A stretch of DNA of 64,000 bases from Patescibacteria group bacterium. GTDB lineage: Bacteria; Patescibacteriota; Saccharimonadia; Saccharimonadales; 2-12-FULL-41-12. The stretch is taken from positions 187,004 to 251,003 of the forward strand of contig JBBTSC010000001.1 in assembly GCA_038064875.1 (NCBI GenBank), given 5' to 3'. The notes under the pieces are model-generated. The model made no database searches, was not told the origin of the DNA, and saw nothing but the letters and a program-made list of their open reading frames with translations. Below are positions 1-64,000 of this stretch, one piece after another. How positions within the stretch are numbered: the first letter of the stretch is position 1; every line of letters starts with the position of its first letter. A program made the position numbers and the translations under genes.

Positions 1-804
1 GAGGCCAAGTTACAGGTAGAAGACATCACCAAGATTGTAGCAAGAGATCTGCCAGAATTTGACTTTCTGTTGGCTGGGTTCCCCTGCCAAGCGTTCTCGA
101 TAGCTGGCTATAGGCAAGGATTTAAGGACGAGAAAGGTCGAGGTAACCTCTTTTTCGACATAGCGCGGATTTTAGAAGTCCGCCAGCCCGAAGGCTTTTT
201 GCTAGAGAACGTAAAGAATCTAAAGACCCATGACGGGGGCAACACCTACAAAGTTATAGAAAAGACCCTAAATGACCTGGGCTACACCGTCCGCACAAAG
301 GTGCTTAACAGTATGGAATACGGCAACGTCCCGCAAAACAGAGAGAGAATATATATCGTAGGGTTCAAAGACCATGCCAAGACCGAGGCTTTTGAGTTCC
401 CTGCACCTACCAAATTGACCAAGTCAGTTGTAGATATTTTAGAAAAAGATGTTGACGCCAAATACTACTACACTGGCAAGCCACTGCATCAAAAACTAGT
501 AGATGATGTTACGGAGCTTGGCGCTGTCTATCAGTGGCGCCGTAAATACGTGCGCAAGAACAAAAAAGGTGTCTGCCCTACTCTGACTGCAAATATGGGG
601 ATGGGTGGTCACAACGTGCCGATTATCTTTGACGGCAAAGGTATCCGCAAGCTAACCCCGCGTGAATGTGCCCGATTGCAAGGATACCCGGATACTTACA
701 TTTTGCCAGATCTTGCAGACTCTACACTCTACAAACAGCTAGGTAACTCAGTGACAGTGCCGGTACTAGAGCGGATAGCAAAGAACATGCAGGTAGTTTT
801 GTAG
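1..804 (+). CDS. DNA (cytosine-5)-methyltransferase, N-terminus cut by window edge
   Basis: Frame 1 is open from nt 1, so the listed TTG at 70 is internal. C5-MTase motifs appear in order: GFPCQAFS (IV), LLENVKNL (VI), QNRERIYIVG (VIII), RKLTPRECARLQGYPD (IX), GNSVTVPV (X). Confidence 0.9.
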   Translation, partial: EAKLQVEDITKIVARDLPEFDFLLAGFPCQAFSIAGYRQGFKDEKGRGNLFFDIARILEVRQPEGFLLENVKNLKTHDGGNTYKVIEKTLNDLGYTVRTKVLNSMEYGNVPQNRERIYIVGFKDHAKTEAFEFPAPTKLTKSVVDILEKDVDAKYYYTGKPLHQKLVDDVTELGAVYQWRRKYVRKNKKGVCPTLTANMGMGGHNVPIIFDGKGIRKLTPRECARLQGYPDTYILPDLADSTLYKQLGNSVTVPVLERIAKNMQVVL

Positions 805-809
805 TATCT

Positions 810-1370
810 CTACCAGACCTGGACGTTGGTAGCTAGTGGCTTGATACCATGCTCTTTTGCAAGTTCTTTGATACTGAGTCGTGGACGTCTTTTGCCTGTT
901 TGTTGGTCTGTTAGAGCCTCTTTGCTGTTGACCTTTGCCTCATATAGCAAGTTGTTGGGTATCTTGTATACAGAGAACCTGCCGTCTAGCTTGCCATCGT
1001 TATAAAAGTCCATGAAATACAGGTCATCCCACTTAGATTTGGGGCCAAATGACGTCACATCTTTTTTGATACTAGTAGCCTTTATCTGCTCCGCCCTGCT
1101 GGTTGTAGAGTTAAAGGTATCGAACGATGTGTTAGATAGCTTGTATGCCTTAAGTAGCCTGGAAGACCCTGACCACATGCAAAAGGCAATCTCTGATAGT
1201 CCTTCTGGGAAGTTAGGCGCACGGCTTTCGTAATCGTTCAGGCTGACTTTTAGAGTGCGCCAGTGGTCAAATATCTCTTTCCACTTTTTTCTATCAGACT
1301 TATCAAAGTCCGCCAAAGTCAGTGTGCAATCTTCCCCAAAAACAGTAGCTTGTATCTTCCTAGTTTTCAT
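810..1370 (-). CDS. putative type II restriction endonuclease, partner of the C5-MTase (family not certain, possibly Bsp6I-like)
   Basis: 186-aa ORF convergent with the MTase, with stops 5 nt apart. Size and layout are typical of a type II R-M pair. No catalytic motif could be assigned with certainty by eye. Confidence 0.45.
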   Translation of the reverse strand: MKTRKIQATVFGEDCTLTLADFDKSDRKKWKEIFDHWRTLKVSLNDYESRAPNFPEGLSEIAFCMWSGSSRLLKAYKLSNTSFDTFNSTTSRAEQIKATSIKKDVTSFGPKSKWDDLYFMDFYNDGKLDGRFSVYKIPNNLLYEAKVNSKEALTDQQTGKRRPRLSIKELAKEHGIKPLATNVQVW

Positions 1371-1459
1371 TATTACTTTCCAATGCTTGTTCAGATTCAG
1401 TCATTGATATTAATTATACATTCAAACACCTTGAAAGTTACTAAAATTAGCACTCTATA

Positions 1460-1488
1460 TTGACAAGTGCTGATGTATTTGCTACAAT
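1460..1488 (+). promoter_or_regulatory. consensus sigma70-type promoter (TTGACA-17 nt-TACAAT)
   Basis: TTGACA at 1460-1465, a 17-nt spacer, TACAAT at 1483-1488. The inverted repeat AGCACT (1449-1454) / AGTGCT (1466-1471) brackets the -35 box. Confidence 0.6.
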
Positions 1489-1512
1489 GGTTGCAAATTC
1501 GTTTAAATAAAA

Positions 1513-1632
1513 ATGACGAGTTTGGAGTCTTGGAGGGTAATATCCAAGCTTGAAAAGTCTAGAAAAAAACTGCCAGCAGTAACTGGCAGTGTGTACGCTT
1601 TAGTTTGGAACCTTTGCGTGCTCTTATTCTAG
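1513..1632 (+). CDS. candidate 39-aa peptide ORF with hydrophobic C-terminal half, inside the HNH operon leader
   Basis: ATG 1513 to TAG 1630-1632 translates MTSLESWRVISKLEKSRKKLPAVTGSVYALVWNLCVLLF. It is below the ORF-track cutoff. No Shine-Dalgarno sequence was seen. Confidence 0.25.
   Translation: MTSLESWRVISKLEKSRKKLPAVTGSVYALVWNLCVLLF
1563..1619 (-). ncRNA. candidate ~55-nt antisense RNA (extended -10 promoter to intrinsic terminator)
   Basis: Minus strand: TGCTAGAAT (1634-1626, TGn-extended -10). Downstream hairpin CTGCCAG/CTGGCAG (1570-1576 / 1583-1589) is followed on the minus strand by T7 (plus-strand A-run 1563-1569). On the plus strand the same hairpin has no U tract. Confidence 0.3.
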
Positions 1633-1666
1633 CATAAATAAAATAATGTCAGGATAGGAGATCTAA

Positions 1667-1978
1667 ATGGCAAACAAAACTAGACAAGGTAATGATTTTA
1701 CTTTGCAACAACGACAAACTGTCTGGGCTAAAGCTCAGTCTGTTTTGGGTAAAGACGATAATTATAAATTAGACCCCTGCGGGGCCTTGATGGTGTGGTC
1801 GGAATACGGTAAAACCGTAGAAAATGGTACAGGTTGGGAAATCGATCACATCAAACCAATATCAAAAGGTGGTACTGACGATCCTTGGAATTTGCAGGCA
1901 CTTCAGTGGGAGCATAATCGAAAAAAGGCTGATGGACCCAACATGGGTTATTGTATGAAGAAATGGACGGGTAAATAG
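1667..1978 (+). CDS. small stand-alone HNH endonuclease
   Basis: 103 aa with HNH core GWEIDHIKPISKGGTDDPWNLQALQWEHNRKKAD. RBS AGGAG lies 8 nt upstream. Confidence 0.85.
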   Translation: MANKTRQGNDFTLQQRQTVWAKAQSVLGKDDNYKLDPCGALMVWSEYGKTVENGTGWEIDHIKPISKGGTDDPWNLQALQWEHNRKKADGPNMGYCMKKWTGK

Positions 1979-1980
1979 TT

Positions 1981-2256
1981 ATGAGTATTAAAATTATTTC
2001 ATACGATCTTGGGGCACCTGAAACATCAGGCGACTATAAAGATCTGATCAAGTTCATCAAAGGCCTAGGTGACACATGTAAACCGCTTGAATCTCTTTGG
2101 CTTGTTAATACAAACAAGAAATGTGAATATATCAGGAATGAAGCTAAGCAATACATGGATTCCAATGACCGTATATTCGTAGCTAGGTGGGGTGTGGATG
2201 ATTGGGCGGGATTAAGACTCCGCAACGAAGCGGGTAAATGGCTCAATAATCTGTAG
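1981..2256 (+). CDS. hypothetical 91-aa protein, partner of the HNH gene
   Basis: Starts 2 nt after the HNH stop. No known motif. The alternating pattern is compatible with a small alpha/beta (ferredoxin-like) fold. Confidence 0.6.
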   Translation: MSIKIISYDLGAPETSGDYKDLIKFIKGLGDTCKPLESLWLVNTNKKCEYIRNEAKQYMDSNDRIFVARWGVDDWAGLRLRNEAGKWLNNL

Positions 2257-2308
2257 CAAATTGGTTGGGGTATAGTATCTAGTTACTGACACTTTAAGAG
2301 GAAGGTAA

Positions 2309-2761
2309 TTACGTATTAGTAAAATGTTTTGCAATACGTATGAAGCTTGCTTGTGATAGCCAGTCGATTTTTAATTCATCACAAGAAGTTCTTATTCCTT
2401 TCTCCTGAGTTACTAATATTGGTTTGATCTGCTCAAACTGCAGTTCACTCTGCTTACTGTTGCTGTCGTTTATTGCCAAAGCTGTAGCTAATAAAATTGC
2501 GTCCGCACATCCTTCATACAATTTAAGTATCTTGAATTTTTCGACACAGTCCTGGACAATTTCTTTCAGCCTCTCGCATTCTTTGACTTCTATATGATGT
2601 TGAAGTTTCTTGATAGAGTTAATAGATTTACTGTTTCTTGCTTCATATACAACCTCATCAACTATCCATACATTTTTTATGAAAAAATCACTCTCTATAT
2701 ACGGAACAATCGCCTTAGAGCAGATAACCATATTGTCGACGAGGTAGACTGTTCTTTCCAT
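2309..2761 (-). CDS. PIN-like nuclease domain protein (DUF4411-like)
   Basis: N-terminal VYLVDNMVI, mid VDEVVYE, C-terminal GCADAILLATALA...ILVTQEK...ELKIDWL. This matches the PIN/DUF4411 acidic-residue layout. Confidence 0.55.
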   Translation of the reverse strand: MERTVYLVDNMVICSKAIVPYIESDFFIKNVWIVDEVVYEARNSKSINSIKKLQHHIEVKECERLKEIVQDCVEKFKILKLYEGCADAILLATALAINDSNSKQSELQFEQIKPILVTQEKGIRTSCDELKIDWLSQASFIRIAKHFTNT

Positions 2762-2763
2762 AT

Positions 2764-3957
2764 CTAAACTTTCTTGAATACGTCAGAGGTGCGAATATCT
2801 CCTCGACCATATGCAAGGTGCAAGTTAATCTGTCTTTGTGTTAGTTTTCCATCGCTGTGAAGAGATTTTAGTATGCTGACAAAAGCTTTTCCATGATAAG
2901 CAACAATATTCTGAGGAACATTTGGCACATATCGACTTTTCCCTTCTTTTATAGCAGTCCTCTGTGCGACTTGCGAACGCTCGAACCTTGTTTTTAAAGA
3001 GCTCATCAGTACCCAATAGTTATCCTCGTCTGTTAGTAGTCCAACGTGCTTTAGGCGAACAAGGATTGCTCTTCCTGTCAATTTTAAATTATCTGAAAGT
3101 TTATCTATATCTTCTAAGTTGTAGATTGTCTTTCTCGGTAAATCATTTATTGGCAGGAGCATTTCTTCAACTATTTGATAAATTTCATCATCAGAACTTT
3201 CTTTTGCAATATCGTTAAGACTTACCATCTTTGATTCACCCTTGAACATACATACGACAAGATACATGATAGTAAAAATTTTTCTTCCGGCGCCACTCTC
3301 AAAGTCTTGTTGACCTTCATTAGCAATAAACAAATACGGAAAACGCTTGTCTTTAACGTAAACTCCAGAAACACCTTTTGCTCTATTCATATTTTGAGGC
3401 ATGTTTGTACTCGTCTCTAGTGCTACTAGAATGTTTTGCTTTTCTAGTTTGTCAATTAGGTACATCATTGCTGCAGGCTTACTTTTAGTTGCGCGAAAGT
3501 CTTTAAGACTTACATCAATTTTATCAAGTATGCATTGTGCTTGCTCAGCTACGCTTCTAGAAGAATTAACAAGATACTTCGGGTGTGGGTTATTTCCTGC
3601 GCCCAAGTATTTACGAATAAATGTCTGCTTGATTTTTAAGTCTTTTATAACCATGCGTACCAAGTTAAGATTAACTTTTTTTCCTCTTATGCTTATTGTA
3701 AAGTTGCCACTAAATCCTTGAAAGATTTTTTCATTCTCTTTTTCAATCATTGGCGCAAGCGAATCAAATGGCATGAAAAACAGTGCATAGTTAATGCGTG
3801 CTAGCCTAGCAAGCTCAACAAGTTCGCTCATTGCGATACTTCCCTTCTTCCGCGCCTCTAAATATTTTCTATCTTCGTACAGAGGACTATTATCGAACAA
3901 ATAACGAAATGTACGATCCTCTATCTGAACTTGCTTGTGTCGTATTGATATATGCAT
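2764..3957 (-). CDS. ImmA/IrrE (COG2856)-like protein lacking the HExxH zinc site, with a possible N-terminal HTH
   Basis: The block GVYVKDKRFPYLFIANEG...GRKIFTIMYLVVCMFKG...EIYQIVEEMLLPIND...LTGRAILVRLKHVGLL aligns by eye to the ImmA/IrrE core, but 'MYLVV' sits where HExxH should be. Its stop is 2 nt from the PIN start. Confidence 0.4.
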   Translation of the reverse strand: MHISIRHKQVQIEDRTFRYLFDNSPLYEDRKYLEARKKGSIAMSELVELARLARINYALFFMPFDSLAPMIEKENEKIFQGFSGNFTISIRGKKVNLNLVRMVIKDLKIKQTFIRKYLGAGNNPHPKYLVNSSRSVAEQAQCILDKIDVSLKDFRATKSKPAAMMYLIDKLEKQNILVALETSTNMPQNMNRAKGVSGVYVKDKRFPYLFIANEGQQDFESGAGRKIFTIMYLVVCMFKGESKMVSLNDIAKESSDDEIYQIVEEMLLPINDLPRKTIYNLEDIDKLSDNLKLTGRAILVRLKHVGLLTDEDNYWVLMSSLKTRFERSQVAQRTAIKEGKSRYVPNVPQNIVAYHGKAFVSILKSLHSDGKLTQRQINLHLAYGRGDIRTSDVFKKV

Positions 3958-4065
3958 TATACGAACACCCTATATGATAGTGATTTTTTGCTCTTCTGGC
4001 ATATCGTACCTCTTCTAATGTCTTCATCATATATTTTACTCTTCTCAATAGAGAAAAGCTAGAGG

Positions 4066-5730
4066 TTAGAGGGTGGTTTTTTGGTGTCTGCGGGCTATGA
4101 CAAATATAGTGATGGCTAGGAGTGCTACTACAATATTTAGCAATACATTTGGTTGGTGTTGGGCTACGCCTGTGTTGGGCGCGGTGGCTGTGGTCGTATT
4201 TGGGTTAGAAAATGTCACTGGGTCGACTATAGCGCCGTTGGCTGTGCCATCTTGGTCATATGCACCACCGTCTGTGAGGTTGTATGTCACGGTACTTTTG
4301 GTAACACCGCCTACTGTTGTTGTGCCAAAGGTCGCACCTGCAACAGTAGCGTATGCCTGAGTAGTTGAGTTGTATTGTCGAAGAACTGATCTGCTGGTGT
4401 CGTACTGTTTGTCATAAATGATAGTGACAGGTACTGTGGCGCCTGCTGACGGACAATAAAGTGTGAACCCAGTGAGATTGACCAATGGGTTAAAGCCAGT
4501 GTCTGTGGATATCGTACCGTTGGCTGTAGATGTTGGGGTGTCCATAGTACAGCCACCAGCGCTAGGTACTGTGACAGTACTAAACACTCCGTTTGTGTCA
4601 CTGACTGAGCCAACATATGGTTGGAAGGCATCGTCTGTGCTGTCGCCGTTGGCATCGCCTAGATTTGGTACGGTTGGGTTTTCAAAGTCTGAAATACCAC
4701 GCAGTGTTGGGTAACCAGATGTTGTCTGCCAGACGTTAGTGAAATCCCAGCTATTTAATGGTGCGTTTGTAGAGTTGTTTTTGAAATAATTTGGGTTGCT
4801 GTTTCCAGAGTTTACGCCTGTACAGCCAGAGCCTACACCGCAGGTGCTGGTGCCGTTTGTGGTAATGTCGAAATAGTTATTGGTAGACGTACCGCCACTG
4901 TCACTACCTATCACAGCATTGTATGAACCGCCACTACCTGTACGTGTGACCGCAGAGAAAGAGTTGCTAATAGGAGTTTGGCTGACCCCTACTAGACCGC
5001 CGTTGTAGTTACTTCCGGTGTTGAATGTCATACCGGAATAGACGCGGTTGATTGTACCACTAAAGTTACCTGCTGTTATGCCGGCTGCATAGGGAGTACC
5101 GGAGTTAAATGTGCCAGAACTAAAGCTATCAGTGATAGATGTCCCGCTGTCCCACAAGTCACCCGCCAAGCCACCAACGTAACCACTAGTGCTAGTTATT
5201 GTGCCAGTAAATGAGCTTTTAGAAATAGATGACGTGCCGTTCATATCGCCAACTATTCCGCCACTATAGCTAGCTGTATTGGAAAGTGTCATGCCGGAAT
5301 GTACGTTTATGAACTGGCTACTGCCGTTAGATGTAGAGGCGAAACTGCCGACATAGCCACCAGTAACGCTACCGTTGACTATCCAGATATTTTTTACGGT
5401 GCCGTTATTTACATTGTCAAATAGCCCTTTGTCGTTGATGCTGAGATTTGTGATCTTGTTGTTGCGACCATCTAGGGTGCCAGTAAAGGTGCCGAGATAT
5501 GTAAAGCTAACACCGTAGCAGTTGATGTCGGCGACTAGAACATAATAACCCGCAAGGTTGTTGTTGATCTCTTGTAGTTGTGAGCAAGTAGAAATTCGAT
5601 ATGGGTTGCCACTAGTACCAGCGCCGTAGGCTGAGAAAGCACCAACGCTCAAAGGAGCTATAACAATCTGGAGAGCTAAAAGCATCGCCACGAAAAATGA
5701 GCCGATTTTGAACGTTTTTGTTACCCTCAC
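4066..5730 (-). CDS. secreted, cell-surface-anchored repeat protein (GLUG-motif-like repeats, sortase-type C-terminal signal)
   Basis: N-terminal signal/TM (FFVAMLLALQIVIAPLSVGAF). Repeated ..SGGIVGD.., ..YVGGLAGD.., ..YNGGLVGV.. motifs. C-terminus has APNTG, a hydrophobic stretch (VLLNIVVALLAITIFVIA) and RRHQK, which is an LPXTG-like tripartite architecture. Confidence 0.75.
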   Translation of the reverse strand: MRVTKTFKIGSFFVAMLLALQIVIAPLSVGAFSAYGAGTSGNPYRISTCSQLQEINNNLAGYYVLVADINCYGVSFTYLGTFTGTLDGRNNKITNLSINDKGLFDNVNNGTVKNIWIVNGSVTGGYVGSFASTSNGSSQFINVHSGMTLSNTASYSGGIVGDMNGTSSISKSSFTGTITSTSGYVGGLAGDLWDSGTSITDSFSSGTFNSGTPYAAGITAGNFSGTINRVYSGMTFNTGSNYNGGLVGVSQTPISNSFSAVTRTGSGGSYNAVIGSDSGGTSTNNYFDITTNGTSTCGVGSGCTGVNSGNSNPNYFKNNSTNAPLNSWDFTNVWQTTSGYPTLRGISDFENPTVPNLGDANGDSTDDAFQPYVGSVSDTNGVFSTVTVPSAGGCTMDTPTSTANGTISTDTGFNPLVNLTGFTLYCPSAGATVPVTIIYDKQYDTSRSVLRQYNSTTQAYATVAGATFGTTTVGGVTKSTVTYNLTDGGAYDQDGTANGAIVDPVTFSNPNTTTATAPNTGVAQHQPNVLLNIVVALLAITIFVIARRHQKTTL

Positions 5731-5850
5731 AAAACCTCCGTGTAGTATTGCTTATGATTATATGGCCCAAAAGTTGTGAAGTCAATTTGTAATGGTAGAC
5801 ATATGTAATATTGAATTTCAATTTTTAACGGATTGTATTATGCTTATGCT

Positions 5851-6645
5851 ATGAGTATGCGTTCAAATGATAAGGGTTTTTCACATATATTAATCCTCAT
5901 TGTCTTGGTGGTTTTAGCAACTGTTGGTTTTGCTGTGTATAGAATTGCTAGCTCTGATAAAAAAAATAACCCAGAATCAACACAGCAATCTGCTAAATCA
6001 GGATCTCAAGATAGCTCTGGTGCAGAGAAAGATCTGAAGTTACAAAATATAGGTATAGATAACATTGATAATATAGATATCACTACAAATGCAGTTAGAG
6101 AATACGGGGATAAAGGTCTAAAAGGATTTTATGTATTCGGAGATAAGCTAGGAGGCAAGGATGATGTCCGCAAAAATCCTAATTTTGAATATTCTTCTTT
6201 GAAGCCCGGCACTAAAGTTATTTCTGCTATTGACGGCAAAGTTACATTTATCAAAGAACAAACAGATAGTGGCGACCGGGAAGTATTTATTCAACCAAAA
6301 GATGGATCTGTCTGGATAATTGGCTATGACCATCTGGTAAATGTCAAAGTAAAAAAGGATGACAACGTCAAAGCTGGTGACATAATAGGAGAGCCAGGCA
6401 TACAAAATAATGGATTACGACGTTTTGAAATACAGATCAATAAAGAAGAAAATGGTTCCACGACACATTACTGCCCTTCTGTGCTACTAGATTCGTCTGT
6501 AAAAGATTCTGTACTAGCGAGCCTTTTGAAGATGCAAAATAACTGGGAGACAACAACAGGTCTAGATCTTTACAGTGTGGAGTCACAAAATCCGGTTGGT
6601 TGCGTTGTAAAAACTATGACCCTCAAAGAAGCCGAGGGCAACTAG
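5851..6645 (+). CDS. membrane-anchored protein with a LytM/M23-like beta-barrel segment
   Basis: In-frame ATG at 5851 gives MSMRSNDKGFSHILILIVLVVLATVGF (TM). C-terminal part has VISAIDGKVTFIK...GYDHLVNVKVKKDDNVKAGDIIGEPG. Confidence 0.45.
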   Translation: MSMRSNDKGFSHILILIVLVVLATVGFAVYRIASSDKKNNPESTQQSAKSGSQDSSGAEKDLKLQNIGIDNIDNIDITTNAVREYGDKGLKGFYVFGDKLGGKDDVRKNPNFEYSSLKPGTKVISAIDGKVTFIKEQTDSGDREVFIQPKDGSVWIIGYDHLVNVKVKKDDNVKAGDIIGEPGIQNNGLRRFEIQINKEENGSTTHYCPSVLLDSSVKDSVLASLLKMQNNWETTTGLDLYSVESQNPVGCVVKTMTLKEAEGN

Positions 6646-6675
6646 TAACCCAAACACACCCAAGATTCAGAACAT

Positions 6676-6702
6676 ATAAAAAGCTCACCTTCAGAGTGAG
6701 CT
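6676..6702 (-). terminator. rho-independent terminator after tRNA-Gln
   Basis: Stem AGCTCAC (6682-6688) / GTGAGCT (6696-6702), followed on the minus strand by a T-run (plus-strand A-run 6678-6682). Confidence 0.6.
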
Positions 6703-6707
6703 ACATA

Positions 6708-6782
6708 TGGCTGGGGAGGAGGGATTCGAACCCCCGAATGCCAGTACCAAAAACTGGTGCCTTACCACTTGGCGACTCCCCA
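6708..6782 (-). tRNA. tRNA-Gln (anticodon UUG)
   Basis: Reverse complement is UGGGGAG..CCAGU-UUUUGGU-ACUGG..GGGGGUUCGAAUCCCUC-CUCCCCA-G-CCA. Cloverleaf folds, CCA is encoded, and it is very similar to classical bacterial tRNA-Gln. Confidence 0.9.
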
Positions 6783-6795
6783 TCAACTCTCATCA

Positions 6796-6824
6796 ATTCT
6801 AACAAATATTTGCCTCTGTAACAA
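6796..6824 (-). promoter_or_regulatory. candidate promoter of tRNA-Gln (TTGTTA-17-TAGAAT)
   Basis: Minus strand: TTGTTA at 6824-6819, a 17-nt spacer, TAGAAT at 6801-6796, about 14 nt upstream of the tRNA 5' end. Confidence 0.4.
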
Positions 6825-6831
6825 GGAAGAA

Positions 6832-7584
6832 CTACAGTTCTAGATTCGGATAAGTATCAAACTTCCCGAAGTCTTCTTTGTAAGCATCGATCTGTCCTTT
6901 CCTCGGAGTGACCATTCGCTTAAGAGCAGACTGAAGTGTAGGATAGCGATCACCGCTTGATACTACAGATGCTCTGATGTCGTATAAGTATCTTGCACTT
7001 CCACCTCTGGCAAGTATATGGTCTCTAAGCGCTATGTCATTGCCTAGCCCATAATTTGGAATAGATAGAGTGCTTTCTAGAAGGGTCTTGTCTGGATTGA
7101 CAAGGCAGGTGTTTGAGCCTTTTGCTCTAGGTGGCTTCGACTGAAATCTACGCCAGAACTCAGCACTATCTATATATGTAGCTCTCCCTACTCGCACAAC
7201 TGTGCCTTCTACAGTCCACGGGTACGCATGATGGACACGACCATATTGTAAGTTGTTATATTGTCCTGGTCTTCTGGCGTGCCTTAGGTGGGCAGATGAC
7301 CACGACTTAAGAGGTTTTGTATCTGCGTCGATTATAAATATTGCTTCACTGTCCTGATAGTTGTCTAGAATAAATTTTATTCCTTTTTGAATGGCCCTCA
7401 TTTGGCCAGGTTCTTCTTCTCTCAAAATGGTAGCACCACAGGACTCTGCTATTTCTGCTGTGGCATCCTGACTCCAGTTGTCAATAACTATAGGTTCTAC
7501 TGGCGATTGTTGTTTCGCCAGTGCTTCAAATAAGGCTGGTAATCGCTCTTGTTCGTTTAAGGCAGGAATCAGAACTCTCGACAT
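6832..7584 (-). CDS. family 2 glycosyltransferase
   Basis: N-terminal IPALNEQERLPALFEALAKQ...IVIDNWSQDAT...FIIDADT, the GT-A / DxD pattern. Confidence 0.8.
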   Translation of the reverse strand: MSRVLIPALNEQERLPALFEALAKQQSPVEPIVIDNWSQDATAEIAESCGATILREEEPGQMRAIQKGIKFILDNYQDSEAIFIIDADTKPLKSWSSAHLRHARRPGQYNNLQYGRVHHAYPWTVEGTVVRVGRATYIDSAEFWRRFQSKPPRAKGSNTCLVNPDKTLLESTLSIPNYGLGNDIALRDHILARGGSARYLYDIRASVVSSGDRYPTLQSALKRMVTPRKGQIDAYKEDFGKFDTYPNLEL

Positions 7585-7670
7585 TTGACATGACTATATC
7601 ATAAAACAGAGATATTACAATATCACCGCTCTGTAACAATGGTAATCTGAGTGCTATACTAGAATTTAGC

Positions 7671-8498
7671 ATGAGGGTTATAGATCATAAGGCATTTGAA
7701 TCTAAGAAAAAGGGTGGGAAGAAACTAAAAAAACTTCTTTTTATTCTCGTTATTGCGACTATATTAGCTCTAATTTACGAAGTTGGTATCAAACATGCCT
7801 TTAACGGCAATGATTCCAAAAACCTTAAAAACACTTCAACAACTCAAGAACAAGCCTCTGCGCCCAAAGACAAATTAAAGCAATTCACTCCTGAGCAATT
7901 CAGAGACTTATACAAATCTTTTGCTTTCCCTAACACCCAAAAAATCAGCGAAACTACTCCCATAACGGGCTACGAAGAGCTAGACGTTCGGATACGTGAC
8001 TTAGCACACGCAAAAGGCTATGTTATCCGTAGCGCCCCTATAGTAGATAGTTTTATTGCTGTAGATCCTGAGCATAAACTGCAACAAAAAGCATACGTTG
8101 ACTGGGTTGAAATGCGAGATTCTGCCCAGAGAGACGGTGTTGGTCTGAAAGTTACGGCCGCCTACAGAAGCGCTGATGACCAGCGGGCAATATTCTTGCC
8201 CAGACTCGGCAACCTATATAACCCGTCTGATGCACAGATCAACAATGTACTGACTACCACTGCACCACCTGGATACTCCAGGCATCACACTGGTTACACT
8301 ATTGATCTGACATGTGTCGGTAGCGAATATGCGGTATTTGAGAAAACCCCATGCTTTGTTTGGTTGAGTCAAAATAACTATGAAAATACTAAAAAAGCCG
8401 GCTGGATACCAAGCTATCCTGCTGGAGCCCAAGGTCAAGGTCCGGAACCTGAGTCTTGGGAATATGTTTGGGTTAGCAAAGATTCCACACATCAGTAA
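7671..8498 (+). CDS. D-alanyl-D-alanine carboxypeptidase, VanY/M15B family, N-terminally membrane anchored
   Basis: LKVTAAYRSADDQRAIF...GYSRHHTGYTIDL...EPESWEY, the VanY zinc-peptidase motifs. N-terminal TM present. Confidence 0.8.
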   Translation: MRVIDHKAFESKKKGGKKLKKLLFILVIATILALIYEVGIKHAFNGNDSKNLKNTSTTQEQASAPKDKLKQFTPEQFRDLYKSFAFPNTQKISETTPITGYEELDVRIRDLAHAKGYVIRSAPIVDSFIAVDPEHKLQQKAYVDWVEMRDSAQRDGVGLKVTAAYRSADDQRAIFLPRLGNLYNPSDAQINNVLTTTAPPGYSRHHTGYTIDLTCVGSEYAVFEKTPCFVWLSQNNYENTKKAGWIPSYPAGAQGQGPEPESWEYVWVSKDSTHQ

Positions 8499-8527
8499 GT
8501 TACTTTGGTGATATAATATCGTTCAAG

Positions 8528-9445
8528 ATGTCAGAATTTGAAAATTCTATTACGAATTTGAGTATAAATGGTATGGATGGACGCATGCTGCATCTTAGAA
8601 GTCCAGAACCTACAGATAAAGAGATTCTACTTATATATGGGCATCATGCCAGTATTGAGCGAATGGCTGGGTTTGCACAATATATGAGTAGGTTTGGGAA
8701 CGTTACTATTTGTGATTTGCCTGGCTTTGGCGGTATGGATAGCTTCTATGATATCAATATGGCACCTGACCTTGAGAACTATGCAGACTACCTCGCCTCT
8801 TTCATAAAGATAAAGTATAAAAACAAGAAATTTAGTGTTGTGGCTATGTCGTTTTCTTTCCTGATAGTCACCAGGATGCTCCAGAAATACCCAAAAATGA
8901 GCAAACAGATGGACGATATATTCAGCTTTGTTGGGTTTACTCACTACCAGGATTTTAGGCTCAAAAAGAACTACAAAAGAGCTATCAAGCTCACCGCAAA
9001 GACATTTTCTGGGTCTGTCTCATCAACTATATTCAGGTATACATTTTTACTATCGCCAGTGATTTCACTGACGTATCTGGCAGTATCTAGAAAACATGCA
9101 AAGATGAGTGGTGCGGGATTTGCTGAGCTTAAGAGACGGATTAGAGCAGAGATAAAACTCTGGCATATCAATGATGTTAGAACTAGGATGAGTACTATTC
9201 TGACGATGTTTTCTGTTGATCTATGTAAATACAATCAAAGGATCAACCACAAAGTGCACCATATATATGTCAAAAATGATGTGTACGTAGATCAATACAT
9301 GACAGAGCAACATATGAACGTGATCTATGACGAATATGAGGCTATAGAGAGTCCAATGACTAACCATATGCCATCAATCGTAGCCGACGCAGAAGAAGCA
9401 AGTCAGTTCATTCCGCCTGCAGTAGTTGAAAAACTCTCTAAATAG
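8528..9445 (+). CDS. alpha/beta-hydrolase fold protein
   Basis: ILLIYGHHASIERMAGFAQYM...CDLPGFGGMD...VVAMSFSF. This is alpha/beta-hydrolase-like with an atypical nucleophile elbow. Confidence 0.5.
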   Translation: MSEFENSITNLSINGMDGRMLHLRSPEPTDKEILLIYGHHASIERMAGFAQYMSRFGNVTICDLPGFGGMDSFYDINMAPDLENYADYLASFIKIKYKNKKFSVVAMSFSFLIVTRMLQKYPKMSKQMDDIFSFVGFTHYQDFRLKKNYKRAIKLTAKTFSGSVSSTIFRYTFLLSPVISLTYLAVSRKHAKMSGAGFAELKRRIRAEIKLWHINDVRTRMSTILTMFSVDLCKYNQRINHKVHHIYVKNDVYVDQYMTEQHMNVIYDEYEAIESPMTNHMPSIVADAEEASQFIPPAVVEKLSK

Positions 9446-9464
9446 TGAGAAAATATAAGTAATT

Positions 9465-10601
9465 ATGCTAAAGATCGGGATCGTCTGTCCTTATGATATT
9501 TTTGCTGGTGGCGGTGTCCAGGAGCAGGTGCTAGCTCTTAACAAAATTTATAACCAGTCAGGGATGAAATCTACTATCATCACGCCCCGTCCCAAAGGGT
9601 ATGCTGACGATGAACGGAGAGAAGACATTATATTTTTGGGCCGGTCGCGCCCATTTAGGTCTATGCACACTAACTCGCATGTTTCTGCGAGCATAGATAC
9701 GGACAAAATAGACCAAGTCCTAGAGGAAAATCAGTTCGATATCTTGCATTTTCATGAGCCGTGGATACCTATTATGTCGCGCCAAGTACTGACACGGTCA
9801 AGAAGCATTAACTTTGCTACATTTCATGCAGCTGTTCCAGATCTTATCATGGCAAAGACTATTGAAAAAGTATTTACACCCTACACTAAGTCAATCCTGA
9901 AATATATAGATGTCATGACTGCTGTATCGCCTGCTGGCGCTACATATGCTAGGTCACTCACGCACAGAAATCTAGTCATTATACCTAACGGAATAGACCT
10001 CAAAAGATACCAAGAACAACCTGTTCCTGAGCTATCTCATAGTACTAAAAAGAGGATATTCTATGTTGGCAGGCTTGAAAAAAGAAAAGGTGTTAAGTAT
10101 CTTGTCGATGCTTTTGCTGACTTGCGGGAAAGACGAAGTGATGTAGAGTTGATAATCGCAGGTGCCGGGCCAGAACTTGATAAACTACAAGACAAAGTCA
10201 AAGAAGACAAAATCCCAGATGTATCTTTTGTGGGTAGGATATCTGACCAAGAGAAGATCGAATATTTAAAGTCCTCACATATATTTTGTTCCCCCGCCCT
10301 TTACGGCGAAAGCTTTGGGATAGTTTTGCTTGAGGCTATGGCGAGCGGAACTATAGTTGTAGCGGGTGATAATAGTGGCTATAAAGAAGTTCTTAACGGC
10401 GACGGACGCATGTCTTTGGTTGATCCTAAACAGACGAATGAATTTTCTCGAAGACTTGAGCTATTGATCGACAGCAAGAATATACAAAAAGTCTGGAAAG
10501 ATTGGGCACACAGCGAAGTTACCAAATACGATTTCCCTGTCATAGCTAGGAGCTACATAAACTTATACAAGATGGCATATGAAAAAAAGCAAAAAGCTTA
10601 A
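9465..10601 (+). CDS. family 4 glycosyltransferase
   Basis: GT-B/GT4 C-terminal signature: YVGRLEKRKGVKYL...PALYGESFGIVLLEAMASG. Confidence 0.85.
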   Translation: MLKIGIVCPYDIFAGGGVQEQVLALNKIYNQSGMKSTIITPRPKGYADDERREDIIFLGRSRPFRSMHTNSHVSASIDTDKIDQVLEENQFDILHFHEPWIPIMSRQVLTRSRSINFATFHAAVPDLIMAKTIEKVFTPYTKSILKYIDVMTAVSPAGATYARSLTHRNLVIIPNGIDLKRYQEQPVPELSHSTKKRIFYVGRLEKRKGVKYLVDAFADLRERRSDVELIIAGAGPELDKLQDKVKEDKIPDVSFVGRISDQEKIEYLKSSHIFCSPALYGESFGIVLLEAMASGTIVVAGDNSGYKEVLNGDGRMSLVDPKQTNEFSRRLELLIDSKNIQKVWKDWAHSEVTKYDFPVIARSYINLYKMAYEKKQKA

Positions 10602-11718
10602 GATAGCATTTGTACTAGACGACACCCTAGACCGTAATGCCGGGGCTCAAGTCTATGTCCTCACTCTAGGTGATCATTTAGAAAAATTAGGACACAATGT
10701 CAGTTATATAGTTGGTGAGACTAAGAAGAAAGTTCGATCCAACCAATACAGCTTGGCAAAAAATTTAAAGGTTAAATTTAACGGAAATCATCTCTCAATT
10801 CCCCTCCATACCAGCAAAAAAGAAGTAAAAGAGCTACTACGTAATGAGCAGTTCGATATAGTGCATATACAGTCCCCTTTTAGTCCAATTATGGCTGGCA
10901 AAGTTATGAAGGTAGCAGATGGTCATTCACGAATAGTCGGGACTTTTCATATTTTACCTTACGGTGCAGTAGCTACATTCTCTAACTATATATTTGGGTT
11001 TTGGCTACGACTTTATAACAAATATTTTGACGCTTTTTTGACTATTTCTGAGCCATCACAAGAGTTCTCAAAGAACTACTATGGCATTACAGGCCCAATT
11101 ATCCGCTATCCCGTAGATCTGAGTCAGATTAAAAAAATAACCAAAAAGAAGCTCAACAGACAGCATAGCGTTGAACTGCTCTTTCATGGAAGGCTCGTTG
11201 AGCGAAAAGGTTGCCTGGAGCTTCTGAAAGCATTTGCCTATGCAAAAGAACACAAGCTACTCAAAAAAGATTGCTTCCTACATATATCTGGTGATGGCCC
11301 AGATAAAGAAAAGCTCAAAAAATTTGTTAAGAATAATAATTTAACCAAGTTTGTTAAGTTCCACGGCAGAACCACAGACGAGCAAAAATTTCGGCTAATG
11401 CAGTTGTCTGACATCACTATCTATCCAGCTATGAGTGGAGAGAGTTTTGGAGTTGTTACTGTAGAGGCAATGGCAACAGCTCATCCGATTGTGCTGGCTG
11501 GGAATAACCCGGGATATGCAAGTGTGCTCTCCGAAGCAAAAGATAGTCTTTTTGATTCAAAAAACACACCAGAATTCGCTAAACATATTGCAAAGTATGT
11601 TAATAATAAGAAATCTCGAGATACATTATTCAAGTTGCAACAAAAGCTTGTCAAAAAATATGACGTCAAACAAGTAACAAAGCAGGTTCTGGAACTTTAC
11701 TATGGTGACCGTAAATAA
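10579..11718 (+). CDS. family 4 glycosyltransferase
   Basis: FHGRLVERKGCLELL...PAMSGESFGVVTVEAMATAHP. Overlaps the upstream GT4 gene. Confidence 0.85.
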   Translation: MKKSKKLKIAFVLDDTLDRNAGAQVYVLTLGDHLEKLGHNVSYIVGETKKKVRSNQYSLAKNLKVKFNGNHLSIPLHTSKKEVKELLRNEQFDIVHIQSPFSPIMAGKVMKVADGHSRIVGTFHILPYGAVATFSNYIFGFWLRLYNKYFDAFLTISEPSQEFSKNYYGITGPIIRYPVDLSQIKKITKKKLNRQHSVELLFHGRLVERKGCLELLKAFAYAKEHKLLKKDCFLHISGDGPDKEKLKKFVKNNNLTKFVKFHGRTTDEQKFRLMQLSDITIYPAMSGESFGVVTVEAMATAHPIVLAGNNPGYASVLSEAKDSLFDSKNTPEFAKHIAKYVNNKKSRDTLFKLQQKLVKKYDVKQVTKQVLELYYGDRK

Positions 11719-11747
11719 AAGTTATGGTATTATCAGAGCAATAAGTT

Positions 11748-12833
11748 ATGAGTGAAAAATCTAAAGAAACAGTAACCATATCAATCAAATCAACGACATT
11801 GATCAAAGGTGTCATCGTGCTTGTTGGTATTATCGTCTTCTTGCAAATGCTGAAGCTCATCGCTCAGCCACTTATAATTCTTTCAGTATCATTCTTTTTG
11901 GCTCTAGCGCTCAACCCTACAGTTAGTTGGATAGCACGCAAGCTCAAAAGCCACAGCCGAGTCAGAGCTACCGGAATAGCTTATGTATTAGTCCTAACCG
12001 TCTTAATCGGCTTTTTGTCATTGATAATCCCACCCCTTGTGGGCCAGACAATCTCATTTATTCAGGATGTTCCTCAAACAATTCAGGATTTTAAGACGCA
12101 AGATTCTGCAGCCAGTAGATTTGTGCACAGATATGACCTGGATAAATCGCTCGATAACTTTTCTTCAGACTTCTCTAGTCATTTTAGTGATATCAGCAAA
12201 CCAGCTCTTGCTACAGCTACGACAATAGGCTCGACCATAGGAAGTACAATAGCTGTTTTGGTATTAACATTTATGATGCTAGTAGAAGGCCCACACTGGC
12301 TGAAGCGTTTTTGGGCTATTCAGCCTGCTTCTAAGAGGAAGAACCGAAGTGATGTGGCACAAAAAATGTATAAAGTAGTGACTGGCTATGTTAACGGACA
12401 AGTTATAGTAGCGGCTCTGGGCGGATTTTTCTCCTTCATTGCGTTGGTGATACTTAGCCAAATATTTGATGTTACAGTCAACGCTATTGCATTGGCCGCA
12501 ATTATCTCGCTTTTTGCCTTGCTACCACTCATCGGTACAACGATAGGTGCCGTTATCGTCGTGATTGCCTGTATCTTTATCTCGGTACCTCTTGCTATAG
12601 CGATGGGTGTTTACTTTATCGTCTATCAGCAGATAGAAAATGTCACTATACAGCCTTATATACAGTCAAGAAGCAACAATCTGACACCACTGATTGTATT
12701 TGCAGCAGCGCTTGTTGGTGTATCTCTGGGCGGAATTATGGGAGCGTTGTTTGCGGTACCGGTAGCAGGTTGTCTAGGAATCTTGATAGAAAATCACTAT
12801 CACGAACGTTTAGAGCAAGCCAAGACTAAATAG
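11748..12833 (+). CDS. AI-2E family (PerM/UPF0118) transporter
   Basis: Polytopic membrane protein with YVNGQVIVAALGGFFSFIAL and LLPLIGTTIGAVIVVI motifs. Confidence 0.85.
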   Translation: MSEKSKETVTISIKSTTLIKGVIVLVGIIVFLQMLKLIAQPLIILSVSFFLALALNPTVSWIARKLKSHSRVRATGIAYVLVLTVLIGFLSLIIPPLVGQTISFIQDVPQTIQDFKTQDSAASRFVHRYDLDKSLDNFSSDFSSHFSDISKPALATATTIGSTIGSTIAVLVLTFMMLVEGPHWLKRFWAIQPASKRKNRSDVAQKMYKVVTGYVNGQVIVAALGGFFSFIALVILSQIFDVTVNAIALAAIISLFALLPLIGTTIGAVIVVIACIFISVPLAIAMGVYFIVYQQIENVTIQPYIQSRSNNLTPLIVFAAALVGVSLGGIMGALFAVPVAGCLGILIENHYHERLEQAKTK

Positions 12834-12838
12834 GTACT

Positions 12839-14242
12839 TCAGATTCTATACCAGATAGAGCCCTTGTCGGTATCTCTTAGCCCAATACCTTGACCAAGAA
12901 GTTTATCACGCAACTCATCTGATTTTGCCCAATCTTTGGTTTCCCGAGCCTTTTCGCGCTCTAAAATTGTTTGTTTTTGAGAATCGTTAATGTCTGGTGT
13001 ATTAGCTAGTATATTAAGCCCAAAGTAGCTATCTACCAAAGAATATATGTTCTCAACACAAGGTTTGCAGAAATTTAAGTTTTCCATATCTCCAAGATAT
13101 TTCTCTAGTCTCTCTATTGCACTTGGAGTATCCATATCGTCATTCATGCATTCAGCAAATCCTTCATCGAAGTCGGGGCTATCTGCCCCACTGGTTATGG
13201 CTACGTTTTCTTGCCATCTCAGCTCAGCGATATTTTTCCAGCGTTTTAGGCGGTTTTGTGCTGAGTATAAATTATCCCAGGTGAAATTTGATTCGTTTCT
13301 GTAGTGTGACTGGAGCACTAGTAATCTAAAAGCCAAAGGATCAAAGCCTTTGTTAATAATGTCCTGTAGGGTATAGAAATTATTTGCGGATTTGGCCATC
13401 TTTTTCCCGTCAACCAACAGATGATTGCTGTGTACAAAGTAATTCGCCATGACAGGATTATCTTTTGCCCCTGTGCTCTGAGCAATCTCGTTCTCATGAT
13501 GTGGAAATATTAGATCGATCCCTCCCGTATGGATATCGAAAGGCAGTCCAAGAGACATCTCGCTCATAGCGGAACATTCGATATGCCAACCTGGACGTCC
13601 GGTCATATCTCTGTCTCCTACGCTAAATTCCCAAGATGGTTCACCATCTTTCTGTTTTTTCCATAGTGCAAAGTCATGCACAGACTCTTTGTCGTATTCG
13701 TCATTGTCAATTCGTGCTTCGCTGGTGTTAGAATCAGATATATTGAGTAGTTGACCATATGTTTTACCTGATTTTTTGTATGCTTCGATGGACAAATAAA
13801 TCCCGTCATCAGCTAAATAGGCGATTTTTTTATCTAGAAGTTGTTGAATGATCTTTTTCATCTGATCAATACTCTCTGTGGCTTTAATAAACTGTATTGA
13901 CTTGGTATCTATACCAACTTTTTGAACATCATCGTTAAATGTACTTATATATTCGCTCGTTAGTTTTAATAGCGCTTCTTTGGGGTCTAGATCTGGGTAT
14001 TTTTCGTGGCTTCTTTTGATGGTTTTGTCATCAACATCTGTATAGTTCATGACTTGCTGGACTTTAAGACCATTTGCTATTAAGGTTCGTCGCAAAGTTT
14101 CTGCGTAGATATAGGAGCTCATGTTACCTATATGAGCATGATCATAGACTGTAGGCCCACAAGTATAGACAGTCACTTCACCTTCTTTAATTGGGGTAAA
14201 TTCAACGATTTTCTTAACTAGTGTGTTATGAAGTTTAATCAT
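12839..14242 (-). CDS. cysS: cysteine--tRNA ligase
   Basis: Class I motifs HIGN (TVYDHAHIGN) and KMAKS, plus WHIECSAM. Confidence 0.95.
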   Translation of the reverse strand: MIKLHNTLVKKIVEFTPIKEGEVTVYTCGPTVYDHAHIGNMSSYIYAETLRRTLIANGLKVQQVMNYTDVDDKTIKRSHEKYPDLDPKEALLKLTSEYISTFNDDVQKVGIDTKSIQFIKATESIDQMKKIIQQLLDKKIAYLADDGIYLSIEAYKKSGKTYGQLLNISDSNTSEARIDNDEYDKESVHDFALWKKQKDGEPSWEFSVGDRDMTGRPGWHIECSAMSEMSLGLPFDIHTGGIDLIFPHHENEIAQSTGAKDNPVMANYFVHSNHLLVDGKKMAKSANNFYTLQDIINKGFDPLAFRLLVLQSHYRNESNFTWDNLYSAQNRLKRWKNIAELRWQENVAITSGADSPDFDEGFAECMNDDMDTPSAIERLEKYLGDMENLNFCKPCVENIYSLVDSYFGLNILANTPDINDSQKQTILEREKARETKDWAKSDELRDKLLGQGIGLRDTDKGSIWYRI

Positions 14243-15233
14243 CTTTAATAAGTCTTAAATACTCAATAATTACTTTATTTGTTATGTCATCTACATTCAA
14301 GTTTTTACCTTTTATCTTGAAGCCACTAGCATATGGGTGACCCCCGCCACCAAATTTTTCGGCAATCTTGTCACATATTTTATGTCCATAGTTGGCTCGT
14401 AACTTCGCAGTAATTCTATCAGGGTAGATCTTGAACGCAACAGCTAGATTTACTCCTGTGGCTTGGCGCATTTCTTCTATTACAAGCATGCTGGGATTGT
14501 ATTCATGGCTGTATTGTTCTATCTCCTTCCAGGGAATAGTCACAGTAGACACTTGTCCGTCAGCCCAATATTCTATTCGGCTAAGGAGTTGGGCTTTATA
14601 TCTAATGATCTCTGGGCTTTTGCGGTAGGTCTCACGGCGTAGGTTATCAATTTTTGCGAGTGACACACCATCGTCAATATAGTCAGCGATCAGTCTCACT
14701 GCTTTAGAGTCAGTTGCCTCACTAACAAGCCCAAGGCTGTCAGATAGGATGCCTATAGTAATAAGCTCTTTGGTGTCTACTTCCATATCAGCGCCGATTA
14801 TTTTAGCAACCTCGTCTACCAACTGACTAGCTGAGACTGCCTTTTTCTGATAAACAACCGTGGCAAACTCTAGATCACATTCGTTGCTGTGGTGGTCTAT
14901 TACAAGACACGGTTTTGTTCCTATTTGTGCTAGCTTTCCTGATTTTTCTAAGGCTTCGAATAGTACTTTTGCACTTGCATCAACGATGATTGTTGCGTCA
15001 AAATCTAGAGGTAACTCGCTAGTTATAGTGTCATAGCCTTTAATGTAGTCGAGGTAGCTAGCGATGTTCACGGCACAATACTGGTAAACATCCTTTCCTA
15101 GACTTTCTGATATTTTACCTATGGCAAGCGCACTAGCTAGACTATCGCCATCTGGATTGTCAGCTTGAATTACTACAATTTTGTTATTTTCATCAAAAAA
15201 CTTTTTGATTGACGAGTCAGAAGCTAATTTCAT
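14235..15233 (-). CDS. DHH-family phosphoesterase (NrnA-like)
   Basis: DNPDGDSLAS, IDHHSN (DHH) and the GGGHPYASG (DHHA1) motif. Confidence 0.8.
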   Translation of the reverse strand: MKLASDSSIKKFFDENNKIVVIQADNPDGDSLASALAIGKISESLGKDVYQYCAVNIASYLDYIKGYDTITSELPLDFDATIIVDASAKVLFEALEKSGKLAQIGTKPCLVIDHHSNECDLEFATVVYQKKAVSASQLVDEVAKIIGADMEVDTKELITIGILSDSLGLVSEATDSKAVRLIADYIDDGVSLAKIDNLRRETYRKSPEIIRYKAQLLSRIEYWADGQVSTVTIPWKEIEQYSHEYNPSMLVIEEMRQATGVNLAVAFKIYPDRITAKLRANYGHKICDKIAEKFGGGGHPYASGFKIKGKNLNVDDITNKVIIEYLRLIKDD

Positions 15234-15841
15234 AGTGTTTGCCTCCCCTCGATGGCTCTTGTCAGGGTTATCATGTCAGCGTATTCAATATCTAGACCAA
15301 TAGGCAGGCCCCGAGCTAACCGTGTTATATGAATATCCATATCTTCAAGTTGCTTGGCAATGTAGTGACTTGTGGCTTCACCTTCAACACTGGCATTTGT
15401 GGCTAAGATCAATTCTTTAACATGGTCTTTCTTGCATCTTTGTATCAGAGTCGGGATATTTAGTTCTGTTGGCGTAATACCATCGATTGGAGATAAAAGC
15501 CCGCCTAGAACGTGGTATGTGCCCCTATAGCCTGTTTTTTCAATGGCATAGATATCAAATGGGTCTGCTACAACAGCAATCACGGTTTTGTCACGCTTTG
15601 GGTCGCTATATAACTCTGATATATCTGTGTTATTGTCAATAAACGCAAATGTTACCGGGCAACGTTTTACAGATCCTACCAGACTACCCAAAGACTGGCT
15701 AATACTTTCAGCTTTTGTAGAATCAGACTTTAATAGATACTGAACATAACGTTCCGCACTACGCCTGCCTACACCTGGAAGTAATGATAGACTTGCGATT
15801 GCATCTTCAACTGGTCGTGGCAAGGAACTATTGTAATCCAT
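15230..15841 (-). CDS. recR: recombination protein RecR
   Basis: LPGVGRRSAERY helix-hairpin-helix motif and a Toprim region. Sits in dnaX-ybaB-recR synteny. Confidence 0.95.
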   Translation of the reverse strand: MDYNSSLPRPVEDAIASLSLLPGVGRRSAERYVQYLLKSDSTKAESISQSLGSLVGSVKRCPVTFAFIDNNTDISELYSDPKRDKTVIAVVADPFDIYAIEKTGYRGTYHVLGGLLSPIDGITPTELNIPTLIQRCKKDHVKELILATNASVEGEATSHYIAKQLEDMDIHITRLARGLPIGLDIEYADMITLTRAIEGRQTL

Positions 15842-15854
15842 CGATATCTATCTG

Positions 15855-16148
15855 TTATAGGCCTAGGTCGCCAAGCATGCCCATCATTGGTTGCATCTTC
15901 TCAGCAGCGTGCTTTTGGCTCTTACTTATAGCATCTTTAACAGCGTCTTCTACCCATTTTTCAAGCTCGCGAATATCGTTTAGGTCCACTCGTTCAGGAT
16001 CAATGTGGATTCTCTTGATCTTTTGTTCGCCAGTAATCTCTACCTTTACGGCTTCATCACCCGCAGATACAGTGATAATTTCTTTTTGTAATTCCTTTTG
16101 TAATTTTCTGACTTTCATCAGCATTTTAGCTTGATCAAGCTTGCTCAT
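15855..16148 (-). CDS. ybaB: YbaB/EbfC nucleoid-associated protein
   Basis: 97 aa: KVRKLQKELQKE...VKVEITGEQKIKRIHIDPE. Lies between dnaX and recR. Confidence 0.9.
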   Translation of the reverse strand: MSKLDQAKMLMKVRKLQKELQKEIITVSAGDEAVKVEITGEQKIKRIHIDPERVDLNDIRELEKWVEDAVKDAISKSQKHAAEKMQPMMGMLGDLGL

Positions 16149-16174
16149 AATAAATTCCCTTCTTTATATGTATA

Positions 16175-17305
16175 TTATATCAGTTTTGTTAGCTCAATAT
16201 AGCTAATAATTTGAGTCGCAACCATTACGGATATTACAGCTACAAGTAAGACAATGGCGCTAGACCGTGCAAACGGATTTTTAGGAAATACCGTGAACCA
16301 CTGCTGAAGTAGCATAGCCAGCCCATTAATACTCATAATAATAATCCCAGATAGTATCACGAAGTAAAGACCTACAACTCCTGATACTGTCGCTATAAAT
16401 GCTCCTATACAGATAGTAGGTATGATTTTCTGTTGGATTGAGCTAAATCCTTGAATATACATGTACGTAGACAGGGCTGCTAAGATCAAAAGAGCAACGC
16501 TAATGAGTGGAAGTTTTTCGTTAGTTGCCAGATCGTAGTCGATCAATAATTTTTTGATTACTTCTTTGAGTGAGCTAAAGACAGTGCTAAGTTCTGTATT
16601 TGCATCACTAATTTTACCAACCAACCAGCCGTAGTCGTTTCTTTTGAATGTGTAAAAAGAAGCTAGACATATAGTGACTATCGATGGAAGGATCAAATAG
16701 GTTTTTTTAAGTTTTCCGATATGTTTAAAGAGCGTCCGCAGTCGGTTTTTTGACAAAATAATGCCAATAGTCAACATCAGCCAAAAATATGGAACTGACA
16801 TTAGTATCCCAAGAGTAAGCCCAAGTAAAAAGAAGTTGGTAGCGCTATGTTTTGGGTGAAGCCAAGAGCACAACAAAATTATTATAGGTAATGCAACCAG
16901 TGAGAGAAGGCTAAAATCCATTCCTCCGACAGCAAGAAGTATGTAGGCTTGAGCCATGGCTATCATACTTGATAGTGTGGCTACTCTTGTAGAATATTTC
17001 TCTTTGGCGATTATATAGATGGATACACCTAGCACAGCAACAATTGCTGAAAACACTAGATGATAGAAAATGCCTCTTGGGGTAACGTGGCTTAACCCTA
17101 AAATAACCGTTTTTAGACTTATATATTCAGAGCCACCGTGGTATATCTGGTTGACAAAAGAATCAGGTGTCATGACTTGTCTAATATTGATGTGGTCAAA
17201 ATGCCAGGTAAAAGCCGTAATACCAAGCCACGTCGCCAGCCAGGCAGAAAATTTATTGGCTACAACCTTTTTCCAAATAGTTGAGATGTTCACTTTTTTG
17301 ATCAT
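16175..17305 (-). CDS. polytopic membrane protein of unknown function
   Basis: Many hydrophobic helices. The ORF-track start (17398) lies inside the palindromic repeat. ATG 17305 (MIKKVNIST...) sits 10 nt after an extended -10 box and is preferred. Confidence 0.6.
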   Translation of the reverse strand: MIKKVNISTIWKKVVANKFSAWLATWLGITAFTWHFDHINIRQVMTPDSFVNQIYHGGSEYISLKTVILGLSHVTPRGIFYHLVFSAIVAVLGVSIYIIAKEKYSTRVATLSSMIAMAQAYILLAVGGMDFSLLSLVALPIIILLCSWLHPKHSATNFFLLGLTLGILMSVPYFWLMLTIGIILSKNRLRTLFKHIGKLKKTYLILPSIVTICLASFYTFKRNDYGWLVGKISDANTELSTVFSSLKEVIKKLLIDYDLATNEKLPLISVALLILAALSTYMYIQGFSSIQQKIIPTICIGAFIATVSGVVGLYFVILSGIIIMSINGLAMLLQQWFTVFPKNPFARSSAIVLLVAVISVMVATQIISYIELTKLI

Positions 17306-17315
17306 TGATAAGATG

Positions 17316-17324
17316 ATTATATCA
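17316..17324 (-). promoter_or_regulatory. extended -10 promoter element (TGATATAAT)
   Basis: Minus strand reads G-TG-A-TATAAT (17324-17316). It directly abuts the repeat end (17326) and lies 10 nt upstream of ATG 17305. Confidence 0.45.
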
Positions 17325-17325
17325 C

Positions 17326-17489
17326 TAACCCTGTTACCAAATAAGCCCTGCGAGGTCAAACGTGATGATTTTAGTTCAAAACTGGCAAATTGAGACAAAT
17401 CATACTAACGTTATGATGCGGAGCAGTTTGGTGGGCTTTGGACAAAAAGGGCGCGTTTGGAGCCGTAGGATTATTTGGTAATAGGGTTA
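17326..17489. repeat. 164-bp palindromic intergenic element, copy 1 (19-bp terminal inverted repeats)
   Basis: TAACCCTGTTACCAAATAA (17326-17344) pairs with TTATTTGGTAATAGGGTTA (17471-17489): 18 Watson-Crick pairs plus 1 G-T. The whole unit aligns to the reverse complement of 27438-27603. Confidence 0.7.
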
Positions 17490-18848
17490 TTGTTGATCGA
17501 AAGGAGTTGTGTGTTTTGAATCGAGGCTTCGGAATCTTTGCTTTGTGATATCAAAGTAGAGTTCTATATTGCCAGTAGGGCCATTTCGATGCTTCTTTAT
17601 CAAGATATCAGTTATGTGTTTTCGGTCTGTATCTGGCTTGTAGAACTCTTCTCGATATATAAAGGCTACGACATCAGCATCTTGTTCAATTGATCCTGAT
17701 TCACGAAGGTCAGCAAGTTGAGGGATCTGCGGTGAACGGTTTTCAACCATACGACTCAGCTGGCTTAGTGCGATGACTGGTACATTGAGCTCCCTGGCAA
17801 TACCTTTTAGCCCACGAGAAATCTCAGTGATCTCCTGAACCCTGTTTGACGGATTATTGGCAAACTTACTGCTACCGCTCATCAGCTGAAGGTAGTCAAC
17901 GATTATCAGACCAATCGGTTGATTATGCATCTCACGCCTTGCTTTGGTGCGCATTTCACTTACCGAAATACTCGGGGTATCATCTATCAAAATTGGCTCT
18001 TCGCTCAAAGTTCCCATAGCATGACCAATTTTTTCAAAATCTTGGTCACTCATATTTCCTGTTCGAATATTCCATGCATCAACACCAGCTTCAGCTGCCA
18101 AGAGACGGTCAACAAGTTGTTCTTTGCTCATTTCCAGACTAAATATGAGTACTGGTTCTTTGGTTTTTTTAGCTACATTATGGGCTAAATTAAGTGACAA
18201 GGCGGTCTTTCCCATACTCGGCCGGGCAGCAATGATGATCAAATCACTTTTTTGGAACCCTGCTAAAACGCCGTCTAAGTCTTTGAAGCCTGTTGTAAGG
18301 CCACGTACACCGCCTTTGTCTTTGTGGAGCTCATCAAGTCGCTCAAAACTGTCGTTCAGGATCTGTTCCAGAGAAATAATGCTGTTTTTAACGTGCTTAT
18401 CGCTGACATTGAAGAGCTTGGTTTCTGCAGATTCAATAAGATCTCCAATATTTGTCTGTTCATTGAATCCATAGTCAGTGATCTCTTTACTGGTACTTAT
18501 GAGCTTACGTCGCATTGATTTGTCATTGACTATTTCTGCGTATTTAACAACGTGGGCTGCAGTAGGAACAAAATTTGTTAGCTCGTTTATATATTCTGAT
18601 CCGCCGATACTGTCAAGTAACCCTTCTGATCTTAAGACGTCACTAAGAGTCAAGACATCTATAACACCGCGATTTTCATAGATTTTTCGAATACATCGGT
18701 AAATATGTGCATGTTTTGCGTCAAAAAAGTCAGATTCATCAATAATATCGGCTACTTTGATAATAGCATCTGTATCGATGAGGATTGCACCTAGTAGGCT
18801 GGCTTCAGCTTCCAGGTTCTGGGGTAATGACTTCTTTGAATCGTCCAT
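17487..18848 (-). CDS. dnaB: replicative DNA helicase DnaB
   Basis: Walker A ARPSMGKT, plus the IVDYLQLM and SGSIEQDAD motifs. Confidence 0.95.
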   Translation of the reverse strand: MDDSKKSLPQNLEAEASLLGAILIDTDAIIKVADIIDESDFFDAKHAHIYRCIRKIYENRGVIDVLTLSDVLRSEGLLDSIGGSEYINELTNFVPTAAHVVKYAEIVNDKSMRRKLISTSKEITDYGFNEQTNIGDLIESAETKLFNVSDKHVKNSIISLEQILNDSFERLDELHKDKGGVRGLTTGFKDLDGVLAGFQKSDLIIIAARPSMGKTALSLNLAHNVAKKTKEPVLIFSLEMSKEQLVDRLLAAEAGVDAWNIRTGNMSDQDFEKIGHAMGTLSEEPILIDDTPSISVSEMRTKARREMHNQPIGLIIVDYLQLMSGSSKFANNPSNRVQEITEISRGLKGIARELNVPVIALSQLSRMVENRSPQIPQLADLRESGSIEQDADVVAFIYREEFYKPDTDRKHITDILIKKHRNGPTGNIELYFDITKQRFRSLDSKHTTPFDQQ

Positions 18849-18855
18849 GGTACAA

Positions 18856-20268
18856 CTATTCTAGCACTTCTGCTTCACCGAAGATATTGCTAATGTTTTG
18901 AATATTTTTTTCGTCTGCCTGCCCTCCCACTACGCTGAAGCTCACTCGGACAGGGCTTCCTAAATGAGTTGATAGATACTGCTCTACAAGTTTTTTATTT
19001 CTATCATCGCTCATTCGTTTTGCGTGAAATGGAAATTTGAATTCTACTACAAGGTTATTATCTAAAAAGCTGGATATTTTCCCCATGCGAGTGATAGCAT
19101 AGATGGTATTTTGCTCGTCCTTCAGCGTATTTAACGTTTTATCCCAAGCATCGTCTATGGAGTTACCTAAGCTCTTTTTGGTGGAAGGTTTTGGTTCGGG
19201 TTCTTCAACCTCTATAATCTCTTTTATCTTTGGTGGTTCAGTTGTTTTGGTAGTCTTCACAGGTTCTACATTTGTTTGTGCTACTACCGGTTGATGAATA
19301 TTGGGAGCTGATTCGACAATGGCATTTAAAAGGCTAATTGAGAGTTTTTGTTTGGGCTGGGCTGAAACCTGTACGTCTAAAAGTTCGTCAAGTAATTTCA
19401 CTATTTTATCTTTTTGCAAAGATGAATCACCAGAAGATATACAGCCTCTAAAGTGCTCGGAAAGTCTGCCGGCGAGTAATGCATAATTTATGCCGTTATA
19501 CTCAAGCTGGTCAATAATACTAAAAATATTCTTTGTATCTCCTAATTCAACTGAGGCAATAAGATCGCTAACAATTGATTCTTTAGCCAATCCTAGGTTG
19601 TCTTCGACATCTTCTCGCGTAACTTTTTTGCTAAATGAACGGAAATTTTCAAGAAGTGTTATGCCGTCTCTAAAACTTCCGTCACTGTGGTCAGAGATAA
19701 CTGCAACTGCATCCTTATCGATGTCAATCTTTTCTTTTTTAGCAATTGACTCAAGATGTTTTGCGATAGCTTCTGCAGATATTGGTTTAAAATGAAAACG
19801 GATGCAACGACTAATGATTGTTGGGGGTAATTTATGGAATTCAGTTGTAGCGAGAATGAAAATAACATGCTCAGGTGGCTCTTCTAGCGTCTTTAGTAAT
19901 GCGTTAAAAGCCTCTCTAGTCAACATATGCACCTCGTCAACAATATAGACTTTATACTTTAAAGAGGTAGGAACGATATTTACTTGTTCTCTAATCTCTC
20001 TAATTTCGTCAATTTTCCTATTCGAGGCAGCATCGATCTCTATGATGTCTACTTGTTTTTCCATATCTTTGAAGCCAATATCATTAACTTGGCAGGCTAG
20101 CAAACGTGCAACTGATGTCTTACCTACTCCACGAGGCCCTGTTAGTAGGAATGCATGCGGTATGTTCGCCTGAAAAACCATATTTTTTATAGTATTCACT
20201 ATATGGTCTTGACCAATAACTTCATCTAAATTAGATGATCTGTACTTTCTATATAACGCTAATCCCAT
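18856..20268 (-). CDS. dnaX: DNA polymerase III subunit gamma/tau
   Basis: GPRGVGKTS, KVYIVDEVHML, FNALLKTLEEPP, SRC motif. Confidence 0.95.
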   Translation of the reverse strand: MGLALYRKYRSSNLDEVIGQDHIVNTIKNMVFQANIPHAFLLTGPRGVGKTSVARLLACQVNDIGFKDMEKQVDIIEIDAASNRKIDEIREIREQVNIVPTSLKYKVYIVDEVHMLTREAFNALLKTLEEPPEHVIFILATTEFHKLPPTIISRCIRFHFKPISAEAIAKHLESIAKKEKIDIDKDAVAVISDHSDGSFRDGITLLENFRSFSKKVTREDVEDNLGLAKESIVSDLIASVELGDTKNIFSIIDQLEYNGINYALLAGRLSEHFRGCISSGDSSLQKDKIVKLLDELLDVQVSAQPKQKLSISLLNAIVESAPNIHQPVVAQTNVEPVKTTKTTEPPKIKEIIEVEEPEPKPSTKKSLGNSIDDAWDKTLNTLKDEQNTIYAITRMGKISSFLDNNLVVEFKFPFHAKRMSDDRNKKLVEQYLSTHLGSPVRVSFSVVGGQADEKNIQNISNIFGEAEVLE

Positions 20269-20337
20269 AGGTAGTAGTTATTATACTCCTCTATACCTTC
20301 TCAGGATATGGTAATTTAAACAAACTTTAGACTTAGC

Positions 20338-20844
20338 TTATAAAGCAGCTTCGAGTGCTGCCCATTCGGCGCTGTCGTCTTCAGGAATATTGATACTTAC
20401 TTGGTCGCCTTGTTTTGCTTTGAAATAGGTTACGCTGGCGAGCAGTACTCTGTATTTTTTGTCACCTACATGGACAAAGTAGTTGCCATCAGCAAGTTCT
20501 AATGCCCCAACGACTTGCTTCCGCGGTATTGGGCCAATCTGTTTGTAAGTAAATCCACCGTCATCGGCAATTGATAATTTCAATATATCACCTTGCACCA
20601 ACTTTGATTTGCTAGCATAGTTAGCTGGAACTGGATAGTTTTTACCGTCAGAGCCAACCATATTTTGCCCATCAAAGACGCCTTCAATAACTTTTCCAAT
20701 ATTCTCTTCTGCGTCAACAGGCTTGGTGACTTCTTCGTCACCTAGAATACTGTGCATCAGCTCTTTTGCTGCTGCTAGACTTGTCTCAGCCTCTGCTATC
20801 AATGAGCGGAGCCGTTTGACCTGCTTATCTGATATATCTGTCAT
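20338..20844 (-). CDS. hypothetical protein
   Basis: 168-aa ORF with an N-terminal coiled-coil-like helix. No motif recognised. Confidence 0.55.
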   Translation of the reverse strand: MTDISDKQVKRLRSLIAEAETSLAAAKELMHSILGDEEVTKPVDAEENIGKVIEGVFDGQNMVGSDGKNYPVPANYASKSKLVQGDILKLSIADDGGFTYKQIGPIPRKQVVGALELADGNYFVHVGDKKYRVLLASVTYFKAKQGDQVSINIPEDDSAEWAALEAAL

Positions 20845-20943
20845 CCTCTATTTTCCTCGCATTTGTGTTTTAGACAGTAATTATTCTCAGAGTATCACTA
20901 ATGTTAGAATATGTCAATATATGGACCTTGGGTTGTGGATAAC

Positions 20944-21717
20944 CTATTTTTTATTTGTTACGACTTTATACCCAACGCCATTAACAGTCTCGATGAAATC
21001 TTCTATGCCTGCTTCTTCTAGCTTTTTGCGAATCTTTCTAACAAATACGTCCACTGATCTATTGTCAGGTTCTGCAAAGTGTATATCCCAAATATTAGCA
21101 AGGAACTCATTTCTTGTACAAGCTCTATTTTGATTATTCGCAAGGTAGATAAGGACTTCGACTTCTTTCTTTGTGAAATCTAAAGGTTTACCCTCTGGGC
21201 CGGATACTTCCCAAGCAGTTTCATTGATTTTTATATTACCAACTTTATGAATTACATCTTCTTTTGGGGTAGTATCTTTTTCTGCATGCTGAGTATTTAG
21301 CCATAAGCCAAAACCATGCGCAATTGTATTAATGTCTTCCACTTCTTTAAGCATTTCTGGTAGGCATATACCCTTGTCGCTACTTGGTGTGACGAGTAGC
21401 GGTACTACAAAATGACCAACAAAGTAATGTGACTCTGATATGTAAAGCTCCAAATTCTTTTCTACATTTGCTGGATGTGTATCATCCTTTTCAGGTTCAA
21501 GATCATCAGGTAGCCACAGTACACTGCCACCGTTTGTGGCGACATTTCTAAGAGAGCTAATCGCGCCTGTAGTCAGGCATAACTTGCCTGATTCGGTTAT
21601 CAGTGTGTCCGTAGAAAGCTCTGCGACTTCTCCTGAAGCAAAGGAACTCAGTCTCAATACTTCATTTCGACGTTCAGCAGAATCAATATCCGTGATTGGA
21701 TTAGCGTAATCAACCAT
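20944..21717 (-). CDS. OmpR/PhoB-type winged-helix DNA-binding protein without a receiver domain
   Basis: C-terminus LDFTKKEVEVLIYLANNQNRACTRNEFLANIWD...SVDVFVRKIRKKLE...VNGVGYKV. The N-terminal ~150 aa is unassignable. Confidence 0.7.
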   Translation of the reverse strand: MVDYANPITDIDSAERRNEVLRLSSFASGEVAELSTDTLITESGKLCLTTGAISSLRNVATNGGSVLWLPDDLEPEKDDTHPANVEKNLELYISESHYFVGHFVVPLLVTPSSDKGICLPEMLKEVEDINTIAHGFGLWLNTQHAEKDTTPKEDVIHKVGNIKINETAWEVSGPEGKPLDFTKKEVEVLIYLANNQNRACTRNEFLANIWDIHFAEPDNRSVDVFVRKIRKKLEEAGIEDFIETVNGVGYKVVTNKK

Positions 21718-21754
21718 AATATTACATATTATAGCATATTATTTACACAAATAC

Positions 21755-21786
21755 AAAAGCGCAACATGGTTACATTGCGCTTTTTT
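21755..21786 (-). terminator. rho-independent terminator after rplL
   Basis: GCGCAA (21759-21764) / TTGCGC (21775-21780), flanked by A- and T-runs. Confidence 0.65.
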
Positions 21787-21806
21787 GTATTGTAAGCCGA
21801 TAGACT

Positions 21807-22184
21807 TTAAGCAAGTTCTACTGTACAGCCAGCTTCTTCAAGAAGTTTCTTGGCGTTATCAGCGTCTTCTTTCTTTGCTTTTTCAAGCACAGTTTTTGGA
21901 GCACCATCGACTATCGCTTTAGCTTCACCTAGTCCAAGACCAGTGATTTCTTTAACAGCCTTAATAGCTGCTACTTTTTGTGCACCAGCGTCCTTAAGAA
22001 CTACGTCAAATTCGCTTTTTGCATCTTCAGTTGGAGCGTCTCCACCAGCAACAGGGCCAGCAACAGCTACAGCTGCAGCTGCAGGCTCAATGCCGTATTC
22101 GTCCTTTAAGATAGTACCAAGTTCATTAACTTCTAGAACTGATAGGTTTACTAATTGTTCTGCTAATTTTTTTAAATCTGCCAT
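21807..22184 (-). CDS. rplL: 50S ribosomal protein L7/L12
   Basis: [22 protein letters not shown]...[22 protein letters not shown]. Start moved to ATG 22184; the ORF-track start at 22229 would overlap rplJ. Confidence 0.95.
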
Positions 22185-22203
22185 TATATATCCTTTCTTA
22201 TTA

Positions 22204-22725
22204 TTACTTTGCTTTAGCTTCGAGGCCACTCAGAATTCCACCTAAAGACCCGGATAGACTGCTCATAGCATTGTTCATTGGTGAATTTAGGGTATTTAGA
22301 ATTCCTGCAAGAAGTTCGTTCTTGCTTGGTAGGCTGGCTAAAGCTTTAACTTCATCCGCACTCATAAGTTTTCCGTCCTCAGAAATAGCACCGACAAACT
22401 CAAGAGTCTTCTGCTTTTTAGCATAGTCGGCGATAACTTTAGCTGGAGCAACTTCATCGGCAGGGTTAAATGCATAGAGTAACATACCTGTTAGATCATC
22501 AACATTAATGTCTTTGAACTTCTTGCTATCTTTAATAGCTTTGATCACTAGACGATTTTTGATGACTTTTAGGCTTGTTTGGTTCTCTTTGCCGTTTCGT
22601 CGTAGCTCTTGCATAGCTTTAACGGGTGTTCCCTCGTATTTAGCTATAACTGTTAGCTTTGACTCATCGAGAAGCTTTGATACTTCATCGATAACTTGCT
22701 TTTTCTTATCTTTGGTTAATGCCAT
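22204..22725 (-). CDS. rplJ: 50S ribosomal protein L10
   Basis: [36 protein letters not shown]. Lies upstream of rplL. Confidence 0.95.
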
Positions 22726-22793
22726 AGATTATTTTGCCTTTTTTAGTTATTTTGATTGACTTGATCGACCTGTTCTAGCCAATTAGTTGCTAC

Positions 22794-22820
22794 AAAAAAA
22801 CTCTTCAAAAGTTGAAGAGT
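22794..22820 (-). terminator. intrinsic terminator inside the rplJ leader (attenuator candidate)
   Basis: ACTCTTCA (22800-22807) / TGAAGAGT (22813-22820), followed on the minus strand by T7 (plus-strand A-run 22794-22800). It lies 68 nt upstream of the rplJ ATG. Confidence 0.65.
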
Positions 22821-22902
22821 CTAAAAGTGCTTAAATGATTAACACCTAGGTAGCATTCTTAAATCGTTTCCAATCGCTACTGTCTCTGGCAACTATGACT
22901 GT

Positions 22903-22931
22903 ATTATACCAAAAAGCATGGTTGTTTTCAA
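22903..22931 (-). promoter_or_regulatory. near-consensus promoter of the rplJL leader (TTGAAA-17-TGG-TATAAT)
   Basis: Minus strand: TTGAAA at 22931-22926, a 17-nt spacer containing TGG, TATAAT at 22908-22903. Confidence 0.6.
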
Positions 22932-22933
22932 GA

Positions 22934-23494
22934 TTAGTTGTCGTCGGGAATTATCTCAATAATTTTCCTATCTGCAGGCTTGATACCACCCCACATGAGT
23001 ATATGTTTTTTCTCTTTCTCCATTTTCATTTTATAAAATGGCTTTTGATGAAACTTACGTCTTATAGCAAAAGCAGAGACAGCTAACAAAGAGGCTACTG
23101 CAAATCCTACCCCACTCCCAAAAGCAACATCAGCGATAGTGTCAAAAGTAGCTTTCTTTGGTGTAGCTCCATCAAGATACCCTGCTTTGCACACTGCTAC
23201 GACGCCATGAGCTTCCGGAGTATCATCTACACAGGCTTCAAATCCTTCATACGCTAACCCTATTACAAAACAACTGGCGGTGGCTAGCCCGGCAGAAACA
23301 GCAGGTAGCTTCCTCTTAAATGTATCTGCGTAAAGCGCGATACCAGCACCTATTACTGCATTAGGTACTACATGTTTGCCTATATCAAGTTCAACGTTTC
23401 CTTGAGCATCCTTAGGGTTCACCGCATCAATATCAGGTGCATGTTTAAATAAATCTGTTAGCTGATTTGCAAACTGTACAGCCTCATACTTCAT
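22934..23494 (-). CDS. hypothetical membrane protein
   Basis: 186 aa with 3-4 hydrophobic helices (AVIGAGIALYA, AGLATASCFVIGLAY, GSGVGFAVASLLAVSAFAI). No known motif. Confidence 0.55.
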   Translation of the reverse strand: MKYEAVQFANQLTDLFKHAPDIDAVNPKDAQGNVELDIGKHVVPNAVIGAGIALYADTFKRKLPAVSAGLATASCFVIGLAYEGFEACVDDTPEAHGVVAVCKAGYLDGATPKKATFDTIADVAFGSGVGFAVASLLAVSAFAIRRKFHQKPFYKMKMEKEKKHILMWGGIKPADRKIIEIIPDDN

Positions 23495-23498
23495 TTGT

Positions 23499-24299
23499 TT
23501 ACGAATTAGCCTTGATGTCAGCTACTTCGGTAAGGGTGCAGTAAAGAGCTAGAGCGTCTCTAAATCTAATATTTGTCCTGATTATCTCGTTTGACATACT
23601 ATCATCAGATAAAAGATCAGAGGTAGTTTCCGACCAGTCAATGCAAAGTGCAGGTAATGATAAAGGAATTCTCTTAGCCTCACGGATAGCAAAGCCCATG
23701 GCACGATCTACATCCCCGCTGTAAAGAATATTGCAGAGAGTCTCATAGCAATCACTAATTTGGGGGTTTTCTTGGTCGTTTATAGTTAATTCTCTAGCAA
23801 ATGTGGTGTACCCAAAATCTTCCCTGTCTGGACTGTTCAGTAGCTGTATCGGAGGAATTATTTTCTGCTCATACAATAGATCTAGAGCCACACTGAACCT
23901 ACCATTTGCTAGATGCATTCTGAGATAGTCTTCAGTTTGTTGCTCGGTGGCAAGCAAACCATCTAGCATGGAAGCTATAGCTTTGAAGATATCTGATTCT
24001 TCGTCAGCTTGTTCAATGACTTCTCCTAGATAGTAGCTATACTCGCTCAAGTAAACATCTGGCTTTTCGTATATATCGTATGCTAAGTTGCTCTCAGCTA
24101 TTTCAAGTTCACCTTTTGCCAGCCAGTAGATTAATTCAATTTTTCGGTCAGGCTGGAGTTTGGCTTGGTTGGGACTAGAAGCACTGTCTGATGAAGCAAG
24201 TTCATATAACTCAGAGGAACTTAAGGCCATTGATCCAGAATATTTTTGCACACTTCCATCAAATCCTCCTTGTGGAGGCTGACTGTTTACGTCTCTCAT
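23499..24299 (-). CDS. hypothetical acidic protein
   Basis: 266-aa ORF with no recognisable motif, 4 nt upstream of the membrane ORF. Confidence 0.55.
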   Translation of the reverse strand: MRDVNSQPPQGGFDGSVQKYSGSMALSSSELYELASSDSASSPNQAKLQPDRKIELIYWLAKGELEIAESNLAYDIYEKPDVYLSEYSYYLGEVIEQADEESDIFKAIASMLDGLLATEQQTEDYLRMHLANGRFSVALDLLYEQKIIPPIQLLNSPDREDFGYTTFARELTINDQENPQISDCYETLCNILYSGDVDRAMGFAIREAKRIPLSLPALCIDWSETTSDLLSDDSMSNEIIRTNIRFRDALALYCTLTEVADIKANS

Positions 24300-24322
24300 C
24301 CAATTATTTTATAACATTTAAG

Positions 24323-26647
24323 TTATTTATCAAGTTGTTTAAGCTTCCACTGGGTGTATCTCTCAGCAGCTAGACGAGTTAGCTCTGGGTCTTCGTCTTC
24401 ATTGACAAATATCATAGATTTAGCAATCAGAGGGTGAACCTCAGCAATTTTGTCGTATATCTCTTTACATAGCTTGCGATAGCCTGGATGCCCCTGTGGA
24501 GTAGTCCTAAGTTCTACAAAGTGGAATGCCTGACGCGCGTTAAAGGTTAGCTTCCAGCGCATTTTATGGCCAAGTAGTGTCGCATATTGCGCTTCTTTCT
24601 CATATCCCTCTACTTGCAAGTAGCTATATAGCTTGAGGCTGAGGTCAAAACATTTTTCAAACTTGTCACTAAGCCCAGCTTCATCTACAAGTTTTGGTAC
24701 GTCATAACCAAAACGAGGATTTAAATCTTGCCAGGCCAAATCATCAACCATTCTATGACGTTGTAAATCTCGGAATATGCCGTAATCACAGACAATATCC
24801 CAACTATAATGTGCTGTCTCTAGAGCTCTACCAGGTTTATGTCGTCTGTTGAGTCTCTTGCCTACGTAGGCATCAAATATCCTTTTCTTATCATCATAGG
24901 AGAGTTTGTCTACTCTTTTTTTGATCTCTCTAAGTGATAGTCCACTGTACTCATACAGCATTGTGCTGACTAGGTCTAGTTCGTTCTTTGGCCAAAATCC
25001 GACTAATTCTACTGGATTTGAATCTTTGGAATGTGTGGTTTGTAGCAATTCATCAGCTATCTCTTTGACACCTTGGGCCGTTTCTTGACGATAAGCCACA
25101 AAAGCTCCACCTCTATCTGGCCGATCAGCTCTCTCTAAGAACGCTGGAACCGTCTTTCTACCCTCTTCTAAGATCATTTGACCTACGTCTTGTGCTTCTT
25201 TGGTCTCATCGCTCATGAGATGAAGGATAAGGCTCTCAAGCGCCTGTCCTGAGGCAAATATACCCACAGTAGACTTAGTAGATACAGGTAGTACATCACG
25301 AATAGCATCACAAGCTTGCGCTCTAGTGGCACCTTTCCAGGCAATATCTTGTTCTTTTTCAGGAACTTTTGAATTCTTTCGTACATAATCCGTTAATTGA
25401 TGTGCCATTTCCGAATATATGTCAAAAATCTGATCATTGATTTTTTCGTAGTACTCTTTTGTCTTTTTGTTGAAGTTTTTGGGTGTAAAGTATTTATATT
25501 TACCGTTTTTATCTTTTTGGTCAAAGTAGATGTATCGAGTAGATTGCTCTAGATATGAGGCAAGTCGTCCCCACTCAAGCTTTTTGGTTAGCAAATTACT
25601 AGCATCTTCAACCACTATATGTTGACCGACGAGTTGTTGTACAGAGTCGTCACCATAAGCTGTAATCACTCTCTTTAAAAGAGCTTCATCTTTGCCCTGG
25701 GCTGATGCGAATTCGTCGAGTATAGTTATCCTCATGTCGTCCCCCCGACGGCTGAGTCGAGCCATAGCTGCTGCAATAGTTATAGGCGATAATTTGTCAT
25801 AAAATCCATAGACCTGACCGGTAGGATTGGTGACTGTCTCTTCCAAGAACTGCTTGCCAGTATCGGTTACAATGACACCCTTATCTGTCTTCTCAACGTA
25901 CATATTTTTGGGTTTCGTAGAGTCGTTTTTTGATTTATTTGATGGTAGTAGTGGCATGACCTTCTCCCATATCAGCTTATGAACCTTTTCTTTGGTTATG
26001 ACCTTACCACCACGGACACAATCTATCATTTTAAAATCTTTTGGAAATAGTTTACACATGTCGTCATACACTTCAACTGATCTTTGTAAGTGACTGAGAT
26101 CTGCCTCATGAATGTCTCTTTTTTTATCTGTATAGTTTCTGTCTTCTTTATTATCCACTAATTTCTGAGCAATCTCAGGAGTTACCTTAAGTACGATAGA
26201 CAGATCAGGGCGAGGGATGCCAAGCATTGTATGTTCCAAGCTGTCCAACCAAACAAAATATCCTCTTCGCTCCTCACGACTGTCAAATTTAGTTCCTTGA
26301 TGTGCCATATTTGACCCAACAAATCTATTTGCAATCACAACCTTACCATCTGCAAGCGCTTGCTTTATGCGCTCACTTGCATCAAATCTATCAAGAGCGT
26401 AGAAAAGAGACGCTGTATACGGACCTACTTGATCGGCAGAACCGTAAGCTCCATTTAAATACTGTTTAGCGAAATAGCTTGACTCACTCTCGTACTGAGG
26501 GAAGTCAAACAACTCATAAGAATAGCCTTCTTCAGAAAGCTGGTCTTTTAGCAGTTGGAGCTGTGTTCCCTTACCGGAGCCATCAATTCCTTCAATTACA
26601 ACAAAGATTCCTTTATTTTTCATTACAATAGCCCTCCCACCTGCCAT
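24323..26647 (-). CDS. fusion protein: thymidylate kinase (N-terminal) plus long ThyX-like FAD-dependent thymidylate synthase (C-terminal)
   Basis: N-terminal FVVIEGIDGSGKGTQ...DRF...RFVGSNMAHQ is Tmk. The C-terminal ~540 aa includes DYGIFRDLQRHRM and FNARQAFHFVELRTTPQGHPGYR, which are ThyX hallmarks. One uninterrupted 774-codon frame. Confidence 0.8.
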   Translation of the reverse strand: MAGGRAIVMKNKGIFVVIEGIDGSGKGTQLQLLKDQLSEEGYSYELFDFPQYESESSYFAKQYLNGAYGSADQVGPYTASLFYALDRFDASERIKQALADGKVVIANRFVGSNMAHQGTKFDSREERRGYFVWLDSLEHTMLGIPRPDLSIVLKVTPEIAQKLVDNKEDRNYTDKKRDIHEADLSHLQRSVEVYDDMCKLFPKDFKMIDCVRGGKVITKEKVHKLIWEKVMPLLPSNKSKNDSTKPKNMYVEKTDKGVIVTDTGKQFLEETVTNPTGQVYGFYDKLSPITIAAAMARLSRRGDDMRITILDEFASAQGKDEALLKRVITAYGDDSVQQLVGQHIVVEDASNLLTKKLEWGRLASYLEQSTRYIYFDQKDKNGKYKYFTPKNFNKKTKEYYEKINDQIFDIYSEMAHQLTDYVRKNSKVPEKEQDIAWKGATRAQACDAIRDVLPVSTKSTVGIFASGQALESLILHLMSDETKEAQDVGQMILEEGRKTVPAFLERADRPDRGGAFVAYRQETAQGVKEIADELLQTTHSKDSNPVELVGFWPKNELDLVSTMLYEYSGLSLREIKKRVDKLSYDDKKRIFDAYVGKRLNRRHKPGRALETAHYSWDIVCDYGIFRDLQRHRMVDDLAWQDLNPRFGYDVPKLVDEAGLSDKFEKCFDLSLKLYSYLQVEGYEKEAQYATLLGHKMRWKLTFNARQAFHFVELRTTPQGHPGYRKLCKEIYDKIAEVHPLIAKSMIFVNEDEDPELTRLAAERYTQWKLKQLDK

Positions 26648-26665
26648 TTTGGTGAGAAAACTAGA

Positions 26666-27382
26666 TCAATCATACTTTGTTAGTCCCTTGATCTTTTGAG
26701 GAAGTTTACGACTATCTAGGTACGCTTTTGGCAACATAAGTTCAGGCTTCCAATTTTTAATAAGTTCTTGGAGATCAGTACCTGATTGATACTTACCGCT
26801 AAATCCTTCGTCACGCCCTTTTCCATAGTTACCATCTACTTCACCCGTATGGTGGAAGATAGCCTGACCGATCCTCTCACCTACAGGCAATAGCACAAGT
26901 TCGTTTTGGTTAAGGTTGAATATCTCTAACGTAAGCCTATTGATGTATCCAGGATCAACCCACCCAGCATCAAAACAAACAGCGATACCATTTCTCCCCC
27001 AGCTTGATCGAGATTTTATCTCATAAGCACCAGGTGGCTTAATGCCAAAGAATTCGTGAGTATGGGCCAAGATTCTCTCTCCTGGCTTTAGCGGTATGAC
27101 AGGATGATCAGCTGGTATGCCTTTTTGCAGAGCGAAGCCATTCTTTTCACACCACTCGGCATGAGGTGTTGCTTTTAACGCTCCGTCAAAATACCGATCT
27201 ACATCATTAGGGTCAAACGGATTGTATATCAACTTCCCGCTCATCCGCTCAGTTCTGTAATAGTAATAACCAAGAGTTACGTCTAGACTAGCGTGTGAAA
27301 TATGTTTCGAGTTGAAAGGAGTACAGACTATATGACCTTCTTCAAGTGCGTCCTTTATTTGCCTATTGCTAAATACTCCCAT
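26666..27382 (-). CDS. dcd: dCTP deaminase / dUTPase-superfamily protein
   Basis: N-terminal SNRQIKDALEEGHIVCTPF...ASLDVTLG and the GWVDPGY motif. Confidence 0.75.
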   Translation of the reverse strand: MGVFSNRQIKDALEEGHIVCTPFNSKHISHASLDVTLGYYYYRTERMSGKLIYNPFDPNDVDRYFDGALKATPHAEWCEKNGFALQKGIPADHPVIPLKPGERILAHTHEFFGIKPPGAYEIKSRSSWGRNGIAVCFDAGWVDPGYINRLTLEIFNLNQNELVLLPVGERIGQAIFHHTGEVDGNYGKGRDEGFSGKYQSGTDLQELIKNWKPELMLPKAYLDSRKLPQKIKGLTKYD

Positions 27383-27437
27383 AATTACTATATATTCTAT
27401 CTGTTTGCAGGGGTTGTTAGCAAAGTAATTCTTACAA

Positions 27438-27603
27438 TAACCCTGTCACCAAATAACATCCCGGCTTCAAACACGCCATTTTTGTCCAAAATCAAACAAA
27501 CTGTTTCGCTAGCGTAACTTTGGTTACGCCTTGTCGCAGTTTGTTAGTTTTGATCAAAAAATCATCATGTTAGACCACGGAAGCTTATTTGGCAACAGGG
27601 TTA
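27438..27603. repeat. 166-bp palindromic intergenic element, copy 2 (inverted relative to copy 1)
   Basis: TAACCCTGTCACCAAATAA (27438-27456) pairs with TTATTTGGCAACAGGGTTA (27585-27603), 17/19 positions. Internal pairs are CAAACAAACTG/CAGTTTGTT and apical GCGTAAC-TTTG-GTTACGC. It aligns end to end with the reverse complement of 17326-17489. Confidence 0.7.
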
Positions 27604-27612
27604 GGCTTGAGT

Positions 27613-28599
27613 TTAGATTTCTGAAGAAATAATTCTTACAGACGGCCCCATAGTAGTAGTTAAATAGATCGAACGTACATATACGCCTTTTACACTACTT
27701 GGTTTGTTGCTTTTGATACTTTCAAAAACTGCAGAAACGTTCTGGTTCAATTTGTCAGCACCAAAACTTACTTTTCCGAAAGCTAGGTGTACTATACCTG
27801 TAGAATCTACTCTGTACTCTACACGACCAGCCTTAGCTTCTGTCACAGCTTTTACAATGTCATTTGTAACAGTACCGCTCTTTGGGTTTGGCATAAGGCC
27901 CTTAGGCCCAAGTAATTTAGCAAATTTGGCAAGCTTTTGCATCATATTCGGTGTTGCAATCAATATATCAAAGTCAATTTCTTCTTTTGCAAGCTTGTTA
28001 GTAACAGCTTCCTCGCCAATCAAGTCCGCTTCAATCTTGCCTGCTTTTTCAAGTGCAGCATCATCAGCAAATACAGCAATCTTTAGAGTTTTACCGGTAC
28101 CTGCTGGCAAGACAATACTATCTCGGATGTTTTGGTCAGCGTGCTTAGGGTCAACACCTAAACGCACATGAAGCTCAGCTGTTGAGTCAAATTTTTTGCC
28201 AGCCGTTGCTATAAGTAAATCAACAGCTTCTTTAAGACTGTACTCTTTATTTTTATCAATCAACTTAACTGCCTCTTTGTAGGCTTTTCCTCTTCGTTCA
28301 ACTCTTGGCCGAGCAGGCTTAACAACCTTTTTAGGCTTTGGTTTATCTTCAGTATCAGAAGAAGTTTTACGTTCTTCTTTGGCAAGTTTTTCTTCTGTTT
28401 CAGCAATAGCCTTGGCGCTTCTTTTGCCTGATTTTGCTACCGTTTTTTCAGCATCTAGCTCTGTGGCCACGTCTGCTTTTTTATCTTCTTTACCTGCAGA
28501 TTTAATTGCAGTTGTTATCTCTGCAACTGTATTCTTTGCTGTAACCTCTAGACCTAGCTTTTTAGCTTCTTCTAGTAATTCTGGTTTAGTTTTTGCCAT
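27613..28599 (-). CDS. rplA: 50S ribosomal protein L1 with a ~100-aa N-terminal extension
   Basis: The C-terminal ~230 aa is L1 (DPKHADQNIRDSIVLPAGTGK...GPKGLMPNPKSGTV). The N-terminus is a Lys/Glu-rich tail beginning PELLEEAKKLGLEV (helix-extension-helix-like). Confidence 0.95.
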   Translation of the reverse strand: MAKTKPELLEEAKKLGLEVTAKNTVAEITTAIKSAGKEDKKADVATELDAEKTVAKSGKRSAKAIAETEEKLAKEERKTSSDTEDKPKPKKVVKPARPRVERRGKAYKEAVKLIDKNKEYSLKEAVDLLIATAGKKFDSTAELHVRLGVDPKHADQNIRDSIVLPAGTGKTLKIAVFADDAALEKAGKIEADLIGEEAVTNKLAKEEIDFDILIATPNMMQKLAKFAKLLGPKGLMPNPKSGTVTNDIVKAVTEAKAGRVEYRVDSTGIVHLAFGKVSFGADKLNQNVSAVFESIKSNKPSSVKGVYVRSIYLTTTMGPSVRIISSEI

Positions 28600-28654
28600 G
28601 TATTCCTCCTCGTGGTGCGAACGGCTGGTTAGCCTCCCACAATATTAATTAAAT

Positions 28655-28918
28655 TTATTTTCTACCAAGCCTCTTCGACATCAGAGTCATAGATCTGCCG
28701 AGTCGAGCAGTTCTACTGTGCTCTACAAATCTGGTATCTCGCCGTCGAGTACTTTCAGTATTTAGAGCATCTGCATCGATTACCTCAGGAACATCATCCG
28801 ACCTTGTTAGATCAAGCCCTGTTTCCCTAGCCATAGTCGCAATAGCTTCCATTGCTTTCTCAGGATGTGAGTCCTGGAAAGCTTCATGCTCTAGGGGTGA
28901 CTTTATCTTTCGTGGCAC
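28655..28918 (-). CDS. hypothetical 87-aa protein inserted between rplK and rplA
   Basis: GTG start immediately after the rplK TAA (..GAGGTAGAGTAAGTG..), with GAGG as RBS. Basic C-terminus (RTARLGRSMTLMSKRLGRK). No known motif. Confidence 0.5.
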   Translation of the reverse strand: MPRKIKSPLEHEAFQDSHPEKAMEAIATMARETGLDLTRSDDVPEVIDADALNTESTRRRDTRFVEHSRTARLGRSMTLMSKRLGRK

Positions 28919-29350
28919 TTACTCTACCTCAACGCCCATACTTCGAGCCGTACCTGCAACCATTTTCTTTACTGATTCGATTTCTTCAGCGTTCATGTCG
29001 CCAACCTTTGCTTTAGCAATATCTGTAAGATCAGCATCTGTTAATTTTTTCTCAATTTTTTCTGTATTAGGTTTTCCTGAACCTTTAGCAATACCTAGTT
29101 TTGCACGAATAAGATCGTCAGTAGGTGCTCCAACTACTCTGAAATCCATACTTCGATCTTCGTACACAGTGATATGGGCTGTAACAGTAACGTTACCAAG
29201 ATCACGAGTCTGTTCGTTAAACGGATTAACAAAATCCATCATATTCACACCGTATTGTCCAAGTGTTGAACCAACAGGAGGACCTGCACTAGCCTTACCG
29301 GCTGGGATCTTCATCTTTAAATTTGCTTTGATTTTTTTTGCTTCTGCCAT
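28919..29350 (-). CDS. rplK: 50S ribosomal protein L11
   Basis: IKMKIPAGKASAGPPVGSTLGQYGVNMMDF. Confidence 0.95.
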   Translation of the reverse strand: MAEAKKIKANLKMKIPAGKASAGPPVGSTLGQYGVNMMDFVNPFNEQTRDLGNVTVTAHITVYEDRSMDFRVVGAPTDDLIRAKLGIAKGSGKPNTEKIEKKLTDADLTDIAKAKVGDMNAEEIESVKKMVAGTARSMGVEVE

Positions 29351-29394
29351 GATTCCTCTACTAAAGTTATTATACCATTATTTTAATAATTATT

Positions 29395-29937
29395 CTACGC
29401 CTTTTTGACCTGTAAGCTATCAAGCTCTACCGGTGTTTCTCGTCCAAACATATTGACCAAAACTTTGAGCTTGCCTTTTGCTTCATCAATTTCGTTGATT
29501 GAGCCATCAAATCCTTTGAAAGGACCGTCGATAATACCTACTACTTCACCGACTTTAAAGTCGATGTTGTGCTTTGGCTGCTCTAGACCCATTCGTTTGA
29601 TGATCTTTTGCATTTCATCCTCAGACACAGGTGTTGGATTAGTCCCTGTTCCGACAAATCCGGTTACATTTGGGGTGTTACGTACGATATACCATGCATC
29701 TTCAGAGAGTTTCATTTGCACTAATACGTAACCTTGGAAGATCTTTTTCTCAACGACTTTTCGTTTGCCGTTTTTTATTTCAATCATCTTTTCTTTTGGT
29801 ACCATACAGTCAAATATTTTGTCTGCCATATCAAGTGCATCCGCACGTTGTTTGATACTTTCTGCTACTTTCTCTTCAAATCCACTGTAAGTGTGGATAG
29901 CGTACCATTGTTTTGTAGAATTATATTGTTTTTTCAT
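29395..29937 (-). CDS. nusG: transcription termination/antitermination factor NusG
   Basis: WYAIHTYSGFEEKV (NGN domain) and GEVVGIIDGPFKGFDGSINEID (KOW domain). Confidence 0.95.
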   Translation of the reverse strand: MKKQYNSTKQWYAIHTYSGFEEKVAESIKQRADALDMADKIFDCMVPKEKMIEIKNGKRKVVEKKIFQGYVLVQMKLSEDAWYIVRNTPNVTGFVGTGTNPTPVSEDEMQKIIKRMGLEQPKHNIDFKVGEVVGIIDGPFKGFDGSINEIDEAKGKLKVLVNMFGRETPVELDSLQVKKA

Positions 29938-30323
29938 TTCTTTAATATTACCTCTTTAAATATTTTATCTAGTCCGAAATCAAGCAAAGCCACTATAGTG
30001 CCAAAAACGGTCGCAAATATAATCACAGCAAATGAAAGTTTTATGGTTGTTCTTCGGTCAGGCCAATTAACTTGCCGTAGCTCGATGAGTGAGTTTTTTA
30101 TAAAACTTGGATATAGATTAACTTTTTTGCTAAGTATGTTACCGGCTTTACTGTCAGGTAACGGCAGGTGGTAGCTTTTTTGAAGCTTTGTCGGTAGTTT
30201 TTTTAGTTTACCAGGAACACTAACGCGCCGTATTCTTTTAGTTTTCTTTGTTCCAGTAGATAGCTCCCTAACTGTTTTAGAGCTCGATTTCTTTTTCGGA
30301 ACGCGCAAATTAACTTTTACCAC
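29934..30323 (-). CDS. secE: preprotein translocase subunit SecE with a basic N-terminal extension
   Basis: C-terminal ELRQVNWPDRRTTIKLSFAVIIFATVFGTIVALLDFGL. GTG start with AAGAGGT RBS. Lies upstream of nusG. Confidence 0.8.
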   Translation of the reverse strand: MVKVNLRVPKKKSSSKTVRELSTGTKKTKRIRRVSVPGKLKKLPTKLQKSYHLPLPDSKAGNILSKKVNLYPSFIKNSLIELRQVNWPDRRTTIKLSFAVIIFATVFGTIVALLDFGLDKIFKEVILKK

Positions 30324-30345
30324 TTGACCTATTACCTCTTAAATT

Positions 30346-30374
30346 TAAAAATCCTACTCTTCATATAGTAGGAT
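30346..30374 (-). terminator. terminator-like hairpin in the secE-nusG 5' leader
   Basis: ATCCTACT (30351-30358) / AGTAGGAT (30367-30374), followed on the minus strand by TTTTTAAATTT. It lies between the promoter and the secE RBS. Confidence 0.5.
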
Positions 30375-30388
30375 CGCCTTATTTGTCA

Positions 30389-30417
30389 ATTATATCTTAC
30401 CAGGAGTCTCAGGTCAA
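30389..30417 (-). promoter_or_regulatory. near-consensus promoter of secE-nusG (TTGACC-17-TATAAT)
   Basis: Minus strand: TTGACC at 30417-30412, a 17-nt spacer, TATAAT at 30394-30389. Confidence 0.6.
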
Positions 30418-30468
30418 CACCTCAGTAGACTTAATTTATTATGTCTAAGATATAGTTGAATATATAAT

Positions 30469-31947
30469 ATGCTTATGATTAGTGGGTTTGAGCTACAAAT
30501 TGGATTAATTATTCTCTTAATTCTTTTCCTATTTGAGGCACTTCTTATACAATTTGATATCTTCTGGAGAATGCGTAGATACATTTCTGTACTTCTGAGC
30601 GTCATATTGGGACTGTCTATGAGTATGCTTATTATGAACCAGACCGTTTGGATCATAATTTTGCTTATTTATTTGGGAGCAATCCACCTGATGCTGATCC
30701 TCAGACTTGCAAACAACAAGATGGAAGAACGTAAGAGTCGAGGGCTTACTCAAAGATCTTTTGTAAGTATGAATATTTTACTTATCATCGGCCTATTTAT
30801 TTCAACGTACGACGTAAATCATTGGGGGCAGGTGTTTCTCGTAATAATATTACTCCTTACTGTCTACGCCACTATACTTAAAACGCTCAAATCCAGGCCC
30901 AAAAGCATCGTTGCAGACACTACTCTTGGTAATCTTCCCACTGTTACGTTAGCCATTCCCTCACGAAATGAAAGTTATGACTTAGTTCAGTCTTTGGAAA
31001 GAGCGCTTAAGATTGATTACCCAAAGCTTGAGATACTAGTACTTGACGACTGTTCTGGTGCAGGTGTTAATGAAATAATTAAGAACTTTGCTCATCAGGG
31101 AGTTATTTTTCTAAAAGGTACACCGCCTGCTAAATACTGGCTGGCAAAAAATTGGGCTTACCAACAACTACTCCATAGTGCGAATGGCGAATACGTGGTG
31201 TTTGCAGGTGTTGACGTCAGGATGAACACAGATAGTATTTTGCAAATTATATCCAGAGCTCAGCAAAATGACCACGAAATGCTATCGGTTCTGCCTACCA
31301 GAACGTGGCAAAAAACTGACTGGTATTTATTGTTACAAAGTCTCCGCTATCACCGGATATTTTCTGGACTGAATCATATTAGACAGTTGCCTCCTCCACT
31401 GAGTAGTTGCTTTGCGGTTAAAAAAGAGGCCCTTGTTAAATCAGGAGGGTTTAACACGTGTCGTAATTCTATATATCCTGAAAAAGTTATTGCTAAATCA
31501 CTTAGTAGATACAGCTTTATCATCGCAAATAACGATATTGGCGTAAAAAGTGTTAAGTCATTTAAGGGGCAATTCAACACTGCTGTGAGGACGTATTATC
31601 CACTGGCTCATATGCAACCTGAGAAAGTTGCAATACGAACACTGCTACTAATTTATGCTGTTTGGCTCGTTATGTCGGACATTGTGACTTTTATAGCTGG
31701 GGGTAGCGTAACTAACTTGGGATTAATTATCCTCTTACTTGGGTTTGTTATTCATTGGATCGTTGGCTACGCTATTGTACCTAGAAATATTATAGTTTGG
31801 ACATGTCAGTTACCAGCCTTAATAGTAGCTGAAGTATTCATCATGCATTATTCTATGTTCAAATATGAATTCACTGACGTACTCTGGAAGGGTAGAAATG
31901 TCTGTATACCTTTGCTCCGCTACGAACACCAATTGCCAAAAAACTAA
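30469..31947 (+). CDS. membrane-embedded family 2 glycosyltransferase
   Basis: N- and C-terminal TM bundles flank a GT-A core: TVTLAIPSRNES...ILVLDDCS...FAGVDV. Confidence 0.75.
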   Translation: MLMISGFELQIGLIILLILFLFEALLIQFDIFWRMRRYISVLLSVILGLSMSMLIMNQTVWIIILLIYLGAIHLMLILRLANNKMEERKSRGLTQRSFVSMNILLIIGLFISTYDVNHWGQVFLVIILLLTVYATILKTLKSRPKSIVADTTLGNLPTVTLAIPSRNESYDLVQSLERALKIDYPKLEILVLDDCSGAGVNEIIKNFAHQGVIFLKGTPPAKYWLAKNWAYQQLLHSANGEYVVFAGVDVRMNTDSILQIISRAQQNDHEMLSVLPTRTWQKTDWYLLLQSLRYHRIFSGLNHIRQLPPPLSSCFAVKKEALVKSGGFNTCRNSIYPEKVIAKSLSRYSFIIANNDIGVKSVKSFKGQFNTAVRTYYPLAHMQPEKVAIRTLLLIYAVWLVMSDIVTFIAGGSVTNLGLIILLLGFVIHWIVGYAIVPRNIIVWTCQLPALIVAEVFIMHYSMFKYEFTDVLWKGRNVCIPLLRYEHQLPKN

Positions 31948-31960
31948 TAGGAATACTGTT

Positions 31961-33097
31961 TTATCCTAAATTTGGAAAAACTATAGAAAATTTCGAGCCA
32001 TGATTTAACTTGCTCTCTAAAGATATTTTAGCCTTTAATATCTTAGCTAATTTCATAGTAACGTAAAGCCCAAGACCTGTTCCACTATTTACTCTCGTTC
32101 TATAGTCTTCACTGCGGAAGAACTTTTCAAAGACTTTCTCTTGATCTTGGTTTGATATTCCAATACCTGTATCAATCACATCAACTAGAACTGAATCTTC
32201 TGCTTGAGTTACTTTAATAGTTATATGACCTTTTTCAGTATATTTGATGGCATTTGTAACAAAATTCTGTATTACTTCTCTAACATAGAGTTCACTAGAC
32301 GGCAGTAATCTTAATTTTGGATCTAACTCTGTAATAATTTTAAGACCCTTTTGTTTTGCCTCGTCACTATACTCTTTAGCTAATTTGTTAACCAGATTAA
32401 ACATATTTATAGGCGTTACTTCAACGTTCAGAGCGCCACGTTCTGCACGAGATAATGTGGACAAGTCATTGATCATCTTGCTTAAAAATATAGCCTGATC
32501 ATGAGCAGCATCCAGCATTTGAATAATCTTAGGATCTACAGACTTATTCTCAGCAACAAGGATTGCATTACTTATATTACCTTCGGTTATTGCTACAGGA
32601 GTTCTAAGTTCGTGACTAACTACGCTGATAAATTCATCTCTCTCTTCTTCTAGTGATTTTTCTCTCGTTATATCTCTCATAAGCACAACGAAGCCACCTT
32701 TGCCCTTTTCTCCGTAGCCGAGCCGTACAGGGGCTATGCTGATATACACATTAACTTCACTACCATCCGAATAGACAAGCCTGAGGTCTCTATTAGTGTG
32801 CTGGGTTTTTGTTTTGAGTATTTGGTCATCCATATTTACTTTTTGACCATTTTTAGCAATAAATTTTGCAACTTGACTCACTTTTTTACCAGTAAGATCA
32901 ATGTTCACGTCAAATAAATCAAGTGTTGCGCCATTATATATGACTATCTTTCCTTCTTCATCGACAGCTACCACAGCATCAGCCATACTATTAACCAGGG
33001 CTGAGAGACGTTGTTGTCCAAGGTTATCTTGGTCCGACTCATCTGCTTTTATTTTAGATGTTGCTTTTGGTGGTTTGCTGTCTTTAGATTTTGCCAT
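31961..33097 (-). CDS. cytoplasmic sensor histidine kinase (PAS-HisKA-HATPase)
   Basis: H-box FISVVSHELRTPV, N-box NFVTNAIKYT, G-boxes DTGIGI and GTGLGLY. No TM segment. Confidence 0.85.
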   Translation of the reverse strand: MAKSKDSKPPKATSKIKADESDQDNLGQQRLSALVNSMADAVVAVDEEGKIVIYNGATLDLFDVNIDLTGKKVSQVAKFIAKNGQKVNMDDQILKTKTQHTNRDLRLVYSDGSEVNVYISIAPVRLGYGEKGKGGFVVLMRDITREKSLEEERDEFISVVSHELRTPVAITEGNISNAILVAENKSVDPKIIQMLDAAHDQAIFLSKMINDLSTLSRAERGALNVEVTPINMFNLVNKLAKEYSDEAKQKGLKIITELDPKLRLLPSSELYVREVIQNFVTNAIKYTEKGHITIKVTQAEDSVLVDVIDTGIGISNQDQEKVFEKFFRSEDYRTRVNSGTGLGLYVTMKLAKILKAKISLESKLNHGSKFSIVFPNLG

Positions 33098-33136
33098 AAT
33101 TTACTTTTGCTATTATCTCATAAACAAGCATAAGAA

Positions 33137-33820
33137 TTAAATAAGGAGCATCTTTTTGTCTTTTAGTGTAGCTCGTCGTTGTTTGTAGTCTGGCATGTAT
33201 TCTTCTACACATGACCAAAATCTTGGTTGGTGGTTCATGTATTTTGTATGAACTAGCTCGTGCATTACGACGTAATCGATCAATCCTATCTCTTGACCTA
33301 TAAGATACAGAGAAAAACTAAGACGTTTATGTCGATCACAGCTACCCCATTTAGAACGTAGATTTTTAACTTGAAAAGCCGAATATGTAAGTCCTGTCTT
33401 TTCTGAGTAATATTGCAGTCTTTTATCAATAATCTTTGTCAACTCTTCCTGGTAGAGCTTTTGGATTTTGTCTGCCATATACTTTTGTGCTTTCGGGTCG
33501 TCCTCTCGGCCTGATAAGAAAAAGGTAAGTTCGTCCCCGCCCAGGATCACTTTATTTCTTTTGTGTGCCTGGCTCTTGATGGTAATCATCTGATTGGTGA
33601 ATAGCTTTGACCCATGCTTGATCAACTTGTTTTCAAATGTATGTTCATCAAGCCAATCTAACTTGGATTTTAAATACGCTTTTGCAAGATAGCTTGGGAA
33701 GCGATTGGGCGTAGAGAGTACTGCTGTGCCATTTGTACTGATCCTAAGCCTGAGATGCCTCTGTCCTTTTCTCTTTTTGATCTGGACTTTGTGATTATTG
33801 AGCTCAATGATATCTGTCAT
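33137..33820 (-). CDS. YgjP-like (DUF45/M48-type) zinc metallopeptidase
   Basis: C-terminal DYVVMHELVHTKYMNHQPRFW (HExxH). Confidence 0.75.
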   Translation of the reverse strand: MTDIIELNNHKVQIKKRKGQRHLRLRISTNGTAVLSTPNRFPSYLAKAYLKSKLDWLDEHTFENKLIKHGSKLFTNQMITIKSQAHKRNKVILGGDELTFFLSGREDDPKAQKYMADKIQKLYQEELTKIIDKRLQYYSEKTGLTYSAFQVKNLRSKWGSCDRHKRLSFSLYLIGQEIGLIDYVVMHELVHTKYMNHQPRFWSCVEEYMPDYKQRRATLKDKKMLLI

Positions 33821-34458
33821 CTTATAGAGATGTTGCGTGATCCACCAAGATTAGCTTGGGGCACAAGATTGACGAGACCGGGCTTTACAAGGTTTGCCTG
33901 AGTCTCAGCATGGCCTGTGATCCCAAGATCAAAAAGTCTCTTTAAGATTGCAGCTTTTTGAGTACGGAACGTATGTTTACCGCTGACAACAACATAATCT
34001 TCGTTGATTGGATTCTGCATTGCTTTTATACTATCCATAAAGTCGCTGTAGGATATAGTTGTTTCATATTTATTTTCAGATTTTCGTCGATCTATTCTTG
34101 ATTTTCTAGAAAAAGCAGTATCTTGATCCAGCTGAAACCAGACTACAAGACTCTTTGCTTTGTTCTTAACGGCAAATTCTCGAACCTTCTTCCTCTCACG
34201 AGCTTTTGACGAATCAATATCTAAGATAACTCCTAGACCAGCTCCTAAGAACTCTTCGGCGAGCAAGGTAACAAGCTTCTCAGTATTTTGCTTATTGTCT
34301 GAGTAAGGTTTGCCAAAGAACTCTTGTGAAATCTTTTCAGCGTACAAATGAACTAGGTTGGTAGCACTTGCGAGTTCTGTAGCAAAGTTAGTTTTTCCTG
34401 ATCCAGGATAGCCAAATAATTGAATAATAATAGGTTTAGCAATATTAACTTTACTCAT
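33817..34458 (-). CDS. P-loop NTPase / kinase-like protein
   Basis: Walker A GYPGSGKT. 4-nt overlap with the downstream metallopeptidase gene. Confidence 0.6.
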   Translation of the reverse strand: MSKVNIAKPIIIQLFGYPGSGKTNFATELASATNLVHLYAEKISQEFFGKPYSDNKQNTEKLVTLLAEEFLGAGLGVILDIDSSKARERKKVREFAVKNKAKSLVVWFQLDQDTAFSRKSRIDRRKSENKYETTISYSDFMDSIKAMQNPINEDYVVVSGKHTFRTQKAAILKRLFDLGITGHAETQANLVKPGLVNLVPQANLGGSRNISIR

Positions 34459-34576
34459 TGTCCACTATTTATACCAAATATTGTCGATTTTTCCAAGAGT
34501 AGATGGTAAAATTAACAGGGTACACAGCAATAATGCGGTAATCTACTTAGGTAGTGAAATTGCTGACGGAATATAT

Positions 34577-34651
34577 AGGGGCATAGTACAACGGCTAGTA
34601 TGAGGGTCTCCAAAACCCTAGATCGTGGTTCGATTCCACGTGCCCCTGCCA
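34577..34651 (+). tRNA. tRNA-Trp (anticodon CCA)
   Basis: AGGGGCA..AGGGU-CUCCAAA-ACCCU..CGUGGUUCGAUUCCACG-UGCCCCU-G-CCA. Cloverleaf folds and CCA is encoded. Confidence 0.9.
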
Positions 34652-34653
34652 AT

Positions 34654-34685
34654 AAAAAAGACTTACTTTGCAGTAGGTCTTTTTT
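34654..34685. terminator. bidirectional terminator between tRNA-Trp (+) and rpmG (-)
   Basis: AAGACTTACT / AGTAGGTCTT hairpin (one G-U pair), flanked by an A-run and a T-run. Confidence 0.6.
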
Positions 34686-34702
34686 ATATTCAACAAATTT
34701 TA

Positions 34703-34909
34703 TTATTTTTTGCGGGCTTTTACTTCGTTTCGACCGAGGTTTTTCTTTGTCTCAACATAGAGCACGTGTTTTCGCGCAATTGGATCATATTTTCGGAGCT
34801 GAAGCTTATCAGGAGTATTCTGTACGTTTTTAACAGTATAATAAGTCCTGTGTCCTGTTTCTTCAGACACCATTCCAACTAGTTTTCTTTTGTCGTTCTT
34901 CTTTGCCAT
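34703..34909 (-). CDS. rpmG: 50S ribosomal protein L33
   Basis: [53 protein letters not shown] matches the L33 pattern. Short basic C-terminal tail. Confidence 0.85.
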
Positions 34910-34955
34910 ATCTGTAAATTATATCAACTTTCACATGATTTATCAATTATTAAAA

Positions 34956-35032
34956 TGGAGCCACCTGTCGGATTCGAACCGACGACCCTCTGTTTACAAA
35001 ACAGATGCTCTAACCAACTGAGCTAAGGTGGC
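34956..35032 (-). tRNA. tRNA-Thr (anticodon UGU)
   Basis: Reverse complement is GCCACCU-UA-GCUC..GAGC-A-UCUGU-UUUGUAA-ACAGA..GUCGGUUCGAAUCCGAC-AGGUGGC-U-CCA. Confidence 0.9.
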
Positions 35033-35088
35033 GCGTATCAGACTATTTTACCAGGTTATGCACCATATCATCAAGAGAAATAGTCAAA

Positions 35089-35616
35089 CTAGTCTTCTTC
35101 TAAGTCTAAATGTTCGATCGTCTTCTGAACTAGACTAACCGCCAACATCTGCAAACTGTTAAAATCATTTGCTAAACCATCTATTGACTTGTCTAGAAAA
35201 CTAATTAGGGCTTTTTCTTCTTCTGCATCTGTAACATAGGTGTTAACTTGTACTCCGAAATCTGTGCATAATGTTGGCACATGCAATCCACTACTGAGCG
35301 TATCTATTAGAATATACCCCCCGTCTATCTTAACTACTTTACAAAAATCATCATTACTAAGAGTCCCGTATTCATCATCTTCAAAAAAGTCTTCGATGAA
35401 AGTCTTCACAGCCTGGTCATCAAAAGAAGCTTGGAACATCTTCTCATCAACAACCAACGCATCACTCGCTATAAAAATTGAACCTTCAGCACCAACAAAG
35501 TAAGCTGACCTGTCAATCAATCCGTGAGAACCATTTTCCATCGTTCCAACAACCGTCAAAAGGTTTTGGGGTGGAATGGTGTCTGCTTTTGGTATAAGCC
35601 TCTCTCCGTCAAACAT
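35089..35616 (-). CDS. hypothetical acidic protein
   Basis: 175-aa ORF with no motif recognised, downstream of the 538-aa ORF. Confidence 0.5.
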   Translation of the reverse strand: MFDGERLIPKADTIPPQNLLTVVGTMENGSHGLIDRSAYFVGAEGSIFIASDALVVDEKMFQASFDDQAVKTFIEDFFEDDEYGTLSNDDFCKVVKIDGGYILIDTLSSGLHVPTLCTDFGVQVNTYVTDAEEEKALISFLDKSIDGLANDFNSLQMLAVSLVQKTIEHLDLEED

Positions 35617-35625
35617 ACTAATATA

Positions 35626-37242
35626 TTACTTTCTTTTGATTATTTTACAAATTTGTTTTGTTGCACAGTTATAGCTAGAGATAATTTTTGCTTTAGCTCG
35701 CACGACATCATTCCAAAGTTTTTCTTCTGCGTCGCTACCCCAACCACCACCAATTCTTAAACCTGACAGCTTCGCTACTGCCAAACGGCTGTTGTTGTGC
35801 CCGATATGCTTAGTGTAATCTCCATACGTTTTCCACATCTGTTGAGCTACAGCTGTGTAACCGCCTAAAATAGGTATAAGTGAGCACAAAGTTGCTTTGC
35901 TCAGGTCTGTTTTGTTAAAACGATCTGTTAAGGCAGTTACTGCACCTCGCACTGCAGAGGTTGCTATCGCACCTGTAGCAAGGACTCCAACTACTTCCTT
36001 CGGGCTGTTGTAGACTGTGAGCGCTGACGCAGTCAACGCATCAAAAACACGCGAATTTGCCAAATAAAATATTTGCAAGGCTGTATATGTGTTAAGGTCG
36101 TGCGGAGAGACCACGTCTAAAGCTTCTTTGTATTCTTTTTCTGAGACTGTCCCATTCTTTGTTGCCACACTCATTCCTTTCAGTATTGTATTCCTCAGTA
36201 CTACGTGTGTTCGGATATCTGGGTCTTTGAGGCAGAGGTACGTCACGTATGGTAAATCTCTTAGTTTGCTAGCCCTGCTTTGTATTTTTTCACTTGCCAA
36301 GTCAACTATAGCCCCTCCAAAAATTGATAATCGAATAGCGTTGTGACCAAAATCCGAAGAACGAATTATATCGGCTTTTCTTGGAGTTACAGAGTTGAGA
36401 TCCTCAAGGCTATCCGCAACTTTAACTCTTTTTGGCTTTTCATCAGCTGATTCTATGACAGCTTGCTCAATAGCGTATTCTTGAAGAAGTTTGTTTAACT
36501 TTCCTCTGTCTTCATCAGCTAAATCTAGATTTTCAGCAATATCTTTAAGCTTCTCGGTATCAATCTTTCGAAAAGTCTGATCTTTTCCATCTAACCCAAA
36601 TGTGGCTTTGGCGTCTTTAAAAAACTTAAATTTAGACAATAACAGACTCCCAGGAAAAGAAACCAATGGAAGCTCAGTCCTGCCATCTAACCAGACCAAG
36701 CCACCGTCTGACCTGACTCTAAAGTTAGCTTTACCAACAGGGTTCTCTGGGTGTATATGAGCAAGAGTTTGAATCCCCGTACTTTCAGCCTGTGACCAGA
36801 GTAATTCTCTTGCCTCTCTAATCTTGTCGTTTTCAGCACCGTCATCATCAAGTCGTGCACTATGTGTTGTGTCCATACGCTCAATAACTTGAGCAAAACC
36901 ATGTCCAGATATAAAAGTATACCCCAAAGGTTCAGGTGTTGTTACGTTACCACCGGTTAGCTTTGGAACAACGATGCTGAGTATAGAGCTCCTTAGGTAG
37001 TCCGCTCTGGCTACATTTTCGTCTGTTCTCTCTTCAGGTGCTTGAGTGATAGTAACAACCGCTCGCCCAAGTACTGCGAGCTCATCTTCGCTGTAGCCCT
37101 CAATCACATCACTATGAATTGTTTCTATCCAGCCTTCACCGTGGCCAACCTGAGATAAAGGCAGATCAATAGATTGTCCATTGCTTTGAGCTAAAGCGAA
37201 TGAACCACCATCCACGACCATTTCTTGTCTTATGTTTAACAT
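35626..37242 (-). CDS. hypothetical protein (weak resemblance to ABC1/UbiB-type atypical kinases)
   Basis: 538 aa. LAHIHPENPVGKANFRVRSDGGLVWLDG resembles a kinase catalytic-loop/DFG region. Hydrophobic C-terminal segments. The assignment is tentative. Confidence 0.5.
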   Translation of the reverse strand: MLNIRQEMVVDGGSFALAQSNGQSIDLPLSQVGHGEGWIETIHSDVIEGYSEDELAVLGRAVVTITQAPEERTDENVARADYLRSSILSIVVPKLTGGNVTTPEPLGYTFISGHGFAQVIERMDTTHSARLDDDGAENDKIREARELLWSQAESTGIQTLAHIHPENPVGKANFRVRSDGGLVWLDGRTELPLVSFPGSLLLSKFKFFKDAKATFGLDGKDQTFRKIDTEKLKDIAENLDLADEDRGKLNKLLQEYAIEQAVIESADEKPKRVKVADSLEDLNSVTPRKADIIRSSDFGHNAIRLSIFGGAIVDLASEKIQSRASKLRDLPYVTYLCLKDPDIRTHVVLRNTILKGMSVATKNGTVSEKEYKEALDVVSPHDLNTYTALQIFYLANSRVFDALTASALTVYNSPKEVVGVLATGAIATSAVRGAVTALTDRFNKTDLSKATLCSLIPILGGYTAVAQQMWKTYGDYTKHIGHNNSRLAVAKLSGLRIGGGWGSDAEEKLWNDVVRAKAKIISSYNCATKQICKIIKRK

Positions 37243-37265
37243 ATTATAATGTAAATAACATATTT

Positions 37266-37294
37266 ATTATACAATATTTCTATTTATTTTTCAA
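37266..37294 (-). promoter_or_regulatory. near-consensus promoter (TTGAAA-17-TATAAT) for the two-ORF insert
   Basis: Minus strand: TTGAAA at 37294-37289, a 17-nt spacer, TATAAT at 37271-37266. Confidence 0.55.
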
Positions 37295-37318
37295 TATTAG
37301 TTGATAGCTCATGTAAAT

Positions 37319-37346
37319 AAAAAAATGACTCAATCATTTGAGCCAT
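37319..37346 (-). terminator. rho-independent terminator after tRNA-Tyr
   Basis: ATGACTCAA (37325-37333) / TTGAGCCAT (37338-37346), followed on the minus strand by a T-run. Confidence 0.6.
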
Positions 37347-37349
37347 TTT

Positions 37350-37434
37350 TGGTGCAGGGTGAGGGATTCGAACCCCCGAAGGCTGAGCCAGATGATTTAC
37401 AGTCACCCGTGTTTGACCGCTTCACTAACCCTGC
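37350..37434 (-). tRNA. tRNA-Tyr (anticodon GUA), class II with long variable arm
   Basis: Reverse complement is GCAGGGU..GGUGA-CUGUAAA-UCAUC-UGGCUCAGCCUUC-GGGGGUUCGAAUCCCUC-ACCCUGC-A-CCA. Confidence 0.9.
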
Positions 37435-37456
37435 ATATCTGTATATCTGCTATCAA

Positions 37457-37531
37457 TGGAGCCATCTTCGGGATTTGAACCCGAGACCCCATCCTTACCA
37501 TGGATGTGCTCTACCCCTGAGCTAAGATGGC
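37457..37531 (-). tRNA. tRNA-Thr (anticodon GGU)
   Basis: Reverse complement is GCCAUCU-UA-GCUC..GAGC-A-CAUCC-AUGGUAA-GGAUG..UCGGGUUCAAAUCCCGA-AGAUGGC-U-CCA. Confidence 0.9.
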
Positions 37532-37580
37532 GTACAAGCAGATATATCTAAGTTACATTTTAACAAATGCTAGACTATTA

Positions 37581-38246
37581 TCAAACAACAACTCTTCGAG
37601 CTGGTCTACGCAGTCGGCGAGGTTTCTTCTGGGCTGGTGCTTGAGTAGTCATTTTCTTAAGCTTGTGATCTAGCTGATCTGCCTCTTTGTGCATTTCTTT
37701 TTTACGGTAAAGAGCAATCAGTAACTCATAGCTTTCTTTAGTAGGTTCTAAACTTGCTGCTTTTTCTAGATGATCTTGCATCAATTTTTCATTGCCAACA
37801 TGCTCCAGGGCCTTTGCAACAGCAATATGCCGAGTCGCCATGGTGTCATCAAGCTCGAGTGCGTGCTCAAATGCCCTAACTGCCTTCTCGTAATTTTCAG
37901 TTTCATAATATATAAGTCCAAGGTTATGTAAACTTGAAGCTGTCGGCTGAATACTAGAGGCTATCTCAAAACAATCAATAGCATCCTTATACTCTTTTTG
38001 CTTAGCATACAGTACACCCAGCCTGTTATACGCTGCAGCGTTTGTCTTATCTATTTTAAGAATAGCCAGTAGTGCTTTCTCGGCGCGAACTAGTCGATTC
38101 TCGCGCATATTGTGGTGTGCCATTCGCCACAACTTACCAACCTGATCTTTTATCTTGTGTGAAATCTCTGGTTCTTCATAATGATGTACTCTAAATGAGT
38201 AGAAAACAAAGACAATCGCAACAACCACCAACAAAGTTTCAATCAT
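37581..38246 (-). CDS. membrane-anchored TPR-repeat protein
   Basis: N-terminal TM followed by tandem TPR-like repeats (AYNRLGVLYAKQKEYKDAIDCFEIA...). Confidence 0.75.
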   Translation of the reverse strand: MIETLLVVVAIVFVFYSFRVHHYEEPEISHKIKDQVGKLWRMAHHNMRENRLVRAEKALLAILKIDKTNAAAYNRLGVLYAKQKEYKDAIDCFEIASSIQPTASSLHNLGLIYYETENYEKAVRAFEHALELDDTMATRHIAVAKALEHVGNEKLMQDHLEKAASLEPTKESYELLIALYRKKEMHKEADQLDHKLKKMTTQAPAQKKPRRLRRPARRVVV

Positions 38247-38264
38247 GCTAGTATTTTAACACTC

Positions 38265-39008
38265 TTAGAGGTTAAGCGAAAGATCCAGCCATATTAGCTT
38301 TGGGTTAACGTTACTTGATAAGGATTTTATATTCGTTTCTACTGTTTGAATTTTTTTGATTAACTTTCTCATTTCAACAGTATTTTCTGAATTCGATAGT
38401 TTGAAATAAATAATTTCAAATAGCATAACCATGACTTCTTTCTGTTGCTGTTTTTCAAGTTTTGCTAAATCATTTACCATTGTCAATCTTTCGTATTTTT
38501 TACTTGATATAAATTTTTTGGCTAGATCTGTAGAATCAGTATTGTTTGATTTTAGACTGATAGCAGTTTCTTGGGTTACAGGCAAGGTATTTAATTGCTT
38601 CATTCTGGAAAGAATAGTTGACGGCAAATCTGCTATAGCCGTAGTGGTGGCAATAATATACGTTTTTTCTGGTGGCTCTTCTAGCAACTTAAGCATCGCA
38701 TTGTGCGACTCACGACCTATGCTCTCAATTGAGTTAATAACCACTATTCTTTTGTGCTTTGAGTCTTTACTCACAAATTTGTATGAAAACTCTTTTTTGA
38801 CCATCCTGACCTGTTCAATACCATCATTTTCCCCATCAATGACAATTTTGTACGGATATGTGCTCAGATCTGACCCCACAAGACCTTTTACTAAGGTATC
38901 CACAAGATCATTTTTACCGCTATTTTTGGGGCCGACAATAAGAAGCGCGTGAAAAGGTGTCTGCAGATAATCATTAACATGTCTCTTTGTCGTAGGATTA
39001 ATCAGCAT
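38265..39008 (-). CDS. holB: DNA polymerase III delta'-like clamp-loader subunit
   Basis: LIVGPKNSGKNDL, NAMLKLLEEPPEKTYIIATT, STILSRM. Confidence 0.7.
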   Translation of the reverse strand: MLINPTTKRHVNDYLQTPFHALLIVGPKNSGKNDLVDTLVKGLVGSDLSTYPYKIVIDGENDGIEQVRMVKKEFSYKFVSKDSKHKRIVVINSIESIGRESHNAMLKLLEEPPEKTYIIATTTAIADLPSTILSRMKQLNTLPVTQETAISLKSNNTDSTDLAKKFISSKKYERLTMVNDLAKLEKQQQKEVMVMLFEIIYFKLSNSENTVEMRKLIKKIQTVETNIKSLSSNVNPKLIWLDLSLNL

Positions 39009-39858
39009 TATTAACTACCTCGAACTCTTTTGGTGTTGAAGCAACGAAAGTTTTCTTCTCTTTATCATACAGTGTTATATCTAGCTGAGATGCATGTAGC
39101 ATCAGACGATCATATTTCTCACCACCGTAGAACGTATCACCCAATATTGGGCAATCAAGCTCACTCAGATGAACTCTCAATTGATGCGTTCTACCAGTCG
39201 TTGGAGTCAACTTCAGTAGCGTTACCTTTTTATTCTTAATAGTCGATTCTTTAAGTGTCTCATACTCAGTTACTGACGGTTTACCGTGTGGGCCAACCCT
39301 AAAAAACTGTGGCTTCTTTGGGTTTCTCTCTATTGGTAAGTCTATCACTGCTTTTTGGTGTTTTAATGTTCCTGTCGCTACAGCTAAATATGTCTTTTGG
39401 ACTTTTCTGTCTGCAAATTGAATCTTATACCATTTCTCTGCCTCAGGTGTTTTGGCACAGAGTATCACGCCACTAGTTGCTCTATCGAGCCTGTGGACAA
39501 TACCGTCGCGGTTTGTCCCAACAAATTCTTTTGATAGTTTTGGCTGAATATATGAGGCGATAGTCTGTTCCGGATAGAAAGCCCCTTTAGAATGAGTTAG
39601 CATACCTACTGGCTTGTCTAGCACCAAGGTATCATCATCTTCATAGAGCACCTCTACGTCAAAATTTGCTGACTCCTGAGGTACAACTTGATCTGCGATA
39701 TCAAGGATGTCGTTTTCGCTAACCATATAGCTAGGTTTGAGTACTGCTGTGCCATTGACCTTGACGTTACCAAGCTTGATCAACTTATTAGCATAGCTTC
39801 GTGATTTATCATCAAGTTCTTGTGATACTCTGGTGTCTAGACGGATCGCTTCATTCAA
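38998..39858 (-). CDS. RluA-family pseudouridine synthase (RluD-like, with S4 domain)
   Basis: HRLDRATSGVIL catalytic motif. N-terminal S4-like RLDTRVSQEL. Confidence 0.9.
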   Translation of the reverse strand: MNEAIRLDTRVSQELDDKSRSYANKLIKLGNVKVNGTAVLKPSYMVSENDILDIADQVVPQESANFDVEVLYEDDDTLVLDKPVGMLTHSKGAFYPEQTIASYIQPKLSKEFVGTNRDGIVHRLDRATSGVILCAKTPEAEKWYKIQFADRKVQKTYLAVATGTLKHQKAVIDLPIERNPKKPQFFRVGPHGKPSVTEYETLKESTIKNKKVTLLKLTPTTGRTHQLRVHLSELDCPILGDTFYGGEKYDRLMLHASQLDITLYDKEKKTFVASTPKEFEVVNNAD

Positions 39859-40922
39859 CTTCTTAGTCCTACAGCTTTTTGAACCTTTTCTAGCGTTTTG
39901 TTAGCTACTTTGTTCATCTCGTCTTCAGATTCCTCGAGTTTGGCAAGAAGCTTTTTGTCATCAACCTGCGATAGGCTAGTTTGAAAATCTTTTAGAAAGT
40001 TAGCGACAACATCTGCAACAGCTTTCTTAAACTCCCCATACTGTGTTTGGCCTTTGAACTGCTCAATAGATTTATCAAGTGATTGATTATTCAGAAGCGC
40101 ATGTATCTGCAGTAGGTTTGATACACCTGGCTGATTCTCAGGGTCATAGGCAACCTTTGCCTTACTATCTGTAGTTGCACTCATGATCTTCTTTCGAGCA
40201 TCTTCTGGGCTATCACTCATGAAGATAATGCCTTTGTCTGAATCATCGCTTTTGCTCATTTTTTTGGTTGGGTCTTGTAGATCTTTAATGCGTAGACCTT
40301 GATCTTTGCCAAAGAATTTATGCTGCTCGGCAACCGCTTTTGGGACAGTAAATAATTCACCAAATTTCTTGTTCATTCGCTGTGCGATATCACGCGTAAA
40401 CTCTAGATGTTGTGTTTGATCGTCCCCAACAGGCACATATATAGCGTCGTAAAGCAGAATGTCGGAGGCCATAAGCACTGGATAGTCAAAAAGCCCAATG
40501 CTGACATGATTCTGTTGGAATGCGTCCTTTGGGTCATCAGGAAAAGGTTCTCGTTTTGATTTATCTTTAAACTGAGTCATTCTAGACATTTCACCAAAAC
40601 CAGTAAAGCTGTTTAATATAACCGTGAGCTCACTGTGGGCTGGGATACGACTTTGTCTGTAGAGATAAACATTTGCATTATCTAGAGGCAAACCTGAAGC
40701 TACGAAGACACGAAGGTTTTGTATGATTTGGTTTTGCAGAACGTTGTGGTCAATAGGTGTTGTGAAGCTATGCAAATCCGGTACGAAGAGATTGATTTGA
40801 TAATCATCAGATTTACTTCGCGCCAAATCGACAATAGGGAGCAATGCCCCCAGATAGTTGCCTATATGGAGGTCATTGTTAGCTCGAAGACCAGTTAATA
40901 TGACGGGTTTACTCATTATCAT
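39855..40922 (-). CDS. trpS: tryptophan--tRNA ligase
   Basis: Class I motifs HIGNYLGAL and KMSKS. Confidence 0.95.
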   Translation of the reverse strand: MIMSKPVILTGLRANNDLHIGNYLGALLPIVDLARSKSDDYQINLFVPDLHSFTTPIDHNVLQNQIIQNLRVFVASGLPLDNANVYLYRQSRIPAHSELTVILNSFTGFGEMSRMTQFKDKSKREPFPDDPKDAFQQNHVSIGLFDYPVLMASDILLYDAIYVPVGDDQTQHLEFTRDIAQRMNKKFGELFTVPKAVAEQHKFFGKDQGLRIKDLQDPTKKMSKSDDSDKGIIFMSDSPEDARKKIMSATTDSKAKVAYDPENQPGVSNLLQIHALLNNQSLDKSIEQFKGQTQYGEFKKAVADVVANFLKDFQTSLSQVDDKKLLAKLEESEDEMNKVANKTLEKVQKAVGLRS

Positions 40923-40924
40923 TA

Positions 40925-41140
40925 TTATACCTCATCGTCCTCTATAAGCTGATACAGGTTCTGGCCAAAGGCTACAGACAAGACCAGAAAGCCTCTTTCT
41001 GCCATATTTTCTATCTCTTCTTTGTCGAATGTACCTGTTGTATGTTGTTCAATCAATACGAACCTTCCTAGTTCCGTATGAATATCATAAGGGTTCTCCG
41101 GAACAGAATACTCTATTCCATTTATATTACATTTTTCCAT
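40925..41140 (-). CDS. hypothetical 71-aa protein, first cistron of the trpS operon
   Basis: GGAG RBS 9 nt upstream of the ATG. No motif. Its stop lies 2 nt before the trpS ORF. Confidence 0.5.
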   Translation of the reverse strand: MEKCNINGIEYSVPENPYDIHTELGRFVLIEQHTTGTFDKEEIENMAERGFLVLSVAFGQNLYQLIEDDEV

Positions 41141-41161
41141 TGTTATTCTCCATTTAAAATT

Positions 41162-41186
41162 AAAAAACCGCCTGTATTTGGCGGTT
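41162..41186 (-). terminator. intrinsic terminator in the trpS-operon leader (attenuator)
   Basis: Minus strand: AACCGCC (41186-41180), a 7-nt loop, GGCGGTT (41172-41166), then a T-run. Confidence 0.55.
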
Positions 41187-41212
41187 AGGTTAAGTACTAT
41201 TTGATTTATTTT

Positions 41213-41284
41213 TTAGACATTAAGAGACAACCGCCAAGTGTAGCAGTTTTTCCAGTACAAATTTAATGTAATTTTACTGATCAT
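41213..41284 (-). CDS. candidate leaderless 23-aa leader peptide with two Trp codons
   Basis: Minus-strand ATG 41284 to TAA 41215-41213 translates MISKITLNLYWKNCYTWRLSLNV. The ATG starts 7 nt after the -10 box. UGG codons lie at 41254-41252 and 41236-41234. Confidence 0.4.
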   Translation of the reverse strand: MISKITLNLYWKNCYTWRLSLNV

Positions 41285-41291
41285 AGAACAA

Positions 41292-41320
41292 ATGATATAA
41301 GATAAATAACCTTATGTCAA
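41292..41320 (-). promoter_or_regulatory. promoter of the trpS-operon leader (TTGACA-17-TATCAT)
   Basis: Minus strand: TTGACA at 41320-41315, a 17-nt spacer, TATCAT at 41297-41292. Confidence 0.6.
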
Positions 41321-41411
41321 TATGTGTCAAATTTTGTCGTTTACTTGTGCCTATGTTTACCTATATAATCTCAGCATTAGGACAAAGTCCTATCTAAAAC
41401 AAGGGGAATCT

Positions 41412-41696
41412 ATGGAAATACTAAGAGTCTTAAAAAAGAGCAATATTTATTCTGTAATTGTAGCAATTATCATTGCCACTGCTGTGGGTTCAACGATGAT
41501 GATGACACTACAGGAACCTGCCACTTTATTATCAGGTATAGATAAAAACGAACTATATGGAGGAGCTGGTGGCTACCAGGGCGGACCTGGCTGGCAAACA
41601 ATGTATCTACAGCCAGTTATCCTGTTAGCTCTGCAACTTCTTGTACTTGAAGTTCTATGCCGTATAGCTGTAGCCATCTCCAAAAAATCAAAATAG
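41412..41696 (+). CDS. small two-TM membrane protein
   Basis: ATG 41412 (MEILRVLKK...) is preceded by an AAGGGGA RBS and TATAAT at 41364-41369. The longer ORF-track start is unlikely. Confidence 0.5.
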   Translation: MEILRVLKKSNIYSVIVAIIIATAVGSTMMMTLQEPATLLSGIDKNELYGGAGGYQGGPGWQTMYLQPVILLALQLLVLEVLCRIAVAISKKSK

Positions 41697-41714
41697 CCAA
41701 CAAAAATTATAGTG

Positions 41715-41733
41715 CAACCAGCTCCGCTGGTTG
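41715..41733. terminator. hairpin shared by convergent genes (small membrane ORF and rpsI)
   Basis: CAACCAGC (41715-41722) / GCTGGTTG (41726-41733). The U tracts are weak or offset on both strands. Confidence 0.4.
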
Positions 41734-41748
41734 GCAGGTAATTTGATA

Positions 41749-42147
41749 CTACCTCTTGGTGAATTGTCGTTGTTTACGTGCGCCCTTAAGACCGAATTTC
41801 TTTCGTTCTTTTTCACGGACATCTCGACCGAGCAAATCTGCACGTCGTAGAGAACCTCGCAAGCTCTCATCTTTAACAACAAGTGCTTTTGCAATTCCTA
41901 GACGAATAGCTTGAACTTGACCTGACAGACCACCACCACTGACTTTAACTGTAATATCAAATTTGTTTTCTTCTTGAAGTGCGTTAAATGGCTTTTCTAG
42001 TTCGTTAAGTAGATACTGGCTAGAGCTCAGATACTCTTCTGCAGGCTGATCATTAATAGTAATATTGCCTTTACCCTTATACAGACGTACTCGAGCTGTT
42101 GAGCTTTTTCGTCTTCCTAAACCGTAAAAATATGAACCTGTAGCCAT
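41749..42147 (-). CDS. rpsI: 30S ribosomal protein S9
   Basis: GGGLSGQVQAIRLGIAKAL...KKFGLKGARKQRQFTKR. Confidence 0.95.
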   Translation of the reverse strand: MATGSYFYGLGRRKSSTARVRLYKGKGNITINDQPAEEYLSSSQYLLNELEKPFNALQEENKFDITVKVSGGGLSGQVQAIRLGIAKALVVKDESLRGSLRRADLLGRDVREKERKKFGLKGARKQRQFTKR

Positions 42148-42593
42148 TATTTTGCACCTTTCTTAAGATTAAGCACTATTGGAGACTGAGCTTGGTGCTT
42201 GTGCTCACCATCTTTATATACTTTAAGTCGTTTTAGTCGTTCATCACGAAGCTTGTTGACTGGTAGCATTCCCTTGACAGCTTTTTGGATAGCTTTTGTC
42301 GAATCTTTTGCCATGACTTCCTTCAAACTAGCTTCTTTAAGCGCTCCCGGATAACCACTGTGTCGATAATATTTCTTGTCTTCTAACTTTTGACCTGTAA
42401 CTTTAAGTTGGTCAGCATTAAGAACAATCACAAAGTCACCACAATCGATGTGTTTGGTGAACATTGGCTTGTTTTTACCTGTTAGAATAACTGCGATTTC
42501 TGTGCTTAATCGTCCTAGCGTAGTATCACGAGCATCGATTTCGTACCATTTACGTTCTACTTCTGTTGGTTTTGCCGAATATGTCTTTCTCAT
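42147..42593 (-). CDS. rplM: 50S ribosomal protein L13
   Basis: WYEIDARDTTLGRLSTEIAVILTGKNKP. Confidence 0.95.
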   Translation of the reverse strand: MRKTYSAKPTEVERKWYEIDARDTTLGRLSTEIAVILTGKNKPMFTKHIDCGDFVIVLNADQLKVTGQKLEDKKYYRHSGYPGALKEASLKEVMAKDSTKAIQKAVKGMLPVNKLRDERLKRLKVYKDGEHKHQAQSPIVLNLKKGAK

Positions 42594-43036
42594 TTTGATT
42601 CCTTCTTAGTCGTCTTTGGCTTAACTTCAGTATTTTTAGCCTCTTTTGGCGCAGAAGCTTTCTTTACTGGAGCCTTGAGATCATCTACAAAACTAATCCG
42701 TGCCATCTGTGCATTATCACCACGACGAGTCGTAGTTTTTATAATCCGCAAATAACCACTATTCCTACCTGAAAGCTTAGGTGCTATATCGTCGAAAAGT
42801 TTATGTGCAGCATCTAGTGTTTGCAATTTGCTGATAACTTGTCGTCTGCGGTGAAGACCACCTTTTTTAGCCTTAGTAATAAGCTTTTCAGTATATGGAC
42901 GAAGGTCTTTGGCTTTGTAGACAGTAGTCTCAATAGACTCGTGAATAATCAACGAATCTGCAAGACCTTTGATCAACGCTCGACGTTGATCACGCTCTCT
43001 TCCAAATTTACGACCTTTGTATCCGTGTCTGTGCAT
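42590..43036 (-). CDS. rplQ: 50S ribosomal protein L17
   Basis: MHRHGYKGRKFGRERDQRRAL. Lys-rich C-terminal tail. Confidence 0.95.
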   Translation of the reverse strand: MHRHGYKGRKFGRERDQRRALIKGLADSLIIHESIETTVYKAKDLRPYTEKLITKAKKGGLHRRRQVISKLQTLDAAHKLFDDIAPKLSGRNSGYLRIIKTTTRRGDNAQMARISFVDDLKAPVKKASAPKEAKNTEVKPKTTKKESK

Positions 43037-43040
43037 CTAA

Positions 43041-44003
43041 TTAAAACTCCAACTCTGCCATTTTGTCTTTGACTTCATCCAATGCTTTGCTGCCAAAGCC
43101 CTTGAGCTCTTTTAGATCAACATCACTTAGGTTGAATAAATCCTTTAGGGTATGAATGTCGTTATTAACAAGTGCGTTCGTTGTACGAGCAGATAAATTA
43201 AGATCTTCTATTGAAGTCATTAGCGCTGACTCACCGTCATCAAAGTCAGTGTCGGCTTCTGCTTGTGGGGCTCCGGCTGGAGCAGATGCGCTAAGCGCAG
43301 CAGTAGCTTCAACACGGGTTTGACCAGCAAGCGCGGTGTATTGGTTAATCAAAATTGCACTTGCTTCTTCAAATGCATCCTTTGCAGTGATACTTCCGTC
43401 TGTTTCGATAGTAATGATTAGCTTATCAAGATCTGTCATTTGTCCAACACGAGTGTTTTCTACCTTATATCGAACACGATGCACAGGTGTGAAAATAGCA
43501 TCAATAGAAACCAAGTCGCTAATAACTTTGTGTTTAGCATTTTCTTCTACACTCTTATAGCCACGCCCTGTTTCTACAATCAAATCAATAGCGACAGAAG
43601 CTTTGTCGTCACCAATTGTTGCGATTTTTTGCTCTGGGTTGACCACCTCAACATTAGCGTTCTTCTCAATATCTTTACCTGTGATATTGCCCTTACCTTT
43701 TTTGGTAAGTCGCAGTGTTTGTGGCTCGTCAGAGAAAACTCGGAATCTTAGCTTCTTAAGGCTTAGAATAATGTCAACAACGTCTTCTTGAACACCTTTG
43801 ATGGTTGTGAATTCGTGGCTAACACCATCGATTTTAAATCCTGTAATAGCTGCTCCTGATATAGAAGACAGTAGAACACGACGCAAACTGTTACCTAGAG
43901 TCATGCCGTAACCACTGTGTAGTGGCTCTATTGATAATGTAGCGTTAAAAGGTGATACCTCTTCTACTTTTACTACTCCTGGTGAATGAATTGTTTTGCT
44001 CAT
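43041..44003 (-). CDS. rpoA: DNA-directed RNA polymerase subunit alpha
   Basis: NTD has LGNSLRRVLLSSI. CTD has LNLSARTTNALVNNDIHTLKDL. Confidence 0.95.
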   Translation of the reverse strand: MSKTIHSPGVVKVEEVSPFNATLSIEPLHSGYGMTLGNSLRRVLLSSISGAAITGFKIDGVSHEFTTIKGVQEDVVDIILSLKKLRFRVFSDEPQTLRLTKKGKGNITGKDIEKNANVEVVNPEQKIATIGDDKASVAIDLIVETGRGYKSVEENAKHKVISDLVSIDAIFTPVHRVRYKVENTRVGQMTDLDKLIITIETDGSITAKDAFEEASAILINQYTALAGQTRVEATAALSASAPAGAPQAEADTDFDDGESALMTSIEDLNLSARTTNALVNNDIHTLKDLFNLSDVDLKELKGFGSKALDEVKDKMAELEF

Positions 44004-44025
44004 ATGCTCTTTGCTCCTATTAAAT

Positions 44026-44640
44026 TTATCGTGAGTAATACTCTACTATTAATTGCTCGTTAATGTCTGGTTCGGCTTCTTCGCGGGAAGGCGTACCTGT
44101 AACTGTAACTTCAAACTTTTTGCGATCGACTTTGATCCAAGCTGGTATTTCACTTGGTTTTGGACTGACGTCGTCTAATCTTTTAAAATAATCACTTTGT
44201 TTACTCTTGTCTCTGAGTTTTAATTCGTCACCTTCTTTAAGTCGAATAGATGGGATATCAATCCTATGACCATTAAGTTCAAAGTGTCCGTGAGTAACTA
44301 ACTGCCGGGCTGCTCTCCTAGAAATTGCAAAACCACTTCTATAGATAACGTTGTCAGCGCGTTGCTCTAAAAATCGTAGCAAGACCTGGCCTGACTGACC
44401 TTGGGTTCGAGAAGCCTCTTGCATAAGTCGACTGAATTGTTTTTCGAGTAGCCCATAAAGCCGTCTGACTTTTTGTTTTTCACGTAGTTGCAATGAATAC
44501 TGACTTGGTTTTGCACGGAATCTACCACTTGTTTGTCCTGGAGGACCAGGTCGTTTAACAAGTGCTTTGTGAGCTTTCGGGTGAAGCGCGTAGCCTTCAC
44601 GTCGACTCATTTTTACAATGGGGCTTCTATCTCTTGCCAT
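44026..44640 (-). CDS. rpsD: 30S ribosomal protein S4
   Basis: N-terminal MARDRSPIVKMSRREG and S4 RNA-binding domain RADNVIYRSGFAISRRAARQLV. Confidence 0.95.
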   Translation of the reverse strand: MARDRSPIVKMSRREGYALHPKAHKALVKRPGPPGQTSGRFRAKPSQYSLQLREKQKVRRLYGLLEKQFSRLMQEASRTQGQSGQVLLRFLEQRADNVIYRSGFAISRRAARQLVTHGHFELNGHRIDIPSIRLKEGDELKLRDKSKQSDYFKRLDDVSPKPSEIPAWIKVDRKKFEVTVTGTPSREEAEPDINEQLIVEYYSR

Positions 44641-45042
44641 CTAGACTCTCCTTGCCTTTCGTGGTCTACAACCACCGTGAGGAATGCCAGTAACGTCTTT
44701 AATAGACTCTACGGCAACATTTTCACTGATAAGAACACGTACAGGCGCTTCACGGCCAAGTCCAACACCTTTGATGCTGACATTAACCTTGCTGAGCCCA
44801 TATTGTTGCTTTGCTGACTGGATAGCTTTTTCCGCTGCTACTTGTGCCGCATAAGCTGTACCTTTTTTACTACCTCGGAAACCACACGCGCCAGCGCTTG
44901 CGTTAGTTAGAACACCGCCATTTGTATCTGTGATTGTAATAATTGTGTTATTGAATGACGCATAAACATGAAGTACCCCTGCAGATACTGTTCGCTTTGC
45001 TTTCTTCTTCTTTGTAGTAGTGGTTGGTTTATTATCTGCCAT
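44641..45042 (-). CDS. rpsK: 30S ribosomal protein S11
   Basis: ASFNNTIITITDTNG...GFRGSKKGT. Confidence 0.95.
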   Translation of the reverse strand: MADNKPTTTTKKKKAKRTVSAGVLHVYASFNNTIITITDTNGGVLTNASAGACGFRGSKKGTAYAAQVAAEKAIQSAKQQYGLSKVNVSIKGVGLGREAPVRVLISENVAVESIKDVTGIPHGGCRPRKARRV

Positions 45043-45048
45043 AATTGA

Positions 45049-45435
45049 TTAAGTTTTTGAAGCTACCTTCTTAGCTGTTCCACCAACTGTTGACTTCTTG
45101 CCACGTCGAGTACGGGCATTTGTCTTAGTCCTCTGTCCTCTTGAAGGAAGATTATTCTTGTGACGAATTCCCCTGTAAGCATTAATGTCTTTAAGTCGCT
45201 TGATATTACCGGTTACAATTCTTTGCAAATCACCCTCAACAACGTAGTCGTTGTTTATAACTTCTGAGATTCTTCCGATTTCATCGTCTGTTAAGCTCTT
45301 TACACGAACTGATTCGTCAATCTTTGCTTTTGCAAGTATCTCGGTTGAGTACTTTTTACCAATGCCGTAGACATAGGTAAGCGCGATAACAACACGTTTT
45401 TCAGATGGAATAGTGACTCCTGCAATTCTAGCCAT
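45049..45435 (-). CDS. rpsM: 30S ribosomal protein S13
   Basis: [26 protein letters not shown]. Confidence 0.95.
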
Positions 45436-45437
45436 GC

Positions 45438-45554
45438 TTAACCTTGCCTCTGTTTGTGCTTCGGCTTAAGTTTGTTAATAACATAAACGCGTCCTTTTCG
45501 GCGGACGATTTTGTCATCTGAAGTTATCTTTTTTACACTTGCACGTACTTTCAT
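45438..45554 (-). CDS. rpmJ: 50S ribosomal protein L36
   Basis: Not in the ORF track (under 60 aa). Minus-strand ATG 45554 to TAA 45440-45438 translates [38 protein letters not shown]. Confidence 0.9.
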
Positions 45555-45611
45555 ACGGACCTCGCACTTCCTTTCATGTTATGTGGTGAGCGTGGCACAC
45601 TGCTTAAATTG

Positions 45612-45833
45612 TTATGATACCCGATAGGTGATTCTGCCCTTAGAAAGATCATAAGGTGTCAACTCAACCTTAACGGTGTCACCAGGAACGAGTCGGATAT
45701 AATGTTTCCTCATCTTACCTGCGACGTGAGCTATAATTTGATGACCATTTTCAAGTTCTACCTTGAACTGCGTACCAGGTAGTGTCTCAACTATTTTCCC
45801 TGTGAGTTCAATAACTTCTTTATTCTTGACCAT
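45612..45833 (-). CDS. infA: translation initiation factor IF-1
   Basis: [45 protein letters not shown]. Confidence 0.95.
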
Positions 45834-45852
45834 AAATATAACTAATCTAAAG

Positions 45853-45882
45853 ATTATATCAGAGAAGATACTCCTCTGTCAA
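45853..45882 (-). promoter_or_regulatory. consensus promoter upstream of infA (TTGACA-18-TATAAT)
   Basis: Minus strand: TTGACA at 45882-45877, an 18-nt spacer, TATAAT at 45858-45853. It lies 19 nt before the infA ATG, with no obvious Shine-Dalgarno sequence. Confidence 0.55.
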
Positions 45883-45910
45883 AGCTTTTTTAGTAGATTA
45901 ACACTAAAAT

Positions 45911-47401
45911 CTAACCTTTTGGTCTCTTAACTTTTGATGCTAGAGATTTTACTTTGGCAAGTCTAGACTTTTGGATCTCTGCTTCCTGGAAATAATCTGT
46001 GCCATCGTATTGATCATAGGTGATCATCAAAGCCCGTGACTCAATGTGACGCAATGTTTCAAGTGACACAGCTACAAAAATCAATATACTTGTTCCGCTA
46101 ACTGCTAGGTTGTTGCCTAGGAATATCTCACCAAATATCGGCACGACCGCCAAAAGTCCAATAGCAATCGCACCAAACAGGGTCAACCTCATGACAACTG
46201 AACTCAAGTATTTTTCTGTCTTTGGCCCACTTCGTACACCAGAGATGAATCCACCTTGTTTTTGTAGATTCTCAGCTATTTCTTTGGCATTGAAAGCAAT
46301 ACTGGTGTAAAAGAACGTAAAGAGAAATACTAATAAGAAATAGGCCACTGGATAAATATATGAAGTTATATCACCAGCCTGGAAAGTTTGGGCATTTGGT
46401 GTCTGGAAAATTTGTACCAAATTTGCCCCCAATTCTTGCAAATTCTGACTCTTACTGCTCGAGAGGATTTGCCCCACAAACGTAGGAAGGCTCAAAAAAG
46501 CTACAGCAAAAATTATCGGTACGACACCTGCAGTAATTAGTTTTATCGGAAGTACTGTGGTTACCCCACCGTATTCTCGACTACCTTTTACTCTCTTGGC
46601 ATATGAAATTGTCAAATTACGCCTTGCTTCGTTCAATTTCACGACTAGAACCAGGACTATTAGTATGCTGACTACAACAATGGTGGACGTTATCAGAGCC
46701 TGTCTAGAAAGTGGCAAATTCATACCGAGGAGCGTAGTAGTCTCATTAGAGCTAAATACAGAACTAATTAAGCTTGCAGTGGCTTGAGGTAATGAACTGA
46801 TAATGCTCACTGTTATAAGTAGAGATATACCATTTCCAATGTTTTGTTCTGTTATCAGCTCACCAAGCCACATCATAATCATTGATCCACCAGTTAGAGC
46901 TGCCACCATCAGTATCCACTGAGACAACGATGCATTAGCTGTGATATCTCCAAGCCCTGCTACGCTAGCTGCTTGCTGTCTAACAAGATAGATTGTTCCG
47001 ATAGACTGAACTATAGCAAGTGGTAATGTCAACATACGAGTATATTGATTTATCTTCTTACGTCCAAATTCGCCTTCTTTATTGAGCTCTTCAAGTTTAG
47101 GTAGCGCCTTGGTCAGAAGTTGCATGATAATACTGGCGTTAATATACGGCCCAAGCCCAACTAACATAATAGAAAAGTTAGCAAGGGCTCCACCTGTTAG
47201 TACGTTAACGAAACTTAAAAACTGAGAAGTGTTTGTTGAAGTATAAAGTGAATCAAGGACTTGCCGAAGTGTTGCAGGGTCTCCAAGAGGTATAGGGATA
47301 TGCGCCATCACACGGTATACGAAGACTAGAGCAAGCACGGCAAATATGCGTTTTTGCATGTCTCTATCAGCAAAGGACTTCCAGATCAATTTCCAATTCA
47401 T
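45911..47401 (-). CDS. secY: preprotein translocase subunit SecY
   Basis: Ten-TM SecY pattern (LGPYINASIIMQLL, GGSMIMMWLGELITE). Start placed at ATG 47401 (MNWKLIWKSF). Confidence 0.95.
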   Translation of the reverse strand: MNWKLIWKSFADRDMQKRIFAVLALVFVYRVMAHIPIPLGDPATLRQVLDSLYTSTNTSQFLSFVNVLTGGALANFSIMLVGLGPYINASIIMQLLTKALPKLEELNKEGEFGRKKINQYTRMLTLPLAIVQSIGTIYLVRQQAASVAGLGDITANASLSQWILMVAALTGGSMIMMWLGELITEQNIGNGISLLITVSIISSLPQATASLISSVFSSNETTTLLGMNLPLSRQALITSTIVVVSILIVLVLVVKLNEARRNLTISYAKRVKGSREYGGVTTVLPIKLITAGVVPIIFAVAFLSLPTFVGQILSSSKSQNLQELGANLVQIFQTPNAQTFQAGDITSYIYPVAYFLLVFLFTFFYTSIAFNAKEIAENLQKQGGFISGVRSGPKTEKYLSSVVMRLTLFGAIAIGLLAVVPIFGEIFLGNNLAVSGTSILIFVAVSLETLRHIESRALMITYDQYDGTDYFQEAEIQKSRLAKVKSLASKVKRPKG

Positions 47402-47530
47402 AGATTTATACCCTCGAACATTGTCTATTATTATATACAAGTTCTGGCTTAAATCTAAATGTAATTTTTACCAACAAATAGCTGTTTTGTTGGTTGGGGT
47501 ATTGTTATTTGAGCTAAAGCAGGCTTTGGA

Positions 47531-47998
47531 CTAAGACTTTTTTGATGTCTTAGGACGAGGATTTTGTGGTATTTGGACAAAAGTACCACCAGCTTTTTCA
47601 ACAATAGCTTTTGCTGAAGTACTAGCACCTTGGAGTTTAACCTCGACTGCAGTCTTGATATCTTTATCAGCGATTAGTTTTACCTTTGAAAATGGGTGAG
47701 GTACTAGGCCTTTTTCAGTTAAAACGAAGTTGTCGACTTTTTTAAGTTTTAGCTCGTCAAGCTCTGAAGTCTTGATGTTATGTGCCTTTGGTCTATGAGA
47801 AGTAAAACCTCGAAGTTTTGGCAATCGCATGTAAAGTGGCATCTGCCCACCTTCGAAACCAGGTCTTACGCCACCGCTCTTTCTTGAGCCCTGACCCTTG
47901 GTTCCACGACCAGCCGTTTTGCCACGACCTGCTGAAATACCACGACCAGCGCGGATAGATGATTTGTTCTTAGTGATTTTAAGATCTGAAAATTTCAT
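47531..47998 (-). CDS. rplO: 50S ribosomal protein L15
   Basis: GRGISAGRGKTAGRGTKGQ. Confidence 0.95.
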   Translation of the reverse strand: MKFSDLKITKNKSSIRAGRGISAGRGKTAGRGTKGQGSRKSGGVRPGFEGGQMPLYMRLPKLRGFTSHRPKAHNIKTSELDELKLKKVDNFVLTEKGLVPHPFSKVKLIADKDIKTAVEVKLQGASTSAKAIVEKAGGTFVQIPQNPRPKTSKKS

Positions 47999-48645
47999 TA
48001 TTTCTTGTCCTTTTTAGTTGCAGGTTTTGATGTCTTTTTAGCAGTAGCCGTTTTCTTTGCTGGTGCTTTCTTTTTCTCAGTAGCTGGCTTCTTGTCTTCT
48101 GCTTTAGGAGCTTCTACCTTTTCTACTTTTTTAGTACGTACGCGCCTCTGCGGTTGAACAATCCACTCTGAGCGTGGTTTTACAGATTTTAATGCCTCTA
48201 GTGTTGCGTAAGCAATATTGATCTTGTTTGAAGAACCAATTGATTTACTGAGGGCATTCTGGATACCTGCTACTTCTAGGACGATACGAACAACTCCTCC
48301 GGCGATAAGACCGGTACCTGGGCTTGCAGGCATAATTAAGATGTTTGCGCCACTGACTTTGGCTTGGGCTTCATGAGGAAAAGTACCATCTTCAATGACT
48401 ATCGTGTGGAGATTTTTCTTAGCAACTTGAGTAGCTTTGGAAACAGCTGCGGTGACATCTGCGCCTTTTGATACACCAATGCCTACTTGACCTTTTTTGT
48501 CACCAACTACGACAAGTGCTCTGAATCGGAATCTTCGTCCGCCCTTTACAACACGTGCAACACGGTCGATATTAACAACTTTTTCCTCATAAGGATTTTC
48601 GCCTGCTAGTAAATCTGGGTTATTTTGCGGTTGTGCTATAGCCAT
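47998..48645 (-). CDS. rpsE: 30S ribosomal protein S5 with a Lys/Ala/Pro-rich C-terminal tail
   Basis: VVNIDRVARVVKGGRRFRFRALVVVGD. Start placed at ATG 48645, directly after the rplR stop. Confidence 0.95.
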   Translation of the reverse strand: MAIAQPQNNPDLLAGENPYEEKVVNIDRVARVVKGGRRFRFRALVVVGDKKGQVGIGVSKGADVTAAVSKATQVAKKNLHTIVIEDGTFPHEAQAKVSGANILIMPASPGTGLIAGGVVRIVLEVAGIQNALSKSIGSSNKINIAYATLEALKSVKPRSEWIVQPQRRVRTKKVEKVEAPKAEDKKPATEKKKAPAKKTATAKKTSKPATKKDKK

Positions 48646-48646
48646 G

Positions 48647-49000
48647 TTAGAACTCCAATCCTTCTTTACGTGCACCATCTGCTAGAGCTTTTACTCGTCC
48701 ATGGAACAATTTTGAACCTCTGTCGAAAGCTACTTTTTTAACTTTTTTAGCTTTTGCTTTCTTTGCAACATCCTGACCTATGGCAGTCGCCTTTTCAGTC
48801 ATAGTTCCAGTCAGCTTTGAGCCTTTTGTTGTCGCACTCGCTAATGTTTTTTGCTTTTCATCATCAATAATTTGAACTGAAATATGCTGGTTGCTAACGC
48901 TAACAGACATTCTAGGTCGCTCAGATGTGCCTACAACCTTTGACCGAACTTTGATAGCTCGTCTTTTTGCGTGTTTTACTTTATTCAATATTCTATTCAT
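48647..49000 (-). CDS. rplR: 50S ribosomal protein L18
   Basis: [18 protein letters not shown]...[23 protein letters not shown]-like L18 pattern, at the spc-operon position. Confidence 0.95.
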   Translation of the reverse strand: [117 protein letters not shown]

Positions 49001-49009
49001 AATCTAACC

Positions 49010-49549
49010 TTATTTATCCTTACCAGACTTACCACTTTTACGGATAATCTTCTCATCAATATACTTAATACCTTTGCCCTTATATGGCTCTGGCTTCTTA
49101 AGTGCACGAATTTCAGCTGCTACTTGTCCAACTTGTTGTTTACTGATGCCTGAAATGGTGATCAAGTTTTGCTTAACTTCAGCCTTCACGTAATCAGGTA
49201 GTCGATAAACAACTTCGTGTGAAAAACCTAAGTTCATTTTAAGATCCTGACCTGCAAGTGCTACTCTAAATCCAACACCATTAACTTCTAGTTGCTTCTC
49301 GAACCCTTTAGTTACGCCAGTAACCATATTTTGGATCAATGATCTCATAAGACCATGTTTTGAACGATTTTCTCGTTCATCATTTTCTCTCGTGACGATG
49401 AGTTCACCGTCTTTTTGTTCTATTTTTATTCCTGGCACCGTAAACTGTTCGAGCTTGCCTTTTGGTCCTTCAACCTTAACAAAAGCATCGTCGACAGTGA
49501 TTGTCACACCAGGTTCAATCTTGATTGGTAGTTTTCCTATACGACTCAT
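49010..49549 (-). CDS. rplF: 50S ribosomal protein L6
   Basis: MSRIGKLPIKIEPGVTI. Confidence 0.95.
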   Translation of the reverse strand: MSRIGKLPIKIEPGVTITVDDAFVKVEGPKGKLEQFTVPGIKIEQKDGELIVTRENDERENRSKHGLMRSLIQNMVTGVTKGFEKQLEVNGVGFRVALAGQDLKMNLGFSHEVVYRLPDYVKAEVKQNLITISGISKQQVGQVAAEIRALKKPEPYKGKGIKYIDEKIIRKSGKSGKDK

Positions 49550-49570
49550 TTTATTCCTTAGTTAATTCCT

Positions 49571-49966
49571 TTAATATACTTCACAAATTAATTCACCACC
49601 GATATTAGTCTTCCTAGCTTCTGTTCCAGTCATAAGACCTTTTGAAGTAGAAACAATCACAATACCGCGACCTCTTTTTACAGTTGGGACTTGGTCGGCT
49701 TTAACATATTTTCGGCGTCCTGGCTTACTAACCCGAGCAATCTCTGTTATTCGCGCGTTAGTATTGTCAGAGTTGATATCGATAACAATTTTCTTATTTA
49801 TTCCTTCACCTTTTTCGCTAACTTTATCTAGAAAATTATTTTCTTTCAAGATTGTAGCAACTTGAAACTTAATAGAGGAATACGGCATTTCAACTTGAGT
49901 CTTTGAGACTAAAATTGCATTACGAATTCTTGTTAACATATCTGATATTGGGTCTGTAGATACCAT
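49571..49966 (-). CDS. rpsH: 30S ribosomal protein S8
   Basis: DPISDMLTRIRNA. Start placed at ATG 49966; the ORF-track start at 49981 is also possible. Confidence 0.93.
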   Translation of the reverse strand: MVSTDPISDMLTRIRNAILVSKTQVEMPYSSIKFQVATILKENNFLDKVSEKGEGINKKIVIDINSDNTNARITEIARVSKPGRRKYVKADQVPTVKRGRGIVIVSTSKGLMTGTEARKTNIGGELICEVY

Positions 49967-49974
49967 ATTACTCC

Positions 49975-50244
49975 TTACCAACTTGCCTTTGTTATACCAG
50001 GTATTTCACCCTTTGATGCATGCTCTCTAAAGCTAATTCTAGATAGTCCAAATGTCCGCATATAACCATGTGGTCGTCCGGTTTCGCTACAACGATTCTT
50101 GTGTCTGGATGGAGCACCATTACGCCTCATAAGATGCAATTTATCAAAATCACCAAGATCTTTAAGTTCTTGCCGTTTTTTAGCATCTTTTAAGATCATC
50201 TTCTTTCTTTTTTCGTCTCTAGCAACGATTGACTTCTTTGCCAT
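49975..50244 (-). CDS. rpsN: 30S ribosomal protein S14 (long form)
   Basis: [26 protein letters not shown]-type C-terminus. Confidence 0.95.
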
Positions 50245-50246
50245 GG

Positions 50247-50822
50247 TTATTTACCTTCCTTTTTGAACGGTACGCCAAGCTTAACCAAGAGAGCTTGCGC
50301 GTGTTCTTTATTATCTGCTTTAGTTACAATAACCACTTGAAGCCCGTGAGCTGTGGTTGTTTCTTCAAAACTTAGTTCAGGGAAAATTGACTGCTCTGTA
50401 ATTCCGATAGAATAATTACCCTGCTTATCAAAGGCTTTGTTTGATACACCGTGAAAGTCTCTTAGTCGAGGCAAGACGATGTTTACAAGCCTATCTAGAA
50501 ATTCATACATTCTGTCACCACGCAAAGTAACTTTCATACCAATTTTGTTACCTTCACGCAGTTTAAATGTCGCAATGTTAACCTTAGAATAAGTCATAAT
50601 AGGCTTTTGGCCGGTTATCTTCTCGAGTGTATTGGTAGCAACTTCGAACATTCTCTTGTCGTCTTTTGACTTACCTAGACCGATGTTAATAACAATCTTC
50701 TCAAGTGATGGAACCGCGTTTACATTAGCAAGACCAAGTTCTTTCTTTAGCTCCGCCTTATATGTATCATTGAACTCTTTCTTTAGACGAGGTGCGTATG
50801 TAGTTGTTTTTGAATCAACCAT
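50247..50822 (-). CDS. rplE: 50S ribosomal protein L5
   Basis: [13 protein letters not shown]...[21 protein letters not shown]. Confidence 0.95.
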
Positions 50823-51154
50823 TATTTGACCTCCTTGTTTGTGCGTTTGTAAATTCTTACTTTCACGCCTTCTTTACTGATCTTGTAACCAATTTTTGAA
50901 GGTTTCTTGCTAGTAGGCTCCTGGAGGGCAACTTTGCTAACCCAGATAGGTTTTGTTATTTCAACAATTCCACCTCTTGGTTGAGTCTTTGTCGGCTTTA
51001 TAGCCTTTTTCGCAATGTTGATGCCTTTTACGGTCACTTTATTCTCTTTAGGATGTGTCGCTTCAACTATTCCAGTCTTGCCCTTATCTTTACCAGCCAG
51101 AACAACGACTGTATCACCTTTTTTTAGTCTGATTTTGTATGCTTTGCTATCCAT
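50822..51154 (-). CDS. rplX: 50S ribosomal protein L24
   Basis: KOW motif LKKGDTVVVLAGKDKGKTG. Confidence 0.95.
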   Translation of the reverse strand: MDSKAYKIRLKKGDTVVVLAGKDKGKTGIVEATHPKENKVTVKGINIAKKAIKPTKTQPRGGIVEITKPIWVSKVALQEPTSKKPSKIGYKISKEGVKVRIYKRTNKEVK

Positions 51155-51156
51155 TT

Positions 51157-51525
51157 TTATAGTACCTCCGGCGCAAGGCTAATGATCTTGCTGAATCCCT
51201 GGTCTCGAAGCTCTCTTGGTACGGGACCAAAAATACGAGTACCACGTGGTTGCTTTTCTTCGTTGATTATCACAGCTGCATTATCATCAAACTTAATTGT
51301 TGATCCGTCTTTTCTCTTAATAGAGTTCTTGGTACGTACTACGACAGCTCGCACAACAGACTTTTTCTTAACGGTACCATTGGGTGCTGCCTGCTTGACA
51401 GTTGCGACAATAGTGTCACCAACCCCGGCATAGCGACGCCTTGTTCCACCAAGAACACGGATGCAAAGAATTTCTTTTGCTCCACTGTTATCACATACAG
51501 ATAGTCTAGTCTCTTGTTGGATCAT
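51157..51525 (-). CDS. rplN: 50S ribosomal protein L14
   Basis: [27 protein letters not shown]. Confidence 0.97.
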
Positions 51526-51812
51526 TCTTGTACCTCTTCCTGTTCTATAACAGCCTTATCCTCAGCAGTAAGGTCAGCATGGGAGAGAACTTCTTTTAAA
51601 ACAAATCGTTTTCTCTTAGAAATAGGCTTTGTCTCCATGATAGTAACTTTATCGCCTGGTTTAGCTTCATTCTTTTCATCATGAGCCATAATCTTGCTAG
51701 TTACAGAATATTGCTTTCTGTAAAGCGGATGTGTTTTTCGCACATGCATTTCAATGACAATAGTTTTGTCGGTCTTAGTTGACACTACAACTCCTGTTAA
51801 TATTTTTGCCAT
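51522..51812 (-). CDS. rpsQ: 30S ribosomal protein S17
   Basis: [27 protein letters not shown]. Confidence 0.95.
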
Positions 51813-52012
51813 TACACATTCTCCTTGGCTAGCTGTTCACGCATTACAGTGAGAACTCGTGCTAGATCTTTTCTTTTTTTTCTAATTACTCGGTTATTGG
51901 TTGTTTCGCCTAGGTGGACTCTTTTACGAGCATCAACAATTTCTGCACGCAGTTCATTTGAAGTCTTGATAAGCTCATCAACAGCCATTTTTCTGATTTC
52001 TATGACTTTCAT
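51812..52012 (-). CDS. rpmC: 50S ribosomal protein L29
   Basis: 66 aa: [20 protein letters not shown]. Lies between rplP and rpsQ. Confidence 0.93.
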
Positions 52013-52425
52013 TGGTTTGTCTCCCTGACTATGAACTTAGTCTTGATAGGTAACTTATGGGAAGCTAATCGCATAGCTTCTTTAGCAATTTCCTCAGACA
52101 CACCTTCCATCTCGAACAAAATTGTTCCAGGCTTCACCTTTGCTACAAAGAACTCTGGCGAACCTTTACCGCCACCCATCTTAAGACCAACAGGCTTTTT
52201 GGTAACAGGTGTGTGTGGGAAAATTCTAATCCAAATCTTACCACCACGTTTGATGTAACGTGTCATGGCTTGACGAGATGCTTCAATCTGACGGCTGGTA
52301 ATTCGTTCGTGTCCTTGAGCTTGAAGTGCATACTGCCCGTATGCGATGTAGTTGCCAGAAGTAGCTGGGCCTCGAACTCGACCTTTCATCACTCTCCTGT
52401 GCTTCATTTTGTTTGGTAAAAGCAT
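52009..52425 (-). CDS. rplP: 50S ribosomal protein L16
   Basis: [16 protein letters not shown]...[10 protein letters not shown]-type motif ([13 protein letters not shown]). Confidence 0.97.
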
Positions 52426-52427
52426 GA

Positions 52428-53057
52428 CTAGAGAGCCTCCCCTTTATAAATCCAAACTTTCACACCGATGATTCCAGCAGCAGTCTTAGCAGGAACAAAC
52501 GCGTAGTCAATATCTGCACGAATAGTGTGAAGTGGCACTGAGCCGAGAACTTCCTTTTCGCGACGTGACATTTCTGCTCCATTAAGCCGTCCAGCAACTT
52601 CAATACGTACACCCTTGGCTCCAGCACGCATAGTGGCTGCAGCTGATTGTTTGATAGCACGACGGAATGAAATCCTTCTAGCTAGCTGGTTCGCGATATT
52701 CTCAGCAACAAGTTTTGCGTAAAGTTCGCTTTTCTTGATTTCTTCAATATTGATGCGGGTGTTGATACCATAAATTGCTTGGATCTGATCTTTTAATTCC
52801 TGCACTCCAGCACCACCACGTCCGATGATAACACCAGCTTTAGCAGTAGAAATAGTAACAGTAATAAGACTTGGCGAACGTTCAATATCAACCTTGTTGA
52901 TTGCACCACGCATACCAATCTTGGTGTCGATCAATTTTCTGACTTTCAAATCTTGGGTTAGGTATGCAGCGTATTCGCGCTTTGATACGAACCACTTACT
53001 TCGCCAATCTTTATTGACTTGAAGGCGCATGCTGATAGGGTTTACTTTTTGTCCCAT
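52428..53057 (-). CDS. rpsC: 30S ribosomal protein S3
   Basis: [23 protein letters not shown], with a KH domain. Confidence 0.97.
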
Positions 53058-53506
53058 TATTTTGCCTCTTTCTTAGGTGTTTTCTTTACAGTCTTTTTGG
53101 CAACAGGTTTTGCAGTCTTCTTAGGCTCTGGTGCCTTAGTCTCAGCTTTTGCTTCAACTTTTTTAGCCCCACGAACTTCGCCGTCAACAAGCACAGTTAT
53201 ATGACTAGATTTTCTCTCAAACGGCAGGGCTCTTCCGTGTGCAGCAGGGCGATATCGCTTCAGCCTTGTGCCTGGAGTAACGCTAATGTGTGAAATTCGA
53301 AGAGTATCAGCTTTATAATTATGATTGTTCTCAGCATTTGCCCGTGCGCTTTCGATAGTCTTGCGAACAGCAGTACTTGAGCGCCTAGGTGTATGAGACA
53401 AAATAGTAATCGCATCTTCAACAGAGCGTCCTCTGACAAGTCCAGCAACGATGCCAACTTTTCGCGGACTAATCCGTACGTTTTTAGCGACTGCTTTAAC
53501 ACTCAT
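53057..53506 (-). CDS. rplV: 50S ribosomal protein L22 with a Lys-rich C-terminal tail
   Basis: VRISPRKVGIVAGLVRGRSVEDAITIL. Confidence 0.95.
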   Translation of the reverse strand: MSVKAVAKNVRISPRKVGIVAGLVRGRSVEDAITILSHTPRRSSTAVRKTIESARANAENNHNYKADTLRISHISVTPGTRLKRYRPAAHGRALPFERKSSHITVLVDGEVRGAKKVEAKAETKAPEPKKTAKPVAKKTVKKTPKKEAK

Positions 53507-53782
53507 CTATTTGCCACCTTTCGCAAGCTTACCACCGTGGCTTCGGAATTTACGAGTTGGCGCAAATTCTCCAAGTTTATGGCCAACCATATTTTCTGTG
53601 ATAAATACAGGTACGTGGACCTTGCCGTTATGTACAGCGATTGTTTTGCCGACAAATTCAGGTGGAATAGCAGAGTACCTGGCCCATGTTCGGATAACCG
53701 TTCGGTCTTCTTTTGCAAGAGCAGAAACTTTCTTAGCGAGCTTAGGGTCTATAAATGGTCCTTTTTTCAGTGATCTACTCAT
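53507..53782 (-). CDS. rpsS: 30S ribosomal protein S19
   Basis: [15 protein letters not shown]...[11 protein letters not shown]. Confidence 0.97.
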
Positions 53783-54081
53783 AGCTGAGCCTCCTGACGC
53801 AAAGACGGCTTGAAATCCTTGGTCGCTATGGTCATCTCTCCAGCAACACGTCCCATAGTGTATTCAGCAGGCCTCATGGCTGAAAGATGTGTGCTTTGAT
53901 CATTCATTTCCGGATGATCAGCAACACCGTCAATGATACCTCTTCTAAGAGCAATCATGCCTGCTGCATCAACTGGTTCGTATGCACCAAGTTCTTCGCA
54001 AGCATCAGGGCTAAGCCCTTGAGCTTCAAACTCTATAGCTGGTATAAATCTATTTTGTGGACGTATGTTTGAAACAGTCAT
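53779..54081 (-). CDS. hypothetical 100-aa protein inserted between rplB and rpsS
   Basis: ATG lies 2 nt after the rplB TAA (TAATTATG). Its TGA overlaps the rpsS ATG (ATGA). The frame fills the whole spacer. No known motif. Confidence 0.55.
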
Positions 54082-54083
54082 AA

Positions 54084-54938
54084 TTATTTCCTCTTAGCCA
54101 TGTGACGGCTTCTTAAAATTAGCTTGTTGACCTTCTTACGACTTCTGGTCTTGAACCCTAGGGTCTTCTGTCCCCAAGGTGTTCGAGGTGCAGAACCGTG
54201 GTTCTTACCACCACCAATACCGTGTCGTCCACCATCACCACCACCGTGAGGGTGATCAGCTGCGTTCATCACAACACCACGGACCGACGGACGGATACCT
54301 TTATGTCGTGATCTACCAGCTTTACCAACCTTGATGTTTTGGTGTTGCTCGTTACCAACTACGCCTATGCTTGCCATGCAAGTAAGCAGAACTCTTCTCA
54401 CTTCGCCACTTGGCAATTTGATCTGGGCGTAATTATCTTCTTTTGCGACGAGCTGTGCACTGGCACCAGCGCTTCTGACCATCTGCGCACCTTTGCCAGG
54501 TGTCATTTCAATCCCGTGAATCACACTACCAGTTGGGATACTCTCTAGTGGCAATCTGTTAGCACTATCAATCGCAACTTCCGCGCCTACACTTACTTTG
54601 TCACCTTGGCGTAGTTTTCCTGTAGCAACAATATAGTGATATTTGTTATTTTGGTCTTTAATACGAGCAATTCGGGCGCTTCGGTTCGGGTCATATTCTA
54701 TATGTTCAACAACTGCTTCAGTGCCAGCAGGAAGGTTGAAGTTAACAATACGATAGAATTTCTTAGCTCCACCACCTTTGTGACGAGTTGTGATCCTACC
54801 TTGGTTGTTTCGTCCTGATCCACGTTTTTTAACAGCTAGAAGTGATTTTAGTGGCTTTCGAGTTGTGATAGCGTCAAAATCTTGACTTGTCATTCCTCTT
54901 CGCCCAGGAGTAGTAGGGTTATATAACTTTATAGCCAT
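54084..54938 (-). CDS. rplB: 50S ribosomal protein L2
   Basis: GRNNQGRITTRHKGGG...MNAADHPHGGGDGG. Confidence 0.97.
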   Translation of the reverse strand: MAIKLYNPTTPGRRGMTSQDFDAITTRKPLKSLLAVKKRGSGRNNQGRITTRHKGGGAKKFYRIVNFNLPAGTEAVVEHIEYDPNRSARIARIKDQNNKYHYIVATGKLRQGDKVSVGAEVAIDSANRLPLESIPTGSVIHGIEMTPGKGAQMVRSAGASAQLVAKEDNYAQIKLPSGEVRRVLLTCMASIGVVGNEQHQNIKVGKAGRSRHKGIRPSVRGVVMNAADHPHGGGDGGRHGIGGGKNHGSAPRTPWGQKTLGFKTRSRKKVNKLILRSRHMAKRK

Positions 54939-55300
54939 TACTTCTTACTCCCTTTAGCCTTCTTGGCTATTTTTTCGGCTTCTTTCTTTTCTTTCTCCTC
55001 AGTTGCTTGAATCTCAGCAAAGAAAGGCAATGATTCACCGTCTTTAATACGCACAAAAGCCTTTTTGTTATCGACACGCTTACCGTATACGGCTTTTCCG
55101 CCTTTACGATATGAACGCTTTGTTTTGCCTTTGATTATTGCTATCCGGACATCTTCAGGAGTTACGTTATAGGTACTTTGGACTAATTTGGCAATTTCGA
55201 TCTTGTTAGTATCACCAACAACATCAAATACATATGTGTTTTGGCTCAGTGCTAGAGCATATGTCTTCTCAGTCATTCTTGGCTTTAGCACGATATCCAT
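54938..55300 (-). CDS. rplW: 50S ribosomal protein L23
   Basis: Start placed at ATG 55300 (MDIVLKPRMTEK), 1 nt after the rplD stop. FDVVGDTNKIEIAKLV. Confidence 0.93.
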   Translation of the reverse strand: MDIVLKPRMTEKTYALALSQNTYVFDVVGDTNKIEIAKLVQSTYNVTPEDVRIAIIKGKTKRSYRKGGKAVYGKRVDNKKAFVRIKDGESLPFFAEIQATEEKEKKEAEKIAKKAKGSKK

Positions 55301-55301
55301 T

Positions 55302-55940
55302 TTATTTGTCTCCTCCGAGCCAGTCAGACACAGCTGTATTTGCCTTGGCACACATCACAATACTGTCTGCGTTAATCACATCAAATACATTAAGATACTG
55401 GGCTTGGACTACTTTAACATCTTCTAGATTTCTAGTAGCTAGAGCATCTCCTGGCTTATTGCAAACAACAACTAAAATTCTGCGCTTAGCGCCAACTTTT
55501 TTGAGCAGTGACGCGAAATCTTTAGTCTTGCCATTCAACCCTTTAAATTCATCAACAATTATAATCTTTCCAGATTGAGCAGATAGAGTGAGAGCTTGAC
55601 GAATTGCAAGTCTCTTAGCCTTGATATTGACCTTTTTAGAGTAGTTCTCGTTGCCAGTTGGGCCGAAAGTGATACCACCACCACGCCAGATAGGCACTCT
55701 AGAGCTACCGAACCTGGCACGTCCTGTGCCCTTTTGCTTCCATGGTTTTTTACCACCACCGCTGACTTCACCACGAGTTTTTGTAACTGCGAAGTTTTCA
55801 CGTCCATTTGCTAGATACGCAACATATGCTTGTTTGATTAGATTGTGAGTTTTAACCTCTACACCAAAAACAGCTTTATCTAAAGATACTTTCTTTGTAG
55901 ACTTAGCGCCTGTAGCAGTAAAGGTAGTTACTGAGCTCAT
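55302..55940 (-). CDS. rplD: 50S ribosomal protein L4
   Basis: GGGKKPWKQKGTGRARFGSSRVPIWRGGG. Confidence 0.97.
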   Translation of the reverse strand: MSSVTTFTATGAKSTKKVSLDKAVFGVEVKTHNLIKQAYVAYLANGRENFAVTKTRGEVSGGGKKPWKQKGTGRARFGSSRVPIWRGGGITFGPTGNENYSKKVNIKAKRLAIRQALTLSAQSGKIIIVDEFKGLNGKTKDFASLLKKVGAKRRILVVVCNKPGDALATRNLEDVKVVQAQYLNVFDVINADSIVMCAKANTAVSDWLGGDK

Positions 55941-56554
55941 TGCTTGACCGCCTGTTTGACTATAACAATACTCTTTTTTGGTCCTGGAACTGCGCCAGTA
56001 ACAGCAATAACTTTTTCTTCTGGTAGAACAAATGCGATTCGTAAGTTTTGGGTTGTGACGCTCACGTGCCCCATTTGTCCTGCCATCTTCTTGCCTTTAA
56101 AAATCTTTTGTGGATACATTGATCCGATAGAGCCAGGACGTCGATAGCTACGGCCACCGTGAGTTTTGCGACCACGGTGAAAATTATGTCGTTTGATAGT
56201 TCCTGCCCAACCTTTTCCTTTGCTGGTACCAGTTACATCGATCTTGTCGCCAGGCTCAAAAACATCGAGAGAAATGGTATCACCAACTTTAACGTCTTCT
56301 GGAAGTTCATCTACACGAAATTCTCTGAGCGTTTTGGGTGTTACTTTTGAATTTTTAAGGTGTCCGAGAAGTGATTTGCCGAGATTTTTGCCAGATCCCA
56401 TACCCACTTGTAGTGCATTGTATCCGTCTGTTTCTACACTTTTAATCTGTGTCACCACATTGTCTTCAACAGAAAGAATCGTCACAGGTGTCAGTACGCC
56501 GTTTTCATCAACGGTGCTAGTCATACCAATTTTTTTGGTGATCAATGCTTTCAA
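55937..56554 (-). CDS. rplC: 50S ribosomal protein L3
   Basis: TTG start with an AGGAG RBS. MKALITKKIGMTS...GKGWAGTIKRHNF. Confidence 0.95.
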   Translation of the reverse strand: MKALITKKIGMTSTVDENGVLTPVTILSVEDNVVTQIKSVETDGYNALQVGMGSGKNLGKSLLGHLKNSKVTPKTLREFRVDELPEDVKVGDTISLDVFEPGDKIDVTGTSKGKGWAGTIKRHNFHRGRKTHGGRSYRRPGSIGSMYPQKIFKGKKMAGQMGHVSVTTQNLRIAFVLPEEKVIAVTGAVPGPKKSIVIVKQAVKQ

Positions 56555-56589
56555 GACCTAGTCTCCTGTGACTTAAATTTATTAACTTT

Positions 56590-56701
56590 TTATAATAAAA
56601 CTCGGTGTTACCAGTGTGGTTTCAGATGATTTCTGACCTACAGATAACACCAATTTATATCAACTTCTAACAGTTTAGCATAAATGCTCTACTACTGTCA
56701 A
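56590..56701 (-). promoter_or_regulatory. internal promoter (TTGACA-18-TAAACT) plus structured leader upstream of rplC
   Basis: Minus strand: TTGACA at 56701-56696 and TAAACT at 56677-56672. The leader hairpin is GGTGTTA (56651-56645) ... TAACACC (56610-56604) enclosing TCAGA-loop-TCTGA, followed by GAGTTTTATTAT. Confidence 0.45.
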
Positions 56702-56760
56702 TATGTAGTTAATTTTACAAATCTATTTGGCATGGGTTAGCGCATTTGCCTAAAAGAGGT

Positions 56761-57516
56761 TTAAACTTGGATTCTATCTAATAAAGCATGTTCGGCAACT
56801 GAACTAGGGGCATAGTGCTCCGCCATATGTTTCATAAACCTAGCTTGTGGGCTGTCTGCTCCAACATTATCAACAAACTCAGCTAACTTTGAAGGATTCT
56901 CAAGTAATCCAAAAATTTTTACAACTGCAATAACACGCACTAGATTAATATCTATTCCATCATTATCAGCCTGTTCTTCTCTTAGCTGATTTGTCAGATC
57001 TTTAACGATCTCTGGTTCAATTAAAGGCTGAATCCCTACTGCATTCATTCCAAACGCAACGGCTCCGATTCCCTTTATATCTGGAAAACGAGGATCTGTG
57101 ATTGACTTAGTTGGCTTATTGGTTATTTGAACCGAACTCACTCTTTCTGCAATGTCATCCTGAACTCCTGGATTAGCGCTGTGATGATCCGCCATATGTT
57201 TCATAAACCTAGCTTGTGGGCTGTCTACCCCTACGAGTTCTATGTATTCCTCAAGAGCACCTTCATCTTCTGTATTAATGAGATCAAAGACTAAAGATAG
57301 AGCCCAAGGACGTAACACATCGATTTCATTATCACTGGTGATAGCATCTTGACCATTATTACTATTTAAATCTTTCAGCTCATTAATAATCTCGGGGTCG
57401 ATGGGTGGCTGGACACCTGTATCATTCATTTTGCATGCTAATTCACCAAAGAATTGCCCAACAGGCAAAACTATCCGCGCTATTGTTTCTCCACGTATTT
57501 CAGATGTATCTCTCAT
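56761..57516 (-). CDS. hypothetical protein with two copies of a ~120-aa repeat domain (signature VG.DSPQARFMKHMAEH)
   Basis: 251 aa. Each half contains G(V/I)QP.I(D/E)PEI..(L)... and VG(V/A)DSPQARFMKHMA(D/E)H. It lies between rpsJ and rplC. Confidence 0.6.
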   Translation of the reverse strand: MRDTSEIRGETIARIVLPVGQFFGELACKMNDTGVQPPIDPEIINELKDLNSNNGQDAITSDNEIDVLRPWALSLVFDLINTEDEGALEEYIELVGVDSPQARFMKHMADHHSANPGVQDDIAERVSSVQITNKPTKSITDPRFPDIKGIGAVAFGMNAVGIQPLIEPEIVKDLTNQLREEQADNDGIDINLVRVIAVVKIFGLLENPSKLAEFVDNVGADSPQARFMKHMAEHYAPSSVAEHALLDRIQV

Positions 57517-57524
57517 AATGCTCT

Positions 57525-57974
57525 CTACTGCGCAGGTAGTGGTTCTATTGTATTAGTACTGAGATTTATCTGCGCTCGCATTCCGCTTGTTTGACTCGAA
57601 CTTACTCTTTTAGCAATTTCTTCTTGAGCCTTTGGGCCTGCGCTATGATGCTCTGCCATGTGTCGCATAAATCGTGCCTGTGGACTGTCTATGCCAACAC
57701 TCTGAGTATACTCGCCTAACACGTCGGCTTTCTCAATGAGTTTAAATACTAGTGAAAGTGACTGAGCTCGCAGTGCGTCAATCTCAGATACGGGGACTCT
57801 CTGAGTACTGTTCGCAGTTGCGTCTTTGAGTCCGGTGATGACGTCCGGGTCTATCGGGGGCTGGATGCCACTCGCATTCATTTTACATGCTAACGCACCG
57901 AGGCCTTGTTCGGTAGGCATTCCCATCCGCGCTAACTCAATAGCTTCTGCAGTTATTTCAGGTGTATTTGTCAT
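57525..57974 (-). CDS. hypothetical protein, single-domain paralog of the 251-aa repeat protein
   Basis: 149 aa: GALACKMNASGIQPPIDPDVITGLKD...VGIDSPQARFMRHMAEHHSAGPKAQEEIAKRVSS. Confidence 0.6.
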   Translation of the reverse strand: MTNTPEITAEAIELARMGMPTEQGLGALACKMNASGIQPPIDPDVITGLKDATANSTQRVPVSEIDALRAQSLSLVFKLIEKADVLGEYTQSVGIDSPQARFMRHMAEHHSAGPKAQEEIAKRVSSSQTSGMRAQINLSTNTIEPLPAQ

Positions 57975-58024
57975 AATTCTTACAAAACAATACCAGATTA
58001 TTGCTGGCTGTGCAAGTGGTTTAT

Positions 58025-58357
58025 CTACATTTTTATTTCAGCGTCGCAACCTGCTGGTAATGACAGATTCATCAAACTATCGATCGTCTTGGCAGTTGGC
58101 TCTACGACATCAATAAGGCGCTTGTGAACACGCATCTCAAATTGTTCACGTCCTTTTTTGTAAACATGTGGACTTTTTATCACCGTGTAGGTGCTTCTTT
58201 TTGTTGGCAGCGGGATAGGTCCAGATACCTTTGCGCCAGTTCGGATAGCAGTATCTACGATCTGCCTTGCTGACTGGTCTATTACTTTGTGATCATAAGC
58301 CTTGAGGCGAATTCGAATTCGCTGTTTAGTTGGCTTGTCTGCGGGTGTCGCACTCAT
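58025..58357 (-). CDS. rpsJ: 30S ribosomal protein S10
   Basis: [25 protein letters not shown]...[24 protein letters not shown]. Confidence 0.97.
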
Positions 58358-58465
58358 AAAATTTCTCCTTTTCGTGCTCTAACGTGTACATCCGTTAACA
58401 TTTATTTAATTGTCCATATACTCTACCAGATAAAGCACAAAAAGAAAAGAGTAAGGTTATTAAAG

Positions 58466-58596
58466 CTGACAGATAATTTCAGGATTGCAGTGCAGAGTAA
58501 AAACAGAGCACTAAAAAAGAGCTGTACGCGAGGTACTGCTCTTTTTTATGTCGCAGGTTTTTGCCTGCAATGTTCCCTGAGAATTATCTGTCAAGG
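58466..58596. repeat. ~130-bp compound palindrome in the tuf-rpsJ spacer, enclosing the tuf terminator
   Basis: Outer arms CTGACAGATAATTTCAGGATTGCAG (58466-58490) and CTGCAATGTTCCCTGAGAATTATCTGTCAAG (58565-58595) pair over about 24 bp with small bulges. Confidence 0.55.
58513..58547. terminator. bidirectional rho-independent terminator (tuf terminator on the minus strand)
   Basis: AAAAAAGAGCTGTAC-GCGAG-GTACTGCTCTTTTTT: a GC-rich stem flanked by an A-run and a T-run. Confidence 0.7.
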
Positions 58597-59781
58597 TTAT
58601 TTGTTGATTTTGGTAACAACACCAGCACCAACAGTACGGCCACCTTCACGGATAGCGAAGCGTAGACCTTGCTCCATAGCAATAGCTGATTGAAGTTTTA
58701 CCTTAAAGGTGATTGTGTCACCAGGCATAACCATTTCTTTGTCAGCTGGAAGTTCAACTTCACCAGTTACATCTGTAGTTCGGAAATAGAACTGAGGTTT
58801 GTAACCCTTGAAGAATGGAGTGTGACGTCCACCCTCTTCTTTAGTTAGAACATATACTTCAGCATCAAACTCTGTGTGTGGAGTGATAGTTCCTGGTTTT
58901 GCAAGAACTTGACCACGCTCAATTTGTTCACGCTCGATACCACGAAGGAGTACACCAACGTTATCACCAGCTTGACCTTGGTCAAGAAGCTTTTTGAACA
59001 TTTCGACACCCGTAACGACGCTCTTTTGAGTATCTTTAATACCGACGATTTCAACTTCTTCGTTGATCTTTACGATACCTGCTTCAACACGGCCTGTAGC
59101 AACAGTACCACGACCCTTGATTGAGAAAACATCTTCAATAGGCATTAGGAATGGCTTGTCTAAGTCACGCTTTGGCTCTGGAATGTATTCATCCATAGCT
59201 TTAACGAGTTCCATAACAGCGTTCATGTTCTCTTCATCGCCTTCAATAGCTTTTGTAGCAGAACCTTTGATAATAGGACAGTTTTCGTCAAATTCGTACT
59301 TAGCAAGAAGCTCACGAATATCCATCTCAACTAGTTCGACTAGTTCAGGATCAGCAAGGTCCATCTTGTTCATAAATACAAGAATACTTGGGACACCAAC
59401 TTGTTTTGCAAGAAGCACGTGTTCACGAGTCTGAGGCATAGGGCCATCAGCAGCAGATACAACAAGTACGGCACCGTCAATTTGAGCAGCACCAGTAATC
59501 ATGTTCTTAACGTAGTCAGCGTGTCCTGGCATGTCCACGTGGGCGTAGTGACGCTTTTCTGATTCGTATTCTTGGTGAGAAGTAGCGATAGTAATACCGC
59601 GAGCTTTCTCTTCTGGAGCGTTGTCGATTTGGTCGTAGTTAACGGCCTTGTTGACAGCACTTGGTAGTTTTTTTGATAGAGTCATTGTGATAGCAGCAGT
59701 AAGAGAAGTCTTACCGTGGTCCACGTGACCCATAGTTCCCACGTTAACGTGAGGTTTGCTTCGATCAAATTGATCAGCCAT
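58597..59781 (-). CDS. tuf: elongation factor Tu
   Basis: [28 protein letters not shown]. Confidence 0.98.
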
Positions 59782-59956
59782 AATTAAATCTCCTTATTAT
59801 TAATATCTAAGTGCAGATAAATTCTAGACATTAGAATAGTACTCTGGCACAAATGTACCCTCATATCTTATATCAAATTGCTTATCTTGTAAAGAGGTAA
59901 AGTGGTTTGTTTTTGGTTGTATTTTTTATGAATCTACTTACGATACCTATGGTTAA

Positions 59957-60331
59957 TCATCCACCGATAGGGTAAATAATTGGTGGCATACTTAAAATTA
60001 TAAATATTGCTGTCAGAATACTCAAAATTATTATAAATAAGCTAAAGTAAATCGATATCTTGGTAACTAAGTAATTTTTGATAAATATATTTATAATTGA
60101 GACAACCAGATTTGCTATTGTTCCAAAAATACCAACATAGATTAGTGCCCAGCTGGAAAGTTGCCAAAGTATGCTGGCAATATTATTTATGGTACTAGGA
60201 GCCTGTCTTGATGGTCCATCCATAGAATAAAACCCAGAAAATATTCCGTAAAAAATAAAAGGAACAGATACGAGACAAATAATTATTGTAAAAATTCTAA
60301 CTTTTGTAGCAGATAAGTTAATTTTACGCAT
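59957..60331 (-). CDS. hypothetical 4-TM membrane protein inserted between fusA and tuf
   Basis: 124 aa, very hydrophobic. Visibly more AT-rich than its neighbours. No motif. Confidence 0.5.
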   Translation of the reverse strand: MRKINLSATKVRIFTIIICLVSVPFIFYGIFSGFYSMDGPSRQAPSTINNIASILWQLSSWALIYVGIFGTIANLVVSIINIFIKNYLVTKISIYFSLFIIILSILTAIFIILSMPPIIYPIGG

Positions 60332-60357
60332 AATTCAATTATGCCTTATTAAAGACA

Positions 60358-62439
60358 TTACTTGCTATTTTTAGCAATGATAGCTTCTGCAACATGACTC
60401 GGCACATCAGCGTAGTGGTCGAGCTCCATACTTGAGCTGGCACGACCTTGAGTCATAGATCGAAGGTTGGTTGTGTATCCGAACATTTCACCAAGTGGTA
60501 CAAAAGCAGTTATTTGCTTAATACCGTTTGCCAGATCTTCCATTGATTCAATACGCCCACGCTTTGCATTTAGATCACCTATCACATCACCCATAAATTC
60601 TTCAGGTGTCACAGCAACTACTTTCATAATAGGTTCTAAGAGTACTGGACTTGCCTTTTTTACACCTTCTTGGATGGCCATTGATCCGGCGATTTTAAAT
60701 GCCATTTCACTAGAGTCAACATCGTGGTAACTTCCGTCATATAGCTCTGCTTTAACGTCAACAACTGGGTAACCGGCGATAACACCGTTAGCAAGAGCTT
60801 CTTTGATACCTTCTGATACAGGTTTGATGTACTCACTCGGAACAGCTCCACCTTTTATAGAGTTGGTAAATTCAAATCCTTTACCCTCTTCGTTCTGGCC
60901 AATTCGTAGCCATACGTGACCATATTGTCCACGACCACCACTTTGCTTAACAAATTTACCTTCAACTTCAATGCCGTCTTTTCTGATAGTTTCACGGTAG
61001 GCAACCTGTGGTTGACCGATGTTGGCTTCTACATTAAATTCTCGCTTCATACGATCAACGATGATCTCTAGGTGAAGTTCACCCATACCACTGATGATAG
61101 TCTGGCCTGTGTCGTGATCTACTTTGATTCGGAACGTAGGGTCTTCTTCTGCAAGTCTCTGCATAGCTATTCCCATTTTTTCTTGGTCAGCCTTGGTCTT
61201 TGGCTCGATAGCGATAGACACAGGTGGTTCTGGGAATGTAATGCTCTCAAGAACGATTGGCTTGGCAATATCAGCGAGCGTGTGACCAGTAGTTGTAGCT
61301 TTTAGACCCACGACAGCTGCTATATCACCAGCTTTGATCTCTGTAACGTCTTCTCTTTTATCAGCCTGCATACGGACAATTCGGCCAATTCGTTCCTTTT
61401 CGCCGTTTGAACTATTTAGAATGTAACTTCCAGCTTTTAAAGTTCCTGAATATACTCTCACGAATGAAAGTTTTCCTACAAATGGGTCAGTAGCGATCTT
61501 GAATGCAAGACCTGCAAATGGTTCTGTGTCAGAAGGTTTTCGCTCAATCTCATCACCAGTCTTCACGTCTGTTCCCCATGATGATCCACGATCAATAGGA
61601 GATGGAAGAAGTTCAACAACTGCGTCTAGAACTTTTTCTACGATCACACCACGTCCGTCACCCCCAGTTACAGCGAAGAATTTTGCTGTTAATACTGCTG
61701 TTCGAATAGCTTGCTTAATATCGTCTACAGTTAGTCCTTCTTCTCCGACTTCAAGATACTTCTCTAGCATTTCTTCGTCTTCTGCAACTGCGTTTTCGAT
61801 AAGTAAGCTTCGATATTTCTTTGCTTTCTCTAACATATCCTCAGGCACTTCACCAACAACAAGTTCTTTGTCTGTGAATTCTTTGTATGTGTATGCTTTC
61901 ATCTCGATCAGGTCGACTACACCGTTGATTGATTGCTCAAAGCCAATCGGTAAGTGGATCGGAAACGCGTGTTTGTTAAGCCTAGCGTGAATAGAATCAA
62001 GTGATTTGTAGAAATCTCCACCAGTTTGGTTGATCTTGTTGATAAAACAAAAGCGAGGAACATTGTATTTATCAGCTTGTCGCCACACGGTTTCACTTTG
62101 TGATTCAACGCCCATTTTGCCGTCAAATACTGTTACAGCACCGTCAAGTACACGAAGCGATCGCTCTACTTCAACCGTAAAGTCAATGTGTCCCGGTGTA
62201 TCAATAATATTAATCTGATGATTTTTCCAGTAACAAGTCACTGCGGCGGAAGTAATCGTGATCCCACGCTCACGCTCTTGCTCCATCCAGTCGGTAGTTG
62301 TCTCACCTTCGTGTACAGCACCGATTTTGTGTTTTAGACCAGTTCGGAAAAGAATCCCTTCTGTAGTTGTAGTCTTACCTGCATCAATATGTGCAATAAT
62401 CCCAATATTTCTTAATTTGTCTAGTGGTGTCTTTGCCAT
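60358..62439 (-). CDS. fusA: elongation factor G
   Basis: [25 protein letters not shown]. 693 aa, full length. Confidence 0.98.
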
Positions 62440-62667
62440 TTAGTTAGCTCCAGTTCCTATGCCTGTTAATATTTGTGTTTCGTCTTGTTCAAGTACAACT
62501 TGCTGATCTGCAAATGGCGCTTCGGAGTCAGGAGATGGAAAGCCAAGCCACTTTGCAGAAAGCCTGCCTAGTCTCTGAAATGGTCCATTTGCCTGTTGGT
62601 CATCAAGAACGGTGGTTTCATTGGAACCAGTAAAAAGTAGTACGTCTGTGATTTCTTTAATAGCCAT
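62440..62667 (-). CDS. hypothetical 75-aa protein inserted between rpsG and fusA
   Basis: ATG 62667 lies 7 nt after the rpsG TAG. Its TAA (62442-62440) abuts the fusA ATG (TAAATG). The frame fills the spacer. No known motif. Confidence 0.5.
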   Translation of the reverse strand: MAIKEITDVLLFTGSNETTVLDDQQANGPFQRLGRLSAKWLGFPSPDSEAPFADQQVVLEQDETQILTGIGTGAN

Positions 62668-62674
62668 AATATCT

Positions 62675-63154
62675 CTAAGTCCTTGCAAAGTGAGCAAAGG
62701 CACGGTTAGCCTCAGCCATTTTATGAGTGTCTTCTTTTTTCTTTACAGCTGTTCCAGTGTTGTTATAAGCATCGACGAGCTCAAGAGCGATTCGATCTTC
62801 CATACTCATCCCAGATCGAGACCTGGCAGCCGCTACAAACCACATGAGAGTCAAGTGCGTTTGTCTCTGACCTTTTACTTCAAACGGGATTTGATAGTTA
62901 GCGCCCCCAACACGTCGTGAACGAGTCTCAACACTTGGACGAACATTACCCATAGCCTGCTCAAAAACTTCTAAAGGATTGTCGACTTTTAACTTTTTAG
63001 CTGCTTTTTCCATACCACCGTAGACTAATTTTTCAGCAATTTGCTTTTTACCGTCTAGCATTACACGGTTAATAAACCGTTGTACAAGTACACTGTTATA
63101 TTGACGGTCAGCCGGAATATCACGAACTAAACTTTTTGTAACTTTTCTTGGCAT
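62675..63154 (-). CDS. rpsG: 30S ribosomal protein S7
   Basis: [37 protein letters not shown]. Confidence 0.97.
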   Translation of the reverse strand: MPRKVTKSLVRDIPADRQYNSVLVQRFINRVMLDGKKQIAEKLVYGGMEKAAKKLKVDNPLEVFEQAMGNVRPSVETRSRRVGGANYQIPFEVKGQRQTHLTLMWFVAAARSRSGMSMEDRIALELVDAYNNTGTAVKKKEDTHKMAEANRAFAHFART

Positions 63155-63567
63155 TATTTACTATCCTTTTTTGATCCGTATTTAGAACGACCTTGTTTTC
63201 GGCCTGATACGCCCTGAAGGTCAAGTGCTCCACGCACAATGTGATAGCGCACACCTGGAAGATCTTTTACCCGACCACCACGCACTAACACAACGGCGTG
63301 TTCCTGCAAGTTGTGACCTTCACCACCAATATAAGCCCATACTTCATAACCATTTGTAAGTCGCACACGGGCAACTTTACGAAGCGCAGAGTTAGGCTTC
63401 TTTGGAGTTTTGGTTGTTACTTTTATACAAACGCCACGCTTGAACGGTGAAGGTTTCTCATAGTTCCTAGTTTTTAGATTGTTAACCACGCGTTGCATAG
63501 CTGGTGACTTGCTTTTACTTGTCACTTTAGCGCGGGGTTTTCTAACTAACTGATTAATTGTTGGCAT
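63154..63567 (-). CDS. rpsL: 30S ribosomal protein S12
   Basis: [12 protein letters not shown]...[15 protein letters not shown]. Confidence 0.98.
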
Positions 63568-63655
63568 TTATACTTCTTTCTACAGTTGAGCAAATATGAT
63601 CTCTGCCCAACAACTTTGAACTCATTTTAACAGATTGCATCGTTAAATTCAACAT

Positions 63656-64000
63656 CTATAGCTCTTCTCCGGTTTCAGTCTCTTCTTCGTCAGTTCTGGC
63701 ACCAGTTCCTACAGGAATCTTACGGCCGAGGATAACGTTTTCTTTAAGACCAAAGAGCTTGTCGATCTTACCACTTGTTGCTGCACCGATAAGCACACGA
63801 GTTGTGTCCTGGAATGAAGCAGCAGAGAGGAATGAATCAGTTGAAAGACTTGCTTTAGTGATACCAAGTAATAGTTGGTTGAATACAGCAGGCTCTTTTT
63901 TAGCTTTTACTAAGTCGTAGTTAGCTGAAGTTACGGCAAGTTTGCTCACAATATCCCCAGTTACGAAATCACTATCGCCAGCGTCATCGATCTGCACTCT
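63656..64000 (-). CDS. rpoC: DNA-directed RNA polymerase subunit beta', C-terminal end (gene continues beyond the window)
   Basis: The frame is open to nt 64000. [45 protein letters not shown] is the conserved RpoC C-terminus. Lies upstream of rpsL. Confidence 0.93.

Follow-up and report, generated by a model that had tools for sequence, protein, structure and literature searches.

Bacterial MITEs are elements of 100-200 bp with terminal inverted repeats and 5'-TA-3' termini, and their transcripts form long stem-loops (PMC2229807). ERIC/IRU (127 bp, enterobacteria), RUP (107 bp, S. pneumoniae) and Correia/NEMIS (Neisseria) are compared here as reviewed in that article. RUP and Correia elements are present in approximately 100 or more copies, RUP has a cognate insertion sequence, IS630-Spn1, and some Correia elements bring a promoter or an IHF site. 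YPAL/RU-2 of Yersinia (168 bp) is palindromic, lies beside gene ends and occupies sites that are filled or empty in close relatives; it is without TA termini, contains internal inverted repeats and has target duplications of 3-26 bp (PMC2229807). The bcr1 element of the Bacillus cereus group (~155 bp) undergoes compensatory changes that keep its folded structure (PMC3184786). IS630/Tc1-mariner elements as a rule target TA, and an ISY100 mini-transposon that retains only 30 bp of each end is no less efficient in transposition than the complete element (PMC2170065). In a full-text search of the literature, we found no paper describing MITEs in Saccharibacteria, CPR, Patescibacteria or TM7.

Here we describe an element of approximately 165 bp that occurs twice in the window, by which we mean the whole 64,000-nt stretch of DNA that was analyzed. 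The genes of the window are those of Saccharibacteria (Patescibacteria/CPR) from groundwater metagenomes. Exact protein matches were found on Hainich aquifer contigs and in MAG GCA_964349495.1, which has a contig 97.5% identical to the window, and a close named relative is Candidatus Saccharibacteria RIFCSPHIGHO2_12_FULL_41_12, the DnaB of which is 92% identical. Like ERIC, RUP and Correia, the element measures 100-200 bp, has terminal inverted repeats with 5'-TA-3' at both ends, occurs in either orientation, is intergenic and adjoins or overlaps gene ends, has stop codons in nearly every frame, and has a predicted transcript that forms one long stem-loop by pairing of its 5' and 3' ends. This likeness is one of description; no similarity to a known family appeared in Rfam, plasmid or phage searches, and the host differs in being a member of the reduced-genome Saccharibacteria. 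The copy number appears low compared with RUP and Correia, no counterpart of IS630-Spn1 was found for the element, and it provides neither the promoter nor the IHF site of some Correia elements. The element shares with bcr1 a similar length, a non-conserved distribution among relatives and compensatory changes; however, bcr1 has 5-bp direct-repeat flanks and known transcription, whereas the present element has TA flanks and is known from sequence alone. It is nearly equal in length to YPAL and shares its palindromic nature, its location beside gene ends and its filled and empty sites, but differs from it in termini, internal repeats and target duplications. TA on both sides and inverted termini of ~19-24 bp are also features of IS630/Tc1-mariner elements such as ISY100 (PMC2170065), from which it differs in that neither a transposase nor a full-length relative was found among window ORFs or in exact-terminus scans, and in that a clean TA duplication could not be demonstrated at the empty sites. 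The element class appears to be an ordinary one, a bacterial MITE of ERIC, RUP or bcr1 type, and we think it somewhat probable that the element is non-autonomous, MITE-like mobile DNA belonging to a clade of groundwater Saccharibacteria.

Copy 1 (164 bp, positions 17326-17489) has its better-folding strand, referred to below as the A strand, on the plus strand, while the A strand of copy 2 (166 bp, 27438-27603) is the minus strand. A covariance model, R1, built from the copies scored them at 153 and 185 bits, respectively. The left terminal inverted repeat of copy 1, TAACCCTGTTACCAAATAA (17326-17344, plus strand; inverted repeat I9), and the right one, TTATTTGGTAATAGGGTTA (17471-17489, plus strand), pair over 19 bp with one G-T pair, as the initial annotation had read them; the outer TA may be a target duplication or part of the repeat. 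In copy 2, the corresponding repeats are TAACCCTGTCACCAAATAA (27438-27456, plus strand) and a second one at 27585-27603 (plus strand; reverse complement TAACCCTGTTGCCAAATAA), and both copies are indeed bounded by TA. The termini of these copies are TAACCCTGTTRCCAAATAA-like, and within three elements the 19-bp termini show 0-1 mismatch. With up to 3 mismatches allowed, the terminus pattern occurred five times in the window, against 0.01 occurrences expected by chance. Four of the five mark the termini of copy 1 and copy 2. The remaining match, at 23255, has 3 mismatches, lies inside a large ORF on the other strand and is without a partner, and is probably a chance match. A search of the window with nhmmer returned only the two copies (E values of 5e-53 and 9e-55; next best, 0.8), and neither nhmmer nor the covariance model detected a third family copy there.

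Copy 1 aligned end to end with the reverse complement of copy 2, with 127 of 167 columns identical (76%), in agreement with the by-eye estimate of roughly three-quarters. Identities per 20-column bin were 19, 13, 16, 13, 14, 15, 17 and 13. The center, which had been described as diverged, is therefore more diverged, but only slightly, with no bin below 13 of 20. Since identity is spread over all of the bins, the likeness between the copies is not confined to the 19-bp ends; such confinement had been named as an outcome that would refute the proposal. The element is 164-166 bp long and self-complementary from end to end, and stop codons break nearly every one of its frames. A lone 50-codon open frame in copy 1 does not stay open in the other copies, and the 50-aa product had no match among 1.8 billion proteins. 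Taken together, the data support a unit that is repeated and non-coding, has inverted termini ending in TA and behaves as an insertion, as originally proposed.

Copy 1 lies at the end of the dnaB gene, and its last three bases, TTA (17487-17489), are the TAA stop codon of dnaB on the minus strand. At its other end, the element provides the first 24 codons of an over-long ORF, 16175-17398 (407 aa, minus strand). We found that this N-terminal extension (17306-17398, minus strand, of which ~24 codons are element-derived) is spurious. Public gene calls and the orthologues at empty sites all agree on ATG 17305-17303 as the true start of a 376-aa protein, the start that had been considered more plausible. 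The extended -10 box of this downstream membrane-protein gene, TGATATAAT (17324-17316, minus strand), does not belong to the element and is located one base past the terminus of copy 1 and 10 nt before ATG 17305. Adjacency to a promoter had been regarded as a trait of the element itself, a suggestion that we abandoned, because the empty sites, without exception, also have TGnTATAAT 7-10 nt ahead of the start codon. Judged by this comparison, the TGATATAAT box is ancestral and not supplied by the element. The same spacing of TGnTATAAT, 7-10 nt before the start of the 376-aa gene (17303-17324 in the window, minus strand), is kept at the orthologous sites of L098-L105. The closeness of this conserved box to the start codon suggests that the mRNA of the membrane-protein gene may be leaderless or nearly so.

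Copy 2 is placed between the rplA stop codon (27613-27615) and the promoter and start codon (27382) of dcd. On its dcd side is a promoter-like site that reads TTGCTA-18-TAGAAT in the window and TTGCGT-18-TAGAAT in a related lineage. Both copies are thus in the sole slot where an insertion disrupts nothing, after a stop codon and before the next promoter. Two further observations concern the rplA gene. Its product, ribosomal protein L1 (27613-28599, 328 aa), carries a Lys/Ala/Glu-rich N-terminal extension of ~100 residues, and a segment of ~100-250 nt within the gene (near 27843-28089) could not be aligned with strain L001, which is 97.5% identical to the window.

Comparison of filled and empty sites bears directly on how the element came to be at these positions. 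Six contigs from five lineages (L104, L105, L098/L099, L100 and L102), with DnaB proteins 82% to nearly 100% identical, were compared at the site of copy 1. The gene order dnaX-dnaB-376-aa gene-ybaB-recR is kept in all six, and the site is empty in every one of them; the spacer from dnaB to the next gene is 19-41 nt in these contigs versus 181 nt in the window. The closest relative at this site, L104 (~84% DNA identity), reads ...TTCGACCAA TAA TGATATAATCATCATATTA ATG, and its BLAST alignment to the window is interrupted at 17327 and 17489, which are the ends of the element. Similarly, the rplA-dcd site of copy 2 is empty in L116, L117, L118 and L120, and the spacer is 64 nt in L117, L118 and L120 versus 230 nt in the window. 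In the empty-site lineage (Dcd 92% identical, ~75% DNA identity), this spacer reads TAA AAATCCAAG TTGTAAGAATTAC..., and the alignment on the dcd side breaks exactly at 27437/27438. Within the species to which the window belongs, every contig (98-100% identical) has both copies. Because these contigs are all filled and the sites of relatives are empty, the comparison shows that copy 1 and copy 2 were inserted after the species split from its nearest sampled relatives and are now in every sampled strain. Copy 1 is identical across 11 strain contigs. We rejected this constancy as a sign of constraint, since the adjoining 600 nt of dnaB contain merely 7 variable sites.

All four elements identified in this study are flanked by TA. 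At the empty site of L104 there is a single TA at the junction (CAA TAA TGA), and the filled site of copy 1 has an extra CAA codon. The DnaB proteins encoded beside the element end in ...PFDQQ, while those of the empty-site relatives end in ...PFDQ (...PFD in L102); a one-codon duplication of CAA directly beside copy 1 (17490-17495; DnaB of P0001-P0011 compared) is therefore seen in element-bearing DnaB only. The filled site of copy 2 has 4 extra nt relative to the sole relative available for this comparison, which has no TA at the junction and is too diverged to reveal the ancestral state. Because of the extra CAA at copy 1 and the 4-nt difference and TA-less relative at copy 2, a clean 2-bp TA duplication is not demonstrable. 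Excision of copy 1 from the sequence, with TA taken as the duplicated target, leaves ...CAACAA TAG TGATATAAT... If TA was duplicated, copy 1 would have entered the TA of a TAG stop codon, and the first A of the element would have remade the stop as TAA. Both L098 and L099 have TAG as the stop codon at the dnaB site.

To look for copies elsewhere, an exact-terminus scan was made of 185,579 species-representative (GTDB) genomes. The 33 loci that it returned are close in number to the chance expectation. A single one among them, L039:4126-4290 (the same as L121:10364-10528), had two inverted terminus matches 165 bp apart. This third copy, in a different Saccharibacteria MAG, shares 78-79% identity with each of the window copies. 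Upstream of it is a vapC (PIN) gene, the stop codon of which is the terminal TAA of the element; outside the element, nothing at this locus matches the window. Excised as for copy 1, it leaves a protein ending in ...KKYYY*, two codons longer than the present one. The other terminus matches were rejected by nhmmer, and two of the loci considered as copies, L018 and L036 (both Patescibacteria), were read by eye as coding-sequence coincidences. Exact-terminus scans of the JGI metagenomes and IMG/VR, which would miss diverged termini, yielded no true copies, only single matches at the level of chance. No copies were found in ~120 kb from related lineages or in the ~9 kb added on each side of the window, and plasmid and phage collections contained nothing relevant to the element.

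The covariance model revealed a fourth, divergent element in the same MAG as the L039 copy, at L121:17004-17167 on the minus strand, in the rpsO-pnp spacer. It scored 45.7 bits with R1, compared with a best background score of 19.4 bits in 640 kb of unrelated loci. It is 164 nt long and has termini, TAGCCATTTCAATACAAAATAA...GGCTA (TAGCC...GGCTA), unlike those of the main family, with which it shares a GATGA block and an apex of the form GCGTAxCC..GxTACG. The divergent element is located 47 nt upstream of the pnp start. The leader of E. coli pnp carries a hairpin that is cleaved by RNase III, and by analogy the position of the divergent element before pnp may matter. In the same spacer, beside this element, GAAATTCGAAATTC repeats are found twice (L121:16870-16965). 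With the four elements counted, copy density in the DNA covered is low, at 2 in ~82 kb of the window's genome and 2 in 20 kb of the L039/L121 genome. These data contradict the possibility, raised in the initial annotation, that only two copies exist and that both are at conserved orthologous positions: more copies exist, at unrelated loci of another genome, and both window sites are empty in relatives.

Assemblies tend to break at the palindrome of the element, with three contig starts and one contig end falling within copies. L109, L111 and L113 begin inside copy 2, and L122 ends inside the L039 copy, after which Illumina adapter sequence follows. We rejected these breaks as a sign of high copy number, since a long palindrome may by itself interrupt assembly.

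Every copy is predicted to fold end to end into one hairpin, with z values of -5.7 to -12.5 relative to shuffled controls. The A strand and the other strand gave folding energies of -70.1 and -47.6 kcal/mol for copy 1 (A, plus strand), -69.8 and -57.7 kcal/mol for copy 2 (A, minus strand), -78.2 and -60.2 kcal/mol for L039:4126-4290, and -76.5 and -46.4 kcal/mol for L121:17004-17167 (A, minus strand). The same element-intrinsic strand therefore folds better in four of four elements, by 12-30 kcal/mol. This advantage comes from wobble pairs, G:T pairs outnumbering A:C mismatches on the A strand by 9:3 in copy 1, 5:1 in copy 2 and 8:4 in the L039 copy. For the analysis of covariation, three independent copies and one strain variant were used. 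Standard pairs occupied 97% of pair cells, and 10 of 63 pairs were changed on both sides among the three independent copies, a number reached by none of 500 column shuffles. When the 3' partner was slid by 1-3 columns, pairing fell to 35-51%. The divergent element formed 57 of the 63 model pairs, with 27 changed on both sides, at 44% identity in an alignment that was fitted to the structure. Compensatory changes thus preserve the hairpin. Covarying stems had been listed beforehand as favoring a structured RNA over a mobile element; the stems do covary, and in this element covariation and mobility coexist.

These properties raise the question of whether the element is a mobile structured-RNA module, in which an RNA hairpin (or strand-specific ssDNA hairpin) of set polarity is what matters and the inverted termini are secondary. 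The element would then persist because its hairpin has a function, which may be that of a signal for processing or stability, of antisense RNA or of an RNA that binds protein. The covarying stems, the strand that folds far better in all four elements and the excess of G:T over A:C on it all speak for such a module, as does the retention of the 164-166 nt length, the GATGA block and the apex while termini differ between subfamilies. However, the flanking genes are read in the same sense as the A strand at just two of the four loci, and it is therefore not obvious that selection acts through the mRNA of the upstream gene. Only four elements were sampled. Most wobble pairs recur from copy to copy, and they may descend from one ancestor rather than reflect repeated selection. 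A conserved internal promoter is also lacking, as the TTGAGA-16-TATGAT match within copy 1 is absent from the other copies. A search of Rfam 15 gave no match at the gathering score or at E values up to 10; the best sub-threshold match, to MIR447 at 18.8 bits versus a gathering score of 200, was a generic long-hairpin match. Moreover, related lineages manage without the element at both window sites. We therefore regard an RNA module as unlikely, though it is the strongest competitor of the MITE reading. A kink-turn reading of the conserved GATGA loop was dropped, because this segment is mostly paired in the divergent element.

A related and slightly less likely proposition is that, in these reduced CPR genomes, the conserved unit that is selected or recognized is not the termini but the hairpin, which is fixed in length, apex and polarity. 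Between subfamilies, the termini differ while the length, GATGA block and apex are kept, which is the reverse of the usual MITE pattern and counts against the MITE reading. If this proposition were true, the element would spread via recognition of a single-stranded hairpin, or persist through an RNA function, and its mechanism or function would be distinct from that of classical DDE-mobilized MITEs.

Movement of the element as a single-stranded DNA hairpin, by means of an HUH/Y1-type enzyme (the kind used by IS200/IS605 derivatives and REP/RAYT) or a similar structure-recognizing enzyme, would also account for a whole unit that forms one hairpin with a strand bias, since G:T pairs are tolerated in DNA hairpins too. 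It is consistent with structure being kept while sequence turns over, with termini that are not conserved between subfamilies and with the lack of a demonstrable clean target duplication. We nevertheless consider it improbable: the perfect 19-bp, TA-ended inverted termini are typical of DDE elements and not of IS200/IS605 ends, no tetra- or pentanucleotide is common to the flanks of the four elements on either side (nothing beyond TA), and no Y1/RAYT gene was present among the window ORFs checked.

Origin in situ, behind dnaB and rplA, of a vertically inherited cis-regulatory or terminator hairpin would fit the location of both window copies directly after stop codons and before the next promoter, and their presence in all sampled strains of the species, but is very improbable, being contradicted by the empty sites in relatives with the same gene order, by the occurrence of the 165-bp sequence at unrelated loci and in another genome, and by the fact that no terminator-like site overlaps either copy. 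No intrinsic terminator was predicted to overlap copy 1 or copy 2; the one terminator-like site near copy 1 (17536-17561, plus strand) does not lie within the element and is on the other strand from dnaB, and there was none around copy 2. Two other identities were rejected. The core sites of integron attC sites have the form GTTRRRY/RYYYAAC, which the termini of the element do not fit, and a retron or ωRNA was discarded because no reverse transcriptase or TnpB was found among the neighboring genes and there was no Rfam match.

We return, then, to the MITE-like element as the reading that we favor. The comparisons of copies and of filled with empty sites establish that the element is a repeat and that it was inserted; how it moved is a matter of inference from its ends and flanks. 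The element would have been moved in trans, by a transposase coded elsewhere in the genome or by an insertion sequence that has since been lost. We infer that TA was duplicated and that the likeliest mover would be a cut-and-paste DDE enzyme targeting TA, of the IS630/Tc1-mariner-like type. No transposase domain was detected in 20 window ORFs scanned against Pfam or in the annotated genes of the window, and exact-match scans of the 185,579 species-representative genomes, JGI metagenomes and IMG/VR returned no insertion sequence with the termini of the element. Judged by its position and predicted folding, the element may be transcribed with the upstream gene, forming a 165-nt hairpin at the 3' end of the transcript. 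Such a hairpin could cause read-through to pause or stop, shield the 3' end or give a site for a double-strand-specific RNase. Selection acting on the line of copies from which new ones arose may have maintained the pairing, which would explain both the compensatory changes and the strand-specific G:U pairs.

Some other features of the window were recorded in the course of this analysis. The tuf-rpsJ spacer (58461-58599) contains a 139-nt near-perfect hairpin that begins with TAACCTTGACAGATAATT on the minus strand, where the first TAA within it terminates tuf. A terminator-like A6-stem-T6 hairpin, identical when read in either direction, forms the apex (~58510-58548). This hairpin folds at -62.9 (plus strand) and -54.8 kcal/mol (minus strand) and is present in all same-species contigs; it scored 18 bits with R1, the noise level for the 165-bp family. 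The gap of ~235 nt between rpsG and fusA (62440-62703), in which some gene callers place an ORF of 75-87 aa and others nothing, did not match the hairpin family either. Between rpsJ and rplC, three direct repeats of 67 nt (56799-57698), 67-82% identical and separated by 369 and 464 nt, lie within the adjacent ORFs 56761-57516 and 57525-57974, which have no Pfam match. Near the start of the window (70-1370), a C5 cytosine DNA methylase gene, cut by the window edge, is next to a gene for a Bsp6I-like restriction endonuclease, and the two constitute a type II restriction-modification pair.

The element accounts for an over-long ORF call, a stop codon supplied by a repeat, and contig breaks in these genomes. 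It indicates that compact Saccharibacteria genomes, with spacers of 19-40 nt, still acquire mobile DNA, and that the only place in which insertions persist is behind a stop codon and ahead of the promoter that follows. The pattern of filled and empty sites could be of help in telling closely related groundwater populations apart. If the strand-specific, covarying hairpin is functional, it would represent a tractable mobile RNA structure in CPR bacteria.

Follow-up and report, generated by a model that had tools for sequence, protein, structure and literature searches.

Streptomyces is predicted to carry attenuators upstream of its trpS and leuS genes, and the pheST operon of gamma-proteobacteria has a classical attenuator (PMC1262725). 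The leader analysed in this work, located upstream of a trpS operon, resembles these systems, including E. coli pheM-pheST, in combining a leader peptide that contains cognate codons with a terminator/antiterminator choice, an arrangement in which low levels of charged tRNA would lead to more synthetase. It differs from them in its phylum (Saccharibacteria, Candidate Phyla Radiation or CPR), in its unrelated sequence, in the use of a single regulatory codon, and in the presence of variable cargo genes between the leader and trpS. A first-pass annotation of this DNA, made from the sequence alone, had regarded leader-peptide control of a tryptophanyl-tRNA synthetase as unusual for such a lineage; there is precedent for it in Streptomyces, and the remark holds insofar as such control is apparently undescribed in Saccharibacteria or CPR. 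To our knowledge, few cis-regulatory RNAs are known in the CPR, and literature searches on attenuators in Saccharibacteria and on attenuation of trpRS1 yielded nothing relevant.

The leader shares with E. coli trpL a short ORF whose Trp codons lie within or beside region 1, three hairpins (1:2, 2:3 and 3:4) that exclude one another and of which the last is an intrinsic terminator, and a layout in which a ribosome stalled at UGG would mask region 1 and thereby favor the 2:3 antiterminator. Unlike trpL, it displays neither sequence nor covariance-model similarity to Trp_leader (RF00513), has one conserved UGG instead of two in tandem, carries an apparently leaderless ORF (its ATG lies 7 nt past the -10 box) rather than a Shine-Dalgarno-led one, has its region 2 within the ORF and not 3' of the stop codon, and precedes an aminoacyl-tRNA synthetase operon instead of biosynthetic genes. 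As the mechanistic class is known and no curated family is matched, the leader is best described as a new family within a known class, outside the curated sequence families.

Other leaders share single traits with it. Mycobacterial leaderless polycysteine short ORFs are reported to sense cysteine by means of runs of Cys codons (bioRxiv 10.1101/834739); they resemble the present leader in being leaderless short first cistrons in which translation of regulatory codons tunes a downstream operon, and differ from its single Trp codon and canonical intrinsic terminator/antiterminator. The T-box of Firmicutes trpS (RF00230) acts on the same gene, responds to the same signal (tRNA-Trp charging) and involves the same choice between terminator and antiterminator; however, it binds uncharged tRNA directly and needs no translation, and no T-box features were detected here. 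TnaC is a leader peptide of ~24 residues with one functionally central Trp followed by Phe, which senses free tryptophan, relies on a conserved C-terminal Pro for its arrest at the stop codon, and blocks Rho. The peptide described here is also short, with a single central Trp that is followed by Phe in most members of the family.

In this work, we present a computational characterization of this leader in its genomic context, in related genomes and in metagenomes. We consider it probable, at about 80%, that it constitutes a classical ribosome-mediated attenuator which senses charged tRNA-Trp and controls the trpS operon, and that it belongs to an undescribed family widespread in Saccharibacteria. 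This type of control had been proposed by the first-pass annotation, and is now supported in silico by conservation, reading frame, covariation and linkage to trpS.

The leader and the trpS operon

The window, i.e., the whole stretch of 64,000 nucleotides that was analysed, contains the operon on its minus strand in the order leader, 71-aa ORF, trpS, and genes for RluD-like, HolB-like and TPR proteins. The genes and the promoter and coding elements of the leader are the following:

41749-42147, minus strand: rpsI, upstream of the leader
41322/41411-41696, plus strand: divergent ORF between rpsI and the leader
41320-41315, minus strand: -35 hexamer TTGACA, from sequence reading and promoter scan
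41297-41292, minus strand: -10 hexamer TATCAT, with a 17-nt spacer to TTGACA and 7 nt 5' of ATG 41284
41284-41213, minus strand: leader ORF MISKITLNLYWKNCYTWRLSLNV, 23 codons plus stop codon TAA at 41215-41213
41254-41252, minus strand: first UGG, codon 11 (UGG-11), the conserved and putatively regulatory Trp codon
41236-41234, minus strand: second UGG, codon 17 (UGG-17), within region 2
41151-41148, minus strand: GGAG, ribosome-binding site of the first structural cistron
41140-40925, minus strand: 71-aa ORF, first cistron, without a Pfam match
40922-39855, minus strand: trpS, tryptophanyl-tRNA synthetase (PF00579, E = 4.5e-56)

The TTGACA/TATCAT pair matches the promoter consensus at 11 of 12 positions and was the best promoter-like site in a scan of 40000-42500. 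Its distance from the ORF, with the -10 box 7 nt from the ATG, implies a leaderless or near-leaderless transcript, as predicted from these motifs; we know of no demonstration of leaderless initiation in Saccharibacteria. Two of the 23 leader codons encode Trp, compared with 0.79% of codons in the long ORFs of the window. Read on the minus strand, the promoter, the 23-codon ORF and both UGG codons are present where the first-pass annotation had placed them, and the enrichment in Trp codons that it had pointed out is borne out by these figures.

The homologues of TrpS are annotated as tryptophan--tRNA ligase of Saccharibacteria (TM7), which assigns the window to a genome of this group. Neither TrpS nor the 71-aa protein contains a single Trp residue, so that both can be made during Trp shortage. 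The first cistron itself appears to be clade-specific, given that its homologues are confined to the closest clade: merely 2 clusters were retrieved among 5.8 billion proteins, and a Jackhmmer search against all ORFs located between leader and trpS recovered the closest clade only (L081, L083, L085).

The leader ORF is separated from the first structural gene by an intrinsic terminator, which consists of AACCGCC (41186-41180), the loop AAATACA, GGCGGTT (41172-41166) and a T6 run to 41162. The possibility that it marks the end of the rpsI operon was ruled out in the window by the intervening plus-strand gene: with a divergent gene upstream, the terminator cannot serve it, and belongs to the 5' leader of the trpS operon. 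The first-pass annotation had located this terminator about 25 nt before the GGAG; in fact, the U-run ends ~10 nt before the GGAG and ~21 nt before ATG 41140.

Alternative folds and the proposed attenuation

The RNA elements of the leader were defined by MFE folding and a terminator scan:

41253-41279, minus strand: hairpin 0, CAGUAAAAUU / AAUUU-G-UACUG, from the MFE folds
41248-41241, minus strand: region 1, AACUGCUA, anti-antiterminator strand, with its partner UGGCGGUU at 41236-41229
41237-41228, minus strand: region 2, UUGGCGGUUG, 5' strand of the antiterminator
41187-41178, minus strand: region 3, UAACCGCCAA, common to antiterminator and terminator
41172-41162, minus strand: region 4, GGCGGUU plus the U-run, 3' arm and tail of the terminator, from the terminator scan

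The 132-nt leader folds with an MFE of -31.4 kcal/mol, as opposed to -17.0 +/- 3.0 kcal/mol for 200 dinucleotide shuffles (z = -4.8), none of which was as good. Complementarity between UUGGCGGUU (41237-41229) and AACCGCCAA (41186-41178) forms the 2:3 antiterminator, a helix of 10 bp when the pair G41228-U41187 is counted, with an energy of -13.5 kcal/mol. Region 3 pairs alternatively with region 4 in the terminator, whose 7-bp stem includes 5 G-C pairs and whose 3:4 hairpin amounts to -11.0 kcal/mol. A third helix, located at +6 to +13 nt from the U of UGG-11 on its region 1 side, was obtained when the transcript was folded up to the end of region 2: the 1:2 hairpin, with 8 bp and -7.2 kcal/mol. 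The antiterminator and terminator segments and their mutually exclusive pairing, as reported in the first-pass annotation, are thus found at the coordinates that it gave; region 1, which follows UGG-11 and makes this a four-region rather than a three-region design, had been missed. Additionally, the 3' arm of hairpin 0 terminates in the Tyr and Trp codons, and on the basis of these folds it may act as a pause hairpin. By eye, a small hairpin is seen at the same site in some relatives, e.g., AACCA-AUAU-UGGUU in L007.

The fold energies of both conformers were compared, a check that had been suggested earlier. The terminated conformer, composed of hairpin 0, 1:2 and 3:4, has an energy of -24.5 kcal/mol, versus -17.5 kcal/mol for the conformer with 2:3 alone, which points to a leader that terminates by default when the choice is made. 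At equilibrium, the MFE fold of the whole leader (-31.4 kcal/mol) is a different structure, with 2:3 nested within a 1:4 helix in which the U-tract is paired with GAAAAAC, and lacks the terminator; this 1:4 helix can form only after the decision has been taken. As the equilibrium MFE is not the terminator, termination must be kinetically controlled.

The effect of a ribosome on these folds was approached by constrained folding, with the ribosome taken to cover positions -15 to +12 relative to the A-site codon, a footprint size assumed from general knowledge. With UGG-11 in the A site, the antiterminator alone remains, in line with the earlier proposal that a stall at this codon spares the antiterminator strand. 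With UGG-17 in the A site, the terminator fold is obtained. It had also been proposed that a ribosome reaching the stop codon covers part of the antiterminator strand and so favors the terminator. The overlap does exist, but with the footprint on the stop codon no more than ~3 nt of region 2 are hidden, and the constrained MFE retains 7 bp of 2:3. In this folding model, termination is better explained by the 1:2 hairpin re-forming behind the ribosome than by masking at the stop codon.

From the arrangement of these elements we infer the transcription start site, translation of the ORF, coupling of transcription and translation, and a response to tryptophan, which would operate together as follows. 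Transcription from or beside ATG 41284 would produce a leaderless mRNA, whose 23-codon leader would be translated while RNA polymerase proceeds. With ample Trp-tRNA, the ribosome would pass UGG-11 and get to the stop codon, and 1:2 would pair (41248-41241 with 41236-41229), leaving region 3 free for region 4; the terminator (41186-41166) and its U-run would then stop RNA polymerase ahead of the 71-aa ORF and trpS. When Trp-tRNA is scarce, the ribosome would stall with UGG-11 in the A site and cover region 1 (+6 to +13), allowing the 2:3 antiterminator to pair; no terminator would form, and the operon would be transcribed. Classical attenuators usually have two or more regulatory codons; with a single conserved one, a lower sensitivity is expected.

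Conservation and covariation of the leader

The leader of the window is shared by three close relatives (L081, L083 and L085, with TrpS 99%, 85% and 83% identical, respectively). Among them, the segment from the -10 box to the stop codon of the ORF is near-invariant, with two synonymous changes and one non-synonymous change; the leader peptide is unchanged in L081 and L085, and has a single residue replaced in L083. The promoter spacer, the spacer after the ORF and the 71-aa ORF itself diverge, the latter being 56% identical in L085. In L085, the leader lies immediately 3' of rpsI. Neither the leader nor the 71-aa ORF was found at the loci of L084 and L001 (TrpS 82% and 76% identical), and the contig of L082 (92%) extends just 50 nt upstream of trpS, leaving the leader region outside.

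A profile built from the four close leaders matched sites upstream of trpS in many other Saccharibacteria loci, and the rebuilt profile identified 34 leader copies in the window and 32 of 85 trpS loci, all of them upstream of trpS and on its strand, with two copies in tandem in L019. In terms of genomes, the leader was found in 29 of 80 species-level Saccharibacteria genomes; the locus of an oral Nanosynbacter (L071) was among those without a match. The family displays a sigma-70-like promoter with an ATG a few nt past the -10 box; in several relatives, e.g., L061, L019 and L011, a -35-like hexamer is seen by eye 16-18 nt 5' of the -10 box. This is followed by a short ORF with an invariant UGG, mostly inside (Y/F)-W-F-T, and then by region 1 (ACCGACAC), region 2 (GUGGCGGUUUGUUC), the stop codon, an A-rich spacer of variable sequence, region 3 (GAAGAGACCGCCAC) and region 4 (GGCGGUUUUUU). 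After the terminator, AAGGAGA and the ATG of the first structural gene are conserved.

The comparison of relatives distinguishes between the two Trp codons. An in-frame TGG is present at the position of UGG-11 in 33 of 33 aligned leaders (in L052, by eye, from a GTG start), and distant members keep the W alone (SWQS, TWHI, SWYI, FWRT). The clade of the window is itself a divergent member, with YW-KNCYT-WR instead of the YW-FTDTS-RGG seen elsewhere. UGG-17 is restricted to members with the WR frame: it occurs only where GGCGG is read as UGG-CGx, and is thus a by-product of region 2; this codon is clade-specific and probably incidental. Of the two codons listed in the first-pass annotation, which had placed the stall at the first, UGG-11 alone is conserved family-wide, and a stall at UGG-17 would favor the terminator fold.

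The three helices covary in an alignment of 33 leaders (A1), which answers in the affirmative the earlier suggestion to look for covarying stems in the leaders of relatives. Helices 1:2 and 3:4 taken together reach 83% pairing, and in 9 pairs both sides have changed, a result equalled by none of 500 shuffles; slid controls were 33-53% paired. Separately, the 1:2 family helix (ACCGACAC / GUGGCGGU) is 73% paired, with changes on both sides in 5 of its 8 pairs, and the family terminator helices are 90-93% paired, with compensatory changes present. As A1 does not align region 1 of the window clade correctly, the 1:2 helix of this clade is a matter of folding and not of covariation. For the 2:3 antiterminator, pairing likewise amounts to 83%, double-sided changes were counted in 27 cells (0 of 500 shuffles equal), and the core of the helix was independently recovered by RNAalifold. 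Pair 99-199 (GC in 20 leaders, CG in 4, UA in 4 and AU in 1) is not part of the terminator stem, so that its covariation can be ascribed to the antiterminator alone. In individual loci, regions 2, 3 and 4 change in concert, as in L051 (GUGACGGUU, AACCGUCAC and GACGGUUUUUU), and other sequences are found in the coordinated regions of L013, L044 and L079.

A pattern scan of metagenome contigs for the leader only yielded 100 loci (L086-L185), from soil and wastewater samples, with 83 distinct leaders. The ATG is open to the UGG in frame in 79 of them, compared with 8 and 4 for the other two frames, and in 70 of these 79 the distance from ATG to UGG is 9-11 codons. In 44 of the 83 leaders, the end of a TAnnnT box precedes the ATG by 6-8 nt, most often by 7 nt (36 leaders), which fits leaderless mRNAs. 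Past region 1, the tail of the ORF is read in three frames (RGGLFRVFA, VAVCSVRS and WRxx) while the nucleotides GGCGGUUUGUUC are conserved, which indicates that the constraint acts on the RNA and not on the peptide. At the R/Y position of the metagenome set, 5 changes are compensated, 5 are A-C mismatches and 1 is a wobble, i.e., the two sides are associated and compensation is imperfect; of 10 leaders with GTGACGG, 5 retain CCGCCAC, resulting in the A-C mismatch.

The same loci point to the gene under control. Of 44 loci with 2 kb or more of downstream sequence, 42 have a trpS gene downstream of the leader in the same orientation, as do all 30 with 3 kb or more; the median gap from leader to trpS is ~390 nt. 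The genes in between vary, and include small unknown ORFs, DAHP synthase family I, chorismate mutase II, Asp/Glu racemase, M15 dipeptidase and an AstE/AspA-like protein; in L067, the leader adjoins trpS directly. Being the sole constant downstream gene, trpS would be the regulated target.

Alternative readings and biological meaning

The residues next to the W (in most members, Y/F precedes it and F-T follows) show a conservation beyond the strict needs of an attenuator model, and RNA pairing accounts only partly for the conservation of these aromatic residues, as judged from the aligned leaders. In an extension of the attenuation model, which we regard as unlikely, the conserved (Y/F)-W-F-T nascent peptide would aid stalling, e.g., through sensing of free Trp or aromatic amino acids in the exit tunnel, and/or a function in trans would be exerted by the abundant terminated leader RNA or by its peptide. 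If true, it would provide genome-reduced, host-dependent Saccharibacteria with a multi-purpose tryptophan signal, which in some relatives would also govern the genes for DAHP synthase and chorismate mutase.

Somewhat more doubtful is the proposal that the leader constitutes an independent small gene, coding for a small RNA or a 23-aa micro-protein, which lies beside trpS without a role in cis, or that it has an added function in trans. The strong promoter and the strong terminator would indeed delimit a discrete transcript of ~120 nt, the leader nucleotides are more conserved in the window clade than the adjacent coding sequence, and trans-acting attenuator RNAs and peptides have precedent (PMC6614838, PMC7298713); in Sinorhizobium, the attenuator RNA rnTrpL and the peptide peTrpL reportedly act in trans. 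A stand-alone gene nonetheless leaves unexplained the conserved and covarying antiterminator that overlaps the terminator, as well as the linkage to trpS in 30 of 30 loci of the leader-anchored searches. Further, no separate promoter is evident for the downstream cistrons, whose ribosome-binding site lies ~10 nt past the U-run.

Sensing of free tryptophan, or of another ligand, by a nascent peptide that arrests in the ribosome tunnel in the manner of TnaC, instead of sensing tRNA-Trp charging, is very unlikely. In its favor, the (Y/F)-W-F-T conserved in most members, preceded by QNNQ in many, recalls the KWFNID motif of TnaC, and having just one Trp codon is a typical trait of TnaC, not of classical attenuators. 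However, the F-T-D-T codons coincide with the region 1 nucleotides that pair with region 2, and their conservation is thus explained at the RNA level; moreover, the W alone survives in distant members (SWQS, TWHI, FWRT), and the window has YWKN. Unlike that of TnaC, the C-terminus is unconserved, as the tail differs among members in its length and in its reading frame (three are used), the stop codon being located 18-26 nt after the start of region 2; hence, there is neither a conserved arrest-site residue nor a fixed distance from the W to the peptidyl-transferase center. No conserved W...D...P spacing or terminal Pro of the TnaC type was present in the leader peptides examined. The mechanism differs as well, since the terminator is intrinsic and not Rho-dependent, constrained folding indicates that a ribosome arrested at the stop codon would leave region 2 not freed, and the geometry fits a stall at the UGG.

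A translation-independent riboswitch with an incidental ORF (a T-box, a ligand-binding RNA or a TRAP-like leader) is hardly probable at all: although trpS is T-box controlled in Firmicutes (PMC1262725) and alternative terminator/antiterminator folds are also found in riboswitch expression platforms, no Rfam family was matched in the leader of the window or at 10 other leader-bearing loci, the leader (~120 nt) is too short for a T-box and has neither specifier stem nor T-box sequence, and an untranslated RNA needs no in-frame ATG-UGG-stop, which is kept through indels in 79 of 83 leaders. A scan of 40800-41700 at E <= 10 returned noise only (snoR20a, MIR7504, and IS128 on the terminator stem), and a scan at gathering score of the window and the 10 loci returned tRNAs and an L10 leader elsewhere; thus, the T-box, which the first-pass annotation had named as the competing explanation, found no match. 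TRAP-type regulation was rejected separately, as the leader has one UAG, no GAG triplet and no (G/U)AG repeat array.

The proposed ribosome-mediated attenuator is, as far as found, apparently the first conserved family of its kind described for Saccharibacteria. In practical terms, the leader may serve as an annotation marker for trpS operons and their variable cargo genes in metagenomes, and its more than 130 naturally occurring versions, with their three covarying helices, form a ready collection for testing in vitro or with reporters. Regarding the biology of these ultra-small episymbionts, the existence of such an attenuator would imply that transcription and translation are physically or kinetically coupled, and that leaderless initiation is efficient enough in Saccharibacteria to act as a sensor. 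Saccharibacteria are host-dependent for amino acids; with such an attenuator, the supply of TrpRS would be tuned to the charging of tRNA-Trp, and hence to host-derived tryptophan.

Codon context of the regulatory UGG

The regulatory UGG, the conserved first Trp codon of the leader ORF, is directly preceded by a Tyr or Phe codon in 82 of the 83 distinct leaders among the metagenome loci (L086-L185). In most genome-derived leaders, in whose selection the motif around the UGG played no part, it is directly followed by Phe-Thr (columns ~48-60 of A1, an alignment of 33 leaders), and it then sits within a run of three aromatic codons. Conservation of the Thr after the UGG and of the subsequent codons is accounted for by RNA pairing of region 1, the leader strand just after the UGG, while that of the residue preceding the Trp is left unexplained by such pairing.

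The trpS operon of the window and its surroundings

Three genes adjoin the leader or lie directly behind it in the operon:

41322-41696, plus strand: divergent ORF between rpsI and the leader
40925-41140, minus strand: 71-aa ORF, first cistron, with a good RBS
39855-40922, minus strand: trpS, 355-aa product

The 71-aa ORF had no matches in a Pfam search, and its homologues were confined to the closest clade in a search of 5.8 billion proteins. Both its product and the 355-aa TrpS contain zero tryptophans, the mean Trp content of the window's long ORFs being 0.79%. The divergent ORF, which probably starts at 41411 and whose predicted product looks hydrophobic, is kept in L081 and L083, two close relatives with a near-identical leader; in a third, L085 (1283-1498), it is absent and the leader promoter lies immediately 3' of rpsI.

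Elsewhere in the window, a tRNA-Trp gene is found ~3 kb past the end of the trpS operon, with other tRNAs close to it; two sizeable ORFs downstream of the operon and an Rfam match are listed with them:

34577-34651, plus strand: tRNA-Trp (CCA)
34956-35032: tRNA-Thr
37350-37434: tRNA-Tyr
37457-37531: second tRNA-Thr
35626-37242, minus strand: 538-aa ORF downstream of the operon
35089-35616, minus strand: 175-aa ORF downstream of the operon
22786-22907, minus strand: match to the ribosomal protein L10 leader (RF00557; Rfam, 57.3 bits vs gathering score 44)

Neither the 538-aa nor the 175-aa ORF had a Pfam match.

Leader copies and interposed genes in other Saccharibacteria

One Saccharibacteria locus, L019, carries two complete leader copies upstream of a single trpS, separated by a 71-aa ORF and each with a Trp-containing ORF and a terminator, in what looks like a tandem attenuator arrangement:

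L019:1536-1695: leader copy 1
L019:1949-2109: leader copy 2

In other lineages, the slot between leader and trpS is filled by small ORFs unrelated to the 71-aa ORF of the window. Amino acid biosynthesis is generally regarded as absent from the Saccharibacteria phylum. In some of its members, a gene for DAHP synthase family I or type II chorismate mutase, enzymes of the aromatic amino acid pathway, sits between leader and trpS, as identified with Pfam (L012:2025-2966, L066:449-1552 and L072:2672-2983; also L054 and L003).
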